This document shows positions 1 through 64,000 of a stretch of DNA of 64,000 nucleotides, one piece after another. The stretch's first letter is position 1. The number at the start of each line of letters is the position of its first letter. Made by a program: the position numbers and the translations under genes. The notes below the pieces were generated by a model, which ran no database searches, had not been told where the DNA came from, and saw only the letters and a program-made list of their open reading frames with translations. Origin of the DNA: Gemmataceae bacterium (GTDB taxonomy: Bacteria > Planctomycetota > Planctomycetia > Gemmatales > Gemmataceae); the NCBI GenBank assembly GCA_046350295.1, contig JAXMAR010000001.1, positions 117,354-181,353 on the forward strand, in the 5' to 3' direction.

Positions 1-1
1 C

Positions 2-226
2 GGTCCTCGGCCTGATCCGGATAGCGCCGACCCCAAGGCGGTTGTCGTCCGTGTGGAACCGGTGCGGCGCTGGCCCAGGCCGGTCACGCTCGACCGCATC
101 AAGCAAGAGCCGGAACTCGCCGCCTGGGAGCTGGTGCGCTTGCCCAGGCTTTCCGTCCTGCCGGTCCTTCCCGAACAATGGAAGAAGCTGGAGGCGCTAG
201 CGGCCTTCGGAGCGTCGGGGACTTGA
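2..226 (+). CDS. 3' end of an EVE/PUA-like domain protein (partial; start lies outside the window)
   Basis: Open frame from the window edge to TGA at 224-226. The C-terminal peptide ...VRVEPVRRWPRPVTLDRIKQEPELAAWELVRLPRLSVLPV... resembles EVE domain C-termini. Confidence 0.4.
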   Translation, partial: GPRPDPDSADPKAVVVRVEPVRRWPRPVTLDRIKQEPELAAWELVRLPRLSVLPVLPEQWKKLEALAAFGASGT

Positions 227-429
227 CAGTTTCCGCCGCTCCCTACAATGGATTCTGGCCAAGGATGGTGGTTTGGCAACGGCGTTTTCATCCTGTTTGC
301 CCAGGAAGCCCTATCAAGGACGGTGCGCGTTTGGCCAGAAGCCAAACGCCCGAGGGGGCGGACCGCGGGGCCAGAGGCTTTCGGTCCGCGCTCATCAGAG
401 ACGAAAACGCCCCGGAGACGCGTCTCACT

Positions 430-1521
430 ATGTCCAAGAACAATGCCGACACGGGAGTCTATGGCAGTAAGCCGACTCTGTCGCGGCGCTCTGATCGCTT
501 CCTCGCCGGTCTGGCGGACTTCCAGACCGTCACCTTCGTGTCCCATGTGCAGCCCGACCCGGACAGCCTGGGCAGCATGGTCGGACTGGCCCACCTCGTC
601 GAAACCTGCCTCGGCAAGACCACCCGCCTCACCCGCGATGGCGACATCTGCCGCGCCGAGAACCGGATGATGGTCGAGGTCCTCGGCATTGAGCTTCAGC
701 CGATCCAGGAGGTCGACTGGCGCTCCGACGACGCCGTCGTCATGGTCGATAGCCAACCGAAGACGGGGCGGCACAGCTTCAACGGTGAGACGCGCATCTG
801 GGGCGTCATCGATCACCACCAGACCCCGGGCGACCTCACCGACATCCCGTTCCTCGACATCCGCCGGGGCATCGGCGCCACCTGCTCCCTCGTGACGCGC
901 TATCTCATGGAGCAGGAGCTGGACCTGTCGCCCCGGATCGCCACCGCCCTTTACTACGGCATCCACACCGAAGTCTCCGGCTATCCGCGCGAAGCCAGCG
1001 CCATCGACGACAACGCTCTCAATTTCCTCTTCCCGCGCATCGATCAAGACGTCCTGGCTCAGATCCGCAACGCCCCGCTCCCGGACTCCTTCTTCGAGGC
1101 CATGCTCCAGGCCCTGCAAAGCTCCTTCATCTACGACCGCCTCATCATCGGCTGGATCAACGACCTCGAAAGCCCCGACCTCGCCGCCCAGGTCGTCGAC
1201 TACCTGATCCGCCATGAAGGCATCCAGTGGGCGGTGTGCGCCGGCATCCACGCCGACCGCATGTACCTGTCCCTGCGCAGCAACCAGCCGCGCGCCCAGG
1301 CGGGCGAGATCTTGCGGCAAGTCGCCGCCAAGATGGGAGGCCGCGCCGGTGGCCACGATCGCCGCGCCGGCGGCTTCATTCCCCTCGCCAGCAGCGCCGC
1401 CTCCGCGATCGACAACGTGCAAGCCGAGTTCCGCCGCCGCCTCTTGAAGGCGCTCGACATCGAGGAGACGCGCGGCCGCCGCCTCGTGCCACGCCGCGAG
1501 ATGCTGCAGAACATGGTCTAG
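430..1521 (+). CDS. DHH/DHHA1 family phosphoesterase (NrnA-like oligoribonuclease/pAp phosphatase)
   Basis: ORF 178-1521 contains a DHH motif (VIDHHQTPG) and a DHHA1-like C-terminus (GGHDRRAGGF). The probable start is the internal ATG at 430 (MSKNNADTG). Confidence 0.8.
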   Translation: MSKNNADTGVYGSKPTLSRRSDRFLAGLADFQTVTFVSHVQPDPDSLGSMVGLAHLVETCLGKTTRLTRDGDICRAENRMMVEVLGIELQPIQEVDWRSDDAVVMVDSQPKTGRHSFNGETRIWGVIDHHQTPGDLTDIPFLDIRRGIGATCSLVTRYLMEQELDLSPRIATALYYGIHTEVSGYPREASAIDDNALNFLFPRIDQDVLAQIRNAPLPDSFFEAMLQALQSSFIYDRLIIGWINDLESPDLAAQVVDYLIRHEGIQWAVCAGIHADRMYLSLRSNQPRAQAGEILRQVAAKMGGRAGGHDRRAGGFIPLASSAASAIDNVQAEFRRRLLKALDIEETRGRRLVPRREMLQNMV

Positions 1522-1581
1522 ACCAGGCGCCTCGCCCTCCCGGCCTGACGCGGGCCGATATCGCTTCCGCTTGCCGTTCCG

Positions 1582-2205
1582 ATGGCCACCTTCGCGCTCA
1601 TTCCTGCCGCGGGCCATAGCCAACGCATGGGCCGGCCCAAGCTCGCCCTGCCGCTCGGCGAGCAAACGGTCCTCGAACGCGTCCTCGCCACCATCCGTCT
1701 GGCCGGCGTCGAGCGCACGCTTCTCGTGTTGGCGCCGCATGTCGCATTTCTCGAGGCCGTCGCCGGCGCGACCGATCCTGCCCGGCAAATCGAGATCCTT
1801 CTCCTCCCCGCCGCCACGTCCGATATGCGGACCACCGTCCAGCACGGCCTCGACTGGATTGAGTCCCACTGGCGTCCAGCCGGAGCCGACCGCTGGCTTC
1901 TCGTCCCCGCCGACCATCCCGTCCTGGACCCGGCCGTCATCCGCGCCCTGGGTCACGCTCTCGACCAGAGCCCAGTCTCCTCCATCGCCGTCCCCACGCA
2001 CCAAGGCAAGCGCGGCCACCCCACCCTCATCGCCTGGAAGCACGTGGCAAACCTGCGCTCCTTCCCGTACGATCAAGGGCTGAACACGTACCTGCGCCAG
2101 TTCCCCGCGGAGACAATCGAGCTGCCCTGGCCTGACGACAGCGTGCTGCGCGATCTGGATACTCCGGAGGACTACGCGAAGCTCGTTATGAAGCGAGGCG
2201 ATTAA
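1582..2205 (+). CDS. MobA-like NTP transferase domain protein (molybdenum cofactor guanylyl/cytidylyltransferase-like)
   Basis: N-terminal LIPAAGHSQRMGRPKLALPLG nucleotide-binding motif. Its length and internal motifs (LVPADHP, GKRGHP) are typical of MobA/MocA nucleotidyltransferases. Confidence 0.75.
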   Translation: MATFALIPAAGHSQRMGRPKLALPLGEQTVLERVLATIRLAGVERTLLVLAPHVAFLEAVAGATDPARQIEILLLPAATSDMRTTVQHGLDWIESHWRPAGADRWLLVPADHPVLDPAVIRALGHALDQSPVSSIAVPTHQGKRGHPTLIAWKHVANLRSFPYDQGLNTYLRQFPAETIELPWPDDSVLRDLDTPEDYAKLVMKRGD

Positions 2206-2210
2206 GATTG

Positions 2211-2297
2211 CGATTAGGATTACGATGTGGTCGTCACCGTCAGTCTCCTCCTAATCTTACAGTAATCCTAATCATAATCCTAATCCCTTCGCCTTCC
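2211..2297. repeat. AT-rich array of TAATCC/GGATTA direct and inverted repeats in the intergenic region upstream of the LLM oxidoreductase
   Basis: The sequence attaagattgcgattaggattacg ... ctaatcttacagtaatcctaatcataatcctaatcc has GATTAGGATTA and TAATCCTAATC as reverse complements, and TAATCCTAATC occurs twice in tandem. It is unusually AT-rich for this genome. Confidence 0.5.
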
Positions 2298-2339
2298 TTC
2301 CCTTTTCCTCTGGACTTTCTATCCCCGTGGTTCAATCGC

Positions 2340-3497
2340 ATGAAGTTCTACTTCTTCCACCTCATGCCCTGGCCCCATCTTCCCGCCGACTTCGATCAGA
2401 AGTACGACTCGGCGTGGATCTGGCTGCCGAACTCCCTTTACGACCCGGTCAAAGGCCACGAGCTTTACCAGGAATACATCAACACGCTCGCCTACGCCGA
2501 TGAGCTGGGCTTCGACGGCGTCTGCGTCAACGAGCATCATCAGAACGCCTATGGCCTGATGCCCTCCCCCAACGTCATCGCCGGCGCCCTGACGCAGCGG
2601 ACGAAGAACTGCAGGATCGCCGTCATCGGCAACGCCCTGCCCCTCTACAACCCGCCGCTCCGTGTCGCCGAGGAGTTCGCCATGCTCGACGTCATGTCGA
2701 ACGGCCGGCTCATCGCGGGACTGGTGATCGGCGGCGGCCCGGAGTATTACTCGTATCGCGTCGACCCCACGCAGGCGCGCGAACGATTCCGCGAAGCGCT
2801 CGACCTCGTCGTCAAGGCCTGGACAGTTCCCGGTCCGTTCGCCTGGAACTCAAAGCACTATCACCTGCCCTACGTCAACCCCTGGCCGCGGCCGATGCAG
2901 CAGCCGCATCCGCCGATCTGGATCCCGGGCGTGGGCAGCCTGGAGACAATCGAGTTCGTCGCCCAGCGCCGCTATTCCTACATGGGCATCCCCTACTTTC
3001 ACATCGACGTCTTTCGCAACGTCTTCCGCATGTTCCGCGAAGCCTGCGAGAAGGCGGGCTACACCCCCGATCCCGAGCAGATGGGCTGGGGCGTTCCCGT
3101 CTACGTCGCCGACACCGACAAGAAGGCCCGCGAAGAGTTCGAGGAGCCCTTCTGGTATTTCGCCCGCAACCTCCTCAAAGGCATCGGCATCACCCCGCCC
3201 GGCTACACCTCCGCCCGCTCCGCCGCCGCCATCCTCAAGAACCAGGGCAAGTTCCTCCACTACCAGAAGACCTGGGACGACATCGAGCGCGGCGTCTACG
3301 CCATCGTCGGCAGCCCGGAGACAGTCCGGCAGAAGCTCGAACACTACATCAAGGAGTTGGGCGTCGGCACGATCTTGACGGGTTGCCAGATCGGCGCGGC
3401 CGGACACGAGCAGACGCGGCGTAGCATGGAGCTGCTGGCTCGCGAAGTGATGCCGAAGCTGCGGAGCTTGGGGCCACGGGCCACTGCGGTCGCATGA
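2340..3497 (+). CDS. LLM-class (luciferase-like) flavin-dependent oxidoreductase
   Basis: MKFYFFHLMPW...DELGFDGVCVNEHHQ...RLIAGLVIGG is a luciferase-like monooxygenase signature. The start is at the internal ATG at 2340; the ORF-track start at 2208 would translate the repeat region. Confidence 0.8.
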   Translation: MKFYFFHLMPWPHLPADFDQKYDSAWIWLPNSLYDPVKGHELYQEYINTLAYADELGFDGVCVNEHHQNAYGLMPSPNVIAGALTQRTKNCRIAVIGNALPLYNPPLRVAEEFAMLDVMSNGRLIAGLVIGGGPEYYSYRVDPTQARERFREALDLVVKAWTVPGPFAWNSKHYHLPYVNPWPRPMQQPHPPIWIPGVGSLETIEFVAQRRYSYMGIPYFHIDVFRNVFRMFREACEKAGYTPDPEQMGWGVPVYVADTDKKAREEFEEPFWYFARNLLKGIGITPPGYTSARSAAAILKNQGKFLHYQKTWDDIERGVYAIVGSPETVRQKLEHYIKELGVGTILTGCQIGAAGHEQTRRSMELLAREVMPKLRSLGPRATAVA

Positions 3498-3757
3498 CGA
3501 GCCAATGAACCCTGTTTGTCAATAGGCCGGAACACCGTTCGAGTCCTCGCCAGCACCACTCGCGCAGACACACACGCCAACCGATTTGGCACACTCCTCT
3601 CCATCGCAGCAAGGACGGATCGCCGTTATGCCCTTCTCGGAGGCCCAGGCCAACCCTAAAAACGCCGCTAAGATTTTGGGCTCGCCGCGCAGCGGCCGAA
3701 GCCGCGCGTTACAGTCTACCTCGTGTTGGTTTCCTTGGAGCGAAGAGCGAAATCGCC

Positions 3758-4570
3758 ATGTCCTTCGAATCCGTCTATCGCGTGTCGCCTCGCAATTCGG
3801 TCCCCCTCGACGCCGAGGTCGATTTGCTGAGTCGCGAGCTTGGGATGGAACTGCCAATTGGCTATCGCGAGTATGCCACTTCATTCGGACCGGGCACGAT
3901 GTGCACCTTCTTAGTGGTCTACATGCCCAGCCAAATCGCGAAACCCGACAAGCGCGACGAGATGCACTATCGCGATGTGCTTGCCGTCGCCGCGCGATAC
4001 GCCTCCGACCCAGGCAATGTCGCTGGATTGGATTCCACGGACTTCGCGCGTGCCAAAGTTCTTGCCTATGCGTCCGCCGAACGGCCACTCTGGCTCGCCA
4101 CCCCAACTCAGGGATCGCGCCTCTTTGAACATGCGGATGGCGACACTTTCGAGATTGAGAACGGATTCTTCGGATTGGTAGAACGCTGCGCTGATGGGCA
4201 AGGGCATGAATTCGCTTTCTTCGAGCCAAACAACGGCCGCCGCCGGATGCGCCAGCTATACGTCCGCCCGGGAGTGGACCGCGCCGGTTTCGTTGAAGCG
4301 ATGGCGCGCCGATGGGGGAGCAATACCCTGCGCTGTTCGCGCCCTTCCAAGGAGGAACTCTACCCACATTACTTCGTCCACGCGATCGAGGCCCATATCG
4401 AGCTACATCTCGATCCCCAATATCCCAAGCTGCCAAGCGGCAGCTTCTTCGTGCGCGCGTCCTACGACGCCGACAGCGAGGCCGACTTCGCCGCGTTCGT
4501 TGAACCGTTGCTCTTGCCGGGCGGCGGTCCTCACGAATGCGCGGGTGATAAGCCTACTTGGTTACCATGA
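3758..4570 (+). CDS. hypothetical protein
   Basis: 270-aa ORF with ordinary amino-acid composition and no recognised motif. The Arg/Pro-rich antisense ORFs overlapping it were judged to be artefacts. Confidence 0.45.
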   Translation: MSFESVYRVSPRNSVPLDAEVDLLSRELGMELPIGYREYATSFGPGTMCTFLVVYMPSQIAKPDKRDEMHYRDVLAVAARYASDPGNVAGLDSTDFARAKVLAYASAERPLWLATPTQGSRLFEHADGDTFEIENGFFGLVERCADGQGHEFAFFEPNNGRRRMRQLYVRPGVDRAGFVEAMARRWGSNTLRCSRPSKEELYPHYFVHAIEAHIELHLDPQYPKLPSGSFFVRASYDADSEADFAAFVEPLLLPGGGPHECAGDKPTWLP

Positions 4571-4593
4571 CGGAGCAGACCTCGAGCCACGGA

Positions 4594-5019
4594 CTACGGA
4601 AGAATGACGCAATTCACGTTTGGATATTGCGACAAACCTTTGTCAAAGCTCGTTACCGTCAACTTTGCTGCCAACGCGAACGCGGCCAAGTAGGCGTCAT
4701 TCCAGACCTGCGGCGAATAGGTTTGACTCTGGGTAAACGCTCGCCAATGCGTCTCCACATCAGCGGGCTCACTGGAGAACGCAACACGGGGATCGCTCAG
4801 GAGAAGGTCATACGTCTGCCACGCTTCGGGCAAACGCAGCGCGTGCTTGCCAAAAGCGCTGCGATTGGTCGCCAAGCGCAGGAAGCCTTGTTGCGTCAGG
4901 CGGCAGAAGAAACAGACCTCGTTCACCGGCAGACCGTCAAACCACGTCTTCGCTGCGGGATGATGGACGTGCGAGTCAAAGGTCAAGGCCAGCCAGATGT
5001 TGACGTCAGGGAGATGCAT
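4594..5019 (-). CDS. vapC: type II toxin VapC (PIN domain)
   Basis: 141-aa protein with PIN-domain acidic residues (LPDVNIWLALTFDSHVHH...). It overlaps the upstream antitoxin gene by 14 nt. Confidence 0.75.
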   Translation of the reverse strand: MHLPDVNIWLALTFDSHVHHPAAKTWFDGLPVNEVCFFCRLTQQGFLRLATNRSAFGKHALRLPEAWQTYDLLLSDPRVAFSSEPADVETHWRAFTQSQTYSPQVWNDAYLAAFALAAKLTVTSFDKGLSQYPNVNCVILP

Positions 5020-5236
5020 CTTCTTGGTCGAGGATCTCCGCGATGCGGGCGCCCGTCAGCGGTACGGTACCCGGCTCGCCGGTTCGGACCAAGGGAACCT
5101 GGATCCGCCGCTTCTCGGTCACCGCCTTGGCGCTCGATAGCGCCGGATAGGTTACAGTCACGGCGGCGCCTTCAGGCAGCGGCGCCCCTGCCTCTAACAC
5201 CACAACGCCATTCTGAAATCGGCCGGGAAGGACCAT
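5006..5236 (-). CDS. vapB: VapB-type antitoxin (DUF104/AbrB-like swapped-hairpin family)
   Basis: 77-aa MVLPGRFQNGVVVLEAGAPLPEGAAVTVTY... starting at the internal ATG of ORF 5006-5440. It is a paralog of the antitoxin at 40211-40447. Confidence 0.6.
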   Translation of the reverse strand: MVLPGRFQNGVVVLEAGAPLPEGAAVTVTYPALSSAKAVTEKRRIQVPLVRTGEPGTVPLTGARIAEILDQEDASP

Positions 5237-5440
5237 GCCGTTATTGTTCCCTGGACAAGAGCGCGCGTCAAGCAGTCCGTCGGGCGAGCATGGGCAAGCG
5301 CGAGGCGGCGGTGGCGTGACCGTTGAACGGAACGAAGGCGCCCGAGCGTGGCACGCCCTGAGGCTTTGCGAAGGGCGTGGGGTTGATCGCGCGACGCCCA
5401 CGCCCTTCGAAGACTCAGGGCGTGCCACCCACCAAAGCAC

Positions 5441-7204
5441 TCACGGCCTTGCCCGCCCGGTCCGTTTCGTGATCCACTCGGCCACCCGCTCCAGCAGCAC
5501 CGGCGCCAGCGTTTCCTCGATGGCGCCGTATTCCGCGCCGGCGCCCGTCTTGCACGTCTGGAACAGGTGGTTCAAGTCGGGAAGCTCCACGATGGTGACA
5601 TCCTTGGCGCCCCCTTCCTTGAGCGCCGCTTCAATCGCCGCCAGATTCACCTTGGCATCCACCTGCACGTCCTTGGCGCCGTTAAGGGCCAGGACCGGGC
5701 AGGTCACCTTTCGCAGCGCCGGCCGCGGATCGTAGTCCATGAAGTACCGTCCCCACGGGCTCAAGACCAGCTGCTTGTGGCTTTCGATCACCACCAGGGC
5801 CGCGGCTGATTCCTTCTTCTCCTCCGCGCTGAGCTTGCCCGTGATCTCCTTCAGAGCGGCGCCCGCTTTCTTCTCCGCTTCTGCGAGGTCTTTTTCCGCG
5901 CGGACTACGGCGAACAAACGATCCTGCAACGTCTTCAGCAGCGCCAGCTCTTCGGGGCGGGCTCTGCCGGCCAGCTTGAGGCCGGCGGCGCTTTGCGTGC
6001 AGAGGATCTCGTGGCCCGGCACGCCGGTTCCCGCCAGCAGCACGATGAACGCCACGTCCTTCGAGCGGCTGGCGACCAGCGGCGCGATCGCGCCTCCTTC
6101 GCTGTGGCCGAGCAGGCCGATCCGCGCCGGGTCGATCTCCTTGCGGCCCTTGAGGAACTCGACGCCCGCCAGCACGTCCTCGGCGAAATCGGCGGTCGTG
6201 GACTTCGGCACGCTGCCGGTCGAGCCGCCGACGCCGCGGTCATCCACGCGCAAGACGGCGATGCCGCGCCGCGTCAGGTGGTCGGCCAGGACGAGGAACG
6301 GCTTGTGCCCCAGGATCGTCTCGTCGCGGTCCTGCGCTCCCGAGCCGGTGATCAAGAGCACGGCGGGAAACGGGCCTTTCGAGCGCGGCACGGTCAAGCT
6401 CCCGGCCAGCTTGACGCCGTGCAGCTTGTTCTCGTAGGCGACCTCGATCTCGTCGTAAGGGTACGGCTTCTTGGGGGTCTGCGGCCGGCTCGCCTCCGTC
6501 GCCTTGGGGACTCGCTTGAGCGTGAACGGAATCGACAGGCCGGCCTGGTTGAAGGTTCCCGCGATCTCCTGGCCGTCTTTGCTCCGCTTCCCTTCGAAGA
6601 CGATCTTGGCCACGCTCAGCTCCAGGCGGACCGCATCCTCTTTGACGGTGGCCTCGTCGAGGACCAGGCCCTTGACCCCCTGGTCCGGACTGTCCATGGC
6701 GCCGGCGTAACTGCCGTCTTTCTGCTTGAAGAGATGAAAGACGAGGCGAACCTCCGTGGCGCCGGCCTTGAGCTTCCCCTCGTAAATCTCTTCAACGCCG
6801 GTGGGCGCGGGCTTGGCGGCGGGCCGGATCTGCAGCCCGGTGATTTTCGCCTCGCCGTCAAAGACGACGCGAACGTCGAGCGTCGCCTTGGCGAAGGCGC
6901 ACGTCACGTAGATGATCTGATACTTGTCCTTGGTCTCGGCGCGGGCGCCGAGCTGTTTCTTGAAGGCGCCGGCCTCGGCGATGACTTCCTCCCAGGTCTT
7001 CTTCAACTCCTCGGCCGGAATGGCCTTGAGCATGACCGCATCGAACTTCTCCGTCGCTTTGGCGAACTCCCCCTTGTCGAGCCGCTCGACGAGCAATCGG
7101 GCCGCCCGTTCCAGCGGCTTGGGCTCCGCCTTTTCCTGGGCCGGACAGGCGAGCGGTAGCACCGCCAGCACAAGGACGGCCACGAAGCCGCGACGTGCAA
7201 ACAT
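5441..7204 (-). CDS. secreted alpha/beta hydrolase (dienelactone hydrolase/S9-like) with an N-terminal domain of unknown function
   Basis: Signal peptide MFARRGFVAVLVLAVLPLACPAQE. The nucleophile elbow GHSEGG and the C-terminal half are typical of alpha/beta hydrolases. Confidence 0.8.
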   Translation of the reverse strand: MFARRGFVAVLVLAVLPLACPAQEKAEPKPLERAARLLVERLDKGEFAKATEKFDAVMLKAIPAEELKKTWEEVIAEAGAFKKQLGARAETKDKYQIIYVTCAFAKATLDVRVVFDGEAKITGLQIRPAAKPAPTGVEEIYEGKLKAGATEVRLVFHLFKQKDGSYAGAMDSPDQGVKGLVLDEATVKEDAVRLELSVAKIVFEGKRSKDGQEIAGTFNQAGLSIPFTLKRVPKATEASRPQTPKKPYPYDEIEVAYENKLHGVKLAGSLTVPRSKGPFPAVLLITGSGAQDRDETILGHKPFLVLADHLTRRGIAVLRVDDRGVGGSTGSVPKSTTADFAEDVLAGVEFLKGRKEIDPARIGLLGHSEGGAIAPLVASRSKDVAFIVLLAGTGVPGHEILCTQSAAGLKLAGRARPEELALLKTLQDRLFAVVRAEKDLAEAEKKAGAALKEITGKLSAEEKKESAAALVVIESHKQLVLSPWGRYFMDYDPRPALRKVTCPVLALNGAKDVQVDAKVNLAAIEAALKEGGAKDVTIVELPDLNHLFQTCKTGAGAEYGAIEETLAPVLLERVAEWITKRTGRARP

Positions 7205-7246
7205 GGGTACGTCTCCTGGATATGCGATTCTCTCTGCCCGATTGCG

Positions 7247-8050
7247 TCACTTGCGCCGATGCTCCTTGAAGAAGCGAACGATCAGCTCCGGCGCTTCCGT
7301 GGGAAACGCATGGCCGCCGGGACCAATCAGTGTAACCAGGGGAGCGCCGCTACGCGATCGGTATTCGGTCCCTGCCAGGCTTCCCGCCTTCGCCCAGTCC
7401 TTCCCCTTCGCGTCGCAGCCGTTCACCTTGCGTACGGCGTCGATCGCGATCTGCTGCCATTCGTACTTGACCAGCGCGTCCTTCTCCCCGGCGACGTGCA
7501 GCGCCGGCAAGGGGGGCACGCCCTTGAACCAGGCGCGGTTCGGCACGGCGGCGGAGGGCGCGACGGCGGCGAAAACGTCGCCGCGCTGGGCCCAGAGCAG
7601 GTAGGTGAACGCTCCGCCATTCGAGTGGCCCGTGACGTAGGTGCGCTTCGTGTCGACCTTGAACTCGGACTTGAGCGAGGCGAGGACGGTGTCGAACAGC
7701 TTGAGGTCGCGGTCCCCCTGGTCGCCCGGACCGCGCTGCCAGCCCGGCTTCTTGCCGTCCGGGTCCGTCAACTTCCCCGGCGTGTTGAGGCCTTGAAGAT
7801 AAACGACGAGCGCCTCGGGCCAGCGCTTGTGCAGGGCGAAGGAGCGGGCCGCGTTCGCCATCGTCCCCCCATGGCCATGGAAGACGAACACCAAAGGCGT
7901 CTCGGTCTTCCGCGCCTCGGCCGGGACATGGACAAGCCCCTTGCGGGCGGCGCCGTCCACCTTCCATTCCCGTTCCGAGAGCGCCTGCGCCGGCGCCAGG
8001 GCCGGCGCGGCTACCAACAGCATCGTGGCGAGAGCCGATGGCCGTGTCAT
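7247..8050 (-). CDS. secreted esterase of the PHB depolymerase/CE1 family (alpha/beta hydrolase)
   Basis: Signal peptide, then FVFHGHGG and the GHSNGG nucleophile elbow. Confidence 0.75.
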   Translation of the reverse strand: MTRPSALATMLLVAAPALAPAQALSEREWKVDGAARKGLVHVPAEARKTETPLVFVFHGHGGTMANAARSFALHKRWPEALVVYLQGLNTPGKLTDPDGKKPGWQRGPGDQGDRDLKLFDTVLASLKSEFKVDTKRTYVTGHSNGGAFTYLLWAQRGDVFAAVAPSAAVPNRAWFKGVPPLPALHVAGEKDALVKYEWQQIAIDAVRKVNGCDAKGKDWAKAGSLAGTEYRSRSGAPLVTLIGPGGHAFPTEAPELIVRFFKEHRRK

Positions 8051-8158
8051 TGTTGGATTACCTTTCCGCTGAACAGAACTCGTGGCTTGCCCGCAATCCG
8101 CGTTCCTGCCATTCTCGTCTTATGAATGGCGGTTGTCATCGAAATGAAGGAGGAGATC

Positions 8159-9343
8159 ATGTCTTTACGCAGGTTCATGCTGGTCCCGGGAATGCTCTGT
8201 CTGCTGGCCCTCTGGTCGGGCCACGCCTCGGCGGGGGAGAAGGCCGCACGCGCTGAAGTCAAGGCGGAGAAGCCCGCCGCCAAGCCGCAGGTCGAGGTCG
8301 TCTTCTGCCTCGATACCACCGGCAGCATGTCCGGCCTGATCGACGTGGCCAAGAAGAAGATCTGGTCCATTTCCAACCAGATCGCCAGCGGCAAGCCGAC
8401 GCCTGCCCTCAAGGTCGGTCTCGTCGCCTATCGCGACCGCGGCGATTCCTACATCACCAAGGTCTTCGACCTCAGCGACGATCTCGACTCGATCCACGGC
8501 CACCTGATGGGCTTCACGGCCAATGAGGGTGGCGACGAGCCGGAGAGCGTCAACCAGGCGCTTTTCGACGCCGTGCACAAGATCACCTGGAGCAAGGACA
8601 AGAAGACGCTGAAGATGATCTTCCTGGTCGGCGACGCCCCGCCACACATGGACTACCCGGACGACGTGAAGTACCCCGATACGTGCAAGGAAGCGGTAAA
8701 GCGCGACATCATCATCAACACCGTCCTGTGCGGCTCGAGCGCCACGGCCAAGGACCACTGGCTGAAGATCTGCCGCCTGGCCGAAGGCTCGTTCGTGCAG
8801 ATCGACGCGGCGGGCGGGCCGGTGGTGGCGATCGCGACGCCATTCGACAAAGAGCTGGCGGAGATCAGCGTGAAGTTCTCGACCTCGACCCTGGTCTACG
8901 GCGGCGACAAGGCCAAGGCGGAGGCGGAGAAACGGGTGACGGAGTCCGCGGCGTTGCCGCTGGCGACCGCGGCGCCGCGAGCCGCTTACCTGGCCCGCAC
9001 GGACGGCGGCGCCACCGCCTACGACCTGATCAAGGGCATCAAGGACGGCAAGGTAAAGCTCGAGGAGCTCAAAAAGGAAGAACTTCCCAAGGAGCTGGTG
9101 GGCAAGAACCTCACCGAGCAAAAGCAGATCCTGGAGAAGCTCGACAAGGAGCGCGAGGTGCTGAGCAAGCGGGCGCTCGAACTGGAGAAGATGCGCAACG
9201 AGTTCATCGCCAAGAAGATCGCCGAGGACACCAAGCTGGCCACCCCGACGAGCTTCGAGAACGAGGTGCTCGGCATCCTCCGCGTGCAGGCAGGCCGGCG
9301 CAGCGGCATCGCGTATGACGTCGCGGAGCCGAAGAAGAAGTGA
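8159..9343 (+). CDS. secreted von Willebrand factor type A (vWA) domain protein with a C-terminal coiled coil
   Basis: MIDAS motif VVFCLDTTGSM after a signal peptide. GGAGGA ribosome-binding site before the ATG at 8159. The C-terminus is Lys/Glu-rich and predicted coiled coil. Confidence 0.8.
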   Translation: MSLRRFMLVPGMLCLLALWSGHASAGEKAARAEVKAEKPAAKPQVEVVFCLDTTGSMSGLIDVAKKKIWSISNQIASGKPTPALKVGLVAYRDRGDSYITKVFDLSDDLDSIHGHLMGFTANEGGDEPESVNQALFDAVHKITWSKDKKTLKMIFLVGDAPPHMDYPDDVKYPDTCKEAVKRDIIINTVLCGSSATAKDHWLKICRLAEGSFVQIDAAGGPVVAIATPFDKELAEISVKFSTSTLVYGGDKAKAEAEKRVTESAALPLATAAPRAAYLARTDGGATAYDLIKGIKDGKVKLEELKKEELPKELVGKNLTEQKQILEKLDKEREVLSKRALELEKMRNEFIAKKIAEDTKLATPTSFENEVLGILRVQAGRRSGIAYDVAEPKKK

Positions 9344-9462
9344 CGAACCCGAAGCAAACCTCCGAGGACCGTCCGCGGCGAGCGCCCGGACGGTCCTTCT
9401 TTTCTCTACGACCACCTCGGAGGCGTGGCATAAGGTAGCCGGCGGTTGAGCCGGCGTCCCGT

Positions 9463-10581
9463 TCACCGCTTCAACAGCCCCGCCCCGTAGTCGTCCTCGG
9501 GGTTGCGGATGACCGTGTGGATGTGGTCGGTCCCGCCCTGCGGAGCGTACTCGATCACCACGGTCGGTCCCTGAATCCGGAAGTAGACCGCGCTCCCTTT
9601 CTCGGTCGGGCCGCTCCAGGCGAAGTAGGTCTCGCCGATCTTTCCCTTGATGGACGCCATGCGCGCCCGGGCCTCGTCGGGCTCCACGATGTTGATCCAG
9701 GCGCCGATCAGGTCGAGCAACAGCGCCTGCTGGTCGGCCTTCAGCGCCGAGCCCTTGATCCCCTTCGGCTCGATCTTGCGGCCGTCGCGGCCCGGCCCGA
9801 GCAGCAGCTCTCCTTGCGGGCGGTCGCCGATGATCGCCTGTGCCCGCTGCTTGTCGTCGAGGGCGGCGATCAGCTTGAACGCGGTGTCGTTTTCCAGGCC
9901 GAGCGGGCGGACGTCCTTGCCGTCGCGCTTGAAGAGCGTCGGCTGCGCCCCGGTGTGCGTCGGCGTGAGCACGAAGTGCTTGCCGATCACGGTGACGTTG
10001 ACGCCGAGGTGGTGGCCGCCGAACTGCACCATCCACGGCTCCGTCGCGGAGGGCTTGCCGAAGATCGCCAGGTAATACTGGTCGACGCCGAACATCCCCT
10101 TGCCGCCCTTGCCTTTGCCCTTGTCCTTGCCACCCTTGCCCCCCTTGCCCTCGGCCAGCAGCTGGTCGCCGTCCATGATGTCGACGACCTTCTGGTAGCC
10201 CCCCTTGCTGAGGACGGCGGCGACCACGTCCATCGCCTTGGTCCGCTGTTCTTTGGTGAGGTCGCCAAGCCGGACGCCGTTGCGCGGGACGAAGGTGACG
10301 GGCAGGTTGGACCAGCCGGATTTCTTCGGGCTGCCGAACTCGAAGATCGCCTTCTCGCGCTGCTTGGCGTCGAGCGCGCCGAGGAAGGCGTTGGCCGCCT
10401 CGACCGCCCGCGGCGTGGGGGCCGTCTTGCCCGTGGGGTCGTCGGCGGCCGGCGCCGGCGGCAACGGGGAGCGGGACAGGTAGAGCGCGGCGCCGATCGC
10501 CAGCACGGCGCCAAGCAGCGCGACGATCTTCCGGGCGCCGGTCCCGGTCCCGGTAAGAGGATCACGAATCGGAGTGCTCAT
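9463..10581 (-). CDS. DUF3500 domain protein (secreted), with an internal Gly/Lys low-complexity insert
   Basis: Conserved C-terminal block FAWSGPTEKGSAVYFRIQGPTVVIEYAPQGGTDHIHTV. N-terminal TM/signal segment. A KGGKGGKDKGKGKGGKG linker is also present. Confidence 0.75.
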   Translation of the reverse strand: MSTPIRDPLTGTGTGARKIVALLGAVLAIGAALYLSRSPLPPAPAADDPTGKTAPTPRAVEAANAFLGALDAKQREKAIFEFGSPKKSGWSNLPVTFVPRNGVRLGDLTKEQRTKAMDVVAAVLSKGGYQKVVDIMDGDQLLAEGKGGKGGKDKGKGKGGKGMFGVDQYYLAIFGKPSATEPWMVQFGGHHLGVNVTVIGKHFVLTPTHTGAQPTLFKRDGKDVRPLGLENDTAFKLIAALDDKQRAQAIIGDRPQGELLLGPGRDGRKIEPKGIKGSALKADQQALLLDLIGAWINIVEPDEARARMASIKGKIGETYFAWSGPTEKGSAVYFRIQGPTVVIEYAPQGGTDHIHTVIRNPEDDYGAGLLKR

Positions 10582-10721
10582 GGGATTCTCCCGTTACCTT
10601 GGCGCCAGCTTGATCGGCCTGGCGGTGACTTGATGGCTTGGATACCCGGATTCTACGGCGGCGGCCTATCGCACGCCAGACTTATGATCTTTGGGTGGTG
10701 GGAAGCACGAAAGCATGTTTT

Positions 10722-10923
10722 GAGCCCCAACGGGGTGGACAGCCAATAGCCAGGGGCGTGGGTGAGCCCCTGGGCCAGCGTCGATGCGAGTCCGCAAGCC
10801 CTGAAAGGGCGACAGAAACAGGGTATCGGCCGCGGCACTGTCGCCCTTCGGGGCTTGGGACCCGGGCGGACCTCGCCCCAGGGGCTACGCCCCTGGCTAT
10901 TGGCTCCCGCCCCGTTGGGGCTC
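10722..10923. repeat. roughly 200-bp hairpin (MITE/REP-like) element: about 50-bp imperfect inverted repeats flanking a loop that contains GCCCTGAAAGGGCGACAG
   Basis: Left arm gagccccaacggggtggacagccaatagccaggggcgtgggtgagcccctgggc; right arm gccccaggggctacgcccctggctattggctcccgccccgttggggctc. The loop carries an inner inverted repeat gggcgacag/ctgtcgccc and the same motifs as the repeat cluster at 28.2-28.7 kb. Confidence 0.6.
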
Positions 10924-11042
10924 AGCCCGGTCCGCCGCGGCTTGGAGACGTTGGCGACGCATTGCGCCCGGCTGCCACAAGAAGGACCGGTAACGTGGAC
11001 ACTGATAGCTGAACACCGCTTTGGATGGAGGATGTCGCTCGT

Positions 11043-11702
11043 CTAACCCTTCACCAGGTCGAGCACGCTCCACAGCGACGGGTCTTCCCAGAACGGAAAC
11101 TCCGACGTCACGCTCAACAGCTGCTCCCCCAGTTCCTCGTCGCGCACCGAGTAGAAGAAGCCGAGCCGGGAATGCTGCTCCGGGTCGTACCCCGTCAGGA
11201 GCGCCGCGGGCAGGAACGCTTCGAGGATGTAGCCCGATTTGTGGAACGTCGCCCGCACCGGGACCTTCTTCGGATCGGCCAGCGGCGCGTCTTCCAGCGC
11301 CCGGTTGATCCGCGATTGCGCCGCCACCGGCTCGTCATGATCGGCGCCGCCCCCCGCCGGCAGGAAATGAAACTGATGACAGTACCGGCTCGCCCGATGG
11401 CTGGCCCGGCTGTCGCGCGTGTCGAGCCAGAGGGTGACGCCGTCGGAGCCGCGCGGCCGCGACACGTCGGCCTGCGGCGGGTTGTCCTTGCCGCGCACGT
11501 CGACTTGAATCCCCAGGCCCAGCTCGTTCCAGGCCAGCCGCACCGTCGCGAAGTTCTTCTTCTCGTCGATGGCGGCGTTATTGTCGATGTCGCACGAGTC
11601 GTCGAGTTCGAGGAGCCGATCCTCCCGCGCAGCGGCACGTTCCCTGCGGTAGCGGCAAGGCTGGGCAAAGCGAAACAGGAAACGCGGCGGAACGAGGGCC
11701 AT
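11043..11702 (-). CDS. hypothetical protein (possible DOMON/CBM9-like sugar-binding fold)
   Basis: 219-aa ORF immediately downstream of nadA on the same strand. No clear motif was recognised. Confidence 0.5.
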   Translation of the reverse strand: MALVPPRFLFRFAQPCRYRRERAAAREDRLLELDDSCDIDNNAAIDEKKNFATVRLAWNELGLGIQVDVRGKDNPPQADVSRPRGSDGVTLWLDTRDSRASHRASRYCHQFHFLPAGGGADHDEPVAAQSRINRALEDAPLADPKKVPVRATFHKSGYILEAFLPAALLTGYDPEQHSRLGFFYSVRDEELGEQLLSVTSEFPFWEDPSLWSVLDLVKG

Positions 11703-11715
11703 CCAGGGATTCCGT

Positions 11716-12642
11716 TCAGTTCAGCAGCGAGCGCGTGAGCACCTCGCTCGCCCGGGCGAACTCCGGCTGCCAGGTGATCTCCGGCGTCCCCTTCACCAGG
11801 CAGTCGCGCAGGGTCTCGAGCGTGTTGCGAGCCATGTGCGGGCACTTGTTGCAGGCGCACGTGATGCCGGGGACCGGATGATAGCGATGCCGCGGCGCCT
11901 TGCTCTGGAGCTGCCACATCATGTTTGCCTCGGTCGCCACCAGAAAATCCTTCGGCTCGGCGTAACCCAGGACGTACTTGATCATCGCCTCCGTGCCACC
12001 GATGAAATCCGAATGCTCGCGGATGTTCGCCGGGCACTCGGGGTGCGCGATGGTGATCACCCCAGGCATCTTCCGCTTGGTCGCCAGCAGGTCGCCGACG
12101 CTGAAGACCTCGTGGACGATGCAGGAGCCGTTCCACAGGATCATCGGCCGGCCCGTCACCTCCTGAAGGTACTGGCCCAGATGGCGGTCGGGGACGAAGA
12201 GGATCTCGAACTCCTCCGGCACGCGGCGAATGATCTCCTCGGCGTTGCCGGAGGTGACGACCCACTCGGAAAGCGCCTTCACCGCGGCCGTGCTGTTGAT
12301 GTAGGTGACCGTCTGGAACTTCCGCCCGTTGGCGCGGAGCATCTCCTGGAAGCGCGCGAGCTTCTCGGCCGGGCAGCTCTCGGCGAGGCTGCATCCCGCC
12401 TTGAGGTCGGGCAAGAGGACGCGCTTCCGCGGGTTGAGCATCTTGGCCGTCTCGGCCATGAAGTGAACGCCGCAGAAGACGATGGTGTCGGTGTCGACCT
12501 TGGTGGCGGCGCGGGCGAGCTTGAGGCTGTCGCCGGTGAAATCGGCGAGGTCCTGAATCTCCCCCTCCTGGTAATAGTGGGCCAGGATGGTGGCGTTCTT
12601 GGTTTTCTTGAGGGATTGGATTTCCGAGACGAGATCGGTCAT
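11716..12642 (-). CDS. nadA: quinolinate synthase NadA
   Basis: Strong NadA signatures ([16 protein letters not shown], three Cys ligands). Start taken at MTDLVSEIQ. Confidence 0.9.
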
Positions 12643-12833
12643 GGGACGGATCCTTGTTTTTAATGTGGCGCAGGACGAACCCACATCCAGCCTTTTTAAA
12701 GACGGCCTTGCGTCTTCACCGTCATTTTACGACTCTCTCGGCCGAAAAACCACGCGAGGTCTTACCGCAGAGTTAGAGGGAAGCCACCTGAGGAGCGGTT
12801 CGCCTTTTCATGCGTTTCATCCGCGCAGCTCGA

Positions 12834-12990
12834 GAGTGCGTTCGGCTCCAGCCCGCGAAAGAGGCGCATGCCCACGAGCGTATCGTCGCCGCCATCCGCT
12901 CGGAGCTGGACGACGTGCGCCGGCGGCTCACGGCCGGCGAGAAGGTCGACGGCCAGGCCGGCCCCGACGAACGGCCTAACTGCGGCACGC
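12834..12990 (+). pseudogene. diverged fragment of a selA 5' end (selenocysteine synthase N-terminus), non-functional remnant
   Basis: The translation LQPAKEAHAHERIVAAIRSELDDVRRRLTAGEKVDGQAGPDE aligns with SelA residues LEPAKDRHAHERIVAAIRAELDDLRQRLAAGENVDGQAGADE at 14.49-14.62 kb. Nucleotide identity over about 130 nt is roughly 84%, and nothing SelA-like follows. Confidence 0.55.
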
Positions 12991-13163
12991 CAGGGACGAG
13001 CGCGATGGGCGGGGACTTCTTATTCCTGGGACGTGGGCTTTCGGGCTCTCGATCCCGTAGCAGTCCCCCTGCGGCACGGTGTCCCGACCGCGATCGGTTG
13101 GATTGGACGGGGCGCTTTCGGCCGGGTCTTTTGCGAGTGACACAGGGATGACATCGGCCGGGC

Positions 13164-13646
13164 CTACCCAGGACTACGTCGAAAAAAGTCGCGAACCTCC
13201 GCACGGCTCAGCACCCACAGGTGAATCACCCCGATCAAGAAGAGGAAGCAGGCATAACCAAAAGCCCACCAGCGTTCGGCGACACCGATATCGAACAATG
13301 CCATGGACCCCGACTTCGCGTCTATCACCCTATTCAGATCGACACCGACTGCCGAGAGCCAGATCACGGCCCCTGTCATCAGCAGACCAAAGCCGATCGC
13401 TACCCAACCACAGGCCAGGCCCACCGCCCGCGGGACCACGCGGCGGTAGAGCGCAACCCCAACCACAATCAGCGACAGAGCAAGCCCTCTCAGGATGTGC
13501 TCCTCTGCGAAGGGTGGAGCAATCCCCAACTGAGCGAGAGCAAACTGAACGAGAGTGATTACGAGTAGGCCGGCGCCCATAGAAATATCGATGCCGACAA
13601 GTACGGTCAGGGATCGCGGAACCCGAACATTCAACATGGCTGCCAT
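13164..13646 (-). CDS. hypothetical small integral membrane protein (four predicted TM helices)
   Basis: Hydrophobic segments throughout. It lies inside the inserted segment between the selA fragment and selA. Confidence 0.5.
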   Translation of the reverse strand: MAAMLNVRVPRSLTVLVGIDISMGAGLLVITLVQFALAQLGIAPPFAEEHILRGLALSLIVVGVALYRRVVPRAVGLACGWVAIGFGLLMTGAVIWLSAVGVDLNRVIDAKSGSMALFDIGVAERWWAFGYACFLFLIGVIHLWVLSRAEVRDFFRRSPG

Positions 13647-13713
13647 CGAATTCCTTCCTGAATCTCGGTGCGCCCTCCCCGTGGCCGAACGCCCAGTTCA
13701 GCCGCCGCGGCCC

Positions 13714-14235
13714 TCAGATATCGTCTTGCCGCGCTGCGACCGTAGGGGCCGCGGTCGGCTGCAACGCCTCGCTCGGCATGTCTTGGCACAGGGGCAGCAC
13801 TGCCGCATCGAAGCGGTAGGGAGCGAGCAGCGGACGCGTGCGGCCGGACAACTGGATACCCCACTCCGGCTTGCTCTTGAGGCCCTCATCGTCCCGGCCA
13901 ACCAGCAGCCCGGTCGGGGACAACCACGCCGTCGCCGGGATGAGATACAGGTCAGGCGGCTGGTCCTCCTCCAGCAGCACCAGGGCCAGCAGCCGGTCCG
14001 GGCGGAGCGGGAACTTGGTCTTGTGCATGAAGACGTAGTTCGACTCTCGCACCGACTTAACCTGCACCTCGTAGAACCCACCGGCGCCGTGCCGGGCCAC
14101 AAAGTCGATTCCCCGGTCGTCCACCTCGGCCGTGTACACCTCGAACCCGTACACGGCGAACTCCATCTTAACGAAGTACTCGGCGAACCGGCCTACCTGG
14201 TGCGAGTTCAGTCGGCTCCACGAGTACCGCCCCAT
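13714..14235 (-). CDS. PD-(D/E)xK nuclease-superfamily protein (restriction-endonuclease-like fold, DUF4365-like)
   Basis: The D...E-x-K arrangement GIDFVARH...YEVQVKS is an inference from the motif pattern. Confidence 0.45.
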   Translation of the reverse strand: MGRYSWSRLNSHQVGRFAEYFVKMEFAVYGFEVYTAEVDDRGIDFVARHGAGGFYEVQVKSVRESNYVFMHKTKFPLRPDRLLALVLLEEDQPPDLYLIPATAWLSPTGLLVGRDDEGLKSKPEWGIQLSGRTRPLLAPYRFDAAVLPLCQDMPSEALQPTAAPTVAARQDDI

Positions 14236-14419
14236 CAGTGCACCCCGCCTTCAATGCCGAACTTGTGCTTCCCGCGCGCATCAGCGCTGCAGCAAGGTTG
14301 TTGCGCGCGGTGGCAATTCCTTGCGCTGTTCACGGTGCTAATCTCACCATGCGGCAAAGCGGCTGTCAAGAATGGACAACGCGAGTGGAACCGTGCGTTC
14401 ATCGCCGCGCCCGGCTACA

Positions 14420-15844
14420 ATGGCATCGATGAGCGCGAACCTCTTCCGCCACCTGCCTTCCGTCAACCAGATCCTCGATTCGCCGCGCCTCGAGCCCGCG
14501 AAGGATAGGCATGCGCATGAGCGAATCGTCGCCGCCATCCGCGCGGAGCTGGACGACCTTCGGCAACGGCTTGCGGCCGGCGAGAACGTTGACGGCCAGG
14601 CCGGCGCCGATGAGGTGGCGCAGCGGGCCCTCCAGCGCCTGGACCGGCAAATCCAGCCCAGGCTGCGCTCCGTCATCAACGCCACCGGCATCGTCCTGCA
14701 CACCAACCTCGGCCGGGCCCCCATGGCGGAAGAGGCGGCCCGCGCGGCCTACGACGCGGCGCGCGGCTACCTCAACCTGGAGATGGACCTGGCGAGCGGC
14801 AAACGCTCCAGCCGGCAGGATGCCATCCGCGACTGGGTCTGCCAGCTCACCGGCGCCGAGGCCGCGACCGCCGTCAACAACAACGCCGCCGCCACCGTCA
14901 TCGCCCTGCGCGCCCTGTGCCAGGGGAAAGAGGTCGTCATCTCGCGCGGCCAGCTCATCGAGATCGGCGGCAGCTTCCGCATTCCCGAGATCATGGCCGT
15001 CAGCGGGGCCGTCCTGCGCGAGGTCGGCACGACCAATATCACCCGCCTGAGCGACTACGAGAACGCCATCGGCCCCAACACCGCGGCGCTGATGCAGATC
15101 CACACCAGCAACTACCGTGTCTCCGGCTTCACCAAGTCCGTCCCCATCGAGGACATGGTAACGCTGGGCCGCAAGCACAACCTGAAAGTCATCGACGACA
15201 TCGGCTCCGGCGCCATGCTCGACTTCGCCCGCTTCGGTTTCACGGGCGAGCCGATCGCGCGCGACAGCATCCGCGCCGGGGCCGACCTTGTCCTGTTCAG
15301 CGGCGACAAGCTGCTGGGTGGCCCGCAAGCCGGCATCCTGGCGGGAAAGAAGGAATGGATCCAGAAGATCGAGAAGGACCCGCTGATGCGCGCCTTCCGC
15401 CTGGACAAGATGACCCTCGCCGCTCTCGAAGCGACGCTCCGGCTCTACCTCAACGAGGAGCAGGCCCTGAGCGCGATCCCCGGCCTCGCCTTGCTCGGCG
15501 CCCCGGACGCGGAGTTGAAGCGACGCGCCCAGGCCCTGGCCGAGGCGCTGCGCGGCATTCCCGGAATCGCAAGCGCCGAAGTGCTGCGCGACCACGCTTT
15601 CGTCGGCGGCGGCTCCCTGCCCGACCAGCAAATGCCGACCTGGGTGGTCGAGGCGCGGGCGAACGAAATGGAAGACCACGAACTGGCGCGGCGGCTGCGC
15701 GTCGGCGACCCGGCCGTGGTGGCGCGGCTGCGCGACGGCAAGATCGTCTTCGATGTGCGGACCGTGTTTCCGCGCCAGGAAGCGGAGTTGGCGACGGCGG
15801 TGCGGCGTGCGGTGGTGGCGGGTTCAGAACCTGCAGAGGCATGA
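14420..15844 (+). CDS. selA: L-seryl-tRNA(Sec) selenium transferase SelA
   Basis: Full-length SelA: PLP lysine region FSGDKLLGGPQAG and conserved N-terminal LRHLPSVNQIL. Start at 14420 (MASMSANLF). Confidence 0.9.
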   Translation: MASMSANLFRHLPSVNQILDSPRLEPAKDRHAHERIVAAIRAELDDLRQRLAAGENVDGQAGADEVAQRALQRLDRQIQPRLRSVINATGIVLHTNLGRAPMAEEAARAAYDAARGYLNLEMDLASGKRSSRQDAIRDWVCQLTGAEAATAVNNNAAATVIALRALCQGKEVVISRGQLIEIGGSFRIPEIMAVSGAVLREVGTTNITRLSDYENAIGPNTAALMQIHTSNYRVSGFTKSVPIEDMVTLGRKHNLKVIDDIGSGAMLDFARFGFTGEPIARDSIRAGADLVLFSGDKLLGGPQAGILAGKKEWIQKIEKDPLMRAFRLDKMTLAALEATLRLYLNEEQALSAIPGLALLGAPDAELKRRAQALAEALRGIPGIASAEVLRDHAFVGGGSLPDQQMPTWVVEARANEMEDHELARRLRVGDPAVVARLRDGKIVFDVRTVFPRQEAELATAVRRAVVAGSEPAEA

Positions 15845-15869
15845 AAGTTGCGCTCCGGGAGAGCAAGCC

Positions 15870-16160
15870 ATGAGCCATCTCGTCACGGTGGAACTTAACG
15901 ACACCACATATCAGGCGTTACAGCAGCAAGCGCGTGCGGCCGAGAAATCTCCGGCTGATCTGGCAGCTGCGACACTGGAAAAATGCTTTCCCGGAACTGG
16001 CGCCAATGGCCACGCGAGCGAAGCCGATAAACAAGCGGCGCGCGAGCGCTTTGAACGGCATTTCGGCGAAATCGATCTCGGCCAGCCGACGGGTATCGAC
16101 AATGAGACCATCGACGCGGACCTGGCCCGCAGTTATGCCGACACACATGAGGAGCCGTGA
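15870..16160 (+). CDS. ribbon-helix-helix/VapB-like antitoxin
   Basis: 96-aa MSHLVTVELNDTTYQALQQQARAAEKSPADL... Its stop overlaps the ATG of the downstream PIN gene (TGATG). Confidence 0.6.
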   Translation: MSHLVTVELNDTTYQALQQQARAAEKSPADLAAATLEKCFPGTGANGHASEADKQAARERFERHFGEIDLGQPTGIDNETIDADLARSYADTHEEP

Positions 16161-16551
16161 TGTTGTTGGACACATCCGGCTTGCTCTGCCTCCACCACAA
16201 GGCGGAGCCGTTCCATGACAAGGCTCGCGAGGCTTATCGGACGGCTCAGGTTCGGTGACGCATGGGTACGTGCTCGCCGAGTTCGTCGCGCTGGCTCAAG
16301 CACGGCGGTTGCCGCGTTCGCCAGCGCTCGCCTTCATGGTCGATCTGGTGAACAATTCGGATATCGAGACGCTGTGGATCGACGAGTCGCTCCATCGAGA
16401 GGCGATCGCCCTTTTGCAAGATCGTCCCGATAAGACGTATTCGTTGTGTGATGCGGTGAGTTTTCTGATAATGCGCAAACGCAACCTGACCGACGCCTTG
16501 AGCACCGACCGTCACTTCGAGCAGGAAGGTTTCCGACGACTGCTGACCTAA
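16160..16551 (+). pseudogene. vapC: VapC PIN-domain toxin, split by a frameshift near 16250-16258
   Basis: N-terminus MLLDTSGLLCLHHKAEPFHDKAREAYRTAQVR in frame 2 stops at 16256-16258. The PIN C-terminal half (THGYVLAEFVALAQARRL...CDAVSFLIMRKRNLTDALSTDRHFEQEGF) continues in frame 1 from 16255. Confidence 0.65.
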
Positions 16552-16583
16552 TTGATTGGCACAGCTGCGGCCGCGTCACGTCT

Positions 16584-17021
16584 TACACGTGCCCGTAGAT
16601 GTACTCGTGCAGCAGGTGGATCGTCCGCTCCTGGGTGGTCGCCTGGAATGCGTTCAGATCGCCGATGGAAATGAGGCCGGCCAGCTCACCGTCATCGTCC
16701 ATCACCGGCAGATGGCGAACGCGGCGGTTCTTCATCACGCCGCGCGCCTCCTCCAGGCGCCGTGTCGGGCTGGCAGCAGATCAGGTCGGTCGTCATCACT
16801 TCATCCACCGCCGTCTCGGCCGGATCGCGCCGCGTGGCGACGACGCGCGTGAGGATGTCGCGCTCCGTCAAGATCCCCACCAGCCGGCCTTCCACCAGGA
16901 CGACCAGGGAGCCGACCTTGAACTCGTTCATGTACTGGGCGGCCTTGAGGACGGTCGATGTGGGCGAGATCGAAAGAACGTTGGACCCTTTGTGGACCAG
17001 GATGTCGCGCGCGGTGGCCAT
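16584..17021 (-). pseudogene. CBS-pair domain protein with a -1 frameshift near 16755-16765
   Basis: MATARDILVHKG...VMTTDLICCQPDT is in one frame; the continuation EEARGVMKNRRVRHLPVMDDDGELAGLISIGDLNAFQATTQERTIHLLHEYIYGHV reads in the adjacent frame down to TAA (complement of 16584-16586). Confidence 0.7.
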
Positions 17022-17245
17022 GAGAAACCTCTCGTGAAGCGAAATGGCGAGGCGATGGCGGGGCGTCGTCCGCGAGTCGGACACGCCCGGACATGAGCGA
17101 CCTGCATTTTGGCGTCGGGCGCCGTCCGTTTCAAGAAAAAAAGATGTGTTTTCTGAAAACCGGCGGTCTACCACCTGGATCAGTATTAGGTTTTTTAAAG
17201 TCATGCGCTATTGATATTAGGAGACGACATGCTACCATTCTCTCC

Positions 17246-18217
17246 ATGCACTTGGGCTCCTTAAAAGTGTTCTGTGACGTTGCGCGCAACCGCAGCTTCT
17301 CGCAAGCCGCGCACGTCAACCACGTCACGCAATCGGCCGTGAGCCAGATCATCTCACAGCTCGAGCGGCGCATGGACGTGCAGCTCATCGACCGCTCCAC
17401 CCGGCCTTTGCAGCTGACCAACCTGGGCCGGACCTTCTACGAGGGCTGCAAGAGTCTGCTCCAGCGCTACGCCGAGCTGGAGACGAGCATCCGTTCCGCC
17501 CGGGCCGAGATCGCCGGCAACGTGCAGGTGGCCGCCATCTACAGCGTCGGGCTGGGGGACATGGGGCAATACGTCGAACGCCTCACGGCAGAGGAGCCGG
17601 GCGTTCAGGTACATATCGAGTATCTGCACCCCGATCGCGTTTACGAGAAGGTGCTGGACGGCACGGCCGACCTGGGCCTCGTTTCCTTTCCGCGTTCGTC
17701 GCCCAAGCTGGCGGCGCTGCCGTGGCGCGAGGAAGAGTTCGTCGTCGTCTGCCCGCCGCGCCATCCGTTCGCGGGTCGCCTGGCGGCGCCGCTCGAGCAG
17801 CTGGCCGGGCAGAAGTTCGTTCATTTCGAGCGCGACCTCGTCATCCGCAAGAAGATCGACCGCTTCCTGAAGGAGCGCGGCGTCGGCGTCGAGGTCAGCT
17901 GCGAGTTCGACAACATCGAGAACATCAAGCAGGCGGTGGCGGTCGGCGCCGGCATCGCCCTCTTGCCGGAGCCGACGGTTCGCCGCGAGGTGAAGAACCG
18001 GAGTCTGCTCGCCCTGCCCCTCTATGGCGAGCGGTTCGTTCGCCCGCTGGGCATCATCCACCGCCGCCGCCAGAAGCTGAGCGCGGCCGTGCGGCGTTTC
18101 ATCGAGATCCTGTGCGACGACGGCGCCGCACGCAACGGCGACACGCACTTCGCCAAGGGCGCCCCCTTCAAAGAGTCGCGCGCCAAATCAACCCATCGCG
18201 CTCCCGCTCGGGCGTGA
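17246..18217 (+). CDS. LysR-family transcriptional regulator (possible GltC-like regulator of gltBD)
   Basis: N-terminal HTH LKVFCDVARNRSFSQAAHVNHVTQSAVSQIISQLE and a LysR substrate-binding domain. AGGAGA ribosome-binding site ahead of the ATG at 17246. gltB lies 240 nt downstream. Confidence 0.85.
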   Translation: MHLGSLKVFCDVARNRSFSQAAHVNHVTQSAVSQIISQLERRMDVQLIDRSTRPLQLTNLGRTFYEGCKSLLQRYAELETSIRSARAEIAGNVQVAAIYSVGLGDMGQYVERLTAEEPGVQVHIEYLHPDRVYEKVLDGTADLGLVSFPRSSPKLAALPWREEEFVVVCPPRHPFAGRLAAPLEQLAGQKFVHFERDLVIRKKIDRFLKERGVGVEVSCEFDNIENIKQAVAVGAGIALLPEPTVRREVKNRSLLALPLYGERFVRPLGIIHRRRQKLSAAVRRFIEILCDDGAARNGDTHFAKGAPFKESRAKSTHRAPARA

Positions 18218-18457
18218 GGCGATAAACCAAGAACCCCGATCCCAAAGGACCCCACCCGTGTCTGCCTTCCTGTCCCGACTCGTCCACGCCCTGAAGAACG
18301 CCCTGGCCCGCTTGTGGCGCCGACCCGTTCCCGTTCGCGTTGTCAATGTCGTCCCGCGCGGCCGCCGGCGCGGCGGGATGTGACGCCGACTCCGAAGCAA
18401 GACACTGTCCGCCCCGGTTCCGCGAACCGGGGCTAAACGAAGAATGCGGGTTCCGTC

Positions 18458-23080
<4,623 letters not shown>

Positions 23081-23161
23081 TCCATGACGCCGCTGCAACC
23101 GCTCCATTCAGACAGCGTCGCTTTGCGGAACACGTGAAGCCAGTGGTTATAAGGAACTGAG

Positions 23162-23884
23162 ATGTCATCTATTCTCGCGCCGCTAAACCTGAACACACCG
23201 TTGCCGGACCACAACCAGCTTCCGTCCAACGATGGAGTCCCCGTGCGCAACTCGCTCGAACCCTGGCAGAGTTCCCTCCTGAGCGAAACGTTGGAACCGG
23301 TTCTCCGCACGCGCTATCCCGAGGGTGACTATTTCATCGGCCAGGACTGCGGCATCTACTGGGAGAAAACCGACCCGCCGGCGCAGGGCTGCAAGGCGCC
23401 CGACTGGTACCTGATTCCCAATGTGCCACGCCTTCTCGACGGACAAATGCGACGCTCTTACGTGCTCTGGCAAGAGCTGGAGCTGCCTTTGGTCCTTCTC
23501 GAATATGCCTCGGACCGCGGCGCCGAGGAGCGCGACAACACTCCCATGCGCGGCAAGTTCTGGGTCTACGATCGCAAGATTCACCCCGCCTTCTACGGCA
23601 TTTATCTCCCGGATGAGGCCCGTATCGAAATGTACCACGCGGTCGAGCATCATCTCGAGTTGATGCCGTCCAACCAGGCCGGAAGGTTTCCAATCCGCGA
23701 TCTCGGTGTCGAACTGGGCATATGGCATGGCAGCTATGCCGGCTACGAAATCCCGTGGATGCGCTGGTGGGACGAGTCCGGTCGGCTGCTGCCGACCCGG
23801 GAAGAGTCTGAGATCCGCGAAAAGCTCGAGAACGAACGCCTGGCGGCAAAGCTGCGAGCCTTGGGCGTGGATCCGAATGTCTAG
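23162..23884 (+). CDS. Uma2-family (DUF820) putative restriction-endonuclease-like protein
   Basis: N-terminal [31 protein letters not shown] and [12 protein letters not shown]...[17 protein letters not shown] match the cyanobacterial/planctomycete Uma2 pattern. Confidence 0.6.
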
Positions 23885-23903
23885 AGACCGAGGGCATCAT
23901 CAA

Positions 23904-25388
<1,485 letters not shown>

Positions 25389-25869
25389 CCAGCAAAAGCC
25401 GAAAGCCCGCAGGCGAGTCTTCGAGCCTGCGGGGTGAGGACGCCCCAAGGTCGGATCGAGTGGAACAACTTGTTGTCCGCGATCACGACGACGTGCAGCT
25501 CCGCGCTGACTGACGGCGGCGCAGGCGATGGCCGTGGCGTCCCGGATAGCCGGCCGCCGCGTTCACGTCTTCCCAGCCGCGGAAAGCGCCGCCGTCCTCG
25601 AACAGGCCATGGCGGAACGCCCCTTTGTCGAGCGCGACGACGTGCAGGACGCCAGGCGCCAGCGCGGCACGGTTGCGAGAGTGGCGCGGTTCAAGATCGA
25701 AAGCGGACGCGGTCTTTGGAGCGCCACCATATCGCTTGGCGCGATTCTACTGTAGCGGAAGTCGTGAGACTTCCGATGGCGCCGCCCGAACTCTCACGAG
25801 TTCGGCTAGAACCGCTGCACGATCGCGCACGGTCATATAGTGAAGGGTTTGGCGCCACGGCGTCCCACG

Positions 25870-27112
25870 TTACCGGTGCTTCTTGTGGCAACCGGCGCAG
25901 CGCGTCGCCAGCGTCTCCAGGCCGCGGCGCATCTGCTCCAGGTCCTTGCGGTCGGCGGCGGCGACGATCTGGTCGGCGCTATCCGTGAACGCGCGGATCT
26001 CGTCCAGCCAGTGCGCGCGCGAGCCGCGCGGCGGGGTCTTCGTCTGCAGCCAGCGGTTGGCTTCGGCGAGCAGGGCGGCCTCGGAGCGGACGCGGTCCCA
26101 TTGCTTGGCGTCGGCCGGCGTCTTGGCGGTGTCTTCGAGCAGCTTGCCGCGCACGCCGCGGCCATCGTTGACCGTGCGCATGATGTCGGCGATCGTGGTC
26201 ACGCCCTTGCCCTTGAGGGGGGCCAGGGTACCCGTCTTGGCCGGCGCGTTCTCGTCGGCGTCTTCCACGTACTTGCCGAGGAACTCGTAGATCTCGTACC
26301 AGGCGTGCTCGGCGGGGTCGTGCTCGTAGTTGGCGTGTCCGGGGAGCATGAAGCCGGCGCGGGTGGGGGGGCGATGGATGAAGTGCGTGACGTGGGCGGC
26401 GGCGAGCGCCTTCTCGAACGCAGGCAGATCGGCCGGCGCATCCTTCGCGGGAAAGACGCCGAGGACCGCGGTCCCGTGCAGGGGAGCAAGGAGGTCGGCG
26501 TCGAGCGAGACCTGGGCCGAGCAGACGACGCAGGCCTGGAGCGGCGTCGACGCGGCGAGAGCGAGGGCCTGGGCGCCGCCGCCTGAGAAGCCGAAGACGC
26601 CGACGCGGTCGGGCATGACGTCCCCTTGACGGCGCAGCCAGCGGACGGCGGCGGATAGGCGTGCGAGAGCGACTTCGTCGGCCAGGGCCCTGGCCGGCGT
26701 CAGCCGCGTCTTCCGCCTTGCTGTCGAGGGCGAGCACGACGAAGCCGATGGCGGCCAGGTCGTGGGCGTTGGTCTTCATCCACTCCGTCAGGCCGGCGGC
26801 GTCGGGGAGGAGGAGGACAGCGGGGAGCGGCTCGGCGCCTTCCTGGCGGACGAGGTAGCCCTTCACCTCACCCGCGGCGCTGGGGAAGCGGACGGTCTTG
26901 CCGACGATCTTCGGCTCCTTGCCCTTGAAGAATTCGAGGAAGAGGGGCAGGCCACGGCGCTTGTCGGGCTTTTCGCCGGGTCGAGCGCGGGAGGGGAAGG
27001 CGCTGGAAAGCAGACAGAGGACCAGCAGCGCGAGCGAAAGCGGCAAGAGGCGGGCGCCGCGTGACCGGCGCCTGTCATTCCACTTCGAGGTCGATGGCGG
27101 CGAAGTGCTCAT
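25870..27112 (-). pseudogene. dienelactone hydrolase-family domain fused to a C-terminal cytochrome c'/class-II cytochrome c-like domain (CAGCHKKHR), interrupted by one frameshift near 26685
   Basis: The N-terminal half (signal peptide ... AIGFVVLALDSKAEDAA) is in one frame. The continuation TPARALADEVALARLSAAVRWLRRQGDVMPDRVGVFGFSGGG...HANYEHD is in another. The C-terminal roughly 120 aa are helical and end in CXXCH. Confidence 0.6.
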
Positions 27113-27560
27113 GGTCGCTGTTGGTATTGAGGCTGTCGACGCGGAGGAGGTAGACGCCCGGCTCGGGGACCTTGAACGCCACGCGGGCGCCGACGCGGCC
27201 CTTCGGCTTGAAATTCAGGTTGAAGTGCCCCTGCACGACGACGCCGCTCTTGAGTTCGGGAACCAGCTTCTGCCCGAGCTTTTCTTGCCGGACGACGAAC
27301 CAGCGGATGGTCACGTCCTTGGTGACGCCGTGCGGATAGGTGTTGATGTAGACGAACTGCAGCGTGAGCGGCTCGTTGGCCTTGACCTTGAGCGCCTCGC
27401 GCTTGCGGACTCCGCCCGGCGGCGGCTCCTGGTCCGAGGCCCCGGCCGCCTCCGACGTCGCGTCGGTCCCGCGGAAGACGCTCAGGTTGATCGTGGCATG
27501 CTCGGCGTCCGCAAGAAGCGGAAACAGGGCGAGCAGTGCGATGGCGAATCCGGTCTTCAT
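27075..27560 (-). CDS. small secreted hypothetical protein, member A of a tandem paralog pair
   Basis: Signal peptide MKTGFAIALLALFPLLADA. Shares the blocks HFNLNFKPKGR and SDHEHFAAIDLEVE with the neighbour gene. Confidence 0.5.
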   Translation of the reverse strand: MKTGFAIALLALFPLLADAEHATINLSVFRGTDATSEAAGASDQEPPPGGVRKREALKVKANEPLTLQFVYINTYPHGVTKDVTIRWFVVRQEKLGQKLVPELKSGVVVQGHFNLNFKPKGRVGARVAFKVPEPGVYLLRVDSLNTNSDHEHFAAIDLEVE

Positions 27561-27633
27561 GTCTTTCTCAACAACAAAGGCGAGCCGGGTGGCGTAAGCC
27601 CCCGGAGGAACCAATCAGAACATGGGCCGCGAA

Positions 27634-28149
27634 TCACTTCGCCTTGGGAATCGACAGATCGAGCTGCGCGAAATGCTCGTGGTCCTCGGTCCCGCCAGCG
27701 GCTCCGATCGTCTCCACCTTGATAAGATACGCGCCTTCCCGGTCGATAACGAAGGTCAGCTCCCCCTTGGTCCGGTCCTTGGGGTTGAAATCGACGCTGA
27801 CGGCGCTCTCGGCGACCACGTCCTCCGTGAGCTTAGGCACGCGTGGCTGGTTGAGCATCTCCTCTTTGACGCAGAAGAAATGCACGACGACGTTTTTCGC
27901 GGCCGCTTTGGAGACATTGGTGAGCGTCCAGTGCACAGTCACCTTCGCCCCTGCTTTGCCGACGACGACGGCGCGGTCCTTGGCCTTCACGCCGGGCGCG
28001 AGCGTCTCGCCGGTCGCCGTCTTCGCGGCGCCGTTGGTCTCGACCTTCAGCTCGACGGCGAAATGCTCCGCGCGAACGGTTGATCCGACCAGGAAGAGGA
28101 GAACCAGACTGGAGGCTCGCACGCTATTGCTCTCGCGAAGGCGTTGCAA
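27634..28149 (-). CDS. small secreted hypothetical protein, member B of a tandem paralog pair
   Basis: Signal peptide; shares VDFNPKDRTKGE and TEDHEHFAQLDLSIPKAK with member A. Confidence 0.5.
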   Translation of the reverse strand: MQRLRESNSVRASSLVLLFLVGSTVRAEHFAVELKVETNGAAKTATGETLAPGVKAKDRAVVVGKAGAKVTVHWTLTNVSKAAAKNVVVHFFCVKEEMLNQPRVPKLTEDVVAESAVSVDFNPKDRTKGELTFVIDREGAYLIKVETIGAAGGTEDHEHFAQLDLSIPKAK

Positions 28150-28244
28150 CTACCACACATCTAATATCGTAGCGGCAATGTCGGAGGTCGGCCAAGAGAG
28201 GAATCGTTACCCGGCGGACAAGGAAAGTACGGATTGAGAATGGA

Positions 28245-28650
28245 AGACGGCCCTGAAAGCGCCACGGCCCTGAAAGGGCCAAACAAGAAAGCCCAGGGCG
28301 CCGCCCTGGGAAAGACACGGGTCTTTGGCAGTAGCCCTGAAAGGGCGAAACAAAGAACGGCGTCTCTCGCGCCAGGACCAAGCGTCTGAACCAACCGCCG
28401 AGTTCATGACGACATGGGTCAGGCTTTTTTTCCACGAGACGGCTCTTGAGCCCGCCTTGTTCTGCCCTTTCAGGGCGCCACAGCTTGAAACGATCCCTGT
28501 CCCAGGGCGTTGCCCTGGGCTGTCTTGTTCGGCCCCTTCGGGGCGTTGCGATTCCGGGGGGGGTGAGTGGCGACGGGCCAAACAGGGTCCACGCGCCCAA
28601 AAGGGGTCAAACATGCCCTGAAAGCGCCACAGCCCTGAAGGGCGCGCAAA
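28245..28650. repeat. cluster of short palindromic hairpin repeats (GCCCTGAAAGGGC/GCCCTTTCAGGGC, CCCAGGGCG..GCCCTGGG, GGCCCCTTCGGGGC) in an 850-bp non-coding stretch
   Basis: Six copies of the CCCTGAAAG(G/C)GC motif (28249, 28266, 28333, 28463 inverted, 28614, 28631) and two CCCAGGGCGnnGCCCTGGG palindromes (28294, 28501). The same modules occur in the hairpin element at 10722-10923. Confidence 0.6.
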
Positions 28651-29009
28651 AAAAAATGGCGCGTGGCCCCGGCTTCCCCACACAGCGCACCAATCAGGAA
28701 GTCCGGGGCACTCGCCGTGGTTGAGACGCACGAGTTTCGACATGGTTCCCGATTTTTCCCGAAAGCGCGTTCAAATTGGAAAAACCCCTCCACTGATAAG
28801 AATCTGACCAACGACAGCGCGTCGAAACGGCAACTCGTGTATCCGAACGTGAACAGCCTTGTCATCTGGGAAACGTTTTTCCTCCTCGTCCGTCGACGAA
28901 CCGGTAAGTTTTTGACCGGTTTTGTTGGCGCCCGCTAAAGCCGGCGCCGCAGGCTCCGCCATTTCTTCACGGGCTTTTCGCCGCTCTTTCAATCCGTAAC
29001 AAAACCCGC

Positions 29010-30092
29010 ATGCAACACACGCTCAACATCCCCGCCAAGGCGGACCTCGACTTCGTGTCGCTCGGCGCGCTGATCCATCGCCTCGATCCCGGCATCGTGC
29101 CGTTCCACAAGGCGACCCAGTGTCAGATCCATGTCAGCGGCGGCGAGTTCAACGTCGCCGCCAACCTCGCCGATTGCTTTCGTCTCAATACCGGCATCGC
29201 GACCGCCATGGTCGACTATCCGGTGGGCGACCTCATCGCCGAGCGCGTCCGGGCCATGGGGGTGCGCCCCTTCTACAAGCGCTTCCAGCACGACGGCGTC
29301 ACCGGCCCGAACATGGCCATGGTCTACAGCGACCGCGGCTACGGCGTCCGCCCGCCGGTCGTCTTCTACAATCGCTCGAACGAGGCGGCCGCCCGCCTCA
29401 AGCCGGGCGACTTCGACTGGAAGGCGATCTTCGCGGGGGGCGTCCGCTGGTTCCATAGCGGCGGCATCTTCGCGGCCCTCTCTCCCATGACGCCCGAGGT
29501 CATCATCGAGGGGATGAAGGCCGCCAAGGCCGCGGGGGCCGTGGTTTCGTTCGACCTGAACTTCCGCGAGAAGCTGTGGCGCGTCGCCGGCGGCGCGGGC
29601 ACGGAGCGCGAGGTGATTCGCCGCATCGTCGCCAACGTCGATGTGCTGGTCGGCAACGAGGAGGACCTGCAGAAAGGCCTCGGCGTGCCCGGTCCGGAAG
29701 TGGCGGGGAAATCGAAGCTCGACCCGACGGCGTTCTTCGGCATGATGGACCGCGTCATCGAGCAGCACCCGCAGATCAAGATCGTGGCGACGACGCTGCG
29801 CGAAGTCCACTCGACCAACCGGCACAGCTGGGGGGCGGTCGCCTGGATCGAGGGGCACACCCGCGTGGCGCCGACGTGCGAGCTGGACGTCTACGATCGC
29901 GTCGGCGGCGGCGACGGCTTCGCATCCGGCTTCTTCTACGGCCTCATGGCCGGCGAGAGCCCCGACGAGGCCCTCAAGCTCGGCTGGGCCCACGGCGCCC
30001 TGCTGACCACGTTTCCGGGCGACACCACGATGGCGTCGCTGGAGCAGGTCCGCGCCTTCGCCAAGGGAGGCTCGGCGCGTATCCAGCGTTAA
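29010..30092 (+). CDS. PfkB-family carbohydrate kinase (2-dehydro-3-deoxygluconokinase-like)
   Basis: PfkB signature-2 DRVGGGDGFASGF and a ribokinase-like fold. Confidence 0.85.
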   Translation: MQHTLNIPAKADLDFVSLGALIHRLDPGIVPFHKATQCQIHVSGGEFNVAANLADCFRLNTGIATAMVDYPVGDLIAERVRAMGVRPFYKRFQHDGVTGPNMAMVYSDRGYGVRPPVVFYNRSNEAAARLKPGDFDWKAIFAGGVRWFHSGGIFAALSPMTPEVIIEGMKAAKAAGAVVSFDLNFREKLWRVAGGAGTEREVIRRIVANVDVLVGNEEDLQKGLGVPGPEVAGKSKLDPTAFFGMMDRVIEQHPQIKIVATTLREVHSTNRHSWGAVAWIEGHTRVAPTCELDVYDRVGGGDGFASGFFYGLMAGESPDEALKLGWAHGALLTTFPGDTTMASLEQVRAFAKGGSARIQR

Positions 30093-30113
30093 CCTTCTTG
30101 GAGCGGTAATCTG

Positions 30114-30299
30114 GTGTGTGCCATGCCCACGGCTTTGCGTGGGCATGCGAGAGCAAGCCGCGATCGAGGGATTGGCATTCTCCGCCGACACACCCATGCC
30201 CACGCAAAGCCGTGGGCATGGCACGCAGCACGCAGGCGGTAGGTCAGGCTTTCCAGCCTGACACAAGAAAGAACGTCAGGCTGGAAAGCCTGACCTACA
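30114..30299. repeat. nested palindromic (cruciform/hairpin) element between the kinase gene and the SRPBCC gene
   Basis: Inverted repeat gtgtgtgccatgcccacggctttgcgtgggcatg ... catgcccacgcaaagccgtgggcatggcacgcagcac; each arm is itself palindromic (gcccacg/cgtgggc). It is followed by gtcaggctttccagcctgac ... gtcaggctggaaagcctgac, two self-palindromes that are also mutual inverses. Confidence 0.6.
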
Positions 30300-30309
30300 C
30301 GGAGCGACC

Positions 30310-30850
30310 ATGTTCTTGACCATCGCGCTTGTCGTCGGCGGCTTGCTGGTCGTCGCCATCTGTGTGTTGCTGTTCGTCGCGGCCGGCAAGCCGAACGCGT
30401 TTCGCATTCAGCGTGCGGCGACCATCAAGGCGCCGGCGGAGAAGGTCTTTGGCCTCATCGACGATTTCCACGTCTGGCCGTCGTGGTCGCCGTGGGAAAA
30501 GCTTCGACCCGGCGATGGCCCGCACGCACAGCGGCGCGGCGAGGGGGGTCGGCGCGGTCTATGAATGGGAGGGGAACAAGAAAGTCGGCAAGGGCCGGAT
30601 GGAGATCACGACCGCGGCGCCCCCGTCGAAGCTCGTCATCAGCTTCGATTTCTTCAAGCCGTTCGAGGCCCACAACGTCGCGGAGTTCACGCTCGAACCG
30701 CAGGGAGATACCACGACCGTGACCTGGTCGATGCACGGCCCGCAGCCGTACATGATGAAGGTCATGACGGTGTTCATGAACATGGACAAGATGGTGGGCA
30801 AAGATTTCGAGACGGGGCTCGCGAACCTGAAGTCGATGGCGGAAGGGTGA
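30310..30850 (+). pseudogene. SRPBCC (polyketide cyclase/START-like) family protein with a frameshift near 30500-30510
   Basis: N-terminus MFLTIALVVGG...FHVWPSWSPWEKL is in frame 1. The continuation DPAMARTHSGAARGVGAVYEWEGNKKVGKGRMEI... is in frame 2. Confidence 0.65.
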
Positions 30851-31009
30851 TAGGGTCGCTCCAACCCCGATAGACGGCCTCACTTCCTCCGGGGATGGCC
30901 CGGAATTGACACCTCCCTGTCAAGACGCCGCTGGTCGATCCGGCGTACAATGTCGCACGTCGAACTTGCCGATCCAACGCGGCGGGCCCCGACATCAGGG
31001 GAGCTTCCC

Positions 31010-32992
31010 ATGTCCTTCGCTCAATTCTTGGAGACGTACTGGTACCTGCTGCTTCTGGCCGCCGTCATGGCCGGGCTGGTGCTGCCCTCGATCCGGATCA
31101 TCGGGCCGACCGACGTCGGGCTGGTGACGAAACGTTTTGCCGTTCGCAAGCTGCCGGAGGATAACCCGATCGCCTTCCGCGGCGAGGCGGGTTACCAGGC
31201 CAACCTGTTGATGCCGGGCTGGTATTTCAAGCTGTGGCTGATCTACACGGTGTCGAGGCATCCGTGGGTCCAGGTGCGGGCCGGGGAGATCGGCGTCGTG
31301 GTGGCCCAGGTCGGCAAGCCGTTGCCGGTCGGCGCCAAGTCGGCCGTGTCGGTCAGCGAGCTGAACCTGATCACGAACCTGCGGGCCTGGCTGGAGGCGG
31401 GCGGGCAGAAGGGGGTGCAGCGCTCGGTGTTGCCGCCGGGGAGCCTCATGCCCGTGCATCCGGTCGGTTTTCTCGTGATTACGCGGGAGCGCATCTACGG
31501 CATCCCGGTCACCCGGCAGTTTCAAGAGCTGCAAGCGCGCGGCGACTTCACCTACGAGGCGTTCGGCCTCGACGAGAAACAGCTCCGCGTCACCGTGATC
31601 ACGCCGCGCTCCTCCAGCGCCGGCGGGGTCATCGATACCTGCGGCGTCGTCACCGCGCTCGAAGGCCAGCCGTTGCCCCCCGGCGCCATCGCGGGCCGGC
31701 TCGGCGAGTTCGAGGACGTCAAGCGGCTGGAAAGCGAGAACGCCTCCGACCAGACGCTCATCGAAACCTTGATCGGTTCCAAATCCGGCCAGCACAACAA
31801 CTACCAGGACTTCGACGCCTTCCTGAAGGCCGGCGGCAAGATCGGCCTCCAGCACGACCCGCTGCTCTACGGAGCGTACCTCCTCAACCCGTTCCTGGTG
31901 CGCGTCGAGGAGGCGCCGATGCTGGTCGTCAAGCAAGGCGAGGTCGCCGTCATCAAGGCCTACGTCGGCCTCCCCACCGAAGACACCTCGGGCGCCTCCT
32001 TCAAGTTCGGCTCGATCGTCCGCCCAGGACACCGCGGCATCTGGGAGGAGCCCTTGCGCACCGGCAAATACGCCATCAACCCCCGCTGCTACGAAGCCGA
32101 GAAGGTGCCGACCGCCATCCTGAGCCTCAACTGGTCCGAGGCGGTGAGTGAGGCCCACAAGCTGGACGAGCGGCTGTCGCAGATCATCGCCAAGAGCCGC
32201 GAGGGGTTCGTCTTCACCATCGAGCTGGTGGTGCAGATTCACGTGCCCGATACGTCGGCGCCGCGCGTCATCAGCATGGTCGGCACGATTTCCAACCTGG
32301 TCAACGAGGTGCTGCAAGCGGCGGTGGGCAACCATTTCCGCGACAAGCTCCAGAGCATGCCGGCCATCGAGTTCATCGAGACGCGGCAGCTGGTGCAGCA
32401 GGCGGCGCTGGCGCACATCCGCACCCAGCTGTCCCAGTACGAGGTGGAGACGCGGGGCGTCTACATCCAGGACGTGATCCTGCCCAAGGAGCTGGTCGTG
32501 GTCCTCACGCAGCGCGAGATCGCCAACCAGGAGAAGGCGACGTTCCAGATGCAGCAGGAAGCCCAGCGCCTGCGCATCGACCTGGAGAAGACCAAGGGGA
32601 CGGCCGACATGCAGGCCCAGCTGGCCCAGGCCCAGGTCGGCGTGGAGATCGCGACGCAGACGGCGGCGGCGCGGAAGCGCCAGGCGGACGGCGAGGCGAC
32701 CTACATCGCCGAAACCGGCCGGGCCAAGTCGGCCGAGGTGGAGGCGGTGGGCCTGGCGCGGGCCAAGGGCTTCGAGGCGCAGGTGAAGGCGCTGGGGCAG
32801 GGGCCGACGGCGGTGATCAACGTCGCCACGGCGCTGGCGGAGCGCGGCGTGAAGATCATGCCGGAGATATTGACGGTGGGGGGCGGCGGGACGCTGGAGG
32901 GAGTGGGGGCGACGCTGATGCGGTTCCTCGTCACGCAAGCGGCGGCGGGGAAGGAGGCGGAGGCTGGTGAAGGACGGGCCGAAACGGCTTGA
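31010..32992 (+). CDS. flotillin-like SPFH/band-7 domain protein
   Basis: N-terminal TM helix, SPFH domain, long Ala/Gln/Glu coiled coil and C-terminal flotillin-like region. Start taken at MSFAQFLETYWYLL. Confidence 0.8.
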   Translation: MSFAQFLETYWYLLLLAAVMAGLVLPSIRIIGPTDVGLVTKRFAVRKLPEDNPIAFRGEAGYQANLLMPGWYFKLWLIYTVSRHPWVQVRAGEIGVVVAQVGKPLPVGAKSAVSVSELNLITNLRAWLEAGGQKGVQRSVLPPGSLMPVHPVGFLVITRERIYGIPVTRQFQELQARGDFTYEAFGLDEKQLRVTVITPRSSSAGGVIDTCGVVTALEGQPLPPGAIAGRLGEFEDVKRLESENASDQTLIETLIGSKSGQHNNYQDFDAFLKAGGKIGLQHDPLLYGAYLLNPFLVRVEEAPMLVVKQGEVAVIKAYVGLPTEDTSGASFKFGSIVRPGHRGIWEEPLRTGKYAINPRCYEAEKVPTAILSLNWSEAVSEAHKLDERLSQIIAKSREGFVFTIELVVQIHVPDTSAPRVISMVGTISNLVNEVLQAAVGNHFRDKLQSMPAIEFIETRQLVQQAALAHIRTQLSQYEVETRGVYIQDVILPKELVVVLTQREIANQEKATFQMQQEAQRLRIDLEKTKGTADMQAQLAQAQVGVEIATQTAAARKRQADGEATYIAETGRAKSAEVEAVGLARAKGFEAQVKALGQGPTAVINVATALAERGVKIMPEILTVGGGGTLEGVGATLMRFLVTQAAAGKEAEAGEGRAETA

Positions 32993-33307
32993 GCCTCCGT
33001 TCGGACCCCGTAGGAGTCCAAGAAGGTAGCCGGCGGTTGAGCGCAGCGACACCGCCGGAACATGTTTGCCGCCAGCGTTCCGACCCCCGAACGGGGTCGC
33101 AGAGAAGATGGCGCCTCTTGCCGCGGTGGCCAAGTCCAGCTACTCCACGCCACGCCACCGAATTCCTTGCTTTTCCATTGGCCCAGGTGTAGCGTATCTA
33201 CCTTGTGGGATTGCGTTTCGGAGCGATTTGAGCCGGGGGAAAGATTCACCCGGCCGCCTTCCAGAGGTGTTGGAAGATCGCTGCCGTGCTGGTAACGGAC
33301 GGATGAG

Positions 33308-33937
33308 ATGACGAAGGCAAAGACGCCAAGACAGGGAACCTCTTCACCGACCTCAGCTGAGGCACCGGAAAAGGTGCTCTCCAGTATTGAGATACTTGCC
33401 GTGGCGGTCTTTCTTTTGGACGGGCATTCCCGATACGTGGACACTGAGGACATTGCAGTGAAAGCGAACGAAATTGCGCCCGGGAAGTTTAGCTGGGTGA
33501 AATACCAGGACCAGATTAACATCCACACCGTGAAGACTCATCTTTGGGACGCAAAGAGCGAGCGCAAGGGTAACCTGCTGCTCGGCTCGGAAAAGGAAGG
33601 ATGGATGCTTACGTCAGCCGGGCTAGACCTTGCACGTAGCCGATTGAATGGACTGAAAGGGATAAAACCCGAGAAGAAAAAACTGAGCGAACCAGAGAAG
33701 CAATGGATGAGGACCGAGCGTCTGAGAATGGTCGAAACGGCCGCGTACAAAAAGTGTGCATCGGGCCAGACCGGTGCAGTCACGCTCGACGAAGCTGAAG
33801 CTTTCTTTCGTTTAAACAGCTATGTGGTGGGGAAGGCAAGGGAACGGAAGATAGTCCGCGTCTTGAATCTATTCGGCGACGACTCGGAACTCGGTGACGC
33901 GGTAAAGGGTCTTGCGGGCCTTGTGCGAGGAAAGTAG
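33308..33937 (+). CDS. hypothetical protein, first gene of the low-GC three-gene cassette
   Basis: 209-aa ORF at about 53% GC in a 67% GC genome. It ends 3 nt before the GHKL ATPase gene. No motif was recognised (possible winged-helix-like region). Confidence 0.55.
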   Translation: MTKAKTPRQGTSSPTSAEAPEKVLSSIEILAVAVFLLDGHSRYVDTEDIAVKANEIAPGKFSWVKYQDQINIHTVKTHLWDAKSERKGNLLLGSEKEGWMLTSAGLDLARSRLNGLKGIKPEKKKLSEPEKQWMRTERLRMVETAAYKKCASGQTGAVTLDEAEAFFRLNSYVVGKARERKIVRVLNLFGDDSELGDAVKGLAGLVRGK

Positions 33938-33939
33938 AC

Positions 33940-35595
33940 ATGGCCGAAACATCCAAAGAGCTGGTTGTTCGGAGCCACGTGGCACGCGATCTTTTGCAAA
34001 CGGCCGGTCTTTTCAAAAGCGATCGATTGGTGGTTTGGGAATACGTAGCGAACGGGTTGCAGTACGTCGATCCTGGTACGAATCCACAAGTTCGGGTCAT
34101 GATCGATGCCAAGAAGAAACGCATCGCGATTTCTGATAACGGCCGAGGCATGGATTGGCGAGGCCTTCAGAATTTCTTTATTATGCACGGTGAGAATCTT
34201 GATCGAAAGGAGGGCAAGGCCGGCCGAGGTAGGTTCGGGACGGGTAAATCTGCCGCATTCGGAATAGCGGATACGCTGCGATTGTCAACTGTATGCAACG
34301 GGAGCCGGTCGATTGTCGAGCTCCGCCGAAGGGACATTCAGGCCATGACCTCGGGCACGGAGATTCCGGTGAAGGTAGTTGAGCGAGAAACGCGCACGTC
34401 TGACCCGAATGGCACGTTGGTTGAAATCGAGAACGTCTCCCTCCGCTCCATCGATCAGGCCAGCATCATTCGGTATATCGAGAGGCACATGGCGCGGTGG
34501 CCAAAAAACATAACCGTATCCGTGAACAACCATCTCTGCGACGTCTCGGAGCCGCCCCTGGATCGTGAGATAAGACACCGAGCGCAAGGACGAACGCGAG
34601 AGATACTTGGAGACGTCGAATTGGTCGTAAAGACATCAAAGCGTCCTCTCGAAGAAGATGAACGCGGCATTTCAATTTTTTCTCGCGGGATTTGGCACGC
34701 TGTTACGCTTGCCGGTTGCGAGGGAAGGGACATGTCGCAGTACATTTTCGGCGAGATCGATGTCCCCCGACTGGAAGAGGATGTCTCGGCTGTCCCGCCC
34801 TTTGATGTCACGCGGTCCATGGAACTGAACCCAAACAACGATCTCGTCCGGGAAGTTTTCGCTTTTATCTATGAGAAGGTGGAGGACATTCGTCGGAGCC
34901 TGATGGAAGTCGAGCGCCGTCGCAAGGCGACCGAAGAAGCGCGGAAGCTTGCCACGCAAGCGGCAGAAATCGCAAATGTGATCAATGAGGACTTCGATAC
35001 TTTCCGCGGCAAGGTCGCCAAAGTAAGAGCGAAAGCGGTCGGCGGCACAGATCTTTTTGGAATCCGGACAAAGGGGGAGGAGCCGGAGAGCGCACTGGTT
35101 TCTGGCGGACCGCTCCCGGCGTCGGAGGTGAGCCCAATTGGAAGTGAGGGAAAGAGCGGTGACGGGGAGACGGCTGGAGGCGATCCTCCAGATCTGAAGC
35201 CGTTCTTGCAGCCTCAAGACGATGGCCCAGAGAAGGGTCAGCCGGTCAAGGCTGCACCGAAGAAGGTCCGTCCACGAGGGGGGTTCCAGGTGAGATTCGA
35301 GCATATTGGCACAGAGTCGAACCGAGCGAAGTACGTTTCGGATGAGCGCACCATTTACCTGAATCTTGATCATCCGCAACTCCTTGCGGCACGAGGAGCG
35401 GGGCCTGTGGAAGATCCAACATTTCGTCGGCTTGCCTATGAGGTGGCTTTTACAGAGTACTCAATCGCTCTGGCGACCGAACTCGCTCAGCTGGAGGGCT
35501 ACTATATTGACCCAACGGACCCGATTTTTGATATCGGGGAGACCCTCAATCGGCTTGCACGGAAGGGCGCCCGGCTTTATTCGGCCACGAATTAG
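33940..35595 (+). CDS. GHKL-superfamily ATPase (Hsp90/MORC-like HATPase_c domain) with a C-terminal extension
   Basis: N-box/G1/G2-like motifs VVWEYVANGLQYVD, ISDNGRGMDWRGLQNFF and GRGRFGTGKSAAFGIADTL are typical of Bergerat-fold ATPases. Low-GC codon usage. Confidence 0.75.
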   Translation: MAETSKELVVRSHVARDLLQTAGLFKSDRLVVWEYVANGLQYVDPGTNPQVRVMIDAKKKRIAISDNGRGMDWRGLQNFFIMHGENLDRKEGKAGRGRFGTGKSAAFGIADTLRLSTVCNGSRSIVELRRRDIQAMTSGTEIPVKVVERETRTSDPNGTLVEIENVSLRSIDQASIIRYIERHMARWPKNITVSVNNHLCDVSEPPLDREIRHRAQGRTREILGDVELVVKTSKRPLEEDERGISIFSRGIWHAVTLAGCEGRDMSQYIFGEIDVPRLEEDVSAVPPFDVTRSMELNPNNDLVREVFAFIYEKVEDIRRSLMEVERRRKATEEARKLATQAAEIANVINEDFDTFRGKVAKVRAKAVGGTDLFGIRTKGEEPESALVSGGPLPASEVSPIGSEGKSGDGETAGGDPPDLKPFLQPQDDGPEKGQPVKAAPKKVRPRGGFQVRFEHIGTESNRAKYVSDERTIYLNLDHPQLLAARGAGPVEDPTFRRLAYEVAFTEYSIALATELAQLEGYYIDPTDPIFDIGETLNRLARKGARLYSATN

Positions 35596-35607
35596 AACGC
35601 GAGGCGA

Positions 35608-37983
35608 ATGACGCCCATGCCGATTTCTCGCTACCCGAGGCAAGGCCACCCGCTTGCACCGACAATACTGAAGCCCGTGTTGGGCGTCCGCATTCCAAAG
35701 AAGCTCTTGGGAAGCGCAGTAACAAACGTCGTTTTCTTTTCCGACCTCACAAAGAGCGCGTGGGAGACGTTTCCTCCGGAAGTCTGCCGACAACTGGGAA
35801 CGGCACTCGTCGAGACCATCCGGGCAGTTAACCTTACAAAGACCATTCTTCGCACGCCTCTTCCGGCTGTCCCACCCAGCTTATCGATCGAAGACTTGGA
35901 ATTGGAGCAACGCACGTACAACTGTCTTTGCAAGATGCGACGCGAGGGCCTCCTTGCCGGTCCAGAGGAACTGAGCACAAAGACGATTCGGGATATCCTC
36001 AACGTAGAGCATTTCGGTGCAAAAAGCCTAGTGGATCTGCTCACCTCGCTCGAAGCCGCAGGTACGGATGCAGCTCCGAACCTCAATGAGGAAGGCAAAT
36101 CAAAGGAAGCAGCCATATTAAGCGAAGACACGCTCGCGGCAGCGTTCGTTGGCCGTCTCCGCAATCTGCGTTTACCCACCCTTCCGGCCGGCATCGAACT
36201 CGGCGATCTCCATTTGGCAAAGGAAACTCATGCTTGTTTGGTTGAAGAGGGGTTTGCGGCTCGGATTGGAGAGTTGGCGAACCTCACACTCGCAGAGGCG
36301 TTGACGATTCGAGGGTTTGGGATTGAGAGATTGCTGGATTACCTGGACGCTGTGGACCACGTCAAACGGGACGCAAATGGCAAACCCGAGCAGGCTGTCG
36401 GACCTCGACTGAACGACTATGAGCGCCTAATGCGCTATCTGTTCAGACCGGGGCGGTCGACCGCGCTACGTGTCAAAGCCGAGCCCCAGGAACGTCACCG
36501 ATATCTTGAGGACGAGATGCGGGCCCTGATAAAAGGGAGCTTCAAGAGTAACAAAGCCGCGAACTTTGGGCGGAACACCGACATGATCGCAACGTACTAC
36601 GGTTGTGACGGTCGGGGAGGCGCAACCTTGGCCGAGGTTGCTAACCAATACGGGTTGACGAGGGAGCGCGTCCGGCAGATTTGCATGAAGTCTGCGCAAC
36701 GAATGAAAAAGGGCGGAATCCAACCGGAGCGTCTGAGAGCGGTGTCCCGCAGGATCACTGAACTCTTGCCATGTGAAGCGGACTCGCTGGAAAGGGTTCT
36801 GCAAAGCGAAGGATTCACACGAGGCGCCTTCAGGGTGAAGGGAGTGCTACTGTTTTCACAGATGTTGGGAGAACCGGCGCTGTTTCAACTGGAGGATATT
36901 GATGGACGGCGAATGGTCGTTGCTCCCGAGACAGCTCGAATGACAAGGCGAACGATCTTCCAGAGCCGCAAGGCGGTATCTCAATTTGGCGTGGCGACCG
37001 TATTGGATCTGGCCGCCGTGCTATCTGAGCAGTTGTCCACAACGATGACGCCGGAAGTTGTAACTCGGGTGCTCAATTCCCAACCTGGATTCGAGTGGCT
37101 CGATCGTGAAGCGGGATGGTTCTGGTTCCGACATCTTCCGAGAAATCGCGTCGTAAGCCGCATTCGCAAGATTCTATCAGTTTCCGAGGGTATCGATGTA
37201 GGTGAACTCCGAATCGGAATTGCCAGGCACCATGCGATGGATGGGTACGCACCGCCAAAAAAGGTCCTTTTGGAGCTTTGTAAACGATTGCCCTATTGCG
37301 TGGTCGACGGACATGTTGTGCGTGCGGAGCCACCGATTGATTGGAAGACTACACTTCGAGGCGCCGAGTTGTCATTGATAACGATCTTAAAGGAGAACGG
37401 CCCAGCCATGCAGAGACCTAAGCTTGAAAAGCGCTGTCTGGACCTAGGCATGAAGCGTTCTACGTTCTACGCCTACTTGAGCTATTCGCCGGTAATTGAG
37501 AGATATGCTTCCGGCGTCTACGGTATTCGCGGAGCAGCAATCGAACCAGGGGTCGTCGAATCCCTTATTCCTTATACCCAGCGAACTAGAGGTGTTCGCC
37601 TTGACCACGGTTGGACGCGCGATAGGCGCATTTGGATCGGATACTGCGTCTCCGAAGGAATGCTTGGCAATGGCGCCTTTAGCGTTCCCGCGGGCCTCAA
37701 GCAGTTTCTTCAAGGGACGTATGCGATGAAGAGTGCCGATGGGGCCGCCATAGGAACGGTTGTGGTCAAGGACAACGCAGGCTGGGGTCTTGGAACATTG
37801 TTTCGGCGCAGAGGCGGTGAGCCGGGTGACACGTTACTTCTTATTTTCGACGCAAAGGCGCAGCTGGTTACGGCCGCTGTGGGAGACGAAGGTCTACTGG
37901 AGCAATTCGACGATGAGGGGGAGGAAGAACAGGCAACGGAGGCGGGGAAGGAGGGGGAAGGAGGCGCTGCGCCCCCGTCGTAA
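35608..37983 (+). CDS. large multidomain protein with two RNAP alpha-CTD-like helix-hairpin-helix repeats and a sigma-70 region-4-like HTH
   Basis: LELEQRTYNCLCKMRREGLLAGPEELSTKTIRDILNVEHFGAKSLVDLLTSLE and LHLAKETHACLVEEGFAARIGELANLTLAEALTIRGFGIERLLDYL resemble RpoA alpha-CTD. ATLAEVANQYGLTRERVRQICMKSAQRMKK resembles sigma-70 region 4.2. The C-terminal roughly 400 aa are unassigned and the tail is acidic. Confidence 0.65.
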   Translation: MTPMPISRYPRQGHPLAPTILKPVLGVRIPKKLLGSAVTNVVFFSDLTKSAWETFPPEVCRQLGTALVETIRAVNLTKTILRTPLPAVPPSLSIEDLELEQRTYNCLCKMRREGLLAGPEELSTKTIRDILNVEHFGAKSLVDLLTSLEAAGTDAAPNLNEEGKSKEAAILSEDTLAAAFVGRLRNLRLPTLPAGIELGDLHLAKETHACLVEEGFAARIGELANLTLAEALTIRGFGIERLLDYLDAVDHVKRDANGKPEQAVGPRLNDYERLMRYLFRPGRSTALRVKAEPQERHRYLEDEMRALIKGSFKSNKAANFGRNTDMIATYYGCDGRGGATLAEVANQYGLTRERVRQICMKSAQRMKKGGIQPERLRAVSRRITELLPCEADSLERVLQSEGFTRGAFRVKGVLLFSQMLGEPALFQLEDIDGRRMVVAPETARMTRRTIFQSRKAVSQFGVATVLDLAAVLSEQLSTTMTPEVVTRVLNSQPGFEWLDREAGWFWFRHLPRNRVVSRIRKILSVSEGIDVGELRIGIARHHAMDGYAPPKKVLLELCKRLPYCVVDGHVVRAEPPIDWKTTLRGAELSLITILKENGPAMQRPKLEKRCLDLGMKRSTFYAYLSYSPVIERYASGVYGIRGAAIEPGVVESLIPYTQRTRGVRLDHGWTRDRRIWIGYCVSEGMLGNGAFSVPAGLKQFLQGTYAMKSADGAAIGTVVVKDNAGWGLGTLFRRRGGEPGDTLLLIFDAKAQLVTAAVGDEGLLEQFDDEGEEEQATEAGKEGEGGAAPPS

Positions 37984-38025
37984 CGATCGGCTACAATTTC
38001 TGATGTCGAGCAAAAGGGGTTTGCC

Positions 38026-38238
38026 ATGTCTATTGCTGAGATCCTCCCGGCGGTTCAGGCTCTCTCTCCGAGTGAGAAGCTCGATCTCGCGCGTCTGTTG
38101 CTCGAGGACTTGGCCAAGGAGGGATTGCCGACGGTCTTCAAGAAGGGACAGGCTTATCCAATCTACACGCCTGAATACACTCCCGGCGCTGCGGCACAAC
38201 TCGCCCAGGTCCTCAGGGAGGACGGGACTCGGTCATGA
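38026..38238 (+). CDS. putative addiction-module (antitoxin-like) component, TIGR02574-like
   Basis: 70-aa MSIAEILPAVQALSPSEKLDLARLLLEDL... pattern. Confidence 0.45.
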   Translation: MSIAEILPAVQALSPSEKLDLARLLLEDLAKEGLPTVFKKGQAYPIYTPEYTPGAAAQLAQVLREDGTRS

Positions 38239-38338
38239 GCGCTGTCGAGCAGTTTCAGTATTGCGATCGGGACCCGGCTTCGGGCGGGCTTGATCTGATG
38301 CCAGATTTGCCCATCGTCCTTCGCCATCAACCCACTCG

Positions 38339-38665
38339 TTGTCGACCGTCGCACTGGTCGATAGCGGCGCGTCGATCAGCGTTCTGCCCTATTCGCTGGG
38401 CGTGCAGCTTGGCTTTGACTGGAACAGCCAGAAGGCGCCGATCACGCTTGGAGGGACTCTCGCCCAGGTTGACGCCCGCGGGATCGTGGTCGAGGCGGTC
38501 ATTGGACAGCTCGCGCCGGTGCGCCTCGCGCTGGCCTGGGCCAATTCGGATCAGGCGCCGTTTCTGCTCGGACAGTTCAATTTCTTCCAGGCGTTCGATG
38601 TTTGCTTCTTCCGCTCGCGCGGCATCTTCGAGATCAGGCGGCCCGGCACGACAAGTTCTCCATGA
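38339..38665 (+). CDS. retropepsin-like (clan AA) aspartic protease domain protein
   Basis: ALVDSGAS active-site motif. No ATG: the ORF-track start is TTG at 38339, with the frame open from 38294. Confidence 0.5.
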   Translation: MSTVALVDSGASISVLPYSLGVQLGFDWNSQKAPITLGGTLAQVDARGIVVEAVIGQLAPVRLALAWANSDQAPFLLGQFNFFQAFDVCFFRSRGIFEIRRPGTTSSP

Positions 38666-38712
38666 GCGCTAAGACGTCCGAGGTCGACATTGACCTCCCC
38701 GCCGAGGCCCAA

Positions 38713-39708
38713 TCAGCGCATGACCGTCACCGTCGGCCGTCGCTTCCGAAAGGCCGCGGCGCCGGCGTCGGTCACGGTGTCCCTGGGCAGGCAGAGGGTG
38801 CGGAGGTTTTCCAGGCCCGCCAACGGTTCGAGGCCGGCGTCCGTCACCTTGGTCCGGTTGAGCTGGACGATCTCCAGGCTCTTGATCTTCGCCAAGGACT
38901 TCATGCCGGCGTCGGTCGCCTGCGTGTCCGACAGGTCGATGTACTTGAGCGTGGTCAGGCCCGCGAGGGCTTCGAGGCCCCGGTCGGACACCGGCGCCGT
39001 CCACAGGCTGAGATGCTCGAGGTTCTTCAGGGCGGCGACATCTTTGAGGCCGGCGTCGTGGGCCGAGCCGTCGAGGGAGACGTGGCGCAGGCGCTTGAGG
39101 CCGGCGAGGTCCTCGAAGCCGGTTCCCGTGACGGAGGTGAAGCAGAGGTCAGGGATTCGAGGTCGGTCATGCCGGCGGATGTTTCAGGGCGGCGTCGCTG
39201 ATCTTGGAGCAGCCGATGCCGAGCGTGTGCAGCCGGGTGAGGCCGGCGAGGTTTTGACGCCGGCGTCGCTCGCCTTGGTATAGCGGATGTAGAGGCTCTT
39301 GAGGCTGGTGAGGTGGGCGATCTCCTGGAGGTCGGCGTCGGTAACGTAGGTCTGGTCGAGGTCGAGCGCCTCGAGGTTTTTGAAGCGGGCCAGCTCGCGC
39401 AGCTCCTTGCCGCTCGCGTTGGTCCGGTTGAGGTCGAAGGCGAAGGGGCCGGAGGGGACGGGCAAGGAGGCGATGAGGCCGAACTCGAACGGCTTGCCGC
39501 CGGGCCAGCGGACGGCGGGGAGGGCGGGCTGATCGGGCCTGGTCTCCTGAAACAGGCGCCAGCCGCGTTTATCCTCGGGGAGCCAGCCGACCTTGGCGCC
39601 GACGCCGCGCCAGAGAGCGGCCGCCTTGGCGTCGAAGCCCGCGGGCTCCTGGGCGCGGGCGGAGGGGGTGGCGCCGAGGAGGAGGATGGCGAGCAGGAGG
39701 CGGTTCAT
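38713..39708 (-). pseudogene. secreted leucine-rich-repeat protein, disrupted by at least two frameshifts (about 39160 and 39230)
   Basis: Signal peptide MNRLLLAILLLGATPSARA. LRR units (LDLDQTYVTDADLQEIAHLTSLKSLYI...; LAGLTRLHTLGIGCSKISDAAL; LAGLTTLKYIDLSDTQATDAGMKSL...) are spread over three frames. Confidence 0.6.
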
Positions 39709-39785
39709 CGGGGTTGTCCCCTTTCATTTTGATAGACGAAGCGCTAGTTGGAAGGGATTGGTGGAAGCGGGGCGAGCACAAGCGA

Positions 39786-40214
39786 TCAGGGTGTCGGCGG
39801 CACGGGAAGGGAAGCGACCAGATCGGCAGGCGTTTGCAGGGGGATTGGGGACGCCGCAAAGCCGCGCGGATCGCGAGTGATAATCGCGTCAACACGGGCC
39901 TGAACGGCACATGCGATTTGAAGATCATCTTCGAAATCAGGACCGGAGCGGGCCTGGGCGGCAAGCAAGGTCGCCTGATCGATCGGGGCGATATCCAGTG
40001 TGCTCAAGCAAGCCTGCACCACGGCCTGTGCCGTGGACGATCCTGCCTGCTTGCGAACGACGTAGAAGATCGTGGGGATAGAAAACGCGGCGACCAGCGC
40101 CTGGATGCGACCCTGGCGATGAGCATCCCAGACGAGGGCCATATCCGCGGCCCAAGGAAGGCGATTCAAGAACAGATCCAGGAGAACACTGGTGTCCAGG
40201 AGGTACTTCTTCAT
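39786..40214 (-). CDS. vapC: type II toxin VapC (PIN domain)
   Basis: MKKYLLDTSVLLDLF... PIN N-terminus. 4-nt overlap with the upstream antitoxin gene. Confidence 0.8.
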   Translation of the reverse strand: MKKYLLDTSVLLDLFLNRLPWAADMALVWDAHRQGRIQALVAAFSIPTIFYVVRKQAGSSTAQAVVQACLSTLDIAPIDQATLLAAQARSGPDFEDDLQIACAVQARVDAIITRDPRGFAASPIPLQTPADLVASLPVPPTP

Positions 40215-40447
40215 CCGTGCTTTTCCAGCCGATGCTCCTCGATCCAGCGCTTGATTGTCTCATCGTCGGGTGGGACGCCCGCGCCGGCCGCGATGCCACG
40301 AACCTGCGCCGCCGGTACGCCGCGGCACTGCGGCGCCGCGGCTTCCGCGGTAACAACAACGACTTCGACCTTGGCCCCTTCCGGCAGCGGCGAGCTGGGA
40401 ACGACGACGCCGTTGGTCACGACGCCGGTGATGGTGGTGGACATGGC
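40211..40447 (-). CDS. vapB: VapB-type antitoxin (DUF104/AbrB-like), paralog of 5006-5236
   Basis: MSTTITGVVTNGVVVPSSPLPEGAKVEVVVV. Same motif as the other antitoxin: G.V.NGVVV...LPEGA.V.V. Confidence 0.65.
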   Translation of the reverse strand, partial: AMSTTITGVVTNGVVVPSSPLPEGAKVEVVVVTAEAAAPQCRGVPAAQVRGIAAGAGVPPDDETIKRWIEEHRLEKHG

Positions 40448-40661
40448 GGTCTCCTCTCGGGTTATCGTACCGGGCGGATGGCTGGCGGGGGAAGGCCCAG
40501 CGGTGGCGGGGGCTGGCGAAGCGTCGGGCAAGTCGATCTGTCGCGGCCAAGCCCCGGCCTAGTCACCCCAGGGGAAACATGCCGCTTGAAGACTGGACAC
40601 GCAATCTCCGGATGAGACAATGTCGCGTGAACGGTGGTCCCTCTCACGCCGGGACGCAGCC

Positions 40662-43600
40662 ATGCGATCACTCTGCCCTGCTTCACTTGCTCTCGTTGTC
40701 GTCGTATCCCTGGCCGGCGACGCGGGACGCCTTGCCGCCCAGCCGCGGACCGGGCCGGAGACGGAGAAGCGCTTCCCGCCCCTCCGGCTGGCCAAAGGCT
40801 TCAAAGCCACCCTCTTCGCCTGCGACCCGTTCATCGAATACCCCTCCGTCATCGCTATCGGCCCGCGCGACAATACGCTCTTCGTCGCCGTCGATTACAT
40901 GACCGGCCTCGGGACGGAGGTCGTCCGCCGCGATGAGATCCGCCTGATCGAGGATACCGACGGCGGTGGCTACGCCGACAAGTCCACCGTCTACGCCACC
41001 GGCTTCAACTCCATCCAGGGCGTTTGCTATCACGACGGCGCCGTCTACGTCATGCACGCGCCGTTCCTCACCGTGCTGCGCGGGGACGGCAAGGCTAACG
41101 AGCGCAAGGACCTCCTCACCGGCCTGGGGCTGACGCCCGAGGCGAACCCGGTCCGGCTGCACTGCGCCAACGGCGTCGTCATGGGGCACGACGGCTGGCT
41201 CTACCTCGCCCTCGGCGATCATGGCTGCGACGTCAAGCGGCCCGAAGGGGACCGCCTCGTCCTGGTCGGCGGCGGCATCCTCCGTTGCCGGCCCGACGGC
41301 CGCGACCTGCACGTCTTCGCCCGCGGCCTGCGCAACATCTACGACGTCGCCCTCGACGCCGATCTCAACGTCTTCGTGCGCGACAACGAGAACGACGGTG
41401 GCGACTACAAGATCCGCGTCTGCCACAGCTTCTTCGGGGCCGACCACGGCTATCCCTACCTCTATTACGAACACCCCGATGAGGCGTTGCCGCCGCTGGC
41501 CGACCTGGGCCTCGGCTCCTCCGCCGGCGGCGTCTGCTACCTTGAGACGGCGTTCCCGGCGGAGTATCGCGGCAACCTCTTCTTCTGCGAGTGGGGCCGG
41601 TCCATCGTCCGCTATCCGCTCACGCGCGCCGGCAGCGCGTTCGGGCCGGTGAAGGAGATCGAGTTCGCGGCCGGGGCCGAGACCGATCCCTATGGCTTCA
41701 AGCCGACCGATGTCGTGGTCGGCCGCGACGGCGCCCTGTTCGTCTCCGACTGGGCGGATGGGCAGCGTCCCAAGCGTGGCCGGGGGCGGATTTACCGGAT
41801 TGTGCCGGAGGGAGAGGCGAAGCCCGTCAAGCCGGCGGGGAAGGAGCGCCCGCTCGCCGGGTGGATCGCCCAGCTTGACTTGGAGAGTCAGCATCGGCGC
41901 ATCGAGGCGCAGCTCGCCATCGAGCGACTCGGGGCCAAGGCGCTGCCGGCGCTGACGGAGGCGCTCGACAAGGGCAAGCTTGGCGTCCTCGCCCGGCTGC
42001 ACGCGGTCTGGATCCTGGCCCACACCGACGCTCCGTCGGCGCGGGCGGAGCTTGCCGACCTGGCGCGCACCGATCCCGATGTGCGCGTGCGGGCGCAGGC
42101 GGTCCGCGCTCTGGCGGACCTGGTCGCCCCGATCCTCGTCGCGCATCGACTCGACGCGGCGCCGGCGCCGGAGAAGGTCGTGCGCGATTTCGTCCGGCTG
42201 GCGAAAGGACAGAAGGCGCCCGTTCTGCTGGAGATCGTGGTGGCGCTGGGCCGGCTCCGCTGGGCCGGCGCTCCCGCCTGGCTGCGCGACAACCTGCCCG
42301 CGCCCGACGCCGCGCTGGCGCACGCCGCCATGCAGACTCTGCGTCGCTCGGGGAACTGGCCCGAAGTGCTCAAGCTGCTCGACGGGCCGGATACGCCCCT
42401 CCGGGCCATCGCGGCGCCACGCGCTGCGCCCGGCCGCTACGATCAAGGCGTCGCCGATGGTCTTCTCGAGCGCTCGCCAAGGATGGGATTCCGCCCGGCG
42501 CGGCAGCCGCGGTTCTTCGGCGCATCCACAAGGCGCCAGGGCCGCACAAGTACTGGGGCTACCGCCGCCGCCGCGGCCGGTGAACACCGTCGCCTGGGAG
42601 CGCACGAATCGCGGCAACGCCGGCTCGGCCCTTTCCAAGCTGAAGGCGTTGGATCGGTTGGGCTGCTGCGCTGGCCGACGCGAAGCTGTCGCCACCGAGC
42701 CGAGTTTCCTGATTGCCCCGGCTTGTGCGACAAGGAACGCGACCCCGACATCGTCGGTGTGATTCTCGAAGCGGCTCGGCGATCACGTGCCCGTCGACGC
42801 GTTTGTGAAAGGAACGCTGGCGCGACGTTGTTTGGCCCGATGGCCAGGGACAAGACGTTCGCCCTGCGTAACCGACTCAGCGCGCTGGTCTTGTTCGCAC
42901 GCGACCTCGATGCCAAGAGCGAACGACAACTCCTGGACCTTGCCCGAGACCTCCGAGGAGGACTTGCTCCTCGCCGAGGCTATCAAGCAATTGGCCAAGC
43001 GGCGGAAGCTCGCGTCAGAACCGTTCCTGCTGGCCAAACTGGAGAGCGCCGCGCCCGCGGTGCGCGCGGCGGCTTGCGACGCCCTGGCCGAACTGGCGCC
43101 GGCGGAGGCGGGGGGCGCTCTGCACAAGCGCCTGAGCGACAAGGAGGGGCAGGTTCGCGCGGCGGCTCGGGCGGCTCGGCAAGCTGGGACGGCGGCTCGG
43201 CGGTCGACCCGCTGCTGGTCGTGGCCCGTGAGCGGACGTGCAAGCGCGTGGCCGCAGCAGAGCATTGCGCGCCTGCGCGGCCCGCGTCTGCAGTTCGCCG
43301 TGGAGGCGGCTGTCGAACCGGGAGGCGCATCGGCAGCCCTGCGTTGCGTCGAGGAGTTCGGCAGCGGCCCGTCGGAGGCGAAGGCGGTTGTCAAGCGGCA
43401 CGGCGAGCCGGGCGTCGACGTCTCGATGCCCATGGCCATGCTGAGCGATGGCGGGTGGATATGGCGCCGACGCCGAGGAACACTGGACGAGGCCCTTGCC
43501 GAGCTGCACGCGACCAGCGGGGTACTGCTGCGCTGGACCGTGTCCGGTCCGCTCAACAAGACCGAGGATGCCGACCTGGCCCGCATCGCAAACCCCGAGG

Positions 43601-44409
43601 CGGACACGCCCCCCGGCTGGTCCTTGCTCTTCCCCGCCGGCCCCGATCTGCGCGTTGTGCGGATGTCGAAGGCGGAGGGCGCCGTCTGGCTCGCATCCGC
43701 CGATCTGATCAGCGCCGAACCGGCCGGCGTGCAATTCCTGGCCGGGGCCGCCGGCACGTTGCGCGTCTGGCTCAACGGAAAGCTGATCTACCACCGCGCC
43801 GAAGTCCGTCCTTTCCAGGCCGACTCCGATCGCTTCGACGCCATCCTGGCCAAAGGCCGGAATCGCGTGCTGGTCGAGATCGCGCCGCCGGCCGGACCGT
43901 TCCAGCTTCGCTTCCGCCGGAAGAGCGCGAAGGCCGACACCGAGCGCTTCGCCCAGGCCGCCCTGACGAAAGCCGGCAATCCCGCCAACGGCCGCAAGGT
44001 CTTCTTCAATGTCGAGAAATCGCTGTGCCTGCGCTGCCACCGCCTGGGCGCCGAGGGGGAGCGCATCGGCCCGGATCTGAGCGGCGTCGGCGGCCGCTTC
44101 GCCCGCGTCCACCTCGTCGAGTCGGTCCTGGAGCCGAGCCGCACGATCGCCCCGAGTTACCAGACGCACATCGTCGAGCTGAAGGACGGCCGCGTGCTCA
44201 GCGGGGTCAAGATCAGCGAAACCGAGCGTACGATTGCGCTTGGCGATCAGGAAGGCAAGAAGCATGAGGTGAAGAAAGACGAGATTGAAACGATGCGGCC
44301 GGGCCCGCTCAGCACCATGCCGGAAGGCCTGGCGCAGCGGCTGACGCTGGAGGAGTTCGTGGATTTGATCGCGTTTCTCGCCGGTCAGAAGGAACGGTTG
44401 GGGCCGTGA
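40662..44409 (+). pseudogene. planctomycete-type membrane-bound dehydrogenase-domain protein (SGDH-like beta-propeller + HEAT repeats + C-terminal cytochrome c), disrupted by four or more frameshifts between about 42.4 and 43.3 kb
   Basis: Signal peptide and propeller in the 40620 frame. HEAT-like segments are scattered over all three frames (42443-43250). C-terminal cytochrome c CLRCH with the GEGERIGPDLSGVG heme region lies in the 42787-44409 frame. Confidence 0.7.
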
Positions 44410-44448
44410 CGGGTGTCGCTCTCGAGAAAAAGGACCGTCCGGAGTCCG

Positions 44449-44889
44449 TCATTGGGAAAGGGACGGTCCGCCGCTGCGTTGCAAAGCCGGGATGCGGCGT
44501 CCGTCGCGGCAGCGAATCAGCTCTTCATGATTCGGCCCGCTTTGGTAGAACGGGAAATCGTCCCGCGCGAGCCCGGACACGTCGTAGCTCAGCAGATCGG
44601 TTGGCTCGAGCACGAGGAAGGCGTCGTGGCGAAGAGGAACGCGTACGCCGTTCCGACAAATCAACTCCTGCATGCCGACCGGTCCGACGGCCATCCAGAC
44701 TCCGGCCTCGACGACCGGCGCGTGAAACTCGCCGGCACACAGGCGCCGATAGCCCGAGTGCGGATCGACGTCGGGATCCGGCCGGTGGCAAAGAAAGGCG
44801 CCCGCCGTGCCGAGACAGAAGAGCGCCAGCACGGCCAGCGCGCAGCCCAGAGGAGAACGACTCAGAATGCCCCAAAGGTTTTTCATCAT
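44449..44889 (-). CDS. small secreted hypothetical protein
   Basis: MMKNLWGILSRSPLGCALAVLALFCLGTAGAFLC signal/TM segment. Weak call that competes with an overlapping plus-strand ORF. Confidence 0.35.
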   Translation of the reverse strand: MMKNLWGILSRSPLGCALAVLALFCLGTAGAFLCHRPDPDVDPHSGYRRLCAGEFHAPVVEAGVWMAVGPVGMQELICRNGVRVPLRHDAFLVLEPTDLLSYDVSGLARDDFPFYQSGPNHEELIRCRDGRRIPALQRSGGPSLSQ

Positions 44890-45255
44890 GGCTCGACCCC
44901 TGCTTGTCGGCGTTGACTGATAGCAAGAAGGGCGCCGAACCGAATCGAGTCGCCGAATACCGAAAAAAGCGGGGAAATCGGCGCTGTTTCCAGCGAAAAG
45001 ATTCAGACATGCGTCAATGAGACACACAGGGGAGAAGGGCGCGGTCGGTTTCGGCACACCTGGGAGGACGCCGGGGGCAGTCGTTCTAGGGGCCGGTCAA
45101 GCGCCGCAAGGCCTGCCGCGCTTCACGCGTCAGCAGCGCGTTCTCGGCCCCGGCCGCGAGAGCGCCGAGGCGGGCGCGGCCGGCGCCCTGTTCCACCAGC
45201 GCCGGCCAAAGCCTCAGACGAGCGGGGCGGCATCAGCCCCGCCGGACGGCGACCG

Positions 45256-45804
45256 TCACTTCACCGTCACCGAGCTCGGGTCCTTCGTGTCGATGCGCAC
45301 GCGGGTGATCTTTCCGCTTGCCAGGTACTCCAGCTCGAGGAAAGCCTTGTCGCCGTCCAGCTCGAACTCGACCTCGATCAGCTGACCCTTGGCTTTTGTG
45401 GCGCCGATCTCCATGCCTTTCTTGAAGCCCACCTTGGCGCCAGCCGACGACTTGATGGCGTCGGCGAACTTTTTGGCCTTCAGCCCCTCGGTCTTCTCCT
45501 CGAACTTCACGACGGCGCCGCTCTTGGCGTCGATCTCCACCTCCTGGACCTTCTCGCCTTGCAGGAAGTAGAAGCCGAAACGAGCGCTCTTCTTGATCAT
45601 CTCGACGCGCCCGATCAGCGGCTTGCCCTCGCCAACCTTCTTGCGGGCCGTGGCAAACGCCTCGGCGAAGTCGATTTTCGCCTCGCCCAGGACTTTCTTG
45701 GCCGTTTCAATCTTCTTGGCGTCGTCCGGTTCCTTCGCCGTCGCCAGGACGGTGAACCACAGCGCCACGGCACATACCACGCAGCAGCAAGACGCGATCT
45801 TCAT
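45256..45804 (-). CDS. secreted PepSY-domain protein (two PepSY repeats)
   Basis: Signal peptide MKIASCCCVVCAVALWFTVLATA. Two Lys/Glu-rich repeats of the PepSY type. Confidence 0.65.
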   Translation of the reverse strand: MKIASCCCVVCAVALWFTVLATAKEPDDAKKIETAKKVLGEAKIDFAEAFATARKKVGEGKPLIGRVEMIKKSARFGFYFLQGEKVQEVEIDAKSGAVVKFEEKTEGLKAKKFADAIKSSAGAKVGFKKGMEIGATKAKGQLIEVEFELDGDKAFLELEYLASGKITRVRIDTKDPSSVTVK

Positions 45805-46000
45805 GGCCGCAAGCCTCCAAGAAAAGGAGAAGCCGCGCCGAGGGGAGGCTCGGCGCGGACGGGATCCCAGGAGTTCGATGGCGTCACTGCAAAGACGAGA
45901 CCAAAGGTTAAAAAGGCTGCCGGCGACCGCAAACTTTTCTAAGGAATAGATAAGAAACCCGGCGAATTATTCCCGGCAAGTTTTTTTGGGGGCTTTTTCG

Positions 46001-47120
46001 ATGGCCGAGCCGATTTTCGTCTTCGACGTCCACCTCGACCTCAGCATGAACGCCCTCGAATGGAACCGCGACCTGCGCTGGTCGCTCGAGAAGATCCGGC
46101 GCTGGGAACTCACCATGAAGGACAAGGTCGACCGCGGCATCAACACGGTCTGCCTCCCCGAGATGCGCAAGGGGCGCATCGGCCTGTGCGTCGCCACCCA
46201 GATCGGCCGCTATTCCCCCTACTTCCATCGCCTTCCCGGCTGGAACTCGCCGGAGCAAGCCTGGGCGCAAACGCAAGGGCAGCTGGCGTGGTACCGCATC
46301 ATGGAAGAGCAAGGCGAGCTGGTGCAGATCCGCAACCGCCAGCAGCTCGATCAACACCACCTCTCGCTCTGGCGGCTCAAGGCGCGTGCCGGACGACGGC
46401 ACGCACCACGTGGTCGAATCGAAGAAGCCCGACGGCTCCCCATCGGCTACATCCTCAGCCTCGAGCGCGGACTCGATCGTCGCGCTCAAGCACCTGGGCA
46501 AGCTACGCCGACGGCCTGCGCGCCCCTGGGCCCGCACGGCCCCGGCCGCTTCACCCACAGCACCGACGCGAGCAGCCCTCCCCGAAGGCAAAGGCGCTCC
46601 AAGGAGATGAAGCGCTCGGCATCATCCTCGACGTGACTCTCATCTCTGCGACGAATGCTTCTGGGACGCCCTCGACGTCTACGACGGACCCCTCTGGGCA
46701 AGCCCCACCAGAATTGCCGCACCCTCTGCCCCTGGAACCAGCAGTTCGCCGACGACCAGATCAAGGCGGTGATCGAGCGCGACGGCATCCTCGGCATGGC
46801 TTTCGACGCCATCGCCCAGTGGTCCCCGGCGCTGGCGGCACCTGAAGAGCAAGCCGGCCGACTTCCAGCTTAAGATCGAGCGCATCTGCGAGCACGTCGA
46901 CCACATCTGCCAGATCGCCGGCAACGCCAGGCACGTCGGCATCGGCACCGACCTCGACGGCGGCTACGGCACCGAACAGATGCCGATGGACATGAACTCG
47001 ATCGCCGACTTGCAAAAGATCCCGGCGCTGCTGAGAAAGCGCGGCTACTCGGAGGTCGACATCGAGGGGATCTTCTGGCGGAACTATGTGGAGTTTCTGC
47101 GGCGGGTGTGGGAGAAATGA
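46001..47120 (+). pseudogene. membrane dipeptidase (peptidase M19, renal dipeptidase family) with several frameshifts between about 46.37 and 46.90 kb
   Basis: N-terminus FVFDVHLDLSMNAL. Middle and C-terminal M19 blocks (IGYILSLE, CFWDALDVYDGPL, HNCRTLCPWNQQFADDQIKAVIERDGILGMAFDAIAQW, ICEHVDHICQIAGNARHVGIGTDLDGGYG...EGIFWRNYVEFLRRVWEK) are distributed over three frames. Confidence 0.7.
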
Positions 47121-47323
47121 GCGGCGACAGTGCTGACGCCAAGACTTGGACACACTACCGCTCAAGGGAACGGGCGCGAACCTTCTGATCCAGAAAGAAG
47201 AGGTGCGCCCGTGCATCCGTGGATTGAGAAAATGGTTCGGCAGGTCCAGACTGTGCCGCCCGCCTGTCTCGGTGGCTTTCGGACGACCTTATTAGACACG
47301 GGACCGTGGAATAACTGGGCGAG

Positions 47324-47740
47324 TTGGTCGGCCAGGTGCGTTTGTGGAGAAAACAAGGGCTACGTACTCGGCTATTCGCTGGAGATTTCCAGTCCGGAGT
47401 ACGAAGGGGCAGGTTATCAGTCGCAGGGTTTCGATGTGTGTCTTGCGGAAAGACCACTGGGGTCGATGACACGGGACTCCATGGGTACAACGCGGAGATA
47501 AGCAAACTCGATGGCGGCGGGGGTGACTCCAACGTTCGCGGCGCAGGCGAGGAAGAGTTCCCATGTCCACAGTGCAGGAGCAAGTCTTCTTACTGGTTCT
47601 GCGTTGCTCACTTTGACCTGATGGAGGACGAGCCAGAGCTTGAGCCGCGTGCCCAGGATTTCTTTGACGCGTTCGCATGCGAAGGTACCTGCGTTTCGTG
47701 CGATGCGACGACCAATGTGACTAACTTTGAGCTTGCCTAA
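47324..47740 (+). CDS. Cys-rich hypothetical protein (possible zinc-ribbon), lower-GC patch; frame uncertain
   Basis: CVSCGKTTG...CPQCRSK...CEGTCVSCD motifs. The overlapping ORF 47130-47501 in another frame also has Cys pairs, so a frameshift is possible. Confidence 0.25.
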   Translation: MVGQVRLWRKQGLRTRLFAGDFQSGVRRGRLSVAGFRCVSCGKTTGVDDTGLHGYNAEISKLDGGGGDSNVRGAGEEEFPCPQCRSKSSYWFCVAHFDLMEDEPELEPRAQDFFDAFACEGTCVSCDATTNVTNFELA

Positions 47741-47997
47741 CAGATGCCGCGGCGAATCAACTTTTCCTCGTCCGCCCAGTCCTCGCGGATTTCCGGGGGA
47801 TCGGACCGGCAGTAGGTAATGGCCTCCAAGACCGCCTCCAAGGGCAAGTCGTAATCGCGCGCCACTTCTTCGGGCGTGCGCGCGTCTTCGCCAAACAGTT
47901 GGCCGTACAAGGAGCGGGCCGCAACCCAGCGAGCCTTGACAAAGAGCTGCTTGTAAGACGACTTCGGCTTCGGCGCCAGGTATTTCCAGGAGGTCAT
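47737..47997 (-). CDS. DUF433-like small protein
   Basis: C-terminal ...RTPEEVARDYDLPLEAVLEAITYC resembles the DUF433 consensus. Confidence 0.4.
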   Translation of the reverse strand: MTSWKYLAPKPKSSYKQLFVKARWVAARSLYGQLFGEDARTPEEVARDYDLPLEAVLEAITYCRSDPPEIREDWADEEKLIRRGIC

Positions 47998-48107
47998 GGT
48001 TGAATTGTAGCCGACGCGCCATCCGGCTCGCAAGCGCGACGGGACAATCGCGAGCAGCGGGTATACTGATCTAAGTCACGCGCCGCGGTTCCTGCTGCGA
48101 GGCCGTC

Positions 48108-48845
48108 ATGCCGTTGCGAGATCACTTTCGGCCGCCGATTTCTTCCCGCTACTCCTGGGAGGGCGTTCATGGCGGCTGGCCGATGACGATGGTGCAGCAT
48201 CTTGCACACGTGCTACCGAACGACTTTTCGGCGGAGCCGCGGGTCCATCTCGGCTCCTACTTCGATCTCGATCTGTCGACGTACGAGGATGACGAGCCGA
48301 AACGCTCCGGGCCGGGACCACAGCAGGACGGCAACGGGATCGCGACGGCGACATGGTCGCCGCCTCAACCGACGCTCACCATCGAGACCGACCTGGGGGA
48401 GCAATACGAATACGAGGTGCAGATCTACGATCAGGGCCGCGGTCGCCGGCTCGTTGCCGCCGTCGAAATCGTGAGCCCGGCGAACAAGGACCGGCCCGAG
48501 AATCGCAAGGCGCTGGTAACCAAGTGCACGGCGCTGCTGCAGCAGGGAGTGTGTGTCTCCCTTGTCGACCTCGTGACGCTCCGGCATTTCAACCTCTATA
48601 CCGACCTGCTTGCCGAGTTCGGTGGTCGAGACCCGGCCTTTGCCGGCGACGCCTCATCGATCTACGCTGCGACATGCCGAGGCCGCAGAACGGGGAAGAG
48701 ACCTCGTGTCGATGCGTGGGCTTATCCACTCCAGGTCGGCCAGCGCCTGCCCAAGCTGCCGATCTGGCTAGCCGCGGACTTGGCGGTTGAGCTCGATCTG
48801 GAATCGAGTTACGAAGATACGTGTGCGGCGTTGCGCATCTCATGA
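48108..48845 (+). CDS. DUF4058 domain protein (Uma2-associated family)
   Basis: N-terminal MPLRDHFRPPISSRYSWEGVHGGWPMTMVQHLAHVL matches the DUF4058 N-terminal consensus. Confidence 0.55.
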   Translation: MPLRDHFRPPISSRYSWEGVHGGWPMTMVQHLAHVLPNDFSAEPRVHLGSYFDLDLSTYEDDEPKRSGPGPQQDGNGIATATWSPPQPTLTIETDLGEQYEYEVQIYDQGRGRRLVAAVEIVSPANKDRPENRKALVTKCTALLQQGVCVSLVDLVTLRHFNLYTDLLAEFGGRDPAFAGDASSIYAATCRGRRTGKRPRVDAWAYPLQVGQRLPKLPIWLAADLAVELDLESSYEDTCAALRIS

Positions 48846-48876
48846 TGCGTGAAACTGATTTCGTCAGCCCCGGCAA

Positions 48877-49368
48877 TCAGGGTTCCTTTTCCTCGGCCGC
48901 CTCAGAATCGGTCGAATTTCCCCCCTTCCATTGGCGGGCGAACTCCTCGACGGCCTCGATCTGCTCGTCGGTCTCCACGGAGCCGGGGCGGAGGCGGCGG
49001 ACGCGGGCGATGGCGTTCTTGGCGGACATGCCCTGGGTGACGAAGTAGCAGGCGAGGACGGTGCCGGTGCGGCCCAGGCCGGCGCCGCAGTGGATGCCGA
49101 CGGCCATGTTCTGGTTGAGGGCCTTCTGGATCGACGACATGCAGACTTCGAGCTGGCGCTGGCTGGGGGGGTGCATGTCCTGGATGGGGACATGCAGCAG
49201 CAGGAGGCCCGCGTCGTTGACGAAATCGCGCCGCGGCGGGTACTCCGTCAAGGAGATGAGGAGCTGGATGCCCTGGGCGCGGAGCCACTGATACTCCTCG
49301 GCCTCGGTCGGCTTGGCCATGGCGGCGAGTAGCGGCTTGTCGACCCAGGTGAAGGCCTCGGGAGGCAT
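48877..49368 (-). CDS. dual-specificity/tyrosine protein phosphatase
   Basis: CX5R P-loop HCGAGLGRTG. Confidence 0.8.
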   Translation of the reverse strand: MPPEAFTWVDKPLLAAMAKPTEAEEYQWLRAQGIQLLISLTEYPPRRDFVNDAGLLLLHVPIQDMHPPSQRQLEVCMSSIQKALNQNMAVGIHCGAGLGRTGTVLACYFVTQGMSAKNAIARVRRLRPGSVETDEQIEAVEEFARQWKGGNSTDSEAAEEKEP

Positions 49369-49764
49369 AGCGGAACCGGCGGCTGGGAAAGGGCAGCGAG
49401 TTTGTTGCCTGGATTATGGAGGATGAGGCGCGGTTCGGGAAGGGTAAACTCCTTAAGAAAGTTGCGCCTGCTGAGGCAAGTGGTGGACACGCACATGCGC
49501 GGCCAAGCGAAACAGCGGCAAAGACTACTGACCTCGCAAAGCGAGTTCAGGCTTACGAGAATAAAGATGGGTCTGTGCGAGGCGTCAGCCAAACCCGCTG
49601 AACGGAGAACGATGAAACGGTTTTAACGGCGCCGCGCGGTCGACAAAGCGGGCAAACGGCGCGGGCAAGTGCTCTTGGCCCGCGCCAAAGCGGGGAAGCA
49701 TAGACACCCTCTCCGAGTTGTTGTACAAAAAACTTGAGCAATTCATTTCCCCCTGGTAACGACC

Positions 49765-51012
49765 ATGCGCAGCAGCTTGTTCGCCACGCTTCTCGTTCTT
49801 TCTCCTGCCATCGCCGACGCCGGCGAGACGAAGGTGCGCTGCGACGTGGTCGAGGGCGCCCTCCTCGCCAAGGAAACGGGCGGCTGGCGCGCACTCAGCA
49901 AAGGCGACGCGGCGCCGCTGGGCGTACCCGTGGTGGCGCTGCCCGGCGCGCAGCTGAGCGGCGCGGACGGAGCGGTCACGGTAAAGTTGATGGCGGACAT
50001 CGGCCAACGCGGGCCGCTGCCGGCGCTGGAAGCGGGCGTGGTCCTTCATGCGAGCAAGGGGCTCGATCTCGATGTGACGCTGGAGGAAGGGATCATCGTT
50101 TTCGACAATGGCCGCAAGGACGGGGACGCGAAGGTGCGGGTGCGCGTGCGCGGCGAGCAGTGGGACGTGACGCTACGGCCGGAAAGCCGGGTGGGCTTCG
50201 AGCTCTATTCGCGGTACGCTCCGGGCGTGCTCAAGGAGTTCGGCGGCAAGCTCGAGGAGCCATGTGCCCAGGTCATCGGCCTGGTGACGCGCGGGTCCGC
50301 GTTCCTCAAGACCGAGGGGGAAGGGTACGGCCTCAAAGCGCCGCCCGGCTACGCCATCTTCCAGTGGGACAGTCTCGAGCGCAAGCTGGCCGTGAACCGG
50401 CTGGAGAAGCTGCCCGAGTTCGTGCGGCCGATGACGGAGAAGGAGCAGGCGGCGTTCGAGGAGTGCGTGGCGGCGGCGGGCAAGCTGAACGGGGCGGACA
50501 AGAAAAAGGCGCTGGCGGGGCTGATCGCGAGCGACTCGCACGTGGCCCGGCTGACAGGCGTGACGGCGGCGGGGGCGCTGGGGGAAGCGGGCATCGTGCT
50601 GGCCGGCCTGGAAGACGCGAAACACCGGGACGTACGTCAGCCGGCGAGTCTGGTGCTGCGTCACTATGTCGGGCGCGGGTCGAAGCAGATGGAGCAGGTT
50701 TTCCATCTCTTGACCGGGGCCGAGAAGGCGACGCCGGCGAAGGCGAGCCTGTTCCTGGAGTTGTTGCTGGGATTCACCGCGGAGCAGAAGCTGGAGCCGG
50801 TAACCTACGAGATCCTGATCCGGCTCCTGGACCATCCGCGCCTGGGGGCGCGCGAGCTGGCGCACTGGCACCTGGTCCGGCTGGCGCCGCTGGAAACACC
50901 GATCCCGTATGATGCCGCGGCCCCCGAGGCGGAGCGTAAGGCGGCGGTGCAGCGCTGGCGGGAAATGATCCCGGCCGGGGAATTGCCGCCGCACTTACGC
51001 GAGAAGAAGTAG
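49765..51012 (+). CDS. secreted hypothetical protein with C-terminal HEAT-like repeats
   Basis: Signal peptide MRSSLFATLLVLSPAIADA. Normal amino-acid composition across 415 aa. Confidence 0.55.
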   Translation: MRSSLFATLLVLSPAIADAGETKVRCDVVEGALLAKETGGWRALSKGDAAPLGVPVVALPGAQLSGADGAVTVKLMADIGQRGPLPALEAGVVLHASKGLDLDVTLEEGIIVFDNGRKDGDAKVRVRVRGEQWDVTLRPESRVGFELYSRYAPGVLKEFGGKLEEPCAQVIGLVTRGSAFLKTEGEGYGLKAPPGYAIFQWDSLERKLAVNRLEKLPEFVRPMTEKEQAAFEECVAAAGKLNGADKKKALAGLIASDSHVARLTGVTAAGALGEAGIVLAGLEDAKHRDVRQPASLVLRHYVGRGSKQMEQVFHLLTGAEKATPAKASLFLELLLGFTAEQKLEPVTYEILIRLLDHPRLGARELAHWHLVRLAPLETPIPYDAAAPEAERKAAVQRWREMIPAGELPPHLREKK

Positions 51013-51096
51013 TCACGTTCCCGTGAACGTGGCGCGAGATTACCATCCAAGAGGTACGGCACACGGAGTGTGTCTGTTCTGTTTGAGAGACCGACG

Positions 51097-52110
51097 ATGT
51101 TGCGAAGAATCGTGCCGCTGGCTTTGTCGACCGTTGTGATCTGGACGAGCGCCGCGCAGGCGCAGTATCCCCCGGGCTACTATCCCGGCAGCGGCGGCTA
51201 TTACCCCGGCCGCGTCGGCGGCACGCTGTACGGCGCCGCCGACTCCATCCGCGCCCAGGGGGACGTGATGGTGCAGTCGGAGCAGGCGCGGATCCAGCGC
51301 GAGCAAGCCGAGCAGGCGAAGATCGACACGCGGCGCAAGGCGTTCGACGAGGCGGCGTACGAGAAGGCGAACACGCCCACCTATGCCGAGAAGGTGGCGG
51401 CGAGCGAGATGGCGCTGTTCCAGCGCGTCCTCATCAAGCCGACCGCGATCGAGGTGTCGAGCGGCCGGGCCCACAACATCGTCATGCCCCACATCGACCG
51501 CATGGCGCGGCAGGGCATCTTCGGCCCGACGACGCCGATCGACCCGACGATGCTGGCGGTCATCAACGTCAAAGCGCCGGGCGGGACCGGCATGGCGATG
51601 CTGTCCGACGTGAGCAATATTCCCTGGCCGATCGCGCTGTACGGGACCAAGAAGCAGGAAAAGCTGCAAACGAGCCTGGATCAGGCGGTCAAGACGATCA
51701 TGACGAAGGGCCGGCTCGATCCGAAGACCTACTCCGAATGCCAGACGAACGCCAAGGCGCTGCGCGACGAGCTGGACCAGCTCTTCGACGCCGAGAAAAT
51801 CAACATGAGCCGCTTCGCCGAGGGGAGCGCGTTCATGCAGGCGCTGCAGAAGGAAGTGGCCCACCTCGGGGACCCGGGCATCGCCAAGTCGCTGGGGGGA
51901 GGCATGCGGCCACGCGGCAACGACGTGCTTGAGCTGGTCCACTACATGACGACGACCGGACTTCAGTTCGCGCCGTGCCGACCCGGAGACGAGGCGGCGT
52001 ACCAGTCACTGTTCACCGCCATGTCAGGGTTCGCGCAGTCGGCGCAGGTCGCGGCGGGCGTCAGCACCCAGCCGAGCGTGCCGCCGCCTACCGCGCCGTA
52101 CAAGAAGTGA
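51097..52110 (+). CDS. secreted hypothetical protein
   Basis: Signal peptide MLRRIVPLALSTVVIWTSAAQA followed by a YPPGYYPGSGGYYPG motif. No family assigned. Confidence 0.55.
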   Translation: MLRRIVPLALSTVVIWTSAAQAQYPPGYYPGSGGYYPGRVGGTLYGAADSIRAQGDVMVQSEQARIQREQAEQAKIDTRRKAFDEAAYEKANTPTYAEKVAASEMALFQRVLIKPTAIEVSSGRAHNIVMPHIDRMARQGIFGPTTPIDPTMLAVINVKAPGGTGMAMLSDVSNIPWPIALYGTKKQEKLQTSLDQAVKTIMTKGRLDPKTYSECQTNAKALRDELDQLFDAEKINMSRFAEGSAFMQALQKEVAHLGDPGIAKSLGGGMRPRGNDVLELVHYMTTTGLQFAPCRPGDEAAYQSLFTAMSGFAQSAQVAAGVSTQPSVPPPTAPYKK

Positions 52111-52170
52111 AACTCGCGCTCGGACGGTGAATCGCCTTTTGTCTTGATTCCTGAGCATCAAGGAACCACC

Positions 52171-52962
52171 ATGTCGCACCTGCCCGCATTGCTGTTGTGG
52201 ACCTTCGCCGCCGGCGGAGACGCCAAGCTGGAGATCACGGACGTGCGCACGACGCTCGGCTACATGGGCGCCACGCGTGACAAGACGCCGCGCCTGCCGG
52301 GGGACACGATCCACTTCGCGTTCAACGTGCGGAACCTCGCGCTGAACAAGGAAGGCCAGGCCGACTTCAGCATGCTCCTGGAAGTGCTCGACCCGAAGGG
52401 GGACGTGATCTACTCCCAGGGGCCGCGCAATCACCTGGTGCAGAATTTCTTCGGCGGCAACCTGGTTCCGTGCCACGCGCTCATGAACCTGCCCAACGAC
52501 GCCGAGCCGGGGGAGTACACGGCGCGCGTCACCATCACCGACAAGAACGGCGGCGGCAAGGTCTCGTTCAGCGGCAAGGGCAAGGTGCTGGCGCCGGACT
52601 TCGGCATCTTCCGCGTCGGCACCTTCGGCGAGTTCGGCTCGCCGCGCGCTCCCGTCGGAACCGTCGGCGAGCTGCTGCAGGTGCGCTTCTCCGTGACCCG
52701 CTTCGAACAGAACAAGGCGGGCGATTGCGACCTGGATGTGTCCTTGAAAATCCTCGACGACAAGGGGGAGCCGCTGAAGGTCAAGACGCACAGCCACCAC
52801 ATCAAGACCGCGCCCAAGAGCGTGGAGAAGGCGCTGCCTCTTCAGTTCGGATTGACGCTCGACCGTCCTGGACAATTCACGCTGCTCATCTCGGCGCGTG
52901 ACAACAAGCAGGGCAAGACGTCCGAGATGCGGATTCCGCTGCGAGTGCTGGCGCCGGAGTGA
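52171..52962 (+). CDS. secreted hypothetical protein
   Basis: Signal peptide MSHLPALLLWTFAAGG. Beta-rich composition. Confidence 0.5.
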   Translation: MSHLPALLLWTFAAGGDAKLEITDVRTTLGYMGATRDKTPRLPGDTIHFAFNVRNLALNKEGQADFSMLLEVLDPKGDVIYSQGPRNHLVQNFFGGNLVPCHALMNLPNDAEPGEYTARVTITDKNGGGKVSFSGKGKVLAPDFGIFRVGTFGEFGSPRAPVGTVGELLQVRFSVTRFEQNKAGDCDLDVSLKILDDKGEPLKVKTHSHHIKTAPKSVEKALPLQFGLTLDRPGQFTLLISARDNKQGKTSEMRIPLRVLAPE

Positions 52963-53037
52963 CCCGCCCGAAAGACGACCCGATCAAGAAAGAGGGCCCG
53001 GCTTTGACGCCGGGCCCTCTTTCTGTTACCGCGGCAT

Positions 53038-53541
53038 TCACGTGCAGTCTTCGTCGGCGGTGAAGTCGTTGTCGGAGAGCAGGACAAAGCCGATCCGGTC
53101 CAGCGTCTGCGCCGCGCCTTCGTGGTCCTCGACGTGCAGGGCCAGGGACGCCTTGCCATGGGGGCCGACGAGCAGGGGATAGGCGTAATGGATGTCGATC
53201 TCGGCCATCAGGAGGGCCTTGCAGATGTCGAGGAGGGGCTGATCGCTTTCGGGAAGCTGGACGACGAGGAGGTCGCTTTCGGTGATGGGGAGCTTGGCGC
53301 GCTGGAAGATCTCCAGGGCGCGCTCGGGGTCGCTCAGCACCATGCGGATGATGGCGCAGTCGGCGGAGTCGACGACCGTGAGCGAGATGATGCGGATGTC
53401 GGTGGTCTCGAAGCGTCGCACCAGGTCGAGCAGGGCGCCGAGGCGGTTTTCGAGGAAGACGTTGAACTGCCGGACGCTCGGCCAGTCCCTGCCGCGCGCG
53501 GTATCGAAGTCGATGCTGGAGCCTGCGCCGCCGGTACTCAT
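53038..53541 (-). CDS. ACT-domain pair protein (amino-acid-binding regulatory domain)
   Basis: MSTGGAGSSIDFD... then two ACT-like beta-alpha-beta-beta-alpha-beta units. Start at the internal ATG of ORF 53038-53751. Confidence 0.6.
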   Translation of the reverse strand: MSTGGAGSSIDFDTARGRDWPSVRQFNVFLENRLGALLDLVRRFETTDIRIISLTVVDSADCAIIRMVLSDPERALEIFQRAKLPITESDLLVVQLPESDQPLLDICKALLMAEIDIHYAYPLLVGPHGKASLALHVEDHEGAAQTLDRIGFVLLSDNDFTADEDCT

Positions 53542-53801
53542 ACCGTTTCCTTTCGAAATCCTTTCCTGGAACAGAACATCCCGTGCCCTTACCATACCGG
53601 CTGGATAGGCGATTTTGCAAGGGAAACATCTCGTTCGCGGACCTGCCCGGGAACGCGCTGACCCCAGGCTCCGCCTGGCATCGATGACTTTTCGGGGCGA
53701 GAGCCTCCAGGCGCGTTGCGTTCCAGGAGAATCTCCGGGCCGCGCTGTCACAAGCCTCGGCCGCGGCGCTATAAGCCGTCAGTTGGTGGGGAAGCCAACG
53801 A

Positions 53802-54773
53802 ATGAACGAAGGAGATTCCATGTTGCGCTCGATCTTCACCAACCTGTCGACCCGCCGGTCGACAAATTCGCCGGCCAAGCGGTCTACTTTCAGTCCGCGC
53901 CTAGAAGCTCTGGAAGACCGGCTCGTGCCTGCCATCACGTTCCATGCCGACGCCCAGAGCGTTACCGTCGACGGGGATTACTGGGGGAATGACACGCTCG
54001 TGGTTCGAGCCATGGCCGATGGCAGTCACACCGTTACGGATACCGCTGGGACGACCATCACGGCGCCGGCGGGAAAGAGCCTGAGGGTCTACACGCATAA
54101 CGGCGACGACGTCGTGCTCTACAGGGCCGGAGACCTCAACGGAGTCACTTCAGCCGTCTTTATCGATCTCGGCCAGGGGAACAACAATTTCAGCGCCGCG
54201 TTTGGTGGTGACCTCCGCAACGGCGCCAACGTGTTTCTCGCCGTTCAGGCATGGGAGGGCGCCGACGTGATGAACGTCTATGGGACGGAGTTCGCGCCGA
54301 ATCGAAACGGCGACCACGTCGCGGACGGGTCGACCATCAACACCGGCGGGCTGTTGATTGACTCGACGAGCCACCTGAACGTCGCCATGTTTGGCGGAGG
54401 CGGCGCCGACATCATGCACTTCGCCTACGATGGCGAGCTTGACGGCCATCTTGGCCTGGAGATGAGCGGCGACGCCGGCGACGATTTCGTCGGCGCCAGC
54501 CTCACCGTGCGGGAACGCAGCACGGGGCAGATCGGCAACTTTGAGGACGGAAGGTCGGGAAGCGCGCTCGTGGAAGGAGGCGCCGGCAGCGACACGCTCG
54601 CTTTCCACATCGACGACCATTCCGACCACCACGTCGCCATCGACGCCGCGATCGACGGCGACTACATTCTCCACCTCATGTTGAACAAATCTCCCTTTGA
54701 CAAGGACACGGCGAGCCATACGTCCAACGTGGCGGTAATGGAGTGTGAGGTGGTTACCCTGCAGACCTATTGA
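53802..54773 (+). CDS. secreted calcium-binding RTX/hemolysin-type repeat protein with the planctomycete LEALEDRLVPA N-terminal motif
   Basis: RLEALEDRLVPA near the N-terminus. GGxGxD nonapeptide-like repeats (GGGGADIM, GDAGDDF, GGAGSDTL). Confidence 0.65.
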   Translation: MNEGDSMLRSIFTNLSTRRSTNSPAKRSTFSPRLEALEDRLVPAITFHADAQSVTVDGDYWGNDTLVVRAMADGSHTVTDTAGTTITAPAGKSLRVYTHNGDDVVLYRAGDLNGVTSAVFIDLGQGNNNFSAAFGGDLRNGANVFLAVQAWEGADVMNVYGTEFAPNRNGDHVADGSTINTGGLLIDSTSHLNVAMFGGGGADIMHFAYDGELDGHLGLEMSGDAGDDFVGASLTVRERSTGQIGNFEDGRSGSALVEGGAGSDTLAFHIDDHSDHHVAIDAAIDGDYILHLMLNKSPFDKDTASHTSNVAVMECEVVTLQTY

Positions 54774-54963
54774 CGGTTGATGAGCAACGGCGCGATGGGG
54801 TGACCCGTCGCGCCGCATGCCGCTCGGCCTGTCCATCTTCAAGCGCTCGCGCACCGCATACGACCGCTTGCCCACCTCGCACCCGAGCGAGAATCTCCGG
54901 GAAGCTGGTCGTCGCGCGACGAGGTGTCCCGGCACGCGGATTTTCTTCGCGGATCATGCTATC

Positions 54964-55293
54964 ATGGCCGTGGAGGAGAACGCCATGTCCATCGCAAGCG
55001 ATATTGTTTCCGCGGAGTTCGAAGCACGCTTTCAACAGGCCCCTGCGCCCATGCTCGATGAAAAAGAGCTGGCGCGCTGGCGCGAGCTTTGCCGCGTGGC
55101 ATTCGAGGAGCGCGACCGGCTTCGCGCCGAGGTTGCGACTCTGACGGAAGAGCGGGAATATTTCCGCAAGGCCCTCGTCGCGGAGCTCGTGAAAGAGGAT
55201 GTCCCCTTTACCAAGGAAGAGATCATGGCATGTCGGGGGCAAAATCCCACCTTGGACGAGATCCTCGAGCAATTTGAGAGGGGAAACGGTTGA
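54964..55293 (+). CDS. hypothetical small coiled-coil protein
   Basis: 110-aa Glu/Arg-rich ORF. Weak call. Confidence 0.3.
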   Translation: MAVEENAMSIASDIVSAEFEARFQQAPAPMLDEKELARWRELCRVAFEERDRLRAEVATLTEEREYFRKALVAELVKEDVPFTKEEIMACRGQNPTLDEILEQFERGNG

Positions 55294-55399
55294 CGATGCC
55301 GACTCCCCAGGGCTCCGGCTATGTGGTCGATCGTCTGGCTCAGGTCGCCCAACAGATCCAAGCGTCCCTGGCGATGAATCGCCGCTTTCCAAAGCGCGG

Positions 55400-56386
55400 T
55401 CACGCCGCCCGCCGTTGGCGCTCATCCTCGTCCATGTTGAGGCGTTCGCCGACCGTATAGGGCCGTTTCCCCTGGCTCTCGAAGTAAGTCCGGCTCATCA
55501 ATTCGCCGATCAGGCCGAGGGAGATGAACTGCACGCCGATGACGACCAGGATCGTCGACAGCAAGAGGAAGGGATTGCCGGTCATGAACTGGCCCTGGAA
55601 CACCTTCATCAAGACCGTGATGATCAAAAAGACGAAGCCGAAGAAGATCGAGGCGATGCCGGCGAGGCCCATGATGTGCATCGGCCGGGTGACGTAGCTG
55701 TGGAGGAACTTGACGGTGATGAGGTCGAGCATGACGCGGAAGGTGCGGCTCAGGGTGTACTTGGTTTTGCCGGCGGTGCGCGGATGGTGCCGCACGGGGA
55801 CCTGGATGAGGCGGTAGCCGGCCTGCTGGGCCATGACGGAGATGAAGCGGTGCATCTCGCCATAGAGGGTGAGGGACTTGGCGAGGTCCTTGCGCATGAC
55901 GCGCAGGGTGCAGCCGAGGTCGAGCATGGTGGAGCCGGTGACCTTGCGGATGACCCAGTTGCCGAGCTTGCTCGGGATCTTGCGAATGAAGAGGTGATCC
56001 TGGCGCTTGGCGCGGATGCCGAAGACGCCGTCGTAGCCCTCGTTGAGCTTGGCGAGGAGCATGGGGATGTCGGCGGGGTCGTTCTGCAGATCGCCGTCCA
56101 TGGTGGCGATGACGTCGCCGGAGGCGGCGTCGAGGCCGGCCTGGAGCGCGGCGGACTGGCCGAAGTTGCGCTTGAGGCGGACGACCTTGAAGCGCGGATC
56201 GCGGGCGGCGATCTGGCGCATCAGGTCGAAGGAGCCGTCGCTGCTGCCGTCGTCGACGAGGATGATCTCGTAGTCGAGTTTTTCGGCGGCGAGGGCTCCG
56301 GTGACGGCGTCATGCAGCCTGGTCAAGTTGTCGCGTTCGTCCTTGATCGGGATGACGATCGACAGGTCCAGGGTGGTCCGGTCCAT
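55400..56386 (-). CDS. family 2 glycosyltransferase (polyprenol-phosphate sugar transferase, DPM1/ArnC/GtrB-like) with two C-terminal TM helices
   Basis: LSIVIPIKDE, VDDGSSDGS and DGDLQNDP motifs, with a C-terminal TM pair. Confidence 0.85.
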   Translation of the reverse strand: MDRTTLDLSIVIPIKDERDNLTRLHDAVTGALAAEKLDYEIILVDDGSSDGSFDLMRQIAARDPRFKVVRLKRNFGQSAALQAGLDAASGDVIATMDGDLQNDPADIPMLLAKLNEGYDGVFGIRAKRQDHLFIRKIPSKLGNWVIRKVTGSTMLDLGCTLRVMRKDLAKSLTLYGEMHRFISVMAQQAGYRLIQVPVRHHPRTAGKTKYTLSRTFRVMLDLITVKFLHSYVTRPMHIMGLAGIASIFFGFVFLIITVLMKVFQGQFMTGNPFLLLSTILVVIGVQFISLGLIGELMSRTYFESQGKRPYTVGERLNMDEDERQRRAA

Positions 56387-57308
56387 GTTCGTCCTCGTCC
56401 GGCGCCTGGGCCGGGGCTTCGGGTTTGGGGAAATGACCAAAGAGATAGACCAGGCCGCCCAGGAGGCTGACGGCGGCGCCGTTGAGGAACCAGAGGAAAG
56501 CCATGCTGAGGGCGACGCCGTCGGAGACGCCCATTGGGCCTAACAGGGCGATCATGCCGGTCTCGCGCACGCCCCAGCCATTCACGGCCGGCAGCAGCAT
56601 CAAGAGCGACATCAGCGGCACGAGCACCCAGTAGAAGGAGCCAGGGACTTCAACACCGACCGCTTCGCCGATAAGCCAGACAATGGCGATGCTGGAGGTC
56701 TGCACGCAGAAGGAGAGGAGCGTGGTGATAGGCAGGATGCGCGGCGAGCGGAGCAGGCCGACGGTCTGGCGCAGCTTCTGGATGGAGGCGGCGCCGGGGC
56801 CGCGCCAGGCGCCAAGAAAGGGGAGCATGGCAAGGCCGCCGAAGGCGCAGGCGGCGATACCGAAGACGCTCCAGACTACCCATGGCGGTAGTGTGGTGGG
56901 GCTGAGCAGGGTGGCGACGCAGGCGATGCTGATGAGGACGAGGACGCCGTTCAAGCGGTCGAGGAAGACGGCGCCGAAGGCGGCGAGCTTGCGGCCGGAG
57001 CCGGCGTCGAGGTACCAGGCGCGGACGACGTCGCCGCCGACGGTGGTGGGGAGCATGAGGCCAAAGTACATGCCGATGAAGTAGAAGGAGGAGAGCTGCC
57101 AGATGGGGCGCTCGAAGCGCAGCTCGCGGGCGAAGTAGTACCAGCGCCAGGCGCTGACGCACTGGGCGGCGACGAGGATGGCGACGCCCAGGAGCCAGGG
57201 CCAGATGTCGAGATGGGCGAAGGCGTGCCCGACCGCGGCCCAGTCCATCTTGAGGGCGATCCAGCCGAGCAGGAGGGCGCTGACGCCCAGACGCAACAGC
57301 TTACTCAT
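56310..57308 (-). CDS. flippase-like/lysylphosphatidylglycerol-synthase-TM-domain (UPF0104) integral membrane protein
   Basis: Eight or more TM segments, matching the LPG_synthase_TM-type pattern. Overlaps the 5' end of the GT2 gene and the 3' end of the phosphatase gene. Confidence 0.7.
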   Translation of the reverse strand: MSKLLRLGVSALLLGWIALKMDWAAVGHAFAHLDIWPWLLGVAILVAAQCVSAWRWYYFARELRFERPIWQLSSFYFIGMYFGLMLPTTVGGDVVRAWYLDAGSGRKLAAFGAVFLDRLNGVLVLISIACVATLLSPTTLPPWVVWSVFGIAACAFGGLAMLPFLGAWRGPGAASIQKLRQTVGLLRSPRILPITTLLSFCVQTSSIAIVWLIGEAVGVEVPGSFYWVLVPLMSLLMLLPAVNGWGVRETGMIALLGPMGVSDGVALSMAFLWFLNGAAVSLLGGLVYLFGHFPKPEAPAQAPDEDEHGPDHPGPVDRHPDQGRTRQLDQAA

Positions 57309-58365
57309 GCACGACGATCCTCTCTTCTCGCCCCTGCCCGCCGGCTTGCGCGAACCAGAGGTGGCCCTCCTCGATCATGTCGAAACGCGCCCGGTAGACG
57401 CCCGGCTCCGCCAGCGGCGGAACCGTCACCGTCAACTCAACCGCTTCGCCCGGCCCGAGGTCGCGCGCGAACAGGCCGCCGCGCACGAACTTGGCCAGTG
57501 TGTTGTCCGGCTTCAAGACCTCGACGCCGAGATGATAGCCAGCCGTCATGAACGGGCGAAACTGCCAGGGGCGCTTGCTCGTGTTCCGTACGCGGACCTT
57601 GAAGCCGAGCGGCTCGCCGGCCTTGCAGACTTCCTGGAGCGGCTCGACCGCCTCGATCGCTTCTTGACACCACCCGCCGCGGTATTCGCCGGCGACCCAG
57701 GCGCGGAAGGTGGCCGGGGCGTGCTCCTTGCCGGTCGCCTTGAGCCAATCGGCGTAGAGGTCGAAGAAGGCGTCCATGCGGCGCGTCTCGGCGACGGGGA
57801 GATGCCCGTAACGCCAGCTCAGGTGGCGGAGCGCCTCGGGCAGCGTGTCGTCGGTGTAGAGCAGACGCGCGATGACGGCGGCGACGCCGGTGCGGTCCGC
57901 GCCTTGCCGGCAGTGCAGCAGAATGGGGGGCTCGGCGTGATCGAGCGCGTCGACCAGTCGTTGAATCTCTTCGGATGAAGGGAGCCGCTTGGCGGAGAAG
58001 CTGAAGTCCTCGGCGGAGAGGCCGAGGTCGTGAACGGCGGCCATCTCCTCGAGGTACCAGTCCTGATCCTTGGTTCCGCCGCGGAGATTGAAGACGGTGC
58101 GGATGCCGTGCCGTTTCGTCCAGGCTTCGAGGTCGGTCCGACCTGGTTGGGCACAGCGATAGATCTTGCCGGGGACGACCGCGTGGAAGTTGCAGCCGAA
58201 GTAGACGTAGTAGACGTTCCAGACGAGCCAGGCGGCGGCCAAGAGCAGCGTGAGACGGACGGCCCAGCGCAACCAGCGGCGTGGCGGCGCTCCAGGAGGA
58301 GCGGCGGGCGCAAGATCGGTGTTCGCCTCGGGAGCAGGGGCAAGGAGCGTGGTCGGCATGGCCAT
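57301..58365 (-). CDS. membrane-anchored protein tyrosine/dual-specificity phosphatase with a C-terminal beta-rich domain
   Basis: HCRQGADRTG CX5R motif. N-terminal TM helix. Start at the internal MAMPTTLL. Confidence 0.75.
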   Translation of the reverse strand: MAMPTTLLAPAPEANTDLAPAAPPGAPPRRWLRWAVRLTLLLAAAWLVWNVYYVYFGCNFHAVVPGKIYRCAQPGRTDLEAWTKRHGIRTVFNLRGGTKDQDWYLEEMAAVHDLGLSAEDFSFSAKRLPSSEEIQRLVDALDHAEPPILLHCRQGADRTGVAAVIARLLYTDDTLPEALRHLSWRYGHLPVAETRRMDAFFDLYADWLKATGKEHAPATFRAWVAGEYRGGWCQEAIEAVEPLQEVCKAGEPLGFKVRVRNTSKRPWQFRPFMTAGYHLGVEVLKPDNTLAKFVRGGLFARDLGPGEAVELTVTVPPLAEPGVYRARFDMIEEGHLWFAQAGGQGREERIVVHE

Positions 58366-58586
58366 CCGTGGCAAGGCGCCCTTTATCGGGCGGGTGGCCC
58401 GATGATGACAAATGAGAGCGGAAGGTTCCAGACCGATTCGGGTTCGATTCGGCAAGGGACATGGAGGGGTAGTCTGGGCAAAATGGAAGACATGCGCCCA
58501 TTCGGCCCGGGGGCAGGCCGAAACGAACGAGAAGGGGATCCATCTGAGTCGGAAAGTGTTGACACCAAATTGTTTGGATAGGTATT

Positions 58587-58625
58587 CCCTTCTTGTTCAA
58601 ACCTCAATCGAATTGAACAAGAAGG
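58587..58625. promoter_or_regulatory. perfect 14-bp inverted repeat CCCTTCTTGTTCAA-N11-TTGAACAAGAAGGG in the AT-rich divergent intergenic region
   Basis: Lies between the 5' ends of the minus-strand phosphatase operon and the plus-strand gene starting at 58715. Candidate operator or bidirectional regulatory hairpin. Confidence 0.4.
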
Positions 58626-58714
58626 GATTTTTCGGGGGTTCGCCTCTACCATCGCTTGACCCCGCGGTGGGTTGCGGCTACGTGTTGAGCCCAGGACAAT
58701 GCGGGGAACTGCGG

Positions 58715-59791
58715 ATGAAGGAGTCGCCGAGAACGAGCCGGAGCGCGCGGCGGGCGCGGGCTGTGATCATCACCGCCCTGGCCGGCTTTGTCGCCGCGCA
58801 GCTCGTGCTGCGCGCCGTGATCGAGCTGTGGCGGCCCGACTGGCGCGATCCGACGTTCGAGGCAAAGCTTGACCGGTTGAAACGAGGTGTTGCGGCGGAG
58901 CCGAAGGCGCTCACCATCGTTTTTCTCGGCTCGTCGCAAACGGTCTTCGGCGTGCATGGGCGCGACATCGGCGCGGAGTTGTCGCGACGCTTCGGCCGGC
59001 CGGTGCGCGCGTTCAATTTCGGCGCCTATGCGGCGGGGCCGTTCACGTGCCTGGTGTACCTGAATCGCTTGCTGGAGCGGGGGATACGGCCGGACCTGAT
59101 TGTCGTCGAGGCGCAGCCGCGGCACGTTTACGAGCAGACGGTCCCGTCGGACATCCGGCTCTTCCCTCCCGAGGCGCTCGCCTTGCGGGACATCGGCCTG
59201 GTCAAGCGCTATGGCGGCGCGAAGACGGTCGACTATCGCCGCGACTGGTGGAAGTGCTTCGTGGAGCCGGCGTTCGCGCACCGCGTGTCGTTCCTGTCGC
59301 TCGCCTGCCCGGGGTTGCTCTCGCCCGCGGGGCTCATCGAGACCTGGAGCGATTGCGATGAGACGGGCTGGAAACCTTTCCCCGAGATCGGTCTGAACGC
59401 GGCTCAGAAACGTCATATTCTCGATGAGGCGCGCGCGGCCCACGAGCCGTCGCTGCGCTGCGTGGGGGACGGCAGCCCGCTCGCGTCTGCATTGCTGGAG
59501 TTGCTTGGACGCTGCCGTCAGGAGAAAATACCTACGGCGCTGCTCGTGCTGCCGGAGGGACCGCTGTTCCGATCGCTGTATCGGCCCGGCGGGATCGAGC
59601 GGTTTCGGCAGGACCTCCGGGGGGCGGCGGCGTGTCTGAAAACGCCGGTGGTCGATCTGTGGGACCTGTGCGACGAGGATGAATTTCACGATTCGTTCCA
59701 TCTTCTGGAGCACGGGGCGCAGCGGGCGTCGGCGGCTTTGGCCGAGCGTCTGGTCCGGACGGAGCTGCGCGGGCTTTTCGTTCCGAAGTGA
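58715..59791 (+). CDS. hypothetical membrane-anchored protein (SGNH/DUF1574-like features)
   Basis: MKESPRTSRSARRARAVIITALAGFVAAQLVL TM anchor, then TIVFLGSSQTVFGV. The antisense 695-aa ORF was rejected as a GC artefact. Confidence 0.55.
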   Translation: MKESPRTSRSARRARAVIITALAGFVAAQLVLRAVIELWRPDWRDPTFEAKLDRLKRGVAAEPKALTIVFLGSSQTVFGVHGRDIGAELSRRFGRPVRAFNFGAYAAGPFTCLVYLNRLLERGIRPDLIVVEAQPRHVYEQTVPSDIRLFPPEALALRDIGLVKRYGGAKTVDYRRDWWKCFVEPAFAHRVSFLSLACPGLLSPAGLIETWSDCDETGWKPFPEIGLNAAQKRHILDEARAAHEPSLRCVGDGSPLASALLELLGRCRQEKIPTALLVLPEGPLFRSLYRPGGIERFRQDLRGAAACLKTPVVDLWDLCDEDEFHDSFHLLEHGAQRASAALAERLVRTELRGLFVPK

Positions 59792-59845
59792 CGATACGTG
59801 CGCGTTATTCTCCTGGCGCTGCCCTGAGGGGCGGCTTTTTTTTCG

Positions 59846-60799
59846 TTGCCAAGCGCTCGTCATGGAGTAGTGCTCATGGCCAGCCTTCTCGCTGAAGTCC
59901 GTGCCCGGCTCGGTCCGACGCCGCGTCCATTCGGCCCGGGGAAACGATCGTACAATCGGGTTTCGATGCCGCCCGGTTTCCCGAAGGAAGACCCGCTCTT
60001 CGAGGTCTTCCTCAAGCAGGAGCTGTTGATGCGCGAGGGCAAGGTGGCCTGGGGCGCGATCGTGCAAGCCAACAGCCTGCTGTACCAGCCGGGAGGGGAT
60101 GATTCGCCCGCGGTCGCCATTTATTGCGAGCACGCGGACGTCGATGAGCGGCCCGAACTCTTGACGGAGACGGCACAGGCGCTGTTCCAGCTCCGGAAGC
60201 AGCCGGGCAAGGAGTGGGACGAGCGGCAATACGGCCTCATGCTCAAGAACGAGCGCGACCGCTTCATGGGCATCAAGGTCCCGGCGGCGCTGGCACGCGG
60301 TTACCCGATGATGTCCGCGAGCATCATGGTCTTCCGCGAGCACCTGCCGACGCGCTTCCTGTGTGGAACGCTGGTCCCGGTCTTGACCCATTACACGACC
60401 GCGGCGGTGCTGATCGTGCCGCACCCGTACTGGCCGGACGCCCTGGTCTCGCAATGGCTCGACGCCTCGCAAAGCGTGCTGGAGCGGTTCCCGGACGCCG
60501 AGTACATCGCCCTCACGCCGCGGGCCGTCGACGCCATCTTCAACATGGCGGAGCGGGAGCAACTGGCCGAGCCCTGGTACGTGCGCATCCTCGTCCGGCC
60601 CGGCTACCGCGGCGAGCCCGCGTCCTACAGCCTCGAGCTCGACCGTCGCTACGAGCCCGACTATGACCGGCTGCTGCGGCACGACGAGCTGGACATACTC
60701 GTCGACCGGCGTGACATGGACTGGCTCGACCACCTGCTCGTCGATTGCCAGAAGGGTCAGGGCGGCGGAATCAGGTTCACGTTCGCGGGCCAGGGATAG
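59846..60799 (+). CDS. hypothetical protein
   Basis: 317-aa ORF with ordinary composition and no motif recognised. Confidence 0.5.
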   Translation: MPSARHGVVLMASLLAEVRARLGPTPRPFGPGKRSYNRVSMPPGFPKEDPLFEVFLKQELLMREGKVAWGAIVQANSLLYQPGGDDSPAVAIYCEHADVDERPELLTETAQALFQLRKQPGKEWDERQYGLMLKNERDRFMGIKVPAALARGYPMMSASIMVFREHLPTRFLCGTLVPVLTHYTTAAVLIVPHPYWPDALVSQWLDASQSVLERFPDAEYIALTPRAVDAIFNMAEREQLAEPWYVRILVRPGYRGEPASYSLELDRRYEPDYDRLLRHDELDILVDRRDMDWLDHLLVDCQKGQGGGIRFTFAGQG

Positions 60800-60915
60800 C
60801 GGCGTAGCGCCCGGCCATGGCGGCTTGCGACGAGAGGCGCCGACGCCTTCGTCGCGAAAGCCCTCCTTTTCGCAAGAGTGAGAACGGATGCTCTGGATCT
60901 TTCAAACGGCGGCGC

Positions 60916-61874
60916 ATGCGGCAGATGGGCATTCTGGGTATGAACCGGCGCAACGCCGGGCTCATCCTCAAGGAGAATCCGCGCGCTTTTCCCGCTCGTC
61001 GACGACAAGCTGCATGCGCGACCTGTGCCGCCGCATCGGCGCCCGACCCCCGCCATCTACGCGGCTGCGGCATTACGGCTCGCTGCGCCCGTCTCGACCG
61101 TCTGCTCGAGCGGCGAGGACTTCGTCCTCAAACCGGCGCAGGGAGCGGCGGGCCGAGGCATCCTCGTCGTCACCGGCCGGCGCGGCGACGCCTTCCTCAA
61201 GCACGACGGTACGCCGTTGCCCGTTCGAGCAGCTCCGGCGCCATTGCTCGGATATCCTCTCCGGCATGTATTCCCTGGCCGAGCAGCCGGACGTCGTGCT
61301 CGTGCAAGAGCGGGTGCGGCTCCACCCCGCGTTCGCATCGATCGCCTTCCAGGGCATCCCGGACGTCCGCGTTATCGTTTACCGGGGCAAGCCGGCCATG
61401 GCGATGCTGCGGCTGCCGACCCGCGCCTCCGGCGGCCGGGCCAACCTGCACCAGGGGGGTCTCGGCGTCGGCATCGAGTTGGCGACCGGGCTGACGCATC
61501 GCGCCGTCCAGTCCGGCAAGCGCATCACCCGCCATCCCGACACCGACGTTCCGCTCGTCGACTTCCGCGTTCCCTACTGGCCGCGCGTGCTGGACATCGC
61601 GCGCGACGTGGCCCGCGCCGTCGGCCTCGGTTACGTCGGCGTCGACATCGTCATCGACGCGCGGCGCGGCCCGATGCTGCTCGAAGCGAACGCCCGGCCC
61701 GGACTGGCGATTCAGATGGCGAACGGCCGCGGCCTGCTGCCGGCGCTCGAGGCGATTGATCGGGGCGCGAGGGATGACGAGGATAAGATCGTCGCGCTGC
61801 GAACGCGCGCAGTCCCTACGCCGGCGCGCGGAGCGCAACCGTATCGCCGCGACCCGGTATCGCCACGTCCTTGA
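60916..61874 (+). pseudogene. alpha-L-glutamate ligase-related ATP-grasp protein, with two frameshifts (about 60985 and 61222)
   Basis: MRQMGILGMNRRNAGLILKENPRAF (frame A), then PLVDDKLHA...STVCSSGEDFVLKPAQGAAGRGILVVTGRRGDAFLKHDGTPLP (frame C), then FEQLRRHCSDILSGMYSLAEQPDVV...VRVIVYRGKPAMAMLRLPTRASGGRANLHQGG...GVDIVIDARRGPMLLEANARPGL (frame B). Confidence 0.65.
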
Positions 61875-63237
61875 AGCCCGCGCCCCGCAGCGCCTCGGCC
61901 AGCGCCTGCGACTGATCCGGGTCGCCGTGCACCAGGCGCACGGTCGGATTGCCGCTCGCCAAGGGGGCAAACAACTCCAGCAGCTCGTTCCGATCCGCGT
62001 GACTGGAGAAGCCGTTCAGAACCACGACCTCGGCCCGCAGTTTCCAGTAGCGATCGTGGATGCGGATCTCGGGACGACGCTCGACGATGCGGCGGCCGAG
62101 CGTCTCCGGCGCCTGGTAGCCGATGATGAGGATGGTATTGCGCTCGTCCTCGATGCCCTGCTTGAGGTGGTGCTGGATGCGGCCCGACTCGCACATGCCG
62201 CTGGCGGCGATGATGAGACAGGGATCCTTGAGGGCGTTGAGGCGCTTGCTCTCCTCCACGTCGCGCACGAAGTGGACGCGCCGCTCCCCGAACAGGTCCG
62301 GGGCCTCGCCGAGCAGCAACGACGTCTCCTCGTCGAAACACTCCGGGTGCGCCTGGAAGACGGCCGTCGCGGAGGCGGCGAGCGGGCTGTCCACGAAGAT
62401 GGGCACATCCTTGAGCCGGCCGGCGCTGAAGAGCTGGTGCAGGAAGTAAAGCACGGCTTGCGTGCGGCCCAGGCTGAAGGCGGGGACGAGCACCTTGCCG
62501 CCGCGCCGGACCGTGCGCTCCACGACCTGGCCGAGGGTGTCGGCGAGGATGTCGACCGGCGGATGGATGCGGCCGCCGTAGGTGCTCTCCGAGATCACGA
62601 GGTCGGCGGGCGGGATCGGCGCCGGGTCGCGCAGAATCGGCAAACCCTTGCGGCCGACGTCGCCGGTAAAGGTGAGGCTCTGTCCGCGGCCGTCGCGCTC
62701 GATCGTGAGGTGGACCATGGCGGAGCCGAGGAGATGGCCGGCGTCCACGAACGTGAAGGCGAGGCCCTTGCCGAGCTCGAAGACTCGGTCGTAGCCGACG
62801 GGCTGGGCGAGGCGCATGACGCGGGCGGCGTCGCGGCGGGTGTAGAGCGGCTCGACGCGCGGGCCTTGCCGGTCGGCCTGGCGGTTCAGGTAGGCGGCAT
62901 CCTCTTCCTGGATCTTGGCCGAGTCGGCGAGCATGACGGCGAGGAGGTCGTGCGTGGCGGGGGTGCAGAAGATGGGCCCGCCGAAGCCGTGGCGAAACAG
63001 GTTGGGCAGGTTGCCGCAGTGGTCGATGTGGGCGTGGCTGAGAAGGACGGCGTGGACGTTGCTCGGCTGGAACGGGAAGTTCCGGTTGCGTTGGAACGCT
63101 TCGGCGCGCCTGCCCTGGTAGAGGCCGCAATCGAGAAGGAGGTTCAGGCCGTTGGCCTGAACGAGGTGCATCGAGCCGGTGACGACGCCGGCGGCGCCCC
63201 AGAAGGTGACTTGCGGCGCGGCGTCTTTGCTGGCCAT
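61816..63237 (-). CDS. MBL-fold metallo-hydrolase, beta-CASP ribonuclease family
   Basis: HAHIDHCG metallo-beta-lactamase motif, beta-CASP region and C-terminal RNA-metabolising MBL domain. Confidence 0.85.
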   Translation of the reverse strand: MASKDAAPQVTFWGAAGVVTGSMHLVQANGLNLLLDCGLYQGRRAEAFQRNRNFPFQPSNVHAVLLSHAHIDHCGNLPNLFRHGFGGPIFCTPATHDLLAVMLADSAKIQEEDAAYLNRQADRQGPRVEPLYTRRDAARVMRLAQPVGYDRVFELGKGLAFTFVDAGHLLGSAMVHLTIERDGRGQSLTFTGDVGRKGLPILRDPAPIPPADLVISESTYGGRIHPPVDILADTLGQVVERTVRRGGKVLVPAFSLGRTQAVLYFLHQLFSAGRLKDVPIFVDSPLAASATAVFQAHPECFDEETSLLLGEAPDLFGERRVHFVRDVEESKRLNALKDPCLIIAASGMCESGRIQHHLKQGIEDERNTILIIGYQAPETLGRRIVERRPEIRIHDRYWKLRAEVVVLNGFSSHADRNELLELFAPLASGNPTVRLVHGDPDQSQALAEALRGAGFKDVAIPGRGDTVALRAPA

Positions 63238-64000
63238 GTTATGTCTCGTTCATGAGGATCACACCGCCGGGTCCGCCCCACCTGATGTTCGGATCCATGG
63301 CGTGCCGCATTCGTTTCTTGCATTTCATCACGGCGCCGTTACTGAAACGCAATAACGACATTGACAATCACGATTGTGCCACAACCTACAGAACGGCGAA
63401 TAGGTTACATCCAACGCCCGATCTCCTCTCGTTTCGTCTCATCTCGTCGCACAGACACCCACTCACTGCGACGTAACCGACATTGACTTCTCGATTCCGC
63501 CGCAACAGGACGACGACTCATCACGTTACGGCCAACCACCCCACGCCTAGGACCGCGACCCCTCCGCGACCATCCCGCGACGAAACGGGCCGACCCAGCG
63601 CGACACCACAGAGCGTGCCGCGCGGCATCTGGGCCTGCGTCAACCAGACGGTCTTGCCGTTGAGACGAACTTGCAGATTCGAGCCGCCGTCGCTGTAGAC
63701 GAGCAGTAGCCCCCGCGGTGTGGACTCGTCCTTCACAAGACGGCCTCCGCATCAGCGTATTGTATGGTCCAAACCAGGGGTCGGTGGAGCGACGCGGCGC
63801 CATCGCCGGGGCCCTGCGTAACCAGCTCGGCGCCTCGTTCAAACACCATCGCTGTTCTGTCCTGGACCACGCAAGGGCTTTTCGCTTGCGTGACGATTCA
63901 CGGTGTTTATGCTTTCTTGAGGGTTTACAGGAGACTCGCCCATGCCCGGAGGATCCGACGCTCCGGATAACGTCGCAACCTCCCTCCGTTGCTCCGCTCT

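Follow-up and report, generated by a model that had tools for sequence, protein, structure and literature searches.

The stretch of DNA analysed here, a 64-kb window from a Gemmataceae metagenome-assembled genome (MAG), contains an intact selA gene preceded by a short selA-like segment (copy A), two small genes on the opposite strand and nadA, the native gene at the left boundary (Table 1). Together with a CBM9-like gene, nadA forms a pair conserved in 29 of 80 loci, and nothing upstream of nadA is conserved; similarity to other nadA loci ends at ∼12715-12731. The leader of nadA is conserved and structured and resembles the preQ1-I class. It may control NAD biosynthesis in Gemmataceae as a riboswitch-like element not described before, and is the more promising by-product of the analysis.

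Table 1. Features of the nadA-selA interval (positions within the 64-kb window)
Feature	Position	Strand	Remarks
nadA, quinolinate synthase	11716..12684	-	Native left-boundary gene; Pfam NadA 5.8e-104; ATG 12642 is the probable true start
Left flank of copy A	12732..12842	.	Separates copy A from the conserved nadA leader/promoter; selA N-terminal coding sequence absent
Copy A, selA pseudogene fragment	12843..12970	+	Codons 20-62 only; repeat with 14486-14613; both ends truncated
193-nt spacer, copy A to P160	12971..13163	.	Linked to both in three assemblies
P160, predicted membrane protein	13164..13646	-	Near-orphan; NCBI MFO0964080.1; GC3 0.66
P160-P173 intergenic region	13647..13713	.	The match of contig L088 to the window ends here, at ∼13692
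P173, small PD-(D/E)xK nuclease-fold protein	13714..14235	-	DUF4365/Mrr-like; AF2 model and Foldseek
Intact selA, L-seryl-tRNA(Sec) selenium transferase	14429..15844	+	471 aa; Pfam SelA PF03841 4.9e-147, Se-cys_synth_N PF12390 5.7e-10
Copy B, segment of intact selA	14486..14613	+	Codons 20-62; second half of Se-cys_synth_N domain and linker

Both the catalytic domain and the N-terminal Se-cys_synth_N domain are present in the intact gene. The Pfam match to the latter spans residues 25-64 of the 490-aa open reading frame, equivalent to residues 6-45 of the true SelA. The protein (P0121) is 100% identical to NCBI MFO0964082.1, from a Gemmataceae MAG, and the best non-self SelA among 5.8 billion proteins was 81% identical, with neighbouring genes that differ from those of the window. 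An N-terminus of the form NPFRxLPSVNxVL was found in every Gemmataceae SelA.

Comparison of selA with the window by blastn revealed that copies A and B form a direct repeat (E = 8e-34), 128 nt long, ungapped, in frame and 84% identical (107/128), with starts 1643 nt apart. It was the sole repeat of at least 45 nt across the 64-kb window, and a search of the window for other selA relics yielded none. Both copies lie in the selA reading frame and their peptides are identical at 34 of 43 residues; SelA residues 20-62 matched copy A at 79% amino acid identity by tblastn (E = 1e-15). The edges of the repeat are sharp on both sides, with 12-14 matches per 15 positions inside and 4-7 per 15 outside, and its flanks showed no significant homology (shuffle p = 0.15 on the left and 0.046 on the right). 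An earlier note, made from the letters of the sequence, had reported a repeat at this place that was conserved at the protein level; the repeat was confirmed there with the same nucleotide identity and the same peptides, and, given the sharp edges and the flanks without significant homology, the similarity is not of the low-complexity kind. The description of the repeat as a duplicate of the selA 5′ end held in that copy B lies within selA, but, because the true start of selA is at 14429, copy B corresponds to codons 20-62 and not to the extreme 5′ end. Similarly, the DNA that the earlier note took to be inserted between the copies is real, but its length of ∼1.4 kb was corrected to 1515 nt (12971-14485).

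Copy A is cut short on either side: it lacks a promoter, a start codon and codons 1-19, which hold the conserved N-terminal FRxLPSVN motif. Three-frame translation of its left flank revealed stops and no LPSVN motif in any frame, and no homology was detected between this flank and either the selA upstream region or codons 1-19. Over its 43 codons, copy A contains no stop and no indel, and its composition is still coding-like (GC1/2/3 of 0.86/0.47/0.91). In a soil contig that is ∼98% identical (L088, sample ERZ1759591), a 1-nt deletion in the CCC run of copy A (12851-12853) shifts the frame, and the segment is therefore a pseudogene fragment. Copy A thus has significant homology to a functional gene, is truncated and possesses neither start nor stop codon, as expected of a relic; it is non-coding today and has no present function. 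The truncation at both ends and the L088 frameshift support the proposal that the upstream copy is a displaced leftover of selA.

The DNA between the copies starts with a spacer that is ∼98-99.8% conserved in L088 and in a further contig, L090, from sample ERZ773282. The spacer showed no selA homology and no Rfam match, a promoter and terminator scan of it gave nothing notable, and its predicted RNA fold was not unusual (z = 0.92). Two genes follow, as had been proposed. The codon usage of P160 is foreign-looking (GC3 of 0.66 against ∼0.9 for the host); a search of 5.8 billion proteins gave only two homologues, at 96 and 46% identity, and searches of Pfam, NCBIfam and PADLOC gave no match. P173 has host-like codon usage (GC3 of 0.87). 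Its AlphaFold (AF2) model (pLDDT of 90.5) matched Hjc resolvases, the SPARDA nuclease domain, I-Ssp6803I and EcoRV in Foldseek searches (E = 4e-5 to 1e-3). Sub-threshold matches to DUF4365/Mrr_cat were obtained for 44 of 49 family members, all Pfam matches being below the gathering score, and D39/D40, Q58 and K60 were invariant. The modelled fold, with its alpha-beta-beta-beta-alpha-beta core, and the conserved acidic...(E/Q)xK motif confirm the assignment of P173 to the PD-(D/E)xK superfamily, as a predicted nuclease.

The P173 family is large and widely scattered (>1240 homologues), matches phrog_5018 at 1e-9 and is present on eight viral contigs. Relatives of P173 sit alone in unrelated contexts, without P160, selA or flanking repeats, and no duplicated gene fragments were found around P173 homologues elsewhere. 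Composition across the region shows no sharp GC shift, atypical GC3 being confined to P160 and to small open reading frames downstream of selA. P160 and P173 are not one unit: the gap was filled piecemeal, since the codon usage of P160 is foreign and that of P173 host-like.

To the extent sampled, the association of selA with nadA is peculiar to this lineage. nadA was near selA in none of 80 GTDB selA loci, and selA, P160 or P173 was near nadA in none of 80 metagenomic nadA loci; synteny has a lineage-specific breakpoint at this site. An empty site cannot be defined, because no conserved synteny was present in the 80 selA loci, in the closest SelA relative (81%) or in the 80 nadA loci. An exact search of JGI metagenomes for the copy A/spacer junction gave 0 matches, and exact look-ups of the P173, NadA and P0121 proteins gave no contig on record. 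The near-identical strains are themselves structurally polymorphic to the right of copy A. L088 shares copy A, the spacer and P160 with the window and diverges at ∼13692, 22 nt before P173 (MAFFT, blastn); its 70-nt tail had no counterpart in the window or in any locus retrieved, and had no significant match to the P173 family as a possible allele, the C-termini of that family being too variable for comparison. L090, at 2.8x coverage, diverges at 13400, inside P160, into 717 nt of unrelated sequence that matches nothing, and this contig may be chimeric.

Differences between copies A and B fell mostly at third codon positions (6:2:14), with a dN/dS of 0.23, below 1 (Fisher p = 0.002); over the same codons, copy B and its true orthologue in L086, the nearest available, gave a similar value of 0.21. 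Nucleotide identity was 84% between A and B, 75% between A and L086 and 76% between B and L086. Polarised changes numbered 11 on the A lineage, 10 on the B lineage and 20 on the outgroup (Tajima p = 1.0). The best match to copy A was the SelA of the window itself (34/43), the next best being 27/41, and four-taxon parsimony weakly favoured the grouping of A with B (307 versus 212 versus 159 summed sites). No intact A-type or donor selA was found among 5.8 billion proteins. The third-position bias of the differences and the equal distance of both copies to the nearest orthologue suggest that copy A most likely derives from a separately evolving, once-functional selA allele, although all the A/B statistics are weak because the region comprises 43 codons only. 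Separate coding histories for the two copies are, with this in mind, probably to be accepted from the dN/dS and the equal lineage changes.

The explanation that we favour, and judge probable if only just, is that copy A is a 128-nt relic of a second selA allele, left by recombinational replacement or rearrangement at the synteny breakpoint. The A-type allele would have evolved as a working gene in a related but distinct lineage, closer than any sampled genome, and two selA alleles would once have been present in or near the locus, either because one was imported horizontally from a congener or because an allelic replacement left an imprecise (illegitimate) junction. The allele that became redundant would then have been whittled down by deletions and insertions on both sides, and accessory genes, P160 and separately P173, would have come to occupy the gap; the breakpoint adjoining nadA would still be structurally polymorphic among near-identical strains. 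The two sharp edges of copy A need at least two separate events in every model alike. Whereas copy A is a selA fragment, truncated, non-coding and diverged from the resident gene in the manner of coding sequence, we infer the succession of events, the identity of the resident allele and the action of recombination rather than a site-specific integrase, because no pre-event or empty-site genome has been sampled.

The same fragment could instead date from an old event in which part of the selA 5′ region was duplicated within the genome; copy A would since have drifted as a neutral pseudogene, with all of the constraint on B. This is unlikely, though it accounts for several of the observations. 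On its own branch, copy A accumulated 4 synonymous and 7 non-synonymous changes (4:2:5 by codon position), a pattern equally compatible with neutral decay and with constraint; B is the main source of the third-position bias (2:0:8), and A and B are mutually closest among all sampled sequences. Had A been neutral since the split, however, a ratio of ∼2.5:1 would be expected, against the 11 versus 10 observed (one-sided p ∼0.05, calculated from the counts), and the per-site rate in A, 0.085, is below the synonymous rate of B, 0.21 (p ∼0.06). The 43 codons have moreover escaped indels and stops, yet L088, 2% diverged, already carries an indel; GC3 has remained at 0.91, whereas non-coding DNA nearby is at ∼0.6; and a neutral scrap of 128 nt would have to outlast ∼0.2-0.5 substitutions per synonymous site despite deletion bias.

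The earlier note read the locus as the classic footprint of an integrative element. In a fuller form of this account, a site-specific element entered the 5′ part of selA and brought a surrogate promoter and 5′ coding end, its integrase was since lost, and a further deletion took the host promoter and codons 1-19 to the left of copy A. Direct repeats do bracket two accessory genes, of which P160 is foreign in codon usage and P173 belongs to a family found on viral contigs. The coding-type, mostly synonymous divergence of A and B resembles that of icd and icdC at prophage e14 (PMC13626634), and the 5′ ends of genes are known targets of integration, as with SXT/R391 at prfC (PMC5812530); e14 and phage 21 offer the mirror image, at the 3′ end of icd. 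The geometry at selA is nevertheless wrong. A replacement-5′-end model requires the host promoter and the first codons to remain attached to the displaced copy; here the left flank has stops and no start or LPSVN motif, so that no canonical selA would result from excision of the DNA between the repeats (attL x attR). Alignment of the copies for an att core, as had been suggested, gave a longest identical run of 18 nt, which is at chance level (a run of at least 18 nt arose in a 0.58 fraction of simulations of 128 nt at the same identity).

Nor does the 5′ end of the intact gene appear phylogenetically anomalous, as an element-supplied replacement would lead one to expect: in a comparison of low power, dS to L086 was 0.78 for codons 1-62 and 0.53 for the rest combined, and 70-codon windows ranged from 0.26 to 0.78. 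The statement that no integrase remains was correct, no integrase, recombinase or transposase domain being present in any sizeable open reading frame of the 64-kb window. The cargo is not a unit, with L088 breaking between P160 and P173; a second selA N-terminal copy occurred in none of 81 other Gemmataceae selA loci; no viral contig carried a selA 5′ fragment; and a literature search on selA as an integration site found nothing relevant. An integrative element is accordingly not supported, as a footprint or as the source of a new selA 5′ end, and is rated as more doubtful than an old duplication. A bolder form of the idea, improbable on present evidence, would make copy A the eroded att footprint of a new small Gemmataceae mobile element that targets the selA 5′ region and carries its own promoter and N-terminal end, in the manner of SXT at prfC but in Planctomycetota; alternatively, the free-standing P173 might have acted as a homing-type endonuclease, with break repair co-converting the selA 5′ region and leaving a filler fragment.

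That copy A is functional now, whether within a small open reading frame, as a regulatory RNA or by donating sequence to selA through gene conversion, is very improbable. An ATG-initiated frame of 113 aa (12810-13151) does span it, and the block is 98-99.8% conserved in two other assemblies, but the tail of this frame has non-coding composition (GC1/2/3 of 0.63/0.72/0.63), the L088 deletion breaks the frame from the ATG, and the high identity merely reflects very close strains. Searches gave no family match, and neither an Rfam match nor an unusual fold was found. Least credible of all is an assembly or binning artefact joining reads of two related populations: the source is a MAG, and L090 does switch to unrelated sequence inside P160, but the independent Logan assembly L089, of sample SRR26348421, reproduces 12519-18111 at 99.95%, so the arrangement is not an artefact of MAG assembly, the nadA/copy A/spacer/P160 junctions recur in two further contigs from other samples (L088 and L090), and the fragment edges do not lie at shared identical k-mers.

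If the relic reading is right, selA was once present as two diverged alleles in this Gemmataceae lineage, which would imply that a gene of the selenocysteine pathway was exchanged horizontally or replaced between related planctomycetes; the finding itself is of modest import. It also marks the nadA-selA interval as a hot spot of structural change. As a point of method, a gene-end direct repeat together with accessory genes is insufficient to call an integrative element; such calls need checks of geometry (whether the displaced copy bears the native gene end) and of recurrence.

Among known systems, the two ∼130-nt direct repeats 1.6 kb apart, one of them in a coding region, recall the template and variable repeats of a diversity-generating retroelement (DGR), but this idea was rejected: the mismatches show no adenine specificity (C>G 5, C>T 4, G>C 3, G>A 3, A>G 2, others), the selA repeat is at the 5′ and not the 3′ coding end, and no reverse transcriptase domain occurs in the 64-kb window. 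At prophage e14 of E. coli K-12, icd and icdC differ mainly by conservative or synonymous changes (PMC13626634). There, as with phage 21 and as at selA, an intact gene and a short displaced fragment bracket inserted DNA, and both have evolved as coding sequence. By contrast, e14 has an integrase and excises, and icdC is a natural 3′ end contiguous with the host flank, whereas the selA locus has no integrase and its fragment is internal (codons 20-62), with the natural gene end missing on both sides.

SXT/R391 integrative conjugative elements occupy the 5′ extremity of prfC (PMC5812530). They differ from the selA locus in scale and equipment. SXT is ∼100 kb with Int/Xis and a short core, whereas at selA a pair of unrelated small genes occupies 1.5 kb, a recombinase is lacking, no core exceeds what chance gives and none of 81 related selA loci shows a recurrence. 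In the work of Hochhut and Waldor from 1999, SXT reportedly provides prfC with a promoter and a 5′ coding part of its own, and the earlier note proposed a strategy of this kind for selA. Gene remnants are also a product of xenologous or allelic replacement and of homology-facilitated illegitimate recombination. The selA locus resembles these in having a short, truncated, once-coding piece beside an intact diverged copy, at a synteny breakpoint and with accessory genes of mixed composition; its assignment to this class is by exclusion and by substitution patterns over 43 codons, the donor lineage being unsampled. Copy A is, in these terms, best regarded as an unremarkable scar that replacement or rearrangement of the gene left behind, and not demonstrably the footprint of a mobile element.

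Repeat analysis of the window identified a single direct repeat of at least 45 nt in 64 kb, an ungapped 128-nt pair consisting of an upstream segment (copy A) and a segment within intact selA (copy B), spaced 1643 nt start to start. The location and 84% identity proposed in the earlier note were thereby confirmed. When the selA region was compared with the whole window by blastn, the pair was returned at E = 8e-34 and all other matches were at noise level. Both copies are in frame, and translation reproduced the previously quoted peptides, which are identical at 34 of 43 residues. Identity per 15-nt step was 12-14/15 within the repeat and 4-7/15 just beyond either edge, and local alignment of the flanks was no better than that of shuffles (p = 0.15 and 0.046). 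The product of selA is 100% identical to NCBI MFO0964082.1 (MAG, Gemmataceae planctomycete). The duplication had been assigned to the 5' end of selA; copy B does lie inside the intact gene, but the true start is at 14429 (471 aa), and copy B therefore corresponds to codons 20-62.

Features of the selA locus and other elements of the window
Feature	Position	Strand	Evidence or remark
PIN-domain gene, clear	4594-5019	-	Pfam 9e-10
Acido-Lenti-1 sRNA, sub-threshold Rfam match	10878-10922	+	32.6 bits vs gathering score 37, E = 1.8e-4; intergenic, between DUF3500 gene and CBM9-like gene
nadA with conserved leader	11716-12684	-	Pfam 5.8e-104
nadA leader	~12643-12729	-	upstream of true nadA start, ATG 12642
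~110 nt, origin unknown	~12732-12842
Copy A	12843-12970	+	repeat search
193-nt spacer	12971-13163
P160, membrane protein	13164-13646	-	no family match
P173	13714-14235	-	PD-(D/E)xK nuclease-fold protein (AlphaFold model, structure matches)
selA	14429-15844	+	SelA 4.9e-147, Se-cys_synth_N 5.7e-10
Copy B	14486-14613	+	repeat search
P96 and P98, two small low-GC3 ORFs	15870-16551	+	directly 3' of selA
Uma2-family putative restriction endonuclease ORF	23162-23884	+	Pfam 1.2e-7; lies between the glutamate synthase genes (large subunit; small-subunit-like), with an overlap onto the listed start of the small-subunit-like ORF
Three-ORF block	33308-37983	+	209 aa, no Pfam match; 551 aa, HATPase_c_3 (GHKL/MORC-like); 791 aa, RNA_pol_A_CTD and Sigma70_r4 helix-turn-helix

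Copy A is a truncated piece of selA, as had been supposed: homology is confined to codons 20-62, and the N-terminus common to every Gemmataceae SelA (...NPFRxLPSVNxVL...) has no counterpart in any frame to its left, where the in-frame sequence contains stops. Neither nadA, P160 nor P173 was found near selA in any of 80 selA loci, the 81%-identical SelA relative having other neighbours, and selA, P160 and P173 were likewise absent upstream of nadA in all 80 nadA loci, 29 of which keep the CBM9-like gene downstream. DNA conservation upstream of nadA ends at ~12715-12731. Taken with the absence of shared synteny, this places copy A at a lineage-specific synteny breakpoint. A forest-soil contig (L088, ENA ERZ1759591), ~98% identical over 12812-13692, has copy A, the spacer and P160 in common with the window and breaks abruptly at ~13692, 22 nt before the stop of P173. 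A second near-identical contig, from another sample (L090, ENA ERZ773282, 2.8x), leaves the window at 13400, inside P160, and continues for 717 nt that match nothing. These breaks to the right of copy A suggest ongoing structural change, and represent either strain-level polymorphism or, for the 2.8x contig, possibly a chimera.

The 21 differences between the copies fall 6:2:14 by codon position, with 12 synonymous differences over 33.2 sites and 10 non-synonymous over 95.8, giving a Nei-Gojobori dN/dS of 0.23 (Fisher p = 0.002); over the same codons, comparison of copy B with its closest true orthologue (L086, 81% identical) gave 0.21. Nucleotide identity was 84% between A and B, and 75 and 76%, respectively, between each and L086, indicating that A and B are sisters equidistant from the outgroup. 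Their dS of ~0.5 is about two-thirds of what separates them from the L086 lineage. Polarization with L086 assigned 11 changes to A, 10 to B and 20 to the outgroup (Tajima p = 1.0). The third-position bias belongs mostly to B (2:0:8). With only 43 codons, power is low. Copy A retains a GC3 of 0.91 and, in the window, has neither indel nor stop. The copy B segment has a GC3 of 0.79 against 0.89 for whole selA, and GC3 seems to be falling in the 5' region of the working gene.

These data, from 43 codons and hence of low power, may be read as indicating that copy A belonged to a functioning selA during much of the time in which A and B diverged, and that its truncation is comparatively young. Two functional selA alleles are required for such a history; in the simplest case, one would be native and the other acquired from a related lineage. 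A search of 5.8 billion proteins found no intact SelA of the A type, and the best match other than the window's own SelA was 81% identical. The explanation we favour, at roughly even chance, is that a second, once-functional allele would have been present, that recombinational replacement or rearrangement would have left copy A as its relic, functionless today, and that deletions and piecemeal insertion of accessory genes would have followed. An old internal duplication, with copy A decaying neutrally, is an unlikely alternative account: neutrality would fit the changes specific to A (4 synonymous, 7 non-synonymous; 4:2:5 by codon position), but a neutral copy A is calculated to have changed ~2.5 times as much as B since the split (one-sided p ~0.05), against the 11 and 10 observed.

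Somewhat less probable still is the degraded site-specific integrative element of the earlier note, which would have supplied selA with a replacement 5' end. The reported absence of an integrase was borne out, since the sizeable ORFs of the 64 kb yielded no domain of an integrase, recombinase or transposase, and this argues against such an element. The suggested alignment of A and B for an identical att core yielded a longest run of only 18 nt (12882-12899), at chance expectation (P = 0.58). When an element integrates in the manner of SXT/prfC or e14/icd, the host's native gene end stays with the displaced copy (PMC5812530, PMC13626634), whereas copy A lacks the native promoter and codons 1-19; recombination of attL with attR would therefore give MRFIRAARECV-RLQPAK... 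and not canonical SelA, and the geometry requires a further ad hoc deletion. The 5' end of intact selA showed no anomaly, at low power, in dS against L086 (0.78 for codons 1-62; 0.26-0.78 in other 70-codon windows). As "cargo", P160 and P173 are not a unit in GC3 (0.66 and 0.87), homologues (only two anywhere and >1240), contexts or the L088 break. Nor does the arrangement recur: in 81 other selA loci, of which 64 included 3 kb or more of upstream sequence, the N-terminal region was never present a second time, and selA N-terminal fragments were absent from IMG/VR contigs. The model has thus lost its specific support.

A present function for copy A is very improbable. The 113-aa ORF spanning it has no match in Pfam or other family libraries and a tail of non-coding composition (GC1/2/3 = 0.63/0.72/0.63), and L088 has lost one nucleotide from the CCC run at 12851-12853; together with the missing N-terminus, these features imply that copy A is without present coding constraint. 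Assembly artefact is the most remote explanation, since an independent Logan assembly (L089) matches 12519-18111 at 99.95%, which shows that the arrangement is not an artefact of the MAG.

Both intervening genes were as previously described, a membrane protein and a PD-(D/E)xK-like protein. The AlphaFold model of P173 (pLDDT 90.5) matched Hjc resolvases, the SPARDA nuclease domain, the homing endonuclease I-Ssp6803I and EcoRV, and 44 of 49 family members gave sub-threshold DUF4365/Mrr_cat matches. The family (~150-170 aa) is conserved across phyla, includes a Chloroflexi protein named DUF4365 at 57% identity, occurs on 8 IMG/VR viral contigs and is scattered singly in unrelated contexts (L081-L085, L091-L098); the closest relatives of P173 (81-85% nucleotide identity) are lone, with no P160, selA, integrases or flanking repeats nearby. 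The small ORFs 3' of selA (GC3 0.62-0.71) also look accessory. Judged by eye, P98 looks like the C-terminal portion of a PIN/VapC toxin and P96 like an antitoxin, with no supporting library match. The three-ORF block (GC3 ~0.60 vs ~0.9 elsewhere in the window) has the look of a module gained by horizontal transfer, with defence as a possible role.

At least 25 different loci in Gemmataceae share the conserved nadA leader, which comprises, in order, a TAnAAT box, hairpin 1 (AGACG-CAAGGC-CGUCU), UGUGG-(12 nt)-CCACA, an A-rich tail and AAGGA 7-10 nt ahead of the ATG; this Shine-Dalgarno sequence can pair with a UCCU loop. Compensatory changes occur in hairpin 1; at one of its pairs the counts are AU 16, CG 3, GC 2 and UG 1. 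The covariation score was 0.096, against 0.052 ± 0.008 for shuffles (0 of 500 reaching it) and ≤0.063 for all slid controls, and RNAalifold recovered both hairpins. The architecture is that of the preQ1-I riboswitch, but the Rfam PreQ1-I score was far below threshold (12.5 bits vs gathering score 39); neither NAD+-I nor NAD+-II matched, and a literature search found no description. The leader looks like an undescribed preQ1-I-like, Shine-Dalgarno-sequestering element and is a candidate riboswitch-like regulator of nadA.

Among known systems, icd/icdC at e14 is closest to the A/B pair in appearance and SXT at prfC in proposed strategy. On three counts, integrase, geometry and recurrence, the pair does not qualify for that class, and the claim of a classic integrative-element footprint is not supported. 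The kind of genomic scar is already known, and copy A is another instance of it.

Follow-up and report, generated by a model that had tools for sequence, protein, structure and literature searches.

The window analyzed here, a 64 kb stretch of Gemmataceae DNA, contains at positions 33,308–37,983 an island of three plus-strand genes, A, B and C, which, judging by sequence evidence, is a self-contained, horizontally acquired operon and a mobile, accessory cassette. The cassette combines an orphan protein (A), a MORC-like GHKL ATPase (B) and a DNA-reading protein (C), and it is probably a new genetic-conflict or silencing machine that is free of nucleases. The preferred explanation of its role, to which we assign somewhat less than an even chance, is that of a mobile conflict system: C would read promoter-like DNA, load the ATPase clamp and silence invaders (phages or other mobile DNA).

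The GC content of the island is 55.5%, versus 65.3% in the other segments of the same length across the 64 kb (sd 1.4, minimum 62.3%, n = 501), i.e., about 7 sd under the background. The dip, the significance of which an earlier note on this DNA had left to be checked, is thus highly significant relative to the 501 other segments of the window; that note was right about its kind, while the drop from about 67% to about 53% given there slightly overstates the figures. The GC3 values of A, B and C are 0.61, 0.60 and 0.60, respectively, as compared to 0.92 in the adjacent SPFH and PfkB genes. In a 300-bp scan, the GC content stays at about 0.70 or above as far as about 33.1 kb, is 0.62 at 33.0–33.3 kb and 0.52–0.62 over the cassette, and is about 0.63–0.67 again from 38.2 kb. 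The low-GC and low-GC3 island that holds the cassette spans approximately 33,100–38,300 (unstranded), with edges mapped to about 33.1–33.3 kb and 38.0–38.3 kb. A search at the island detected no tRNA, and no convincing flanking repeats were found around it.

The three ORFs, coding for proteins of 209 (A), 551 (B) and 791 aa (C), lie exactly where they had been placed earlier, and gene calls made independently on an identical metagenomic contig gave 209, 551 and 788 aa. The ORFs are tightly packed, as claimed, with real spacers of 2 nt (A–B) and 12 nt (B–C); the previously given gaps of 3 and 13 nt are coordinate differences. A pattern scan of 185,579 species genomes yielded 67 loci, and A-B-C was found in nearly all of those with enough sequence, in at least 12 phyla. 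Hence, the operon that the packing had suggested is conserved across loci, and the co-localization in other taxa that the earlier note had proposed to look for was observed in nearly every homologous locus. The A–B junction has a median of −6.5 nt (50 loci), and the B–C junction a median of 17 nt (across loci). In 44 out of 68 loci, the window included, A, B and C are all intact single ORFs, and in five loci C lies upstream of A-B in the opposite orientation, with the adjacency kept. Clustering of the flanking ORFs of the 67 loci revealed no conserved fourth gene.

The GC content of the cassette is lower than that of its flanks in 54 out of 63 loci (mean, 4.9 points), and the triad looks compositionally foreign in most hosts. 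The product of B from the Gemmataceae window is 60% identical to copies from Bacillota and Pyrinomonadales, and 49–51% identical to other Planctomycetota copies. About one-fifth of the loci are disrupted. Taken together, the GC/GC3 dip, the low GC content of the cassette elsewhere, the cross-phylum identity of B, and the disrupted loci argue for horizontal mobility and accessory status. The median identity decreases from B (52%) to A (44%) and C (30%), and the identity of B exceeds that of C in 100% of the 1,035 locus pairs. This order of conservation, together with the varying number of modules in the sensor-like C, is consistent with the signature of a conflict system. For a defence gene, however, the conservation of B is unusually high, which counts against the conflict reading. 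The B family comprises more than 1,852 clusters in metagenomes, and most of the lineages in which the cassette occurs are uncultured ones from soil, peat and fresh water. No copy of the cassette turned up on a phage, a plasmid or an IMG/VR viral contig, and no conserved DNA motif that would hint at autoregulation was found upstream of the operon.

In the window, the neighbourhood of the cassette includes a 70-aa antitoxin-like ORF and a retropepsin-like ORF with a D-S-G-A motif, LRR remnants, and a PIN_3/VapBC-like pair, so that the neighbours listed earlier (a TA-like pair with a retropepsin-like protease, an LRR pseudogene and VapBC) were all verified. The defence-island setting deduced from them does not hold in general, as a minority of the loci have restriction-modification (RM), toxin-antitoxin or transposase neighbours. 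Ordinary housekeeping genes are the immediate neighbours in about half of the cases, and many cassettes stand alone among such genes. Methylases, SNF2/DEAD helicases, Mrr_N, PIN, AbiEii or transposases occur near the cassette in some other loci, and a Pfam and PADLOC census of 224 neighbours revealed only scattered RM or helicase genes. Outside the window, the link of the cassette to defence islands appears weak.

Gene A (33,308–33,937, plus strand) encodes the 209-aa orphan protein and adjoins B on the upstream side in most of the loci that include this side, abutting or overlapping the start of B. No match to A was found in Pfam, NCBIfam, PADLOC or PHROGs, and no relative in the PDB. The members of the A family (947 representatives at 50% clustering) are nearly all stand-alone proteins of about 190–210 aa, with invariant residues T46, E47, D48, P58, F61, W63, K65, G93, W99, R140, F167, Y172, R178 and D192. 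The sequence pattern suggests a candidate winged-helix-like region in the N-terminal part (approximately residues 25–110), followed by a conserved helical C-terminal half.

The N-terminal part of B (residues 1–190; 33,940–34,509, plus strand) is a GHKL (Bergerat-fold) ATPase domain in which no catalytic motif is missing; it matches HATPase_c_3 of Pfam (E-value, 4e-12; 46.7 bits versus a cut-off of 25). The Bergerat-fold motifs recognized earlier are invariant in 17 diverse homologs: E34/N38 (motif I), D66-x-G68-x-G70 (motif II), G97..G100-T-G102-K103 (motif III) and N157-G158-T159 (motif IV). Judged by these motifs, B is a GHKL ATPase with its catalytic apparatus intact. An S5-like transducer domain follows (residues 191–300; 34,510–34,839, plus strand) and forms a MORC-type ATPase module with the GHKL domain, an arrangement by which Iyer et al. 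2008 delimit MORC ATPases. The fold search returned MORC3 and MORC2 as the closest folds to this module (B model of moderate quality, pLDDT 62), suggesting that it is most like eukaryotic MORCs. The S5 motif of MORCs, G-h-X-h-h-p-X-X-R-h-l, is absent from B: its nearest stretch is G243-I-S-I-F-S-R-G-I-W, the family consensus is GISIYSxGVW, and the diagnostic Arg position is occupied by I/V in 17 out of 17 sequences. Thus, B has the MORC fold and, by the S5 motif, is not a member of the MORC family. The N-terminal region of B also gave a sub-threshold match to the BbrUII/HgiDII restriction enzyme family (E-value, 4.7e-13; 48.5 bits, cut-off 550).

Downstream of the transducer domain, residues 301–445 of B (34,840–35,274, plus strand) are predicted to form a long coiled-coil helix (301–368) and then a low-complexity, low-confidence linker; this is the variable stretch of the alignment. 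The C-terminal domain (residues 446–551 and the stop codon; 35,275–35,595, plus strand), with three β strands followed by three α helices, is conserved, and 36 out of its 112 alignment columns are invariant, including GGFxVxF, RAxY, RxIxxNxxHPQ and FxRLxxExxFxEY. Its invariant polar residues are H478, Q480, E501, E506, R462, R470 and R497. No Pfam match was obtained for this domain in any member, and no sequence relative in the PDB at E ≤ 10.

The product of C is a large non-catalytic reader, in which no catalytic domain was found. It begins with a conserved N-terminal domain (residues 1–86; 35,608–35,865, plus strand; AF2 pLDDT 80–96) with nearly invariant P10, P18, L21, L25, L47, D48, W52 and C60, which is missing in 27 out of 54 locus homologs. 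Two modules similar to the RNA polymerase (RNAP) α C-terminal domain (αCTD) come next. The first one (residues 90–153; 35,875–36,066, plus strand) keeps the DNA-binding "265 determinant", while the second one (residues 186–256; 36,163–36,375, plus strand) is degenerate in the window copy, having, by alignment to E. coli RpoA, Glu at the R265-equivalent and Ala at the N268-equivalent position; the former is Arg in 22 out of 34 family members. The number of αCTD copies per C protein varies from zero to three across loci, and 13 out of 54 C proteins have none. A complete σ70 region 4 of the group-1/2 type (4.1 and 4.2; residues 298–370; 36,499–36,717, plus strand) was matched at an E-value of 2e-13 with its RERxRQ helix conserved. 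The Pfam matches (RNA_pol_A_CTD, 1.6e-9; Sigma70_r4, 6e-6) agree with the two αCTD-like modules and the σ70 region 4 already proposed, and the GLTRERVRQI motif is present at residues 349–358.

Equivalents of σ70 R584/E585/R586/R588/Q589 and of α R265/N268/C269/G296/K298/S299 are kept in C, and throughout the family the DNA-contact residues of the αCTD and σ4 modules are nearly invariant. The residues conserved in C are those that RpoA and σ70 use on UP-element and −35 DNA. The C-terminal part of about 400 aa exists as described but is not unassigned: it consists of four tandem winged-helix (WH) domains (residues 374–645; 36,727–37,542, plus strand) and a B3-type DNA-binding pseudobarrel (residues 660–762; 37,585–37,893, plus strand) of the EcoRII-N/BfiI-C/LlaJI.R1-N/plant B3 fold, before an acidic, low-confidence tail (residues 763–791 and the stop codon; 37,894–37,983, plus strand; pLDDT <60). 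The B3 fold is supported by two methods, the seven-stranded pseudobarrel being superimposable on B3 domains. B3 domains are classic readers of restriction enzymes, such as EcoRII and BfiI; the one of C shares the fold of the EcoRII N-domain, the BfiI C-domain and the LlaJI.R1 N-domain without a sequence-level relationship, and, unlike those systems, the operon carries no nuclease or McrBC-type GTPase. No Sigma70_r2 or r3 match was found in C or 34 homologs, the PDB profile matches cover region 4 only, and no Pfam match to the α N-terminal domain was obtained, the NCBIfam rpoA models matching the last 60 residues only, far below the cut-off. Lacking σ regions 2/3 and the α N-terminal domain, C is neither a σ factor nor an α subunit. 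The two αCTDs and one σ4 of the window C mirror the holoenzyme composition, but, unlike in RNAP, these modules sit in a WH/B3 DNA-binding scaffold tied to an ATPase operon.

Comparison with PADLOC 2.0.0, NCBIfam 20.0, Pfam and PHROGs matched A, B and C to no named system, and none was found in the literature searched, in line with the earlier note, to whose author the architecture was familiar from no described system. Searches of Pfam, NCBIfam, PADLOC and PHROGs, PDB profile searches and a fold search revealed no effector of the nuclease, toxin, membrane or signalling kind in the three proteins. According to the available portion of the survey by Iyer, Abhiman and Aravind (2008, PMC2292703), prokaryotic MORC/paraMORC ATPases are encoded in operons of the restriction type, some of which also code for B3 (VP1/RAV) proteins, and are proposed to loop or clamp DNA in an ATP-driven manner in conflict systems. 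In common with them, as described there, B has GHKL and S5 domains with intact motifs and a sporadic, laterally mobile distribution, as well as, in common with paraMORCs, a family-specific C-terminal extension past S5; the B3 partner, occasional in paraMORC operons, is likewise shared. Unlike those operons, the cassette neighbourhood has no conserved SF-II helicase, nuclease or methylase, and typical RM partners are rare (C5-methylase in four and Vsr in three of the 67 loci). Neither ExxxH of paraMORC2 nor HxH of paraMORC5, both taken from their description in that portion, was seen to be conserved in the B alignment, and 17 B members gave no Pfam match to a nuclease or TIR domain (paraMORC3/paraMORC4). 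The same portion of the survey does not describe an orphan protein of 200 aa or a σ4/αCTD/WH/B3 reader as partners.

The MZA anti-phage system of NCBIfam, which comprises the σ70-family protein MzaA, the GHKL ATPase MzaB and further Mza proteins (NF041931/NF041932; PADLOC MzaA), resembles the cassette in that a candidate defence operon brings a large σ70 region-4 HTH protein together with a GHKL ATPase. Residues 299–367 of C align to the C-terminal σ4 of MzaA (E-value, 2e-6), and the GHKL core of B aligns weakly to MzaB (E-value, 0.013). These matches are sub-threshold and at the domain level only (MzaA, 26.9 bits versus a cut-off of 800; MzaB, 13.9 versus 850; PADLOC MzaA, E-value 0.002 over 48 residues only), and the assignment to MZA was rejected. 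VcSduA, a validated anti-phage system, also has a GHKL ATPase, fused in one protein of the paraMORC3-type Shedu to a DUF4263 PD-(D/E)xK nuclease, with a predicted clamp-like middle domain; both ATPase and nuclease are needed for its activity (PMC12137116). B, in contrast, has no DUF4263 or other nuclease domain and always travels with two partner genes; as no DUF4263 match (E ≤ 0.1) was found in B or 17 homologs, and no PADLOC Shedu model matched, B is not Shedu. Eukaryotic MORCs (MORC2, MORC3; also SMCHD1) carry their histone readers (CW, chromo-like and others) as cis fusions, whereas the cassette supplies its readers in trans, through A and C, from RNAP modules of bacterial type together with WH and B3 domains; the sequence identity with B is only about 14–15%.

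Under the preferred explanation, C would bind a −35-type hexamer via σ4 and contact the adjacent A/T-rich minor groove via the αCTD, and the WH array and B3 domain would add further DNA contacts. Together with A, it may recruit or license B, which on ATP binding would dimerize, as in other GHKL/MORC ATPases, and clamp or compact the C-bound DNA, so that the transcription or replication of the invader would be silenced rather than the DNA cut. With no effector seen in any of the three proteins, the silencing or compaction output is proposed solely by analogy with eukaryotic MORCs. A generic −35/UP-like reader would bind host promoters too, and neither a methylase nor evident self/non-self discrimination was seen, which counts against the conflict reading, as do the weak defence-island association, the effector-free A, B and C, and the missing phage, plasmid or viral copy. 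A narrower proposal, which we regard as rather unlikely, is a mobile bacterial complex of the three proteins for nuclease-free, MORC-type silencing, whose RNAP modules, winged helices and B3 domain would find promoter-like DNA of invaders and load the ATP-driven clamp on it, which would make it a prokaryotic counterpart, possibly a forerunner, of the silencing of transposons and viruses by eukaryotic MORCs; in a variant of it, the RNAP modules would be built-in decoys for sensing phage factors that hijack the host polymerase.

That three unrelated ORFs merely share a low-GC patch, by chance or annotation artefact, is next to inconceivable: only the absence of a known domain in A speaks for it, and it is refuted by the recurrence of the same three families, in the same order and with overlapping or abutting junctions, in dozens of loci of different phyla, most with all ORFs intact, and by the large size of the B and A families. 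A more serious candidate, still an unlikely one, is that the cassette has no role in immunity and serves as an accessory regulator of chromatin or transcription, or as a selfish module for silencing; it would bind particular promoters or RNAP (σ4, β-flap) and, by means of the ATPase, remodel or repress the transcription of genes of the host or of resident mobile elements. Every recognizable non-ATPase domain being a transcription or DNA-binding module fits this proposal, as do the absent effector, the many cassettes among housekeeping genes, the high conservation of B, expected with conserved cellular partners such as RNAP, and the role of eukaryotic MORCs, transcriptional silencers according to the portion of the literature available. 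The sporadic spread over at least 12 phyla with only 67 loci in the pattern scan, the foreign composition in most hosts, the frequent gene decay and the fast-diverging reader subunit are instead traits of accessory conflict genes and not of host-network regulators, and the missing upstream motif also argues against regulation.

It is less likely still that C acts as an RNAP decoy or guard, its σ4 and αCTD mimicking the RNAP surfaces hit by anti-σ factors (σ region 4) and αCTD Arg265-modifying enzymes, so that the capture of such phage factors would activate the ATPase B and elicit a response. The most conserved residues of C are the DNA-contacting ones, and the same protein contains a B3 domain besides its four WH domains, an indication that its ligand is DNA. 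Moreover, the αCTD is absent altogether from a quarter of the C proteins (13/54), decoys should track the host σ and α sequences, yet the cassette moves between phyla, and no effector is visible here either. Similarly improbable is a restriction-like system, in which the nuclease would be residues 446–551 of B, or A, or unlinked, and the ATPase would link the recognition of sites by C with DNA cleavage, a coupling put forward for restriction operons that contain MORC/paraMORC proteins. B3 domains serve as readers in EcoRII, BfiI and LlaJI.R1, the C-terminal domain of B is extremely conserved with invariant polar residues, and the BbrUII/HgiDII match, albeit sub-threshold, lies in the same protein, all of which favours this proposal. 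In addition, paraMORC C-terminal extensions are typically known or suspected nucleases, e.g., the RE-fold of paraMORC3 and HxH of paraMORC5, according to the available portion of the survey (PMC2292703), and VcSduA requires its nuclease besides the ATPase (PMC12137116).

If the conflict reading is true, a widespread immune or silencing system (>1,850 B clusters, at least 12 phyla), entirely missed by current defence-finder libraries, would be added, with a defence logic that has no visible nuclease or toxin and ties bacterial paraMORC-type ATPases to eukaryotic MORC silencing. It raises the question of whether invaders are targeted via their promoters or polymerase-hijacking phage factors are baited. 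Even if the cassette is a regulator, A and the C-terminal domain of B represent large, strongly conserved families without an assigned fold or function. On the preferred explanation, C would be a case of σ4 and αCTD modules reused outside RNA polymerase with their DNA-contact residues intact.

A 1-kb composition profile revealed a sole sustained GC trough in the window, located at 33–38 kb, where GC content falls to 0.54–0.57 against approximately 0.65. The interval 33308–37983 has a GC content of 55.5%, compared to a mean of 65.3% (sd 1.4, minimum 62.3) in 501 other windows of the same length, and GC3 of its three genes, A, B and C, is 0.61, 0.60 and 0.60, respectively, versus 0.92 in the adjoining SPFH and PfkB genes. 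The low-GC island claimed in the earlier note is thus real, and the placement of its three ORFs proved to be exact: A (33308–33937, + strand, 209 aa), B (33940–35595, + strand, 551 aa) and C (35608–37983, + strand, 791 aa) are separated by spacers of 2 nt (A-B) and 12 nt (B-C). Independent gene calls on an identical metagenomic contig gave products of 209, 551 and 788 aa, and an identical B is on record from a Gemmataceae MAG. On both sides lie ordinary chromosomal genes: those upstream encode PfkB kinase, SRPBCC and SPFH proteins, and the downstream one encodes a DUF7133-HEAT protein. No tRNA was found in the window, so none marks the island boundaries; direct repeats flanking the island were not convincing, and the whole window gave no Rfam matches to ncRNAs. 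The promoter and terminator scan, based on a σ70 consensus that may not fit Planctomycetota, yielded no signal over the shuffled expectation, and no k-mer upstream of gene A, as a candidate C binding site or sign of autoregulation, exceeded the GC-rich background.

B is an intact MORC-like ATPase. It matches HATPase_c_3 (E-value, 4e-12), and all four Bergerat-fold motifs (E34/N38, D66-x-G68-x-G70, G97..G100-T-G102-K103 and N157-G158-T159) are invariant in an alignment of 17 homologs taken from different contigs. The AlphaFold model of B, which is of moderate quality only (pLDDT 62), shows the GHKL core and, after it, another domain rich in β strands (residues ~190–300) and a 68-residue helix (301–368); a linker without ordered structure then leads to a C-terminal domain that is compact. 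In Iyer et al. (PMC2292703), the MORC family is defined via the S5-domain motif GhXhhpXXRhl. The corresponding stretch of B reads GISIFSRGIW, and since the diagnostic Arg is replaced by I or V in every homolog, B has the MORC fold yet lies outside the MORC family as delimited by that motif. The C-terminal domain (446–551), with 36 of 112 columns invariant, is the most conserved piece of B that lacks an assignment; no relative of it was found in Pfam, nor in the PDB by sequence.

C is a non-catalytic reader built of DNA-binding modules, the DNA-contact residues of which are conserved; no catalytic domain is present in it. Alignment to authentic E. coli RpoA and RpoD, with conservation assessed over 34 family members, revealed that the recognition helix of its σ70 region 4 (σ4), T351-RERVRQI, is equivalent to T583-RERIRQI of σ70, a stretch that includes the σ70 residues contacting the -35 hexamer, and that these positions are kept in 31–34 of the 34 members. 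Downstream of the N-terminal domain (residues 1–86), the first module resembling the RNA polymerase α C-terminal domain (αCTD) retains the '265 determinant': R102, the counterpart of R265, is found in 34/34 members, and N105, C106, G137, K139 and S140 correspond to N268, C269, G296, K298 and S299, respectively. The second αCTD module (residues 186–256) is degenerate in the window copy, with Glu replacing Arg. Four tandem winged helices (residues 374–645; SelB WH1–4, UFL1/DDRGK1) and a B3 domain, called from its fold only, are also present; the profile of the B3 segment found no sequence-level relatives in the PDB. The constant core of σ4, winged-helix array and B3 is present in 50 of 54 proteins, the number of αCTD modules varies from 0 to 3, and identity within C is 28–45% in the folded domains versus 11–16% in the linkers. 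Because σ regions 2/3 and the α N-terminal domain are absent, C is neither a σ factor nor an α subunit. The anatomy deduced in the earlier note (GHKL ATPase, αCTD modules, σ70 region 4) was therefore borne out and then extended, and the promoter-reading modules of RNA polymerase appear here in an unexpected setting, put to new use.

A is a partner gene that abuts or overlaps B. Its product has no matches in Pfam, NCBIfam, PADLOC, PHROGs or the PDB, and its homology to a part of C was rejected (hhalign probability, 0.3%). In an exhaustive HMM search with 50% clustering, the family came to 947 representatives, of which almost all are stand-alone proteins of about 200 aa; among the best 150 of the 947, no fusion hinting at a partner was informative. 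The sequence suggests that the N-terminal region of A may be a winged helix.

More than 1,852 cluster matches were obtained for B at 58–70% identity, from sources including Gemmataceae, Verrucomicrobia and Fimbriimonadales, along with 62 word-index matches for C (identity 26–61%) and 113 for A, many of them carried by the same contigs. A B-anchored scan, limited to one genome per species, identified 67 loci in Acidobacteriota, Verrucomicrobiota, Planctomycetota, Chloroflexota, Actinomycetota, Bacillota, Eremiobacterota, Eisenbacteria, Abditibacteriota, Alpha-, Beta- and Gammaproteobacteria, Myxococcota, Desulfobacterota and Bdellovibrionota. Profile HMMs for A, B and C, run over all ORFs of these loci, showed a colinear A-B-C order in nearly all loci with enough sequence, with median junctions of -6.5 nt (A-B) and 17 nt (B-C). 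In five loci (L021, L029, L037, L055 and L058), an inverted C precedes A-B and is still linked to it; thus, the linkage outlasts rearrangement. A chance juxtaposition of the three genes is excluded. All-against-all clustering of the flanking ORFs revealed no fourth gene, integrase or transposase conserved with the cassette.

The cassette has a lower GC content than its flanks in 54 of 63 loci (mean gap, 4.9 points). The window B shares 60% identity with copies from Bacillota and Acidobacteriota versus 49–51% with other Planctomycetota copies, and this closer affinity to other phyla points to horizontal transfer. Median pairwise identity decreases from B (52%) to A (44%) and C (30%), B being more conserved than C in 1,035 out of 1,035 locus pairs. 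Among 72,556 plasmids, just one partial match (33% identity) was found, on a Rhizobium replicon, and the cassette was not found in 50,697 phage genomes and 2.9 million viral contigs (IMG/VR). A-B-C is, in short, one conserved, mobile unit, a triad that is widespread, strongly conserved and unannotated, and whose function we infer.

With the window counted, all three genes are intact as single ORFs in 44 of 68 loci. The remaining loci are mostly cut by contig ends; about a dozen carry a frameshift, an interruption or a truncation, and some of these cases may reflect long-read assembly errors. Insertions of ~1–1.4 kb, possibly IS elements, split C in one Acidobacteriota locus (L003, ~12591–13995) and B in another (L047, ~11350–12362), which suggests that decay of the cassette is ongoing in some hosts. 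Among loci with room for partners, the only clear solo B is a homolog of 44% identity from Planctomycetaceae (L043, 5746–7413), with A and C missing within 5–10 kb.

The earlier note had placed the island in a defence-type neighbourhood, a description that fits the window and does not extend to other loci. A 70-aa ORF directly after C (38026–38238, + strand) has a sub-threshold match to the addiction-module family Unstab_antitox (18.3 bits; cut-off, 23.3), and a 108-aa ORF (38339–38665, + strand) carries the retropepsin-like D-S-G-A motif (LVDSGASISVL); their GC contents are intermediate (0.59 and 0.63, respectively), and the pair is not kept with the cassette elsewhere. On the opposite strand, leucine-rich-repeat remnants with weak LRR_4/LRR_8 matches (~38669–39708, - strand) are followed by a PIN_3-domain toxin (39786–40214, - strand; precomputed Pfam on the identical contig) and, upstream of the toxin gene, a 77-aa ORF (~40211–40444, - strand), the small partner in a VapBC-like pair. 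The repeat remnants appear as several split ORFs in the window ORF list versus a single 332-aa gene call on the identical contig. Farther upstream of the studied region lie a very long ORF of 1,540 aa (18458–23080, + strand) and a 240-aa ORF (23162–23884, + strand) of the Uma2 family of putative restriction endonucleases (E-value, 1.2e-7, over the Pfam cut-off).

In a census of 224 immediate neighbours at loci other than the window, N6-methylases, SNF2/DEAD helicases, Mrr_N, ORF6N, PIN, AbiEii and IS110 transposases are among those in the first half, and the second half is mostly housekeeping, e.g., PEPCK, catalase, GroEL/ES and carbamoyl-phosphate synthase. Recurrence is limited to an AbrB-type antitoxin (9 loci), PIN (5), C5-methylase (4) and Vsr (3), and guilt by association with defence islands is weak. 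The AbrB/SpoVT-type antitoxin gene lies immediately upstream of the cassette in its nine loci (e.g., L040, 8663–9396), often along with a PIN toxin (5 loci); possibly, a toxin-antitoxin pair sometimes co-travels with the cassette. The parA/parB genes adjoining its upstream side in three related Chloroflexota (L017, L020 and L023) represent synteny common to relatives, with no functional link.

None of the three proteins matched a PADLOC 2.0.0 model at E < 0.001, and no NCBIfam 20.0 model exceeded its curated cut-off. Openly readable full texts yielded no account of an operon combining GHKL with σ4/αCTD, so that a prior description elsewhere is possible. In the anti-phage system MZA, a σ70-family protein likewise has a GHKL ATPase as its partner, in parallel to C and B; MZA was found in the literature in survey papers only. 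Assignment of the cassette to MZA was rejected: the scores for MzaA (26.9 bits versus a cut-off of 800) and MzaB (13.9 versus 850) are 30–60 times under, similarity is confined to σ4 and the GHKL core, and the other Mza genes are absent nearby. The closest described class comprises the MORC/paraMORC ATPases (PMC2292703), which share with the cassette the ATPase module, lateral mobility, a family-specific C-terminal extension and, occasionally, a B3 partner. The hallmarks of those operons, however, are helicases, nucleases and methylases, all of which the cassette lacks, and none of the paraMORC2-5 signatures, as quoted, was seen in B. VcSduA (PMC12137116) provides an example of validated anti-phage defence driven by a GHKL ATPase and, unlike B, has a fused DUF4263 nuclease. 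The cassette is classified as a putative conflict system that is nuclease-free, is centred on a GHKL/paraMORC ATPase and has a novel set of partners.

A role for the cassette in defence or regulation is a well-motivated hypothesis. A-B-C may combine a promoter-DNA reader with an ATPase clamp that silences invading DNA, a reading that is quite possible and that we advance tentatively. C would read promoter-like DNA, with σ4 at a -35-type hexamer, the αCTD at the neighbouring A/T-rich minor groove, and the winged-helix array and B3 providing extra contacts; together with A, it would recruit or license B. ATP binding would then dimerize B, as in other GHKL enzymes, and B would clamp or compact the DNA, so that its transcription or replication would be silenced. 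A, B and C show no trace of a nuclease, a toxin or a domain for signalling, which makes silencing the most economical output, in line with the eukaryotic MORC analogy.

Four points chiefly weaken the silencing reading: an effector is missing, B is conserved to an unusual degree, the defence-island signal is weak, and a self/non-self principle is absent; a -35/UP reader should bind host promoters too. The cassette could instead be an accessory regulator of transcription or chromatin, outside immunity, which seems rather unlikely. The RNA polymerase modules of C could also be decoys for phage factors attacking σ4 or αCTD, which appears improbable. A restriction-like system, in which the nuclease would be the strongly conserved, unassigned C-terminal domain of B or would be encoded at an unlinked site, is similarly improbable. 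A practical handle for direct tests is offered by Maritimibacter alkaliphilus HTCC2654, the sole cultured carrier found (L050, NZ_CH902578.1 832114–853748, cassette at ~9373–13428), in which C is devoid of αCTD modules and consists of σ4, the winged-helix array and B3 only.
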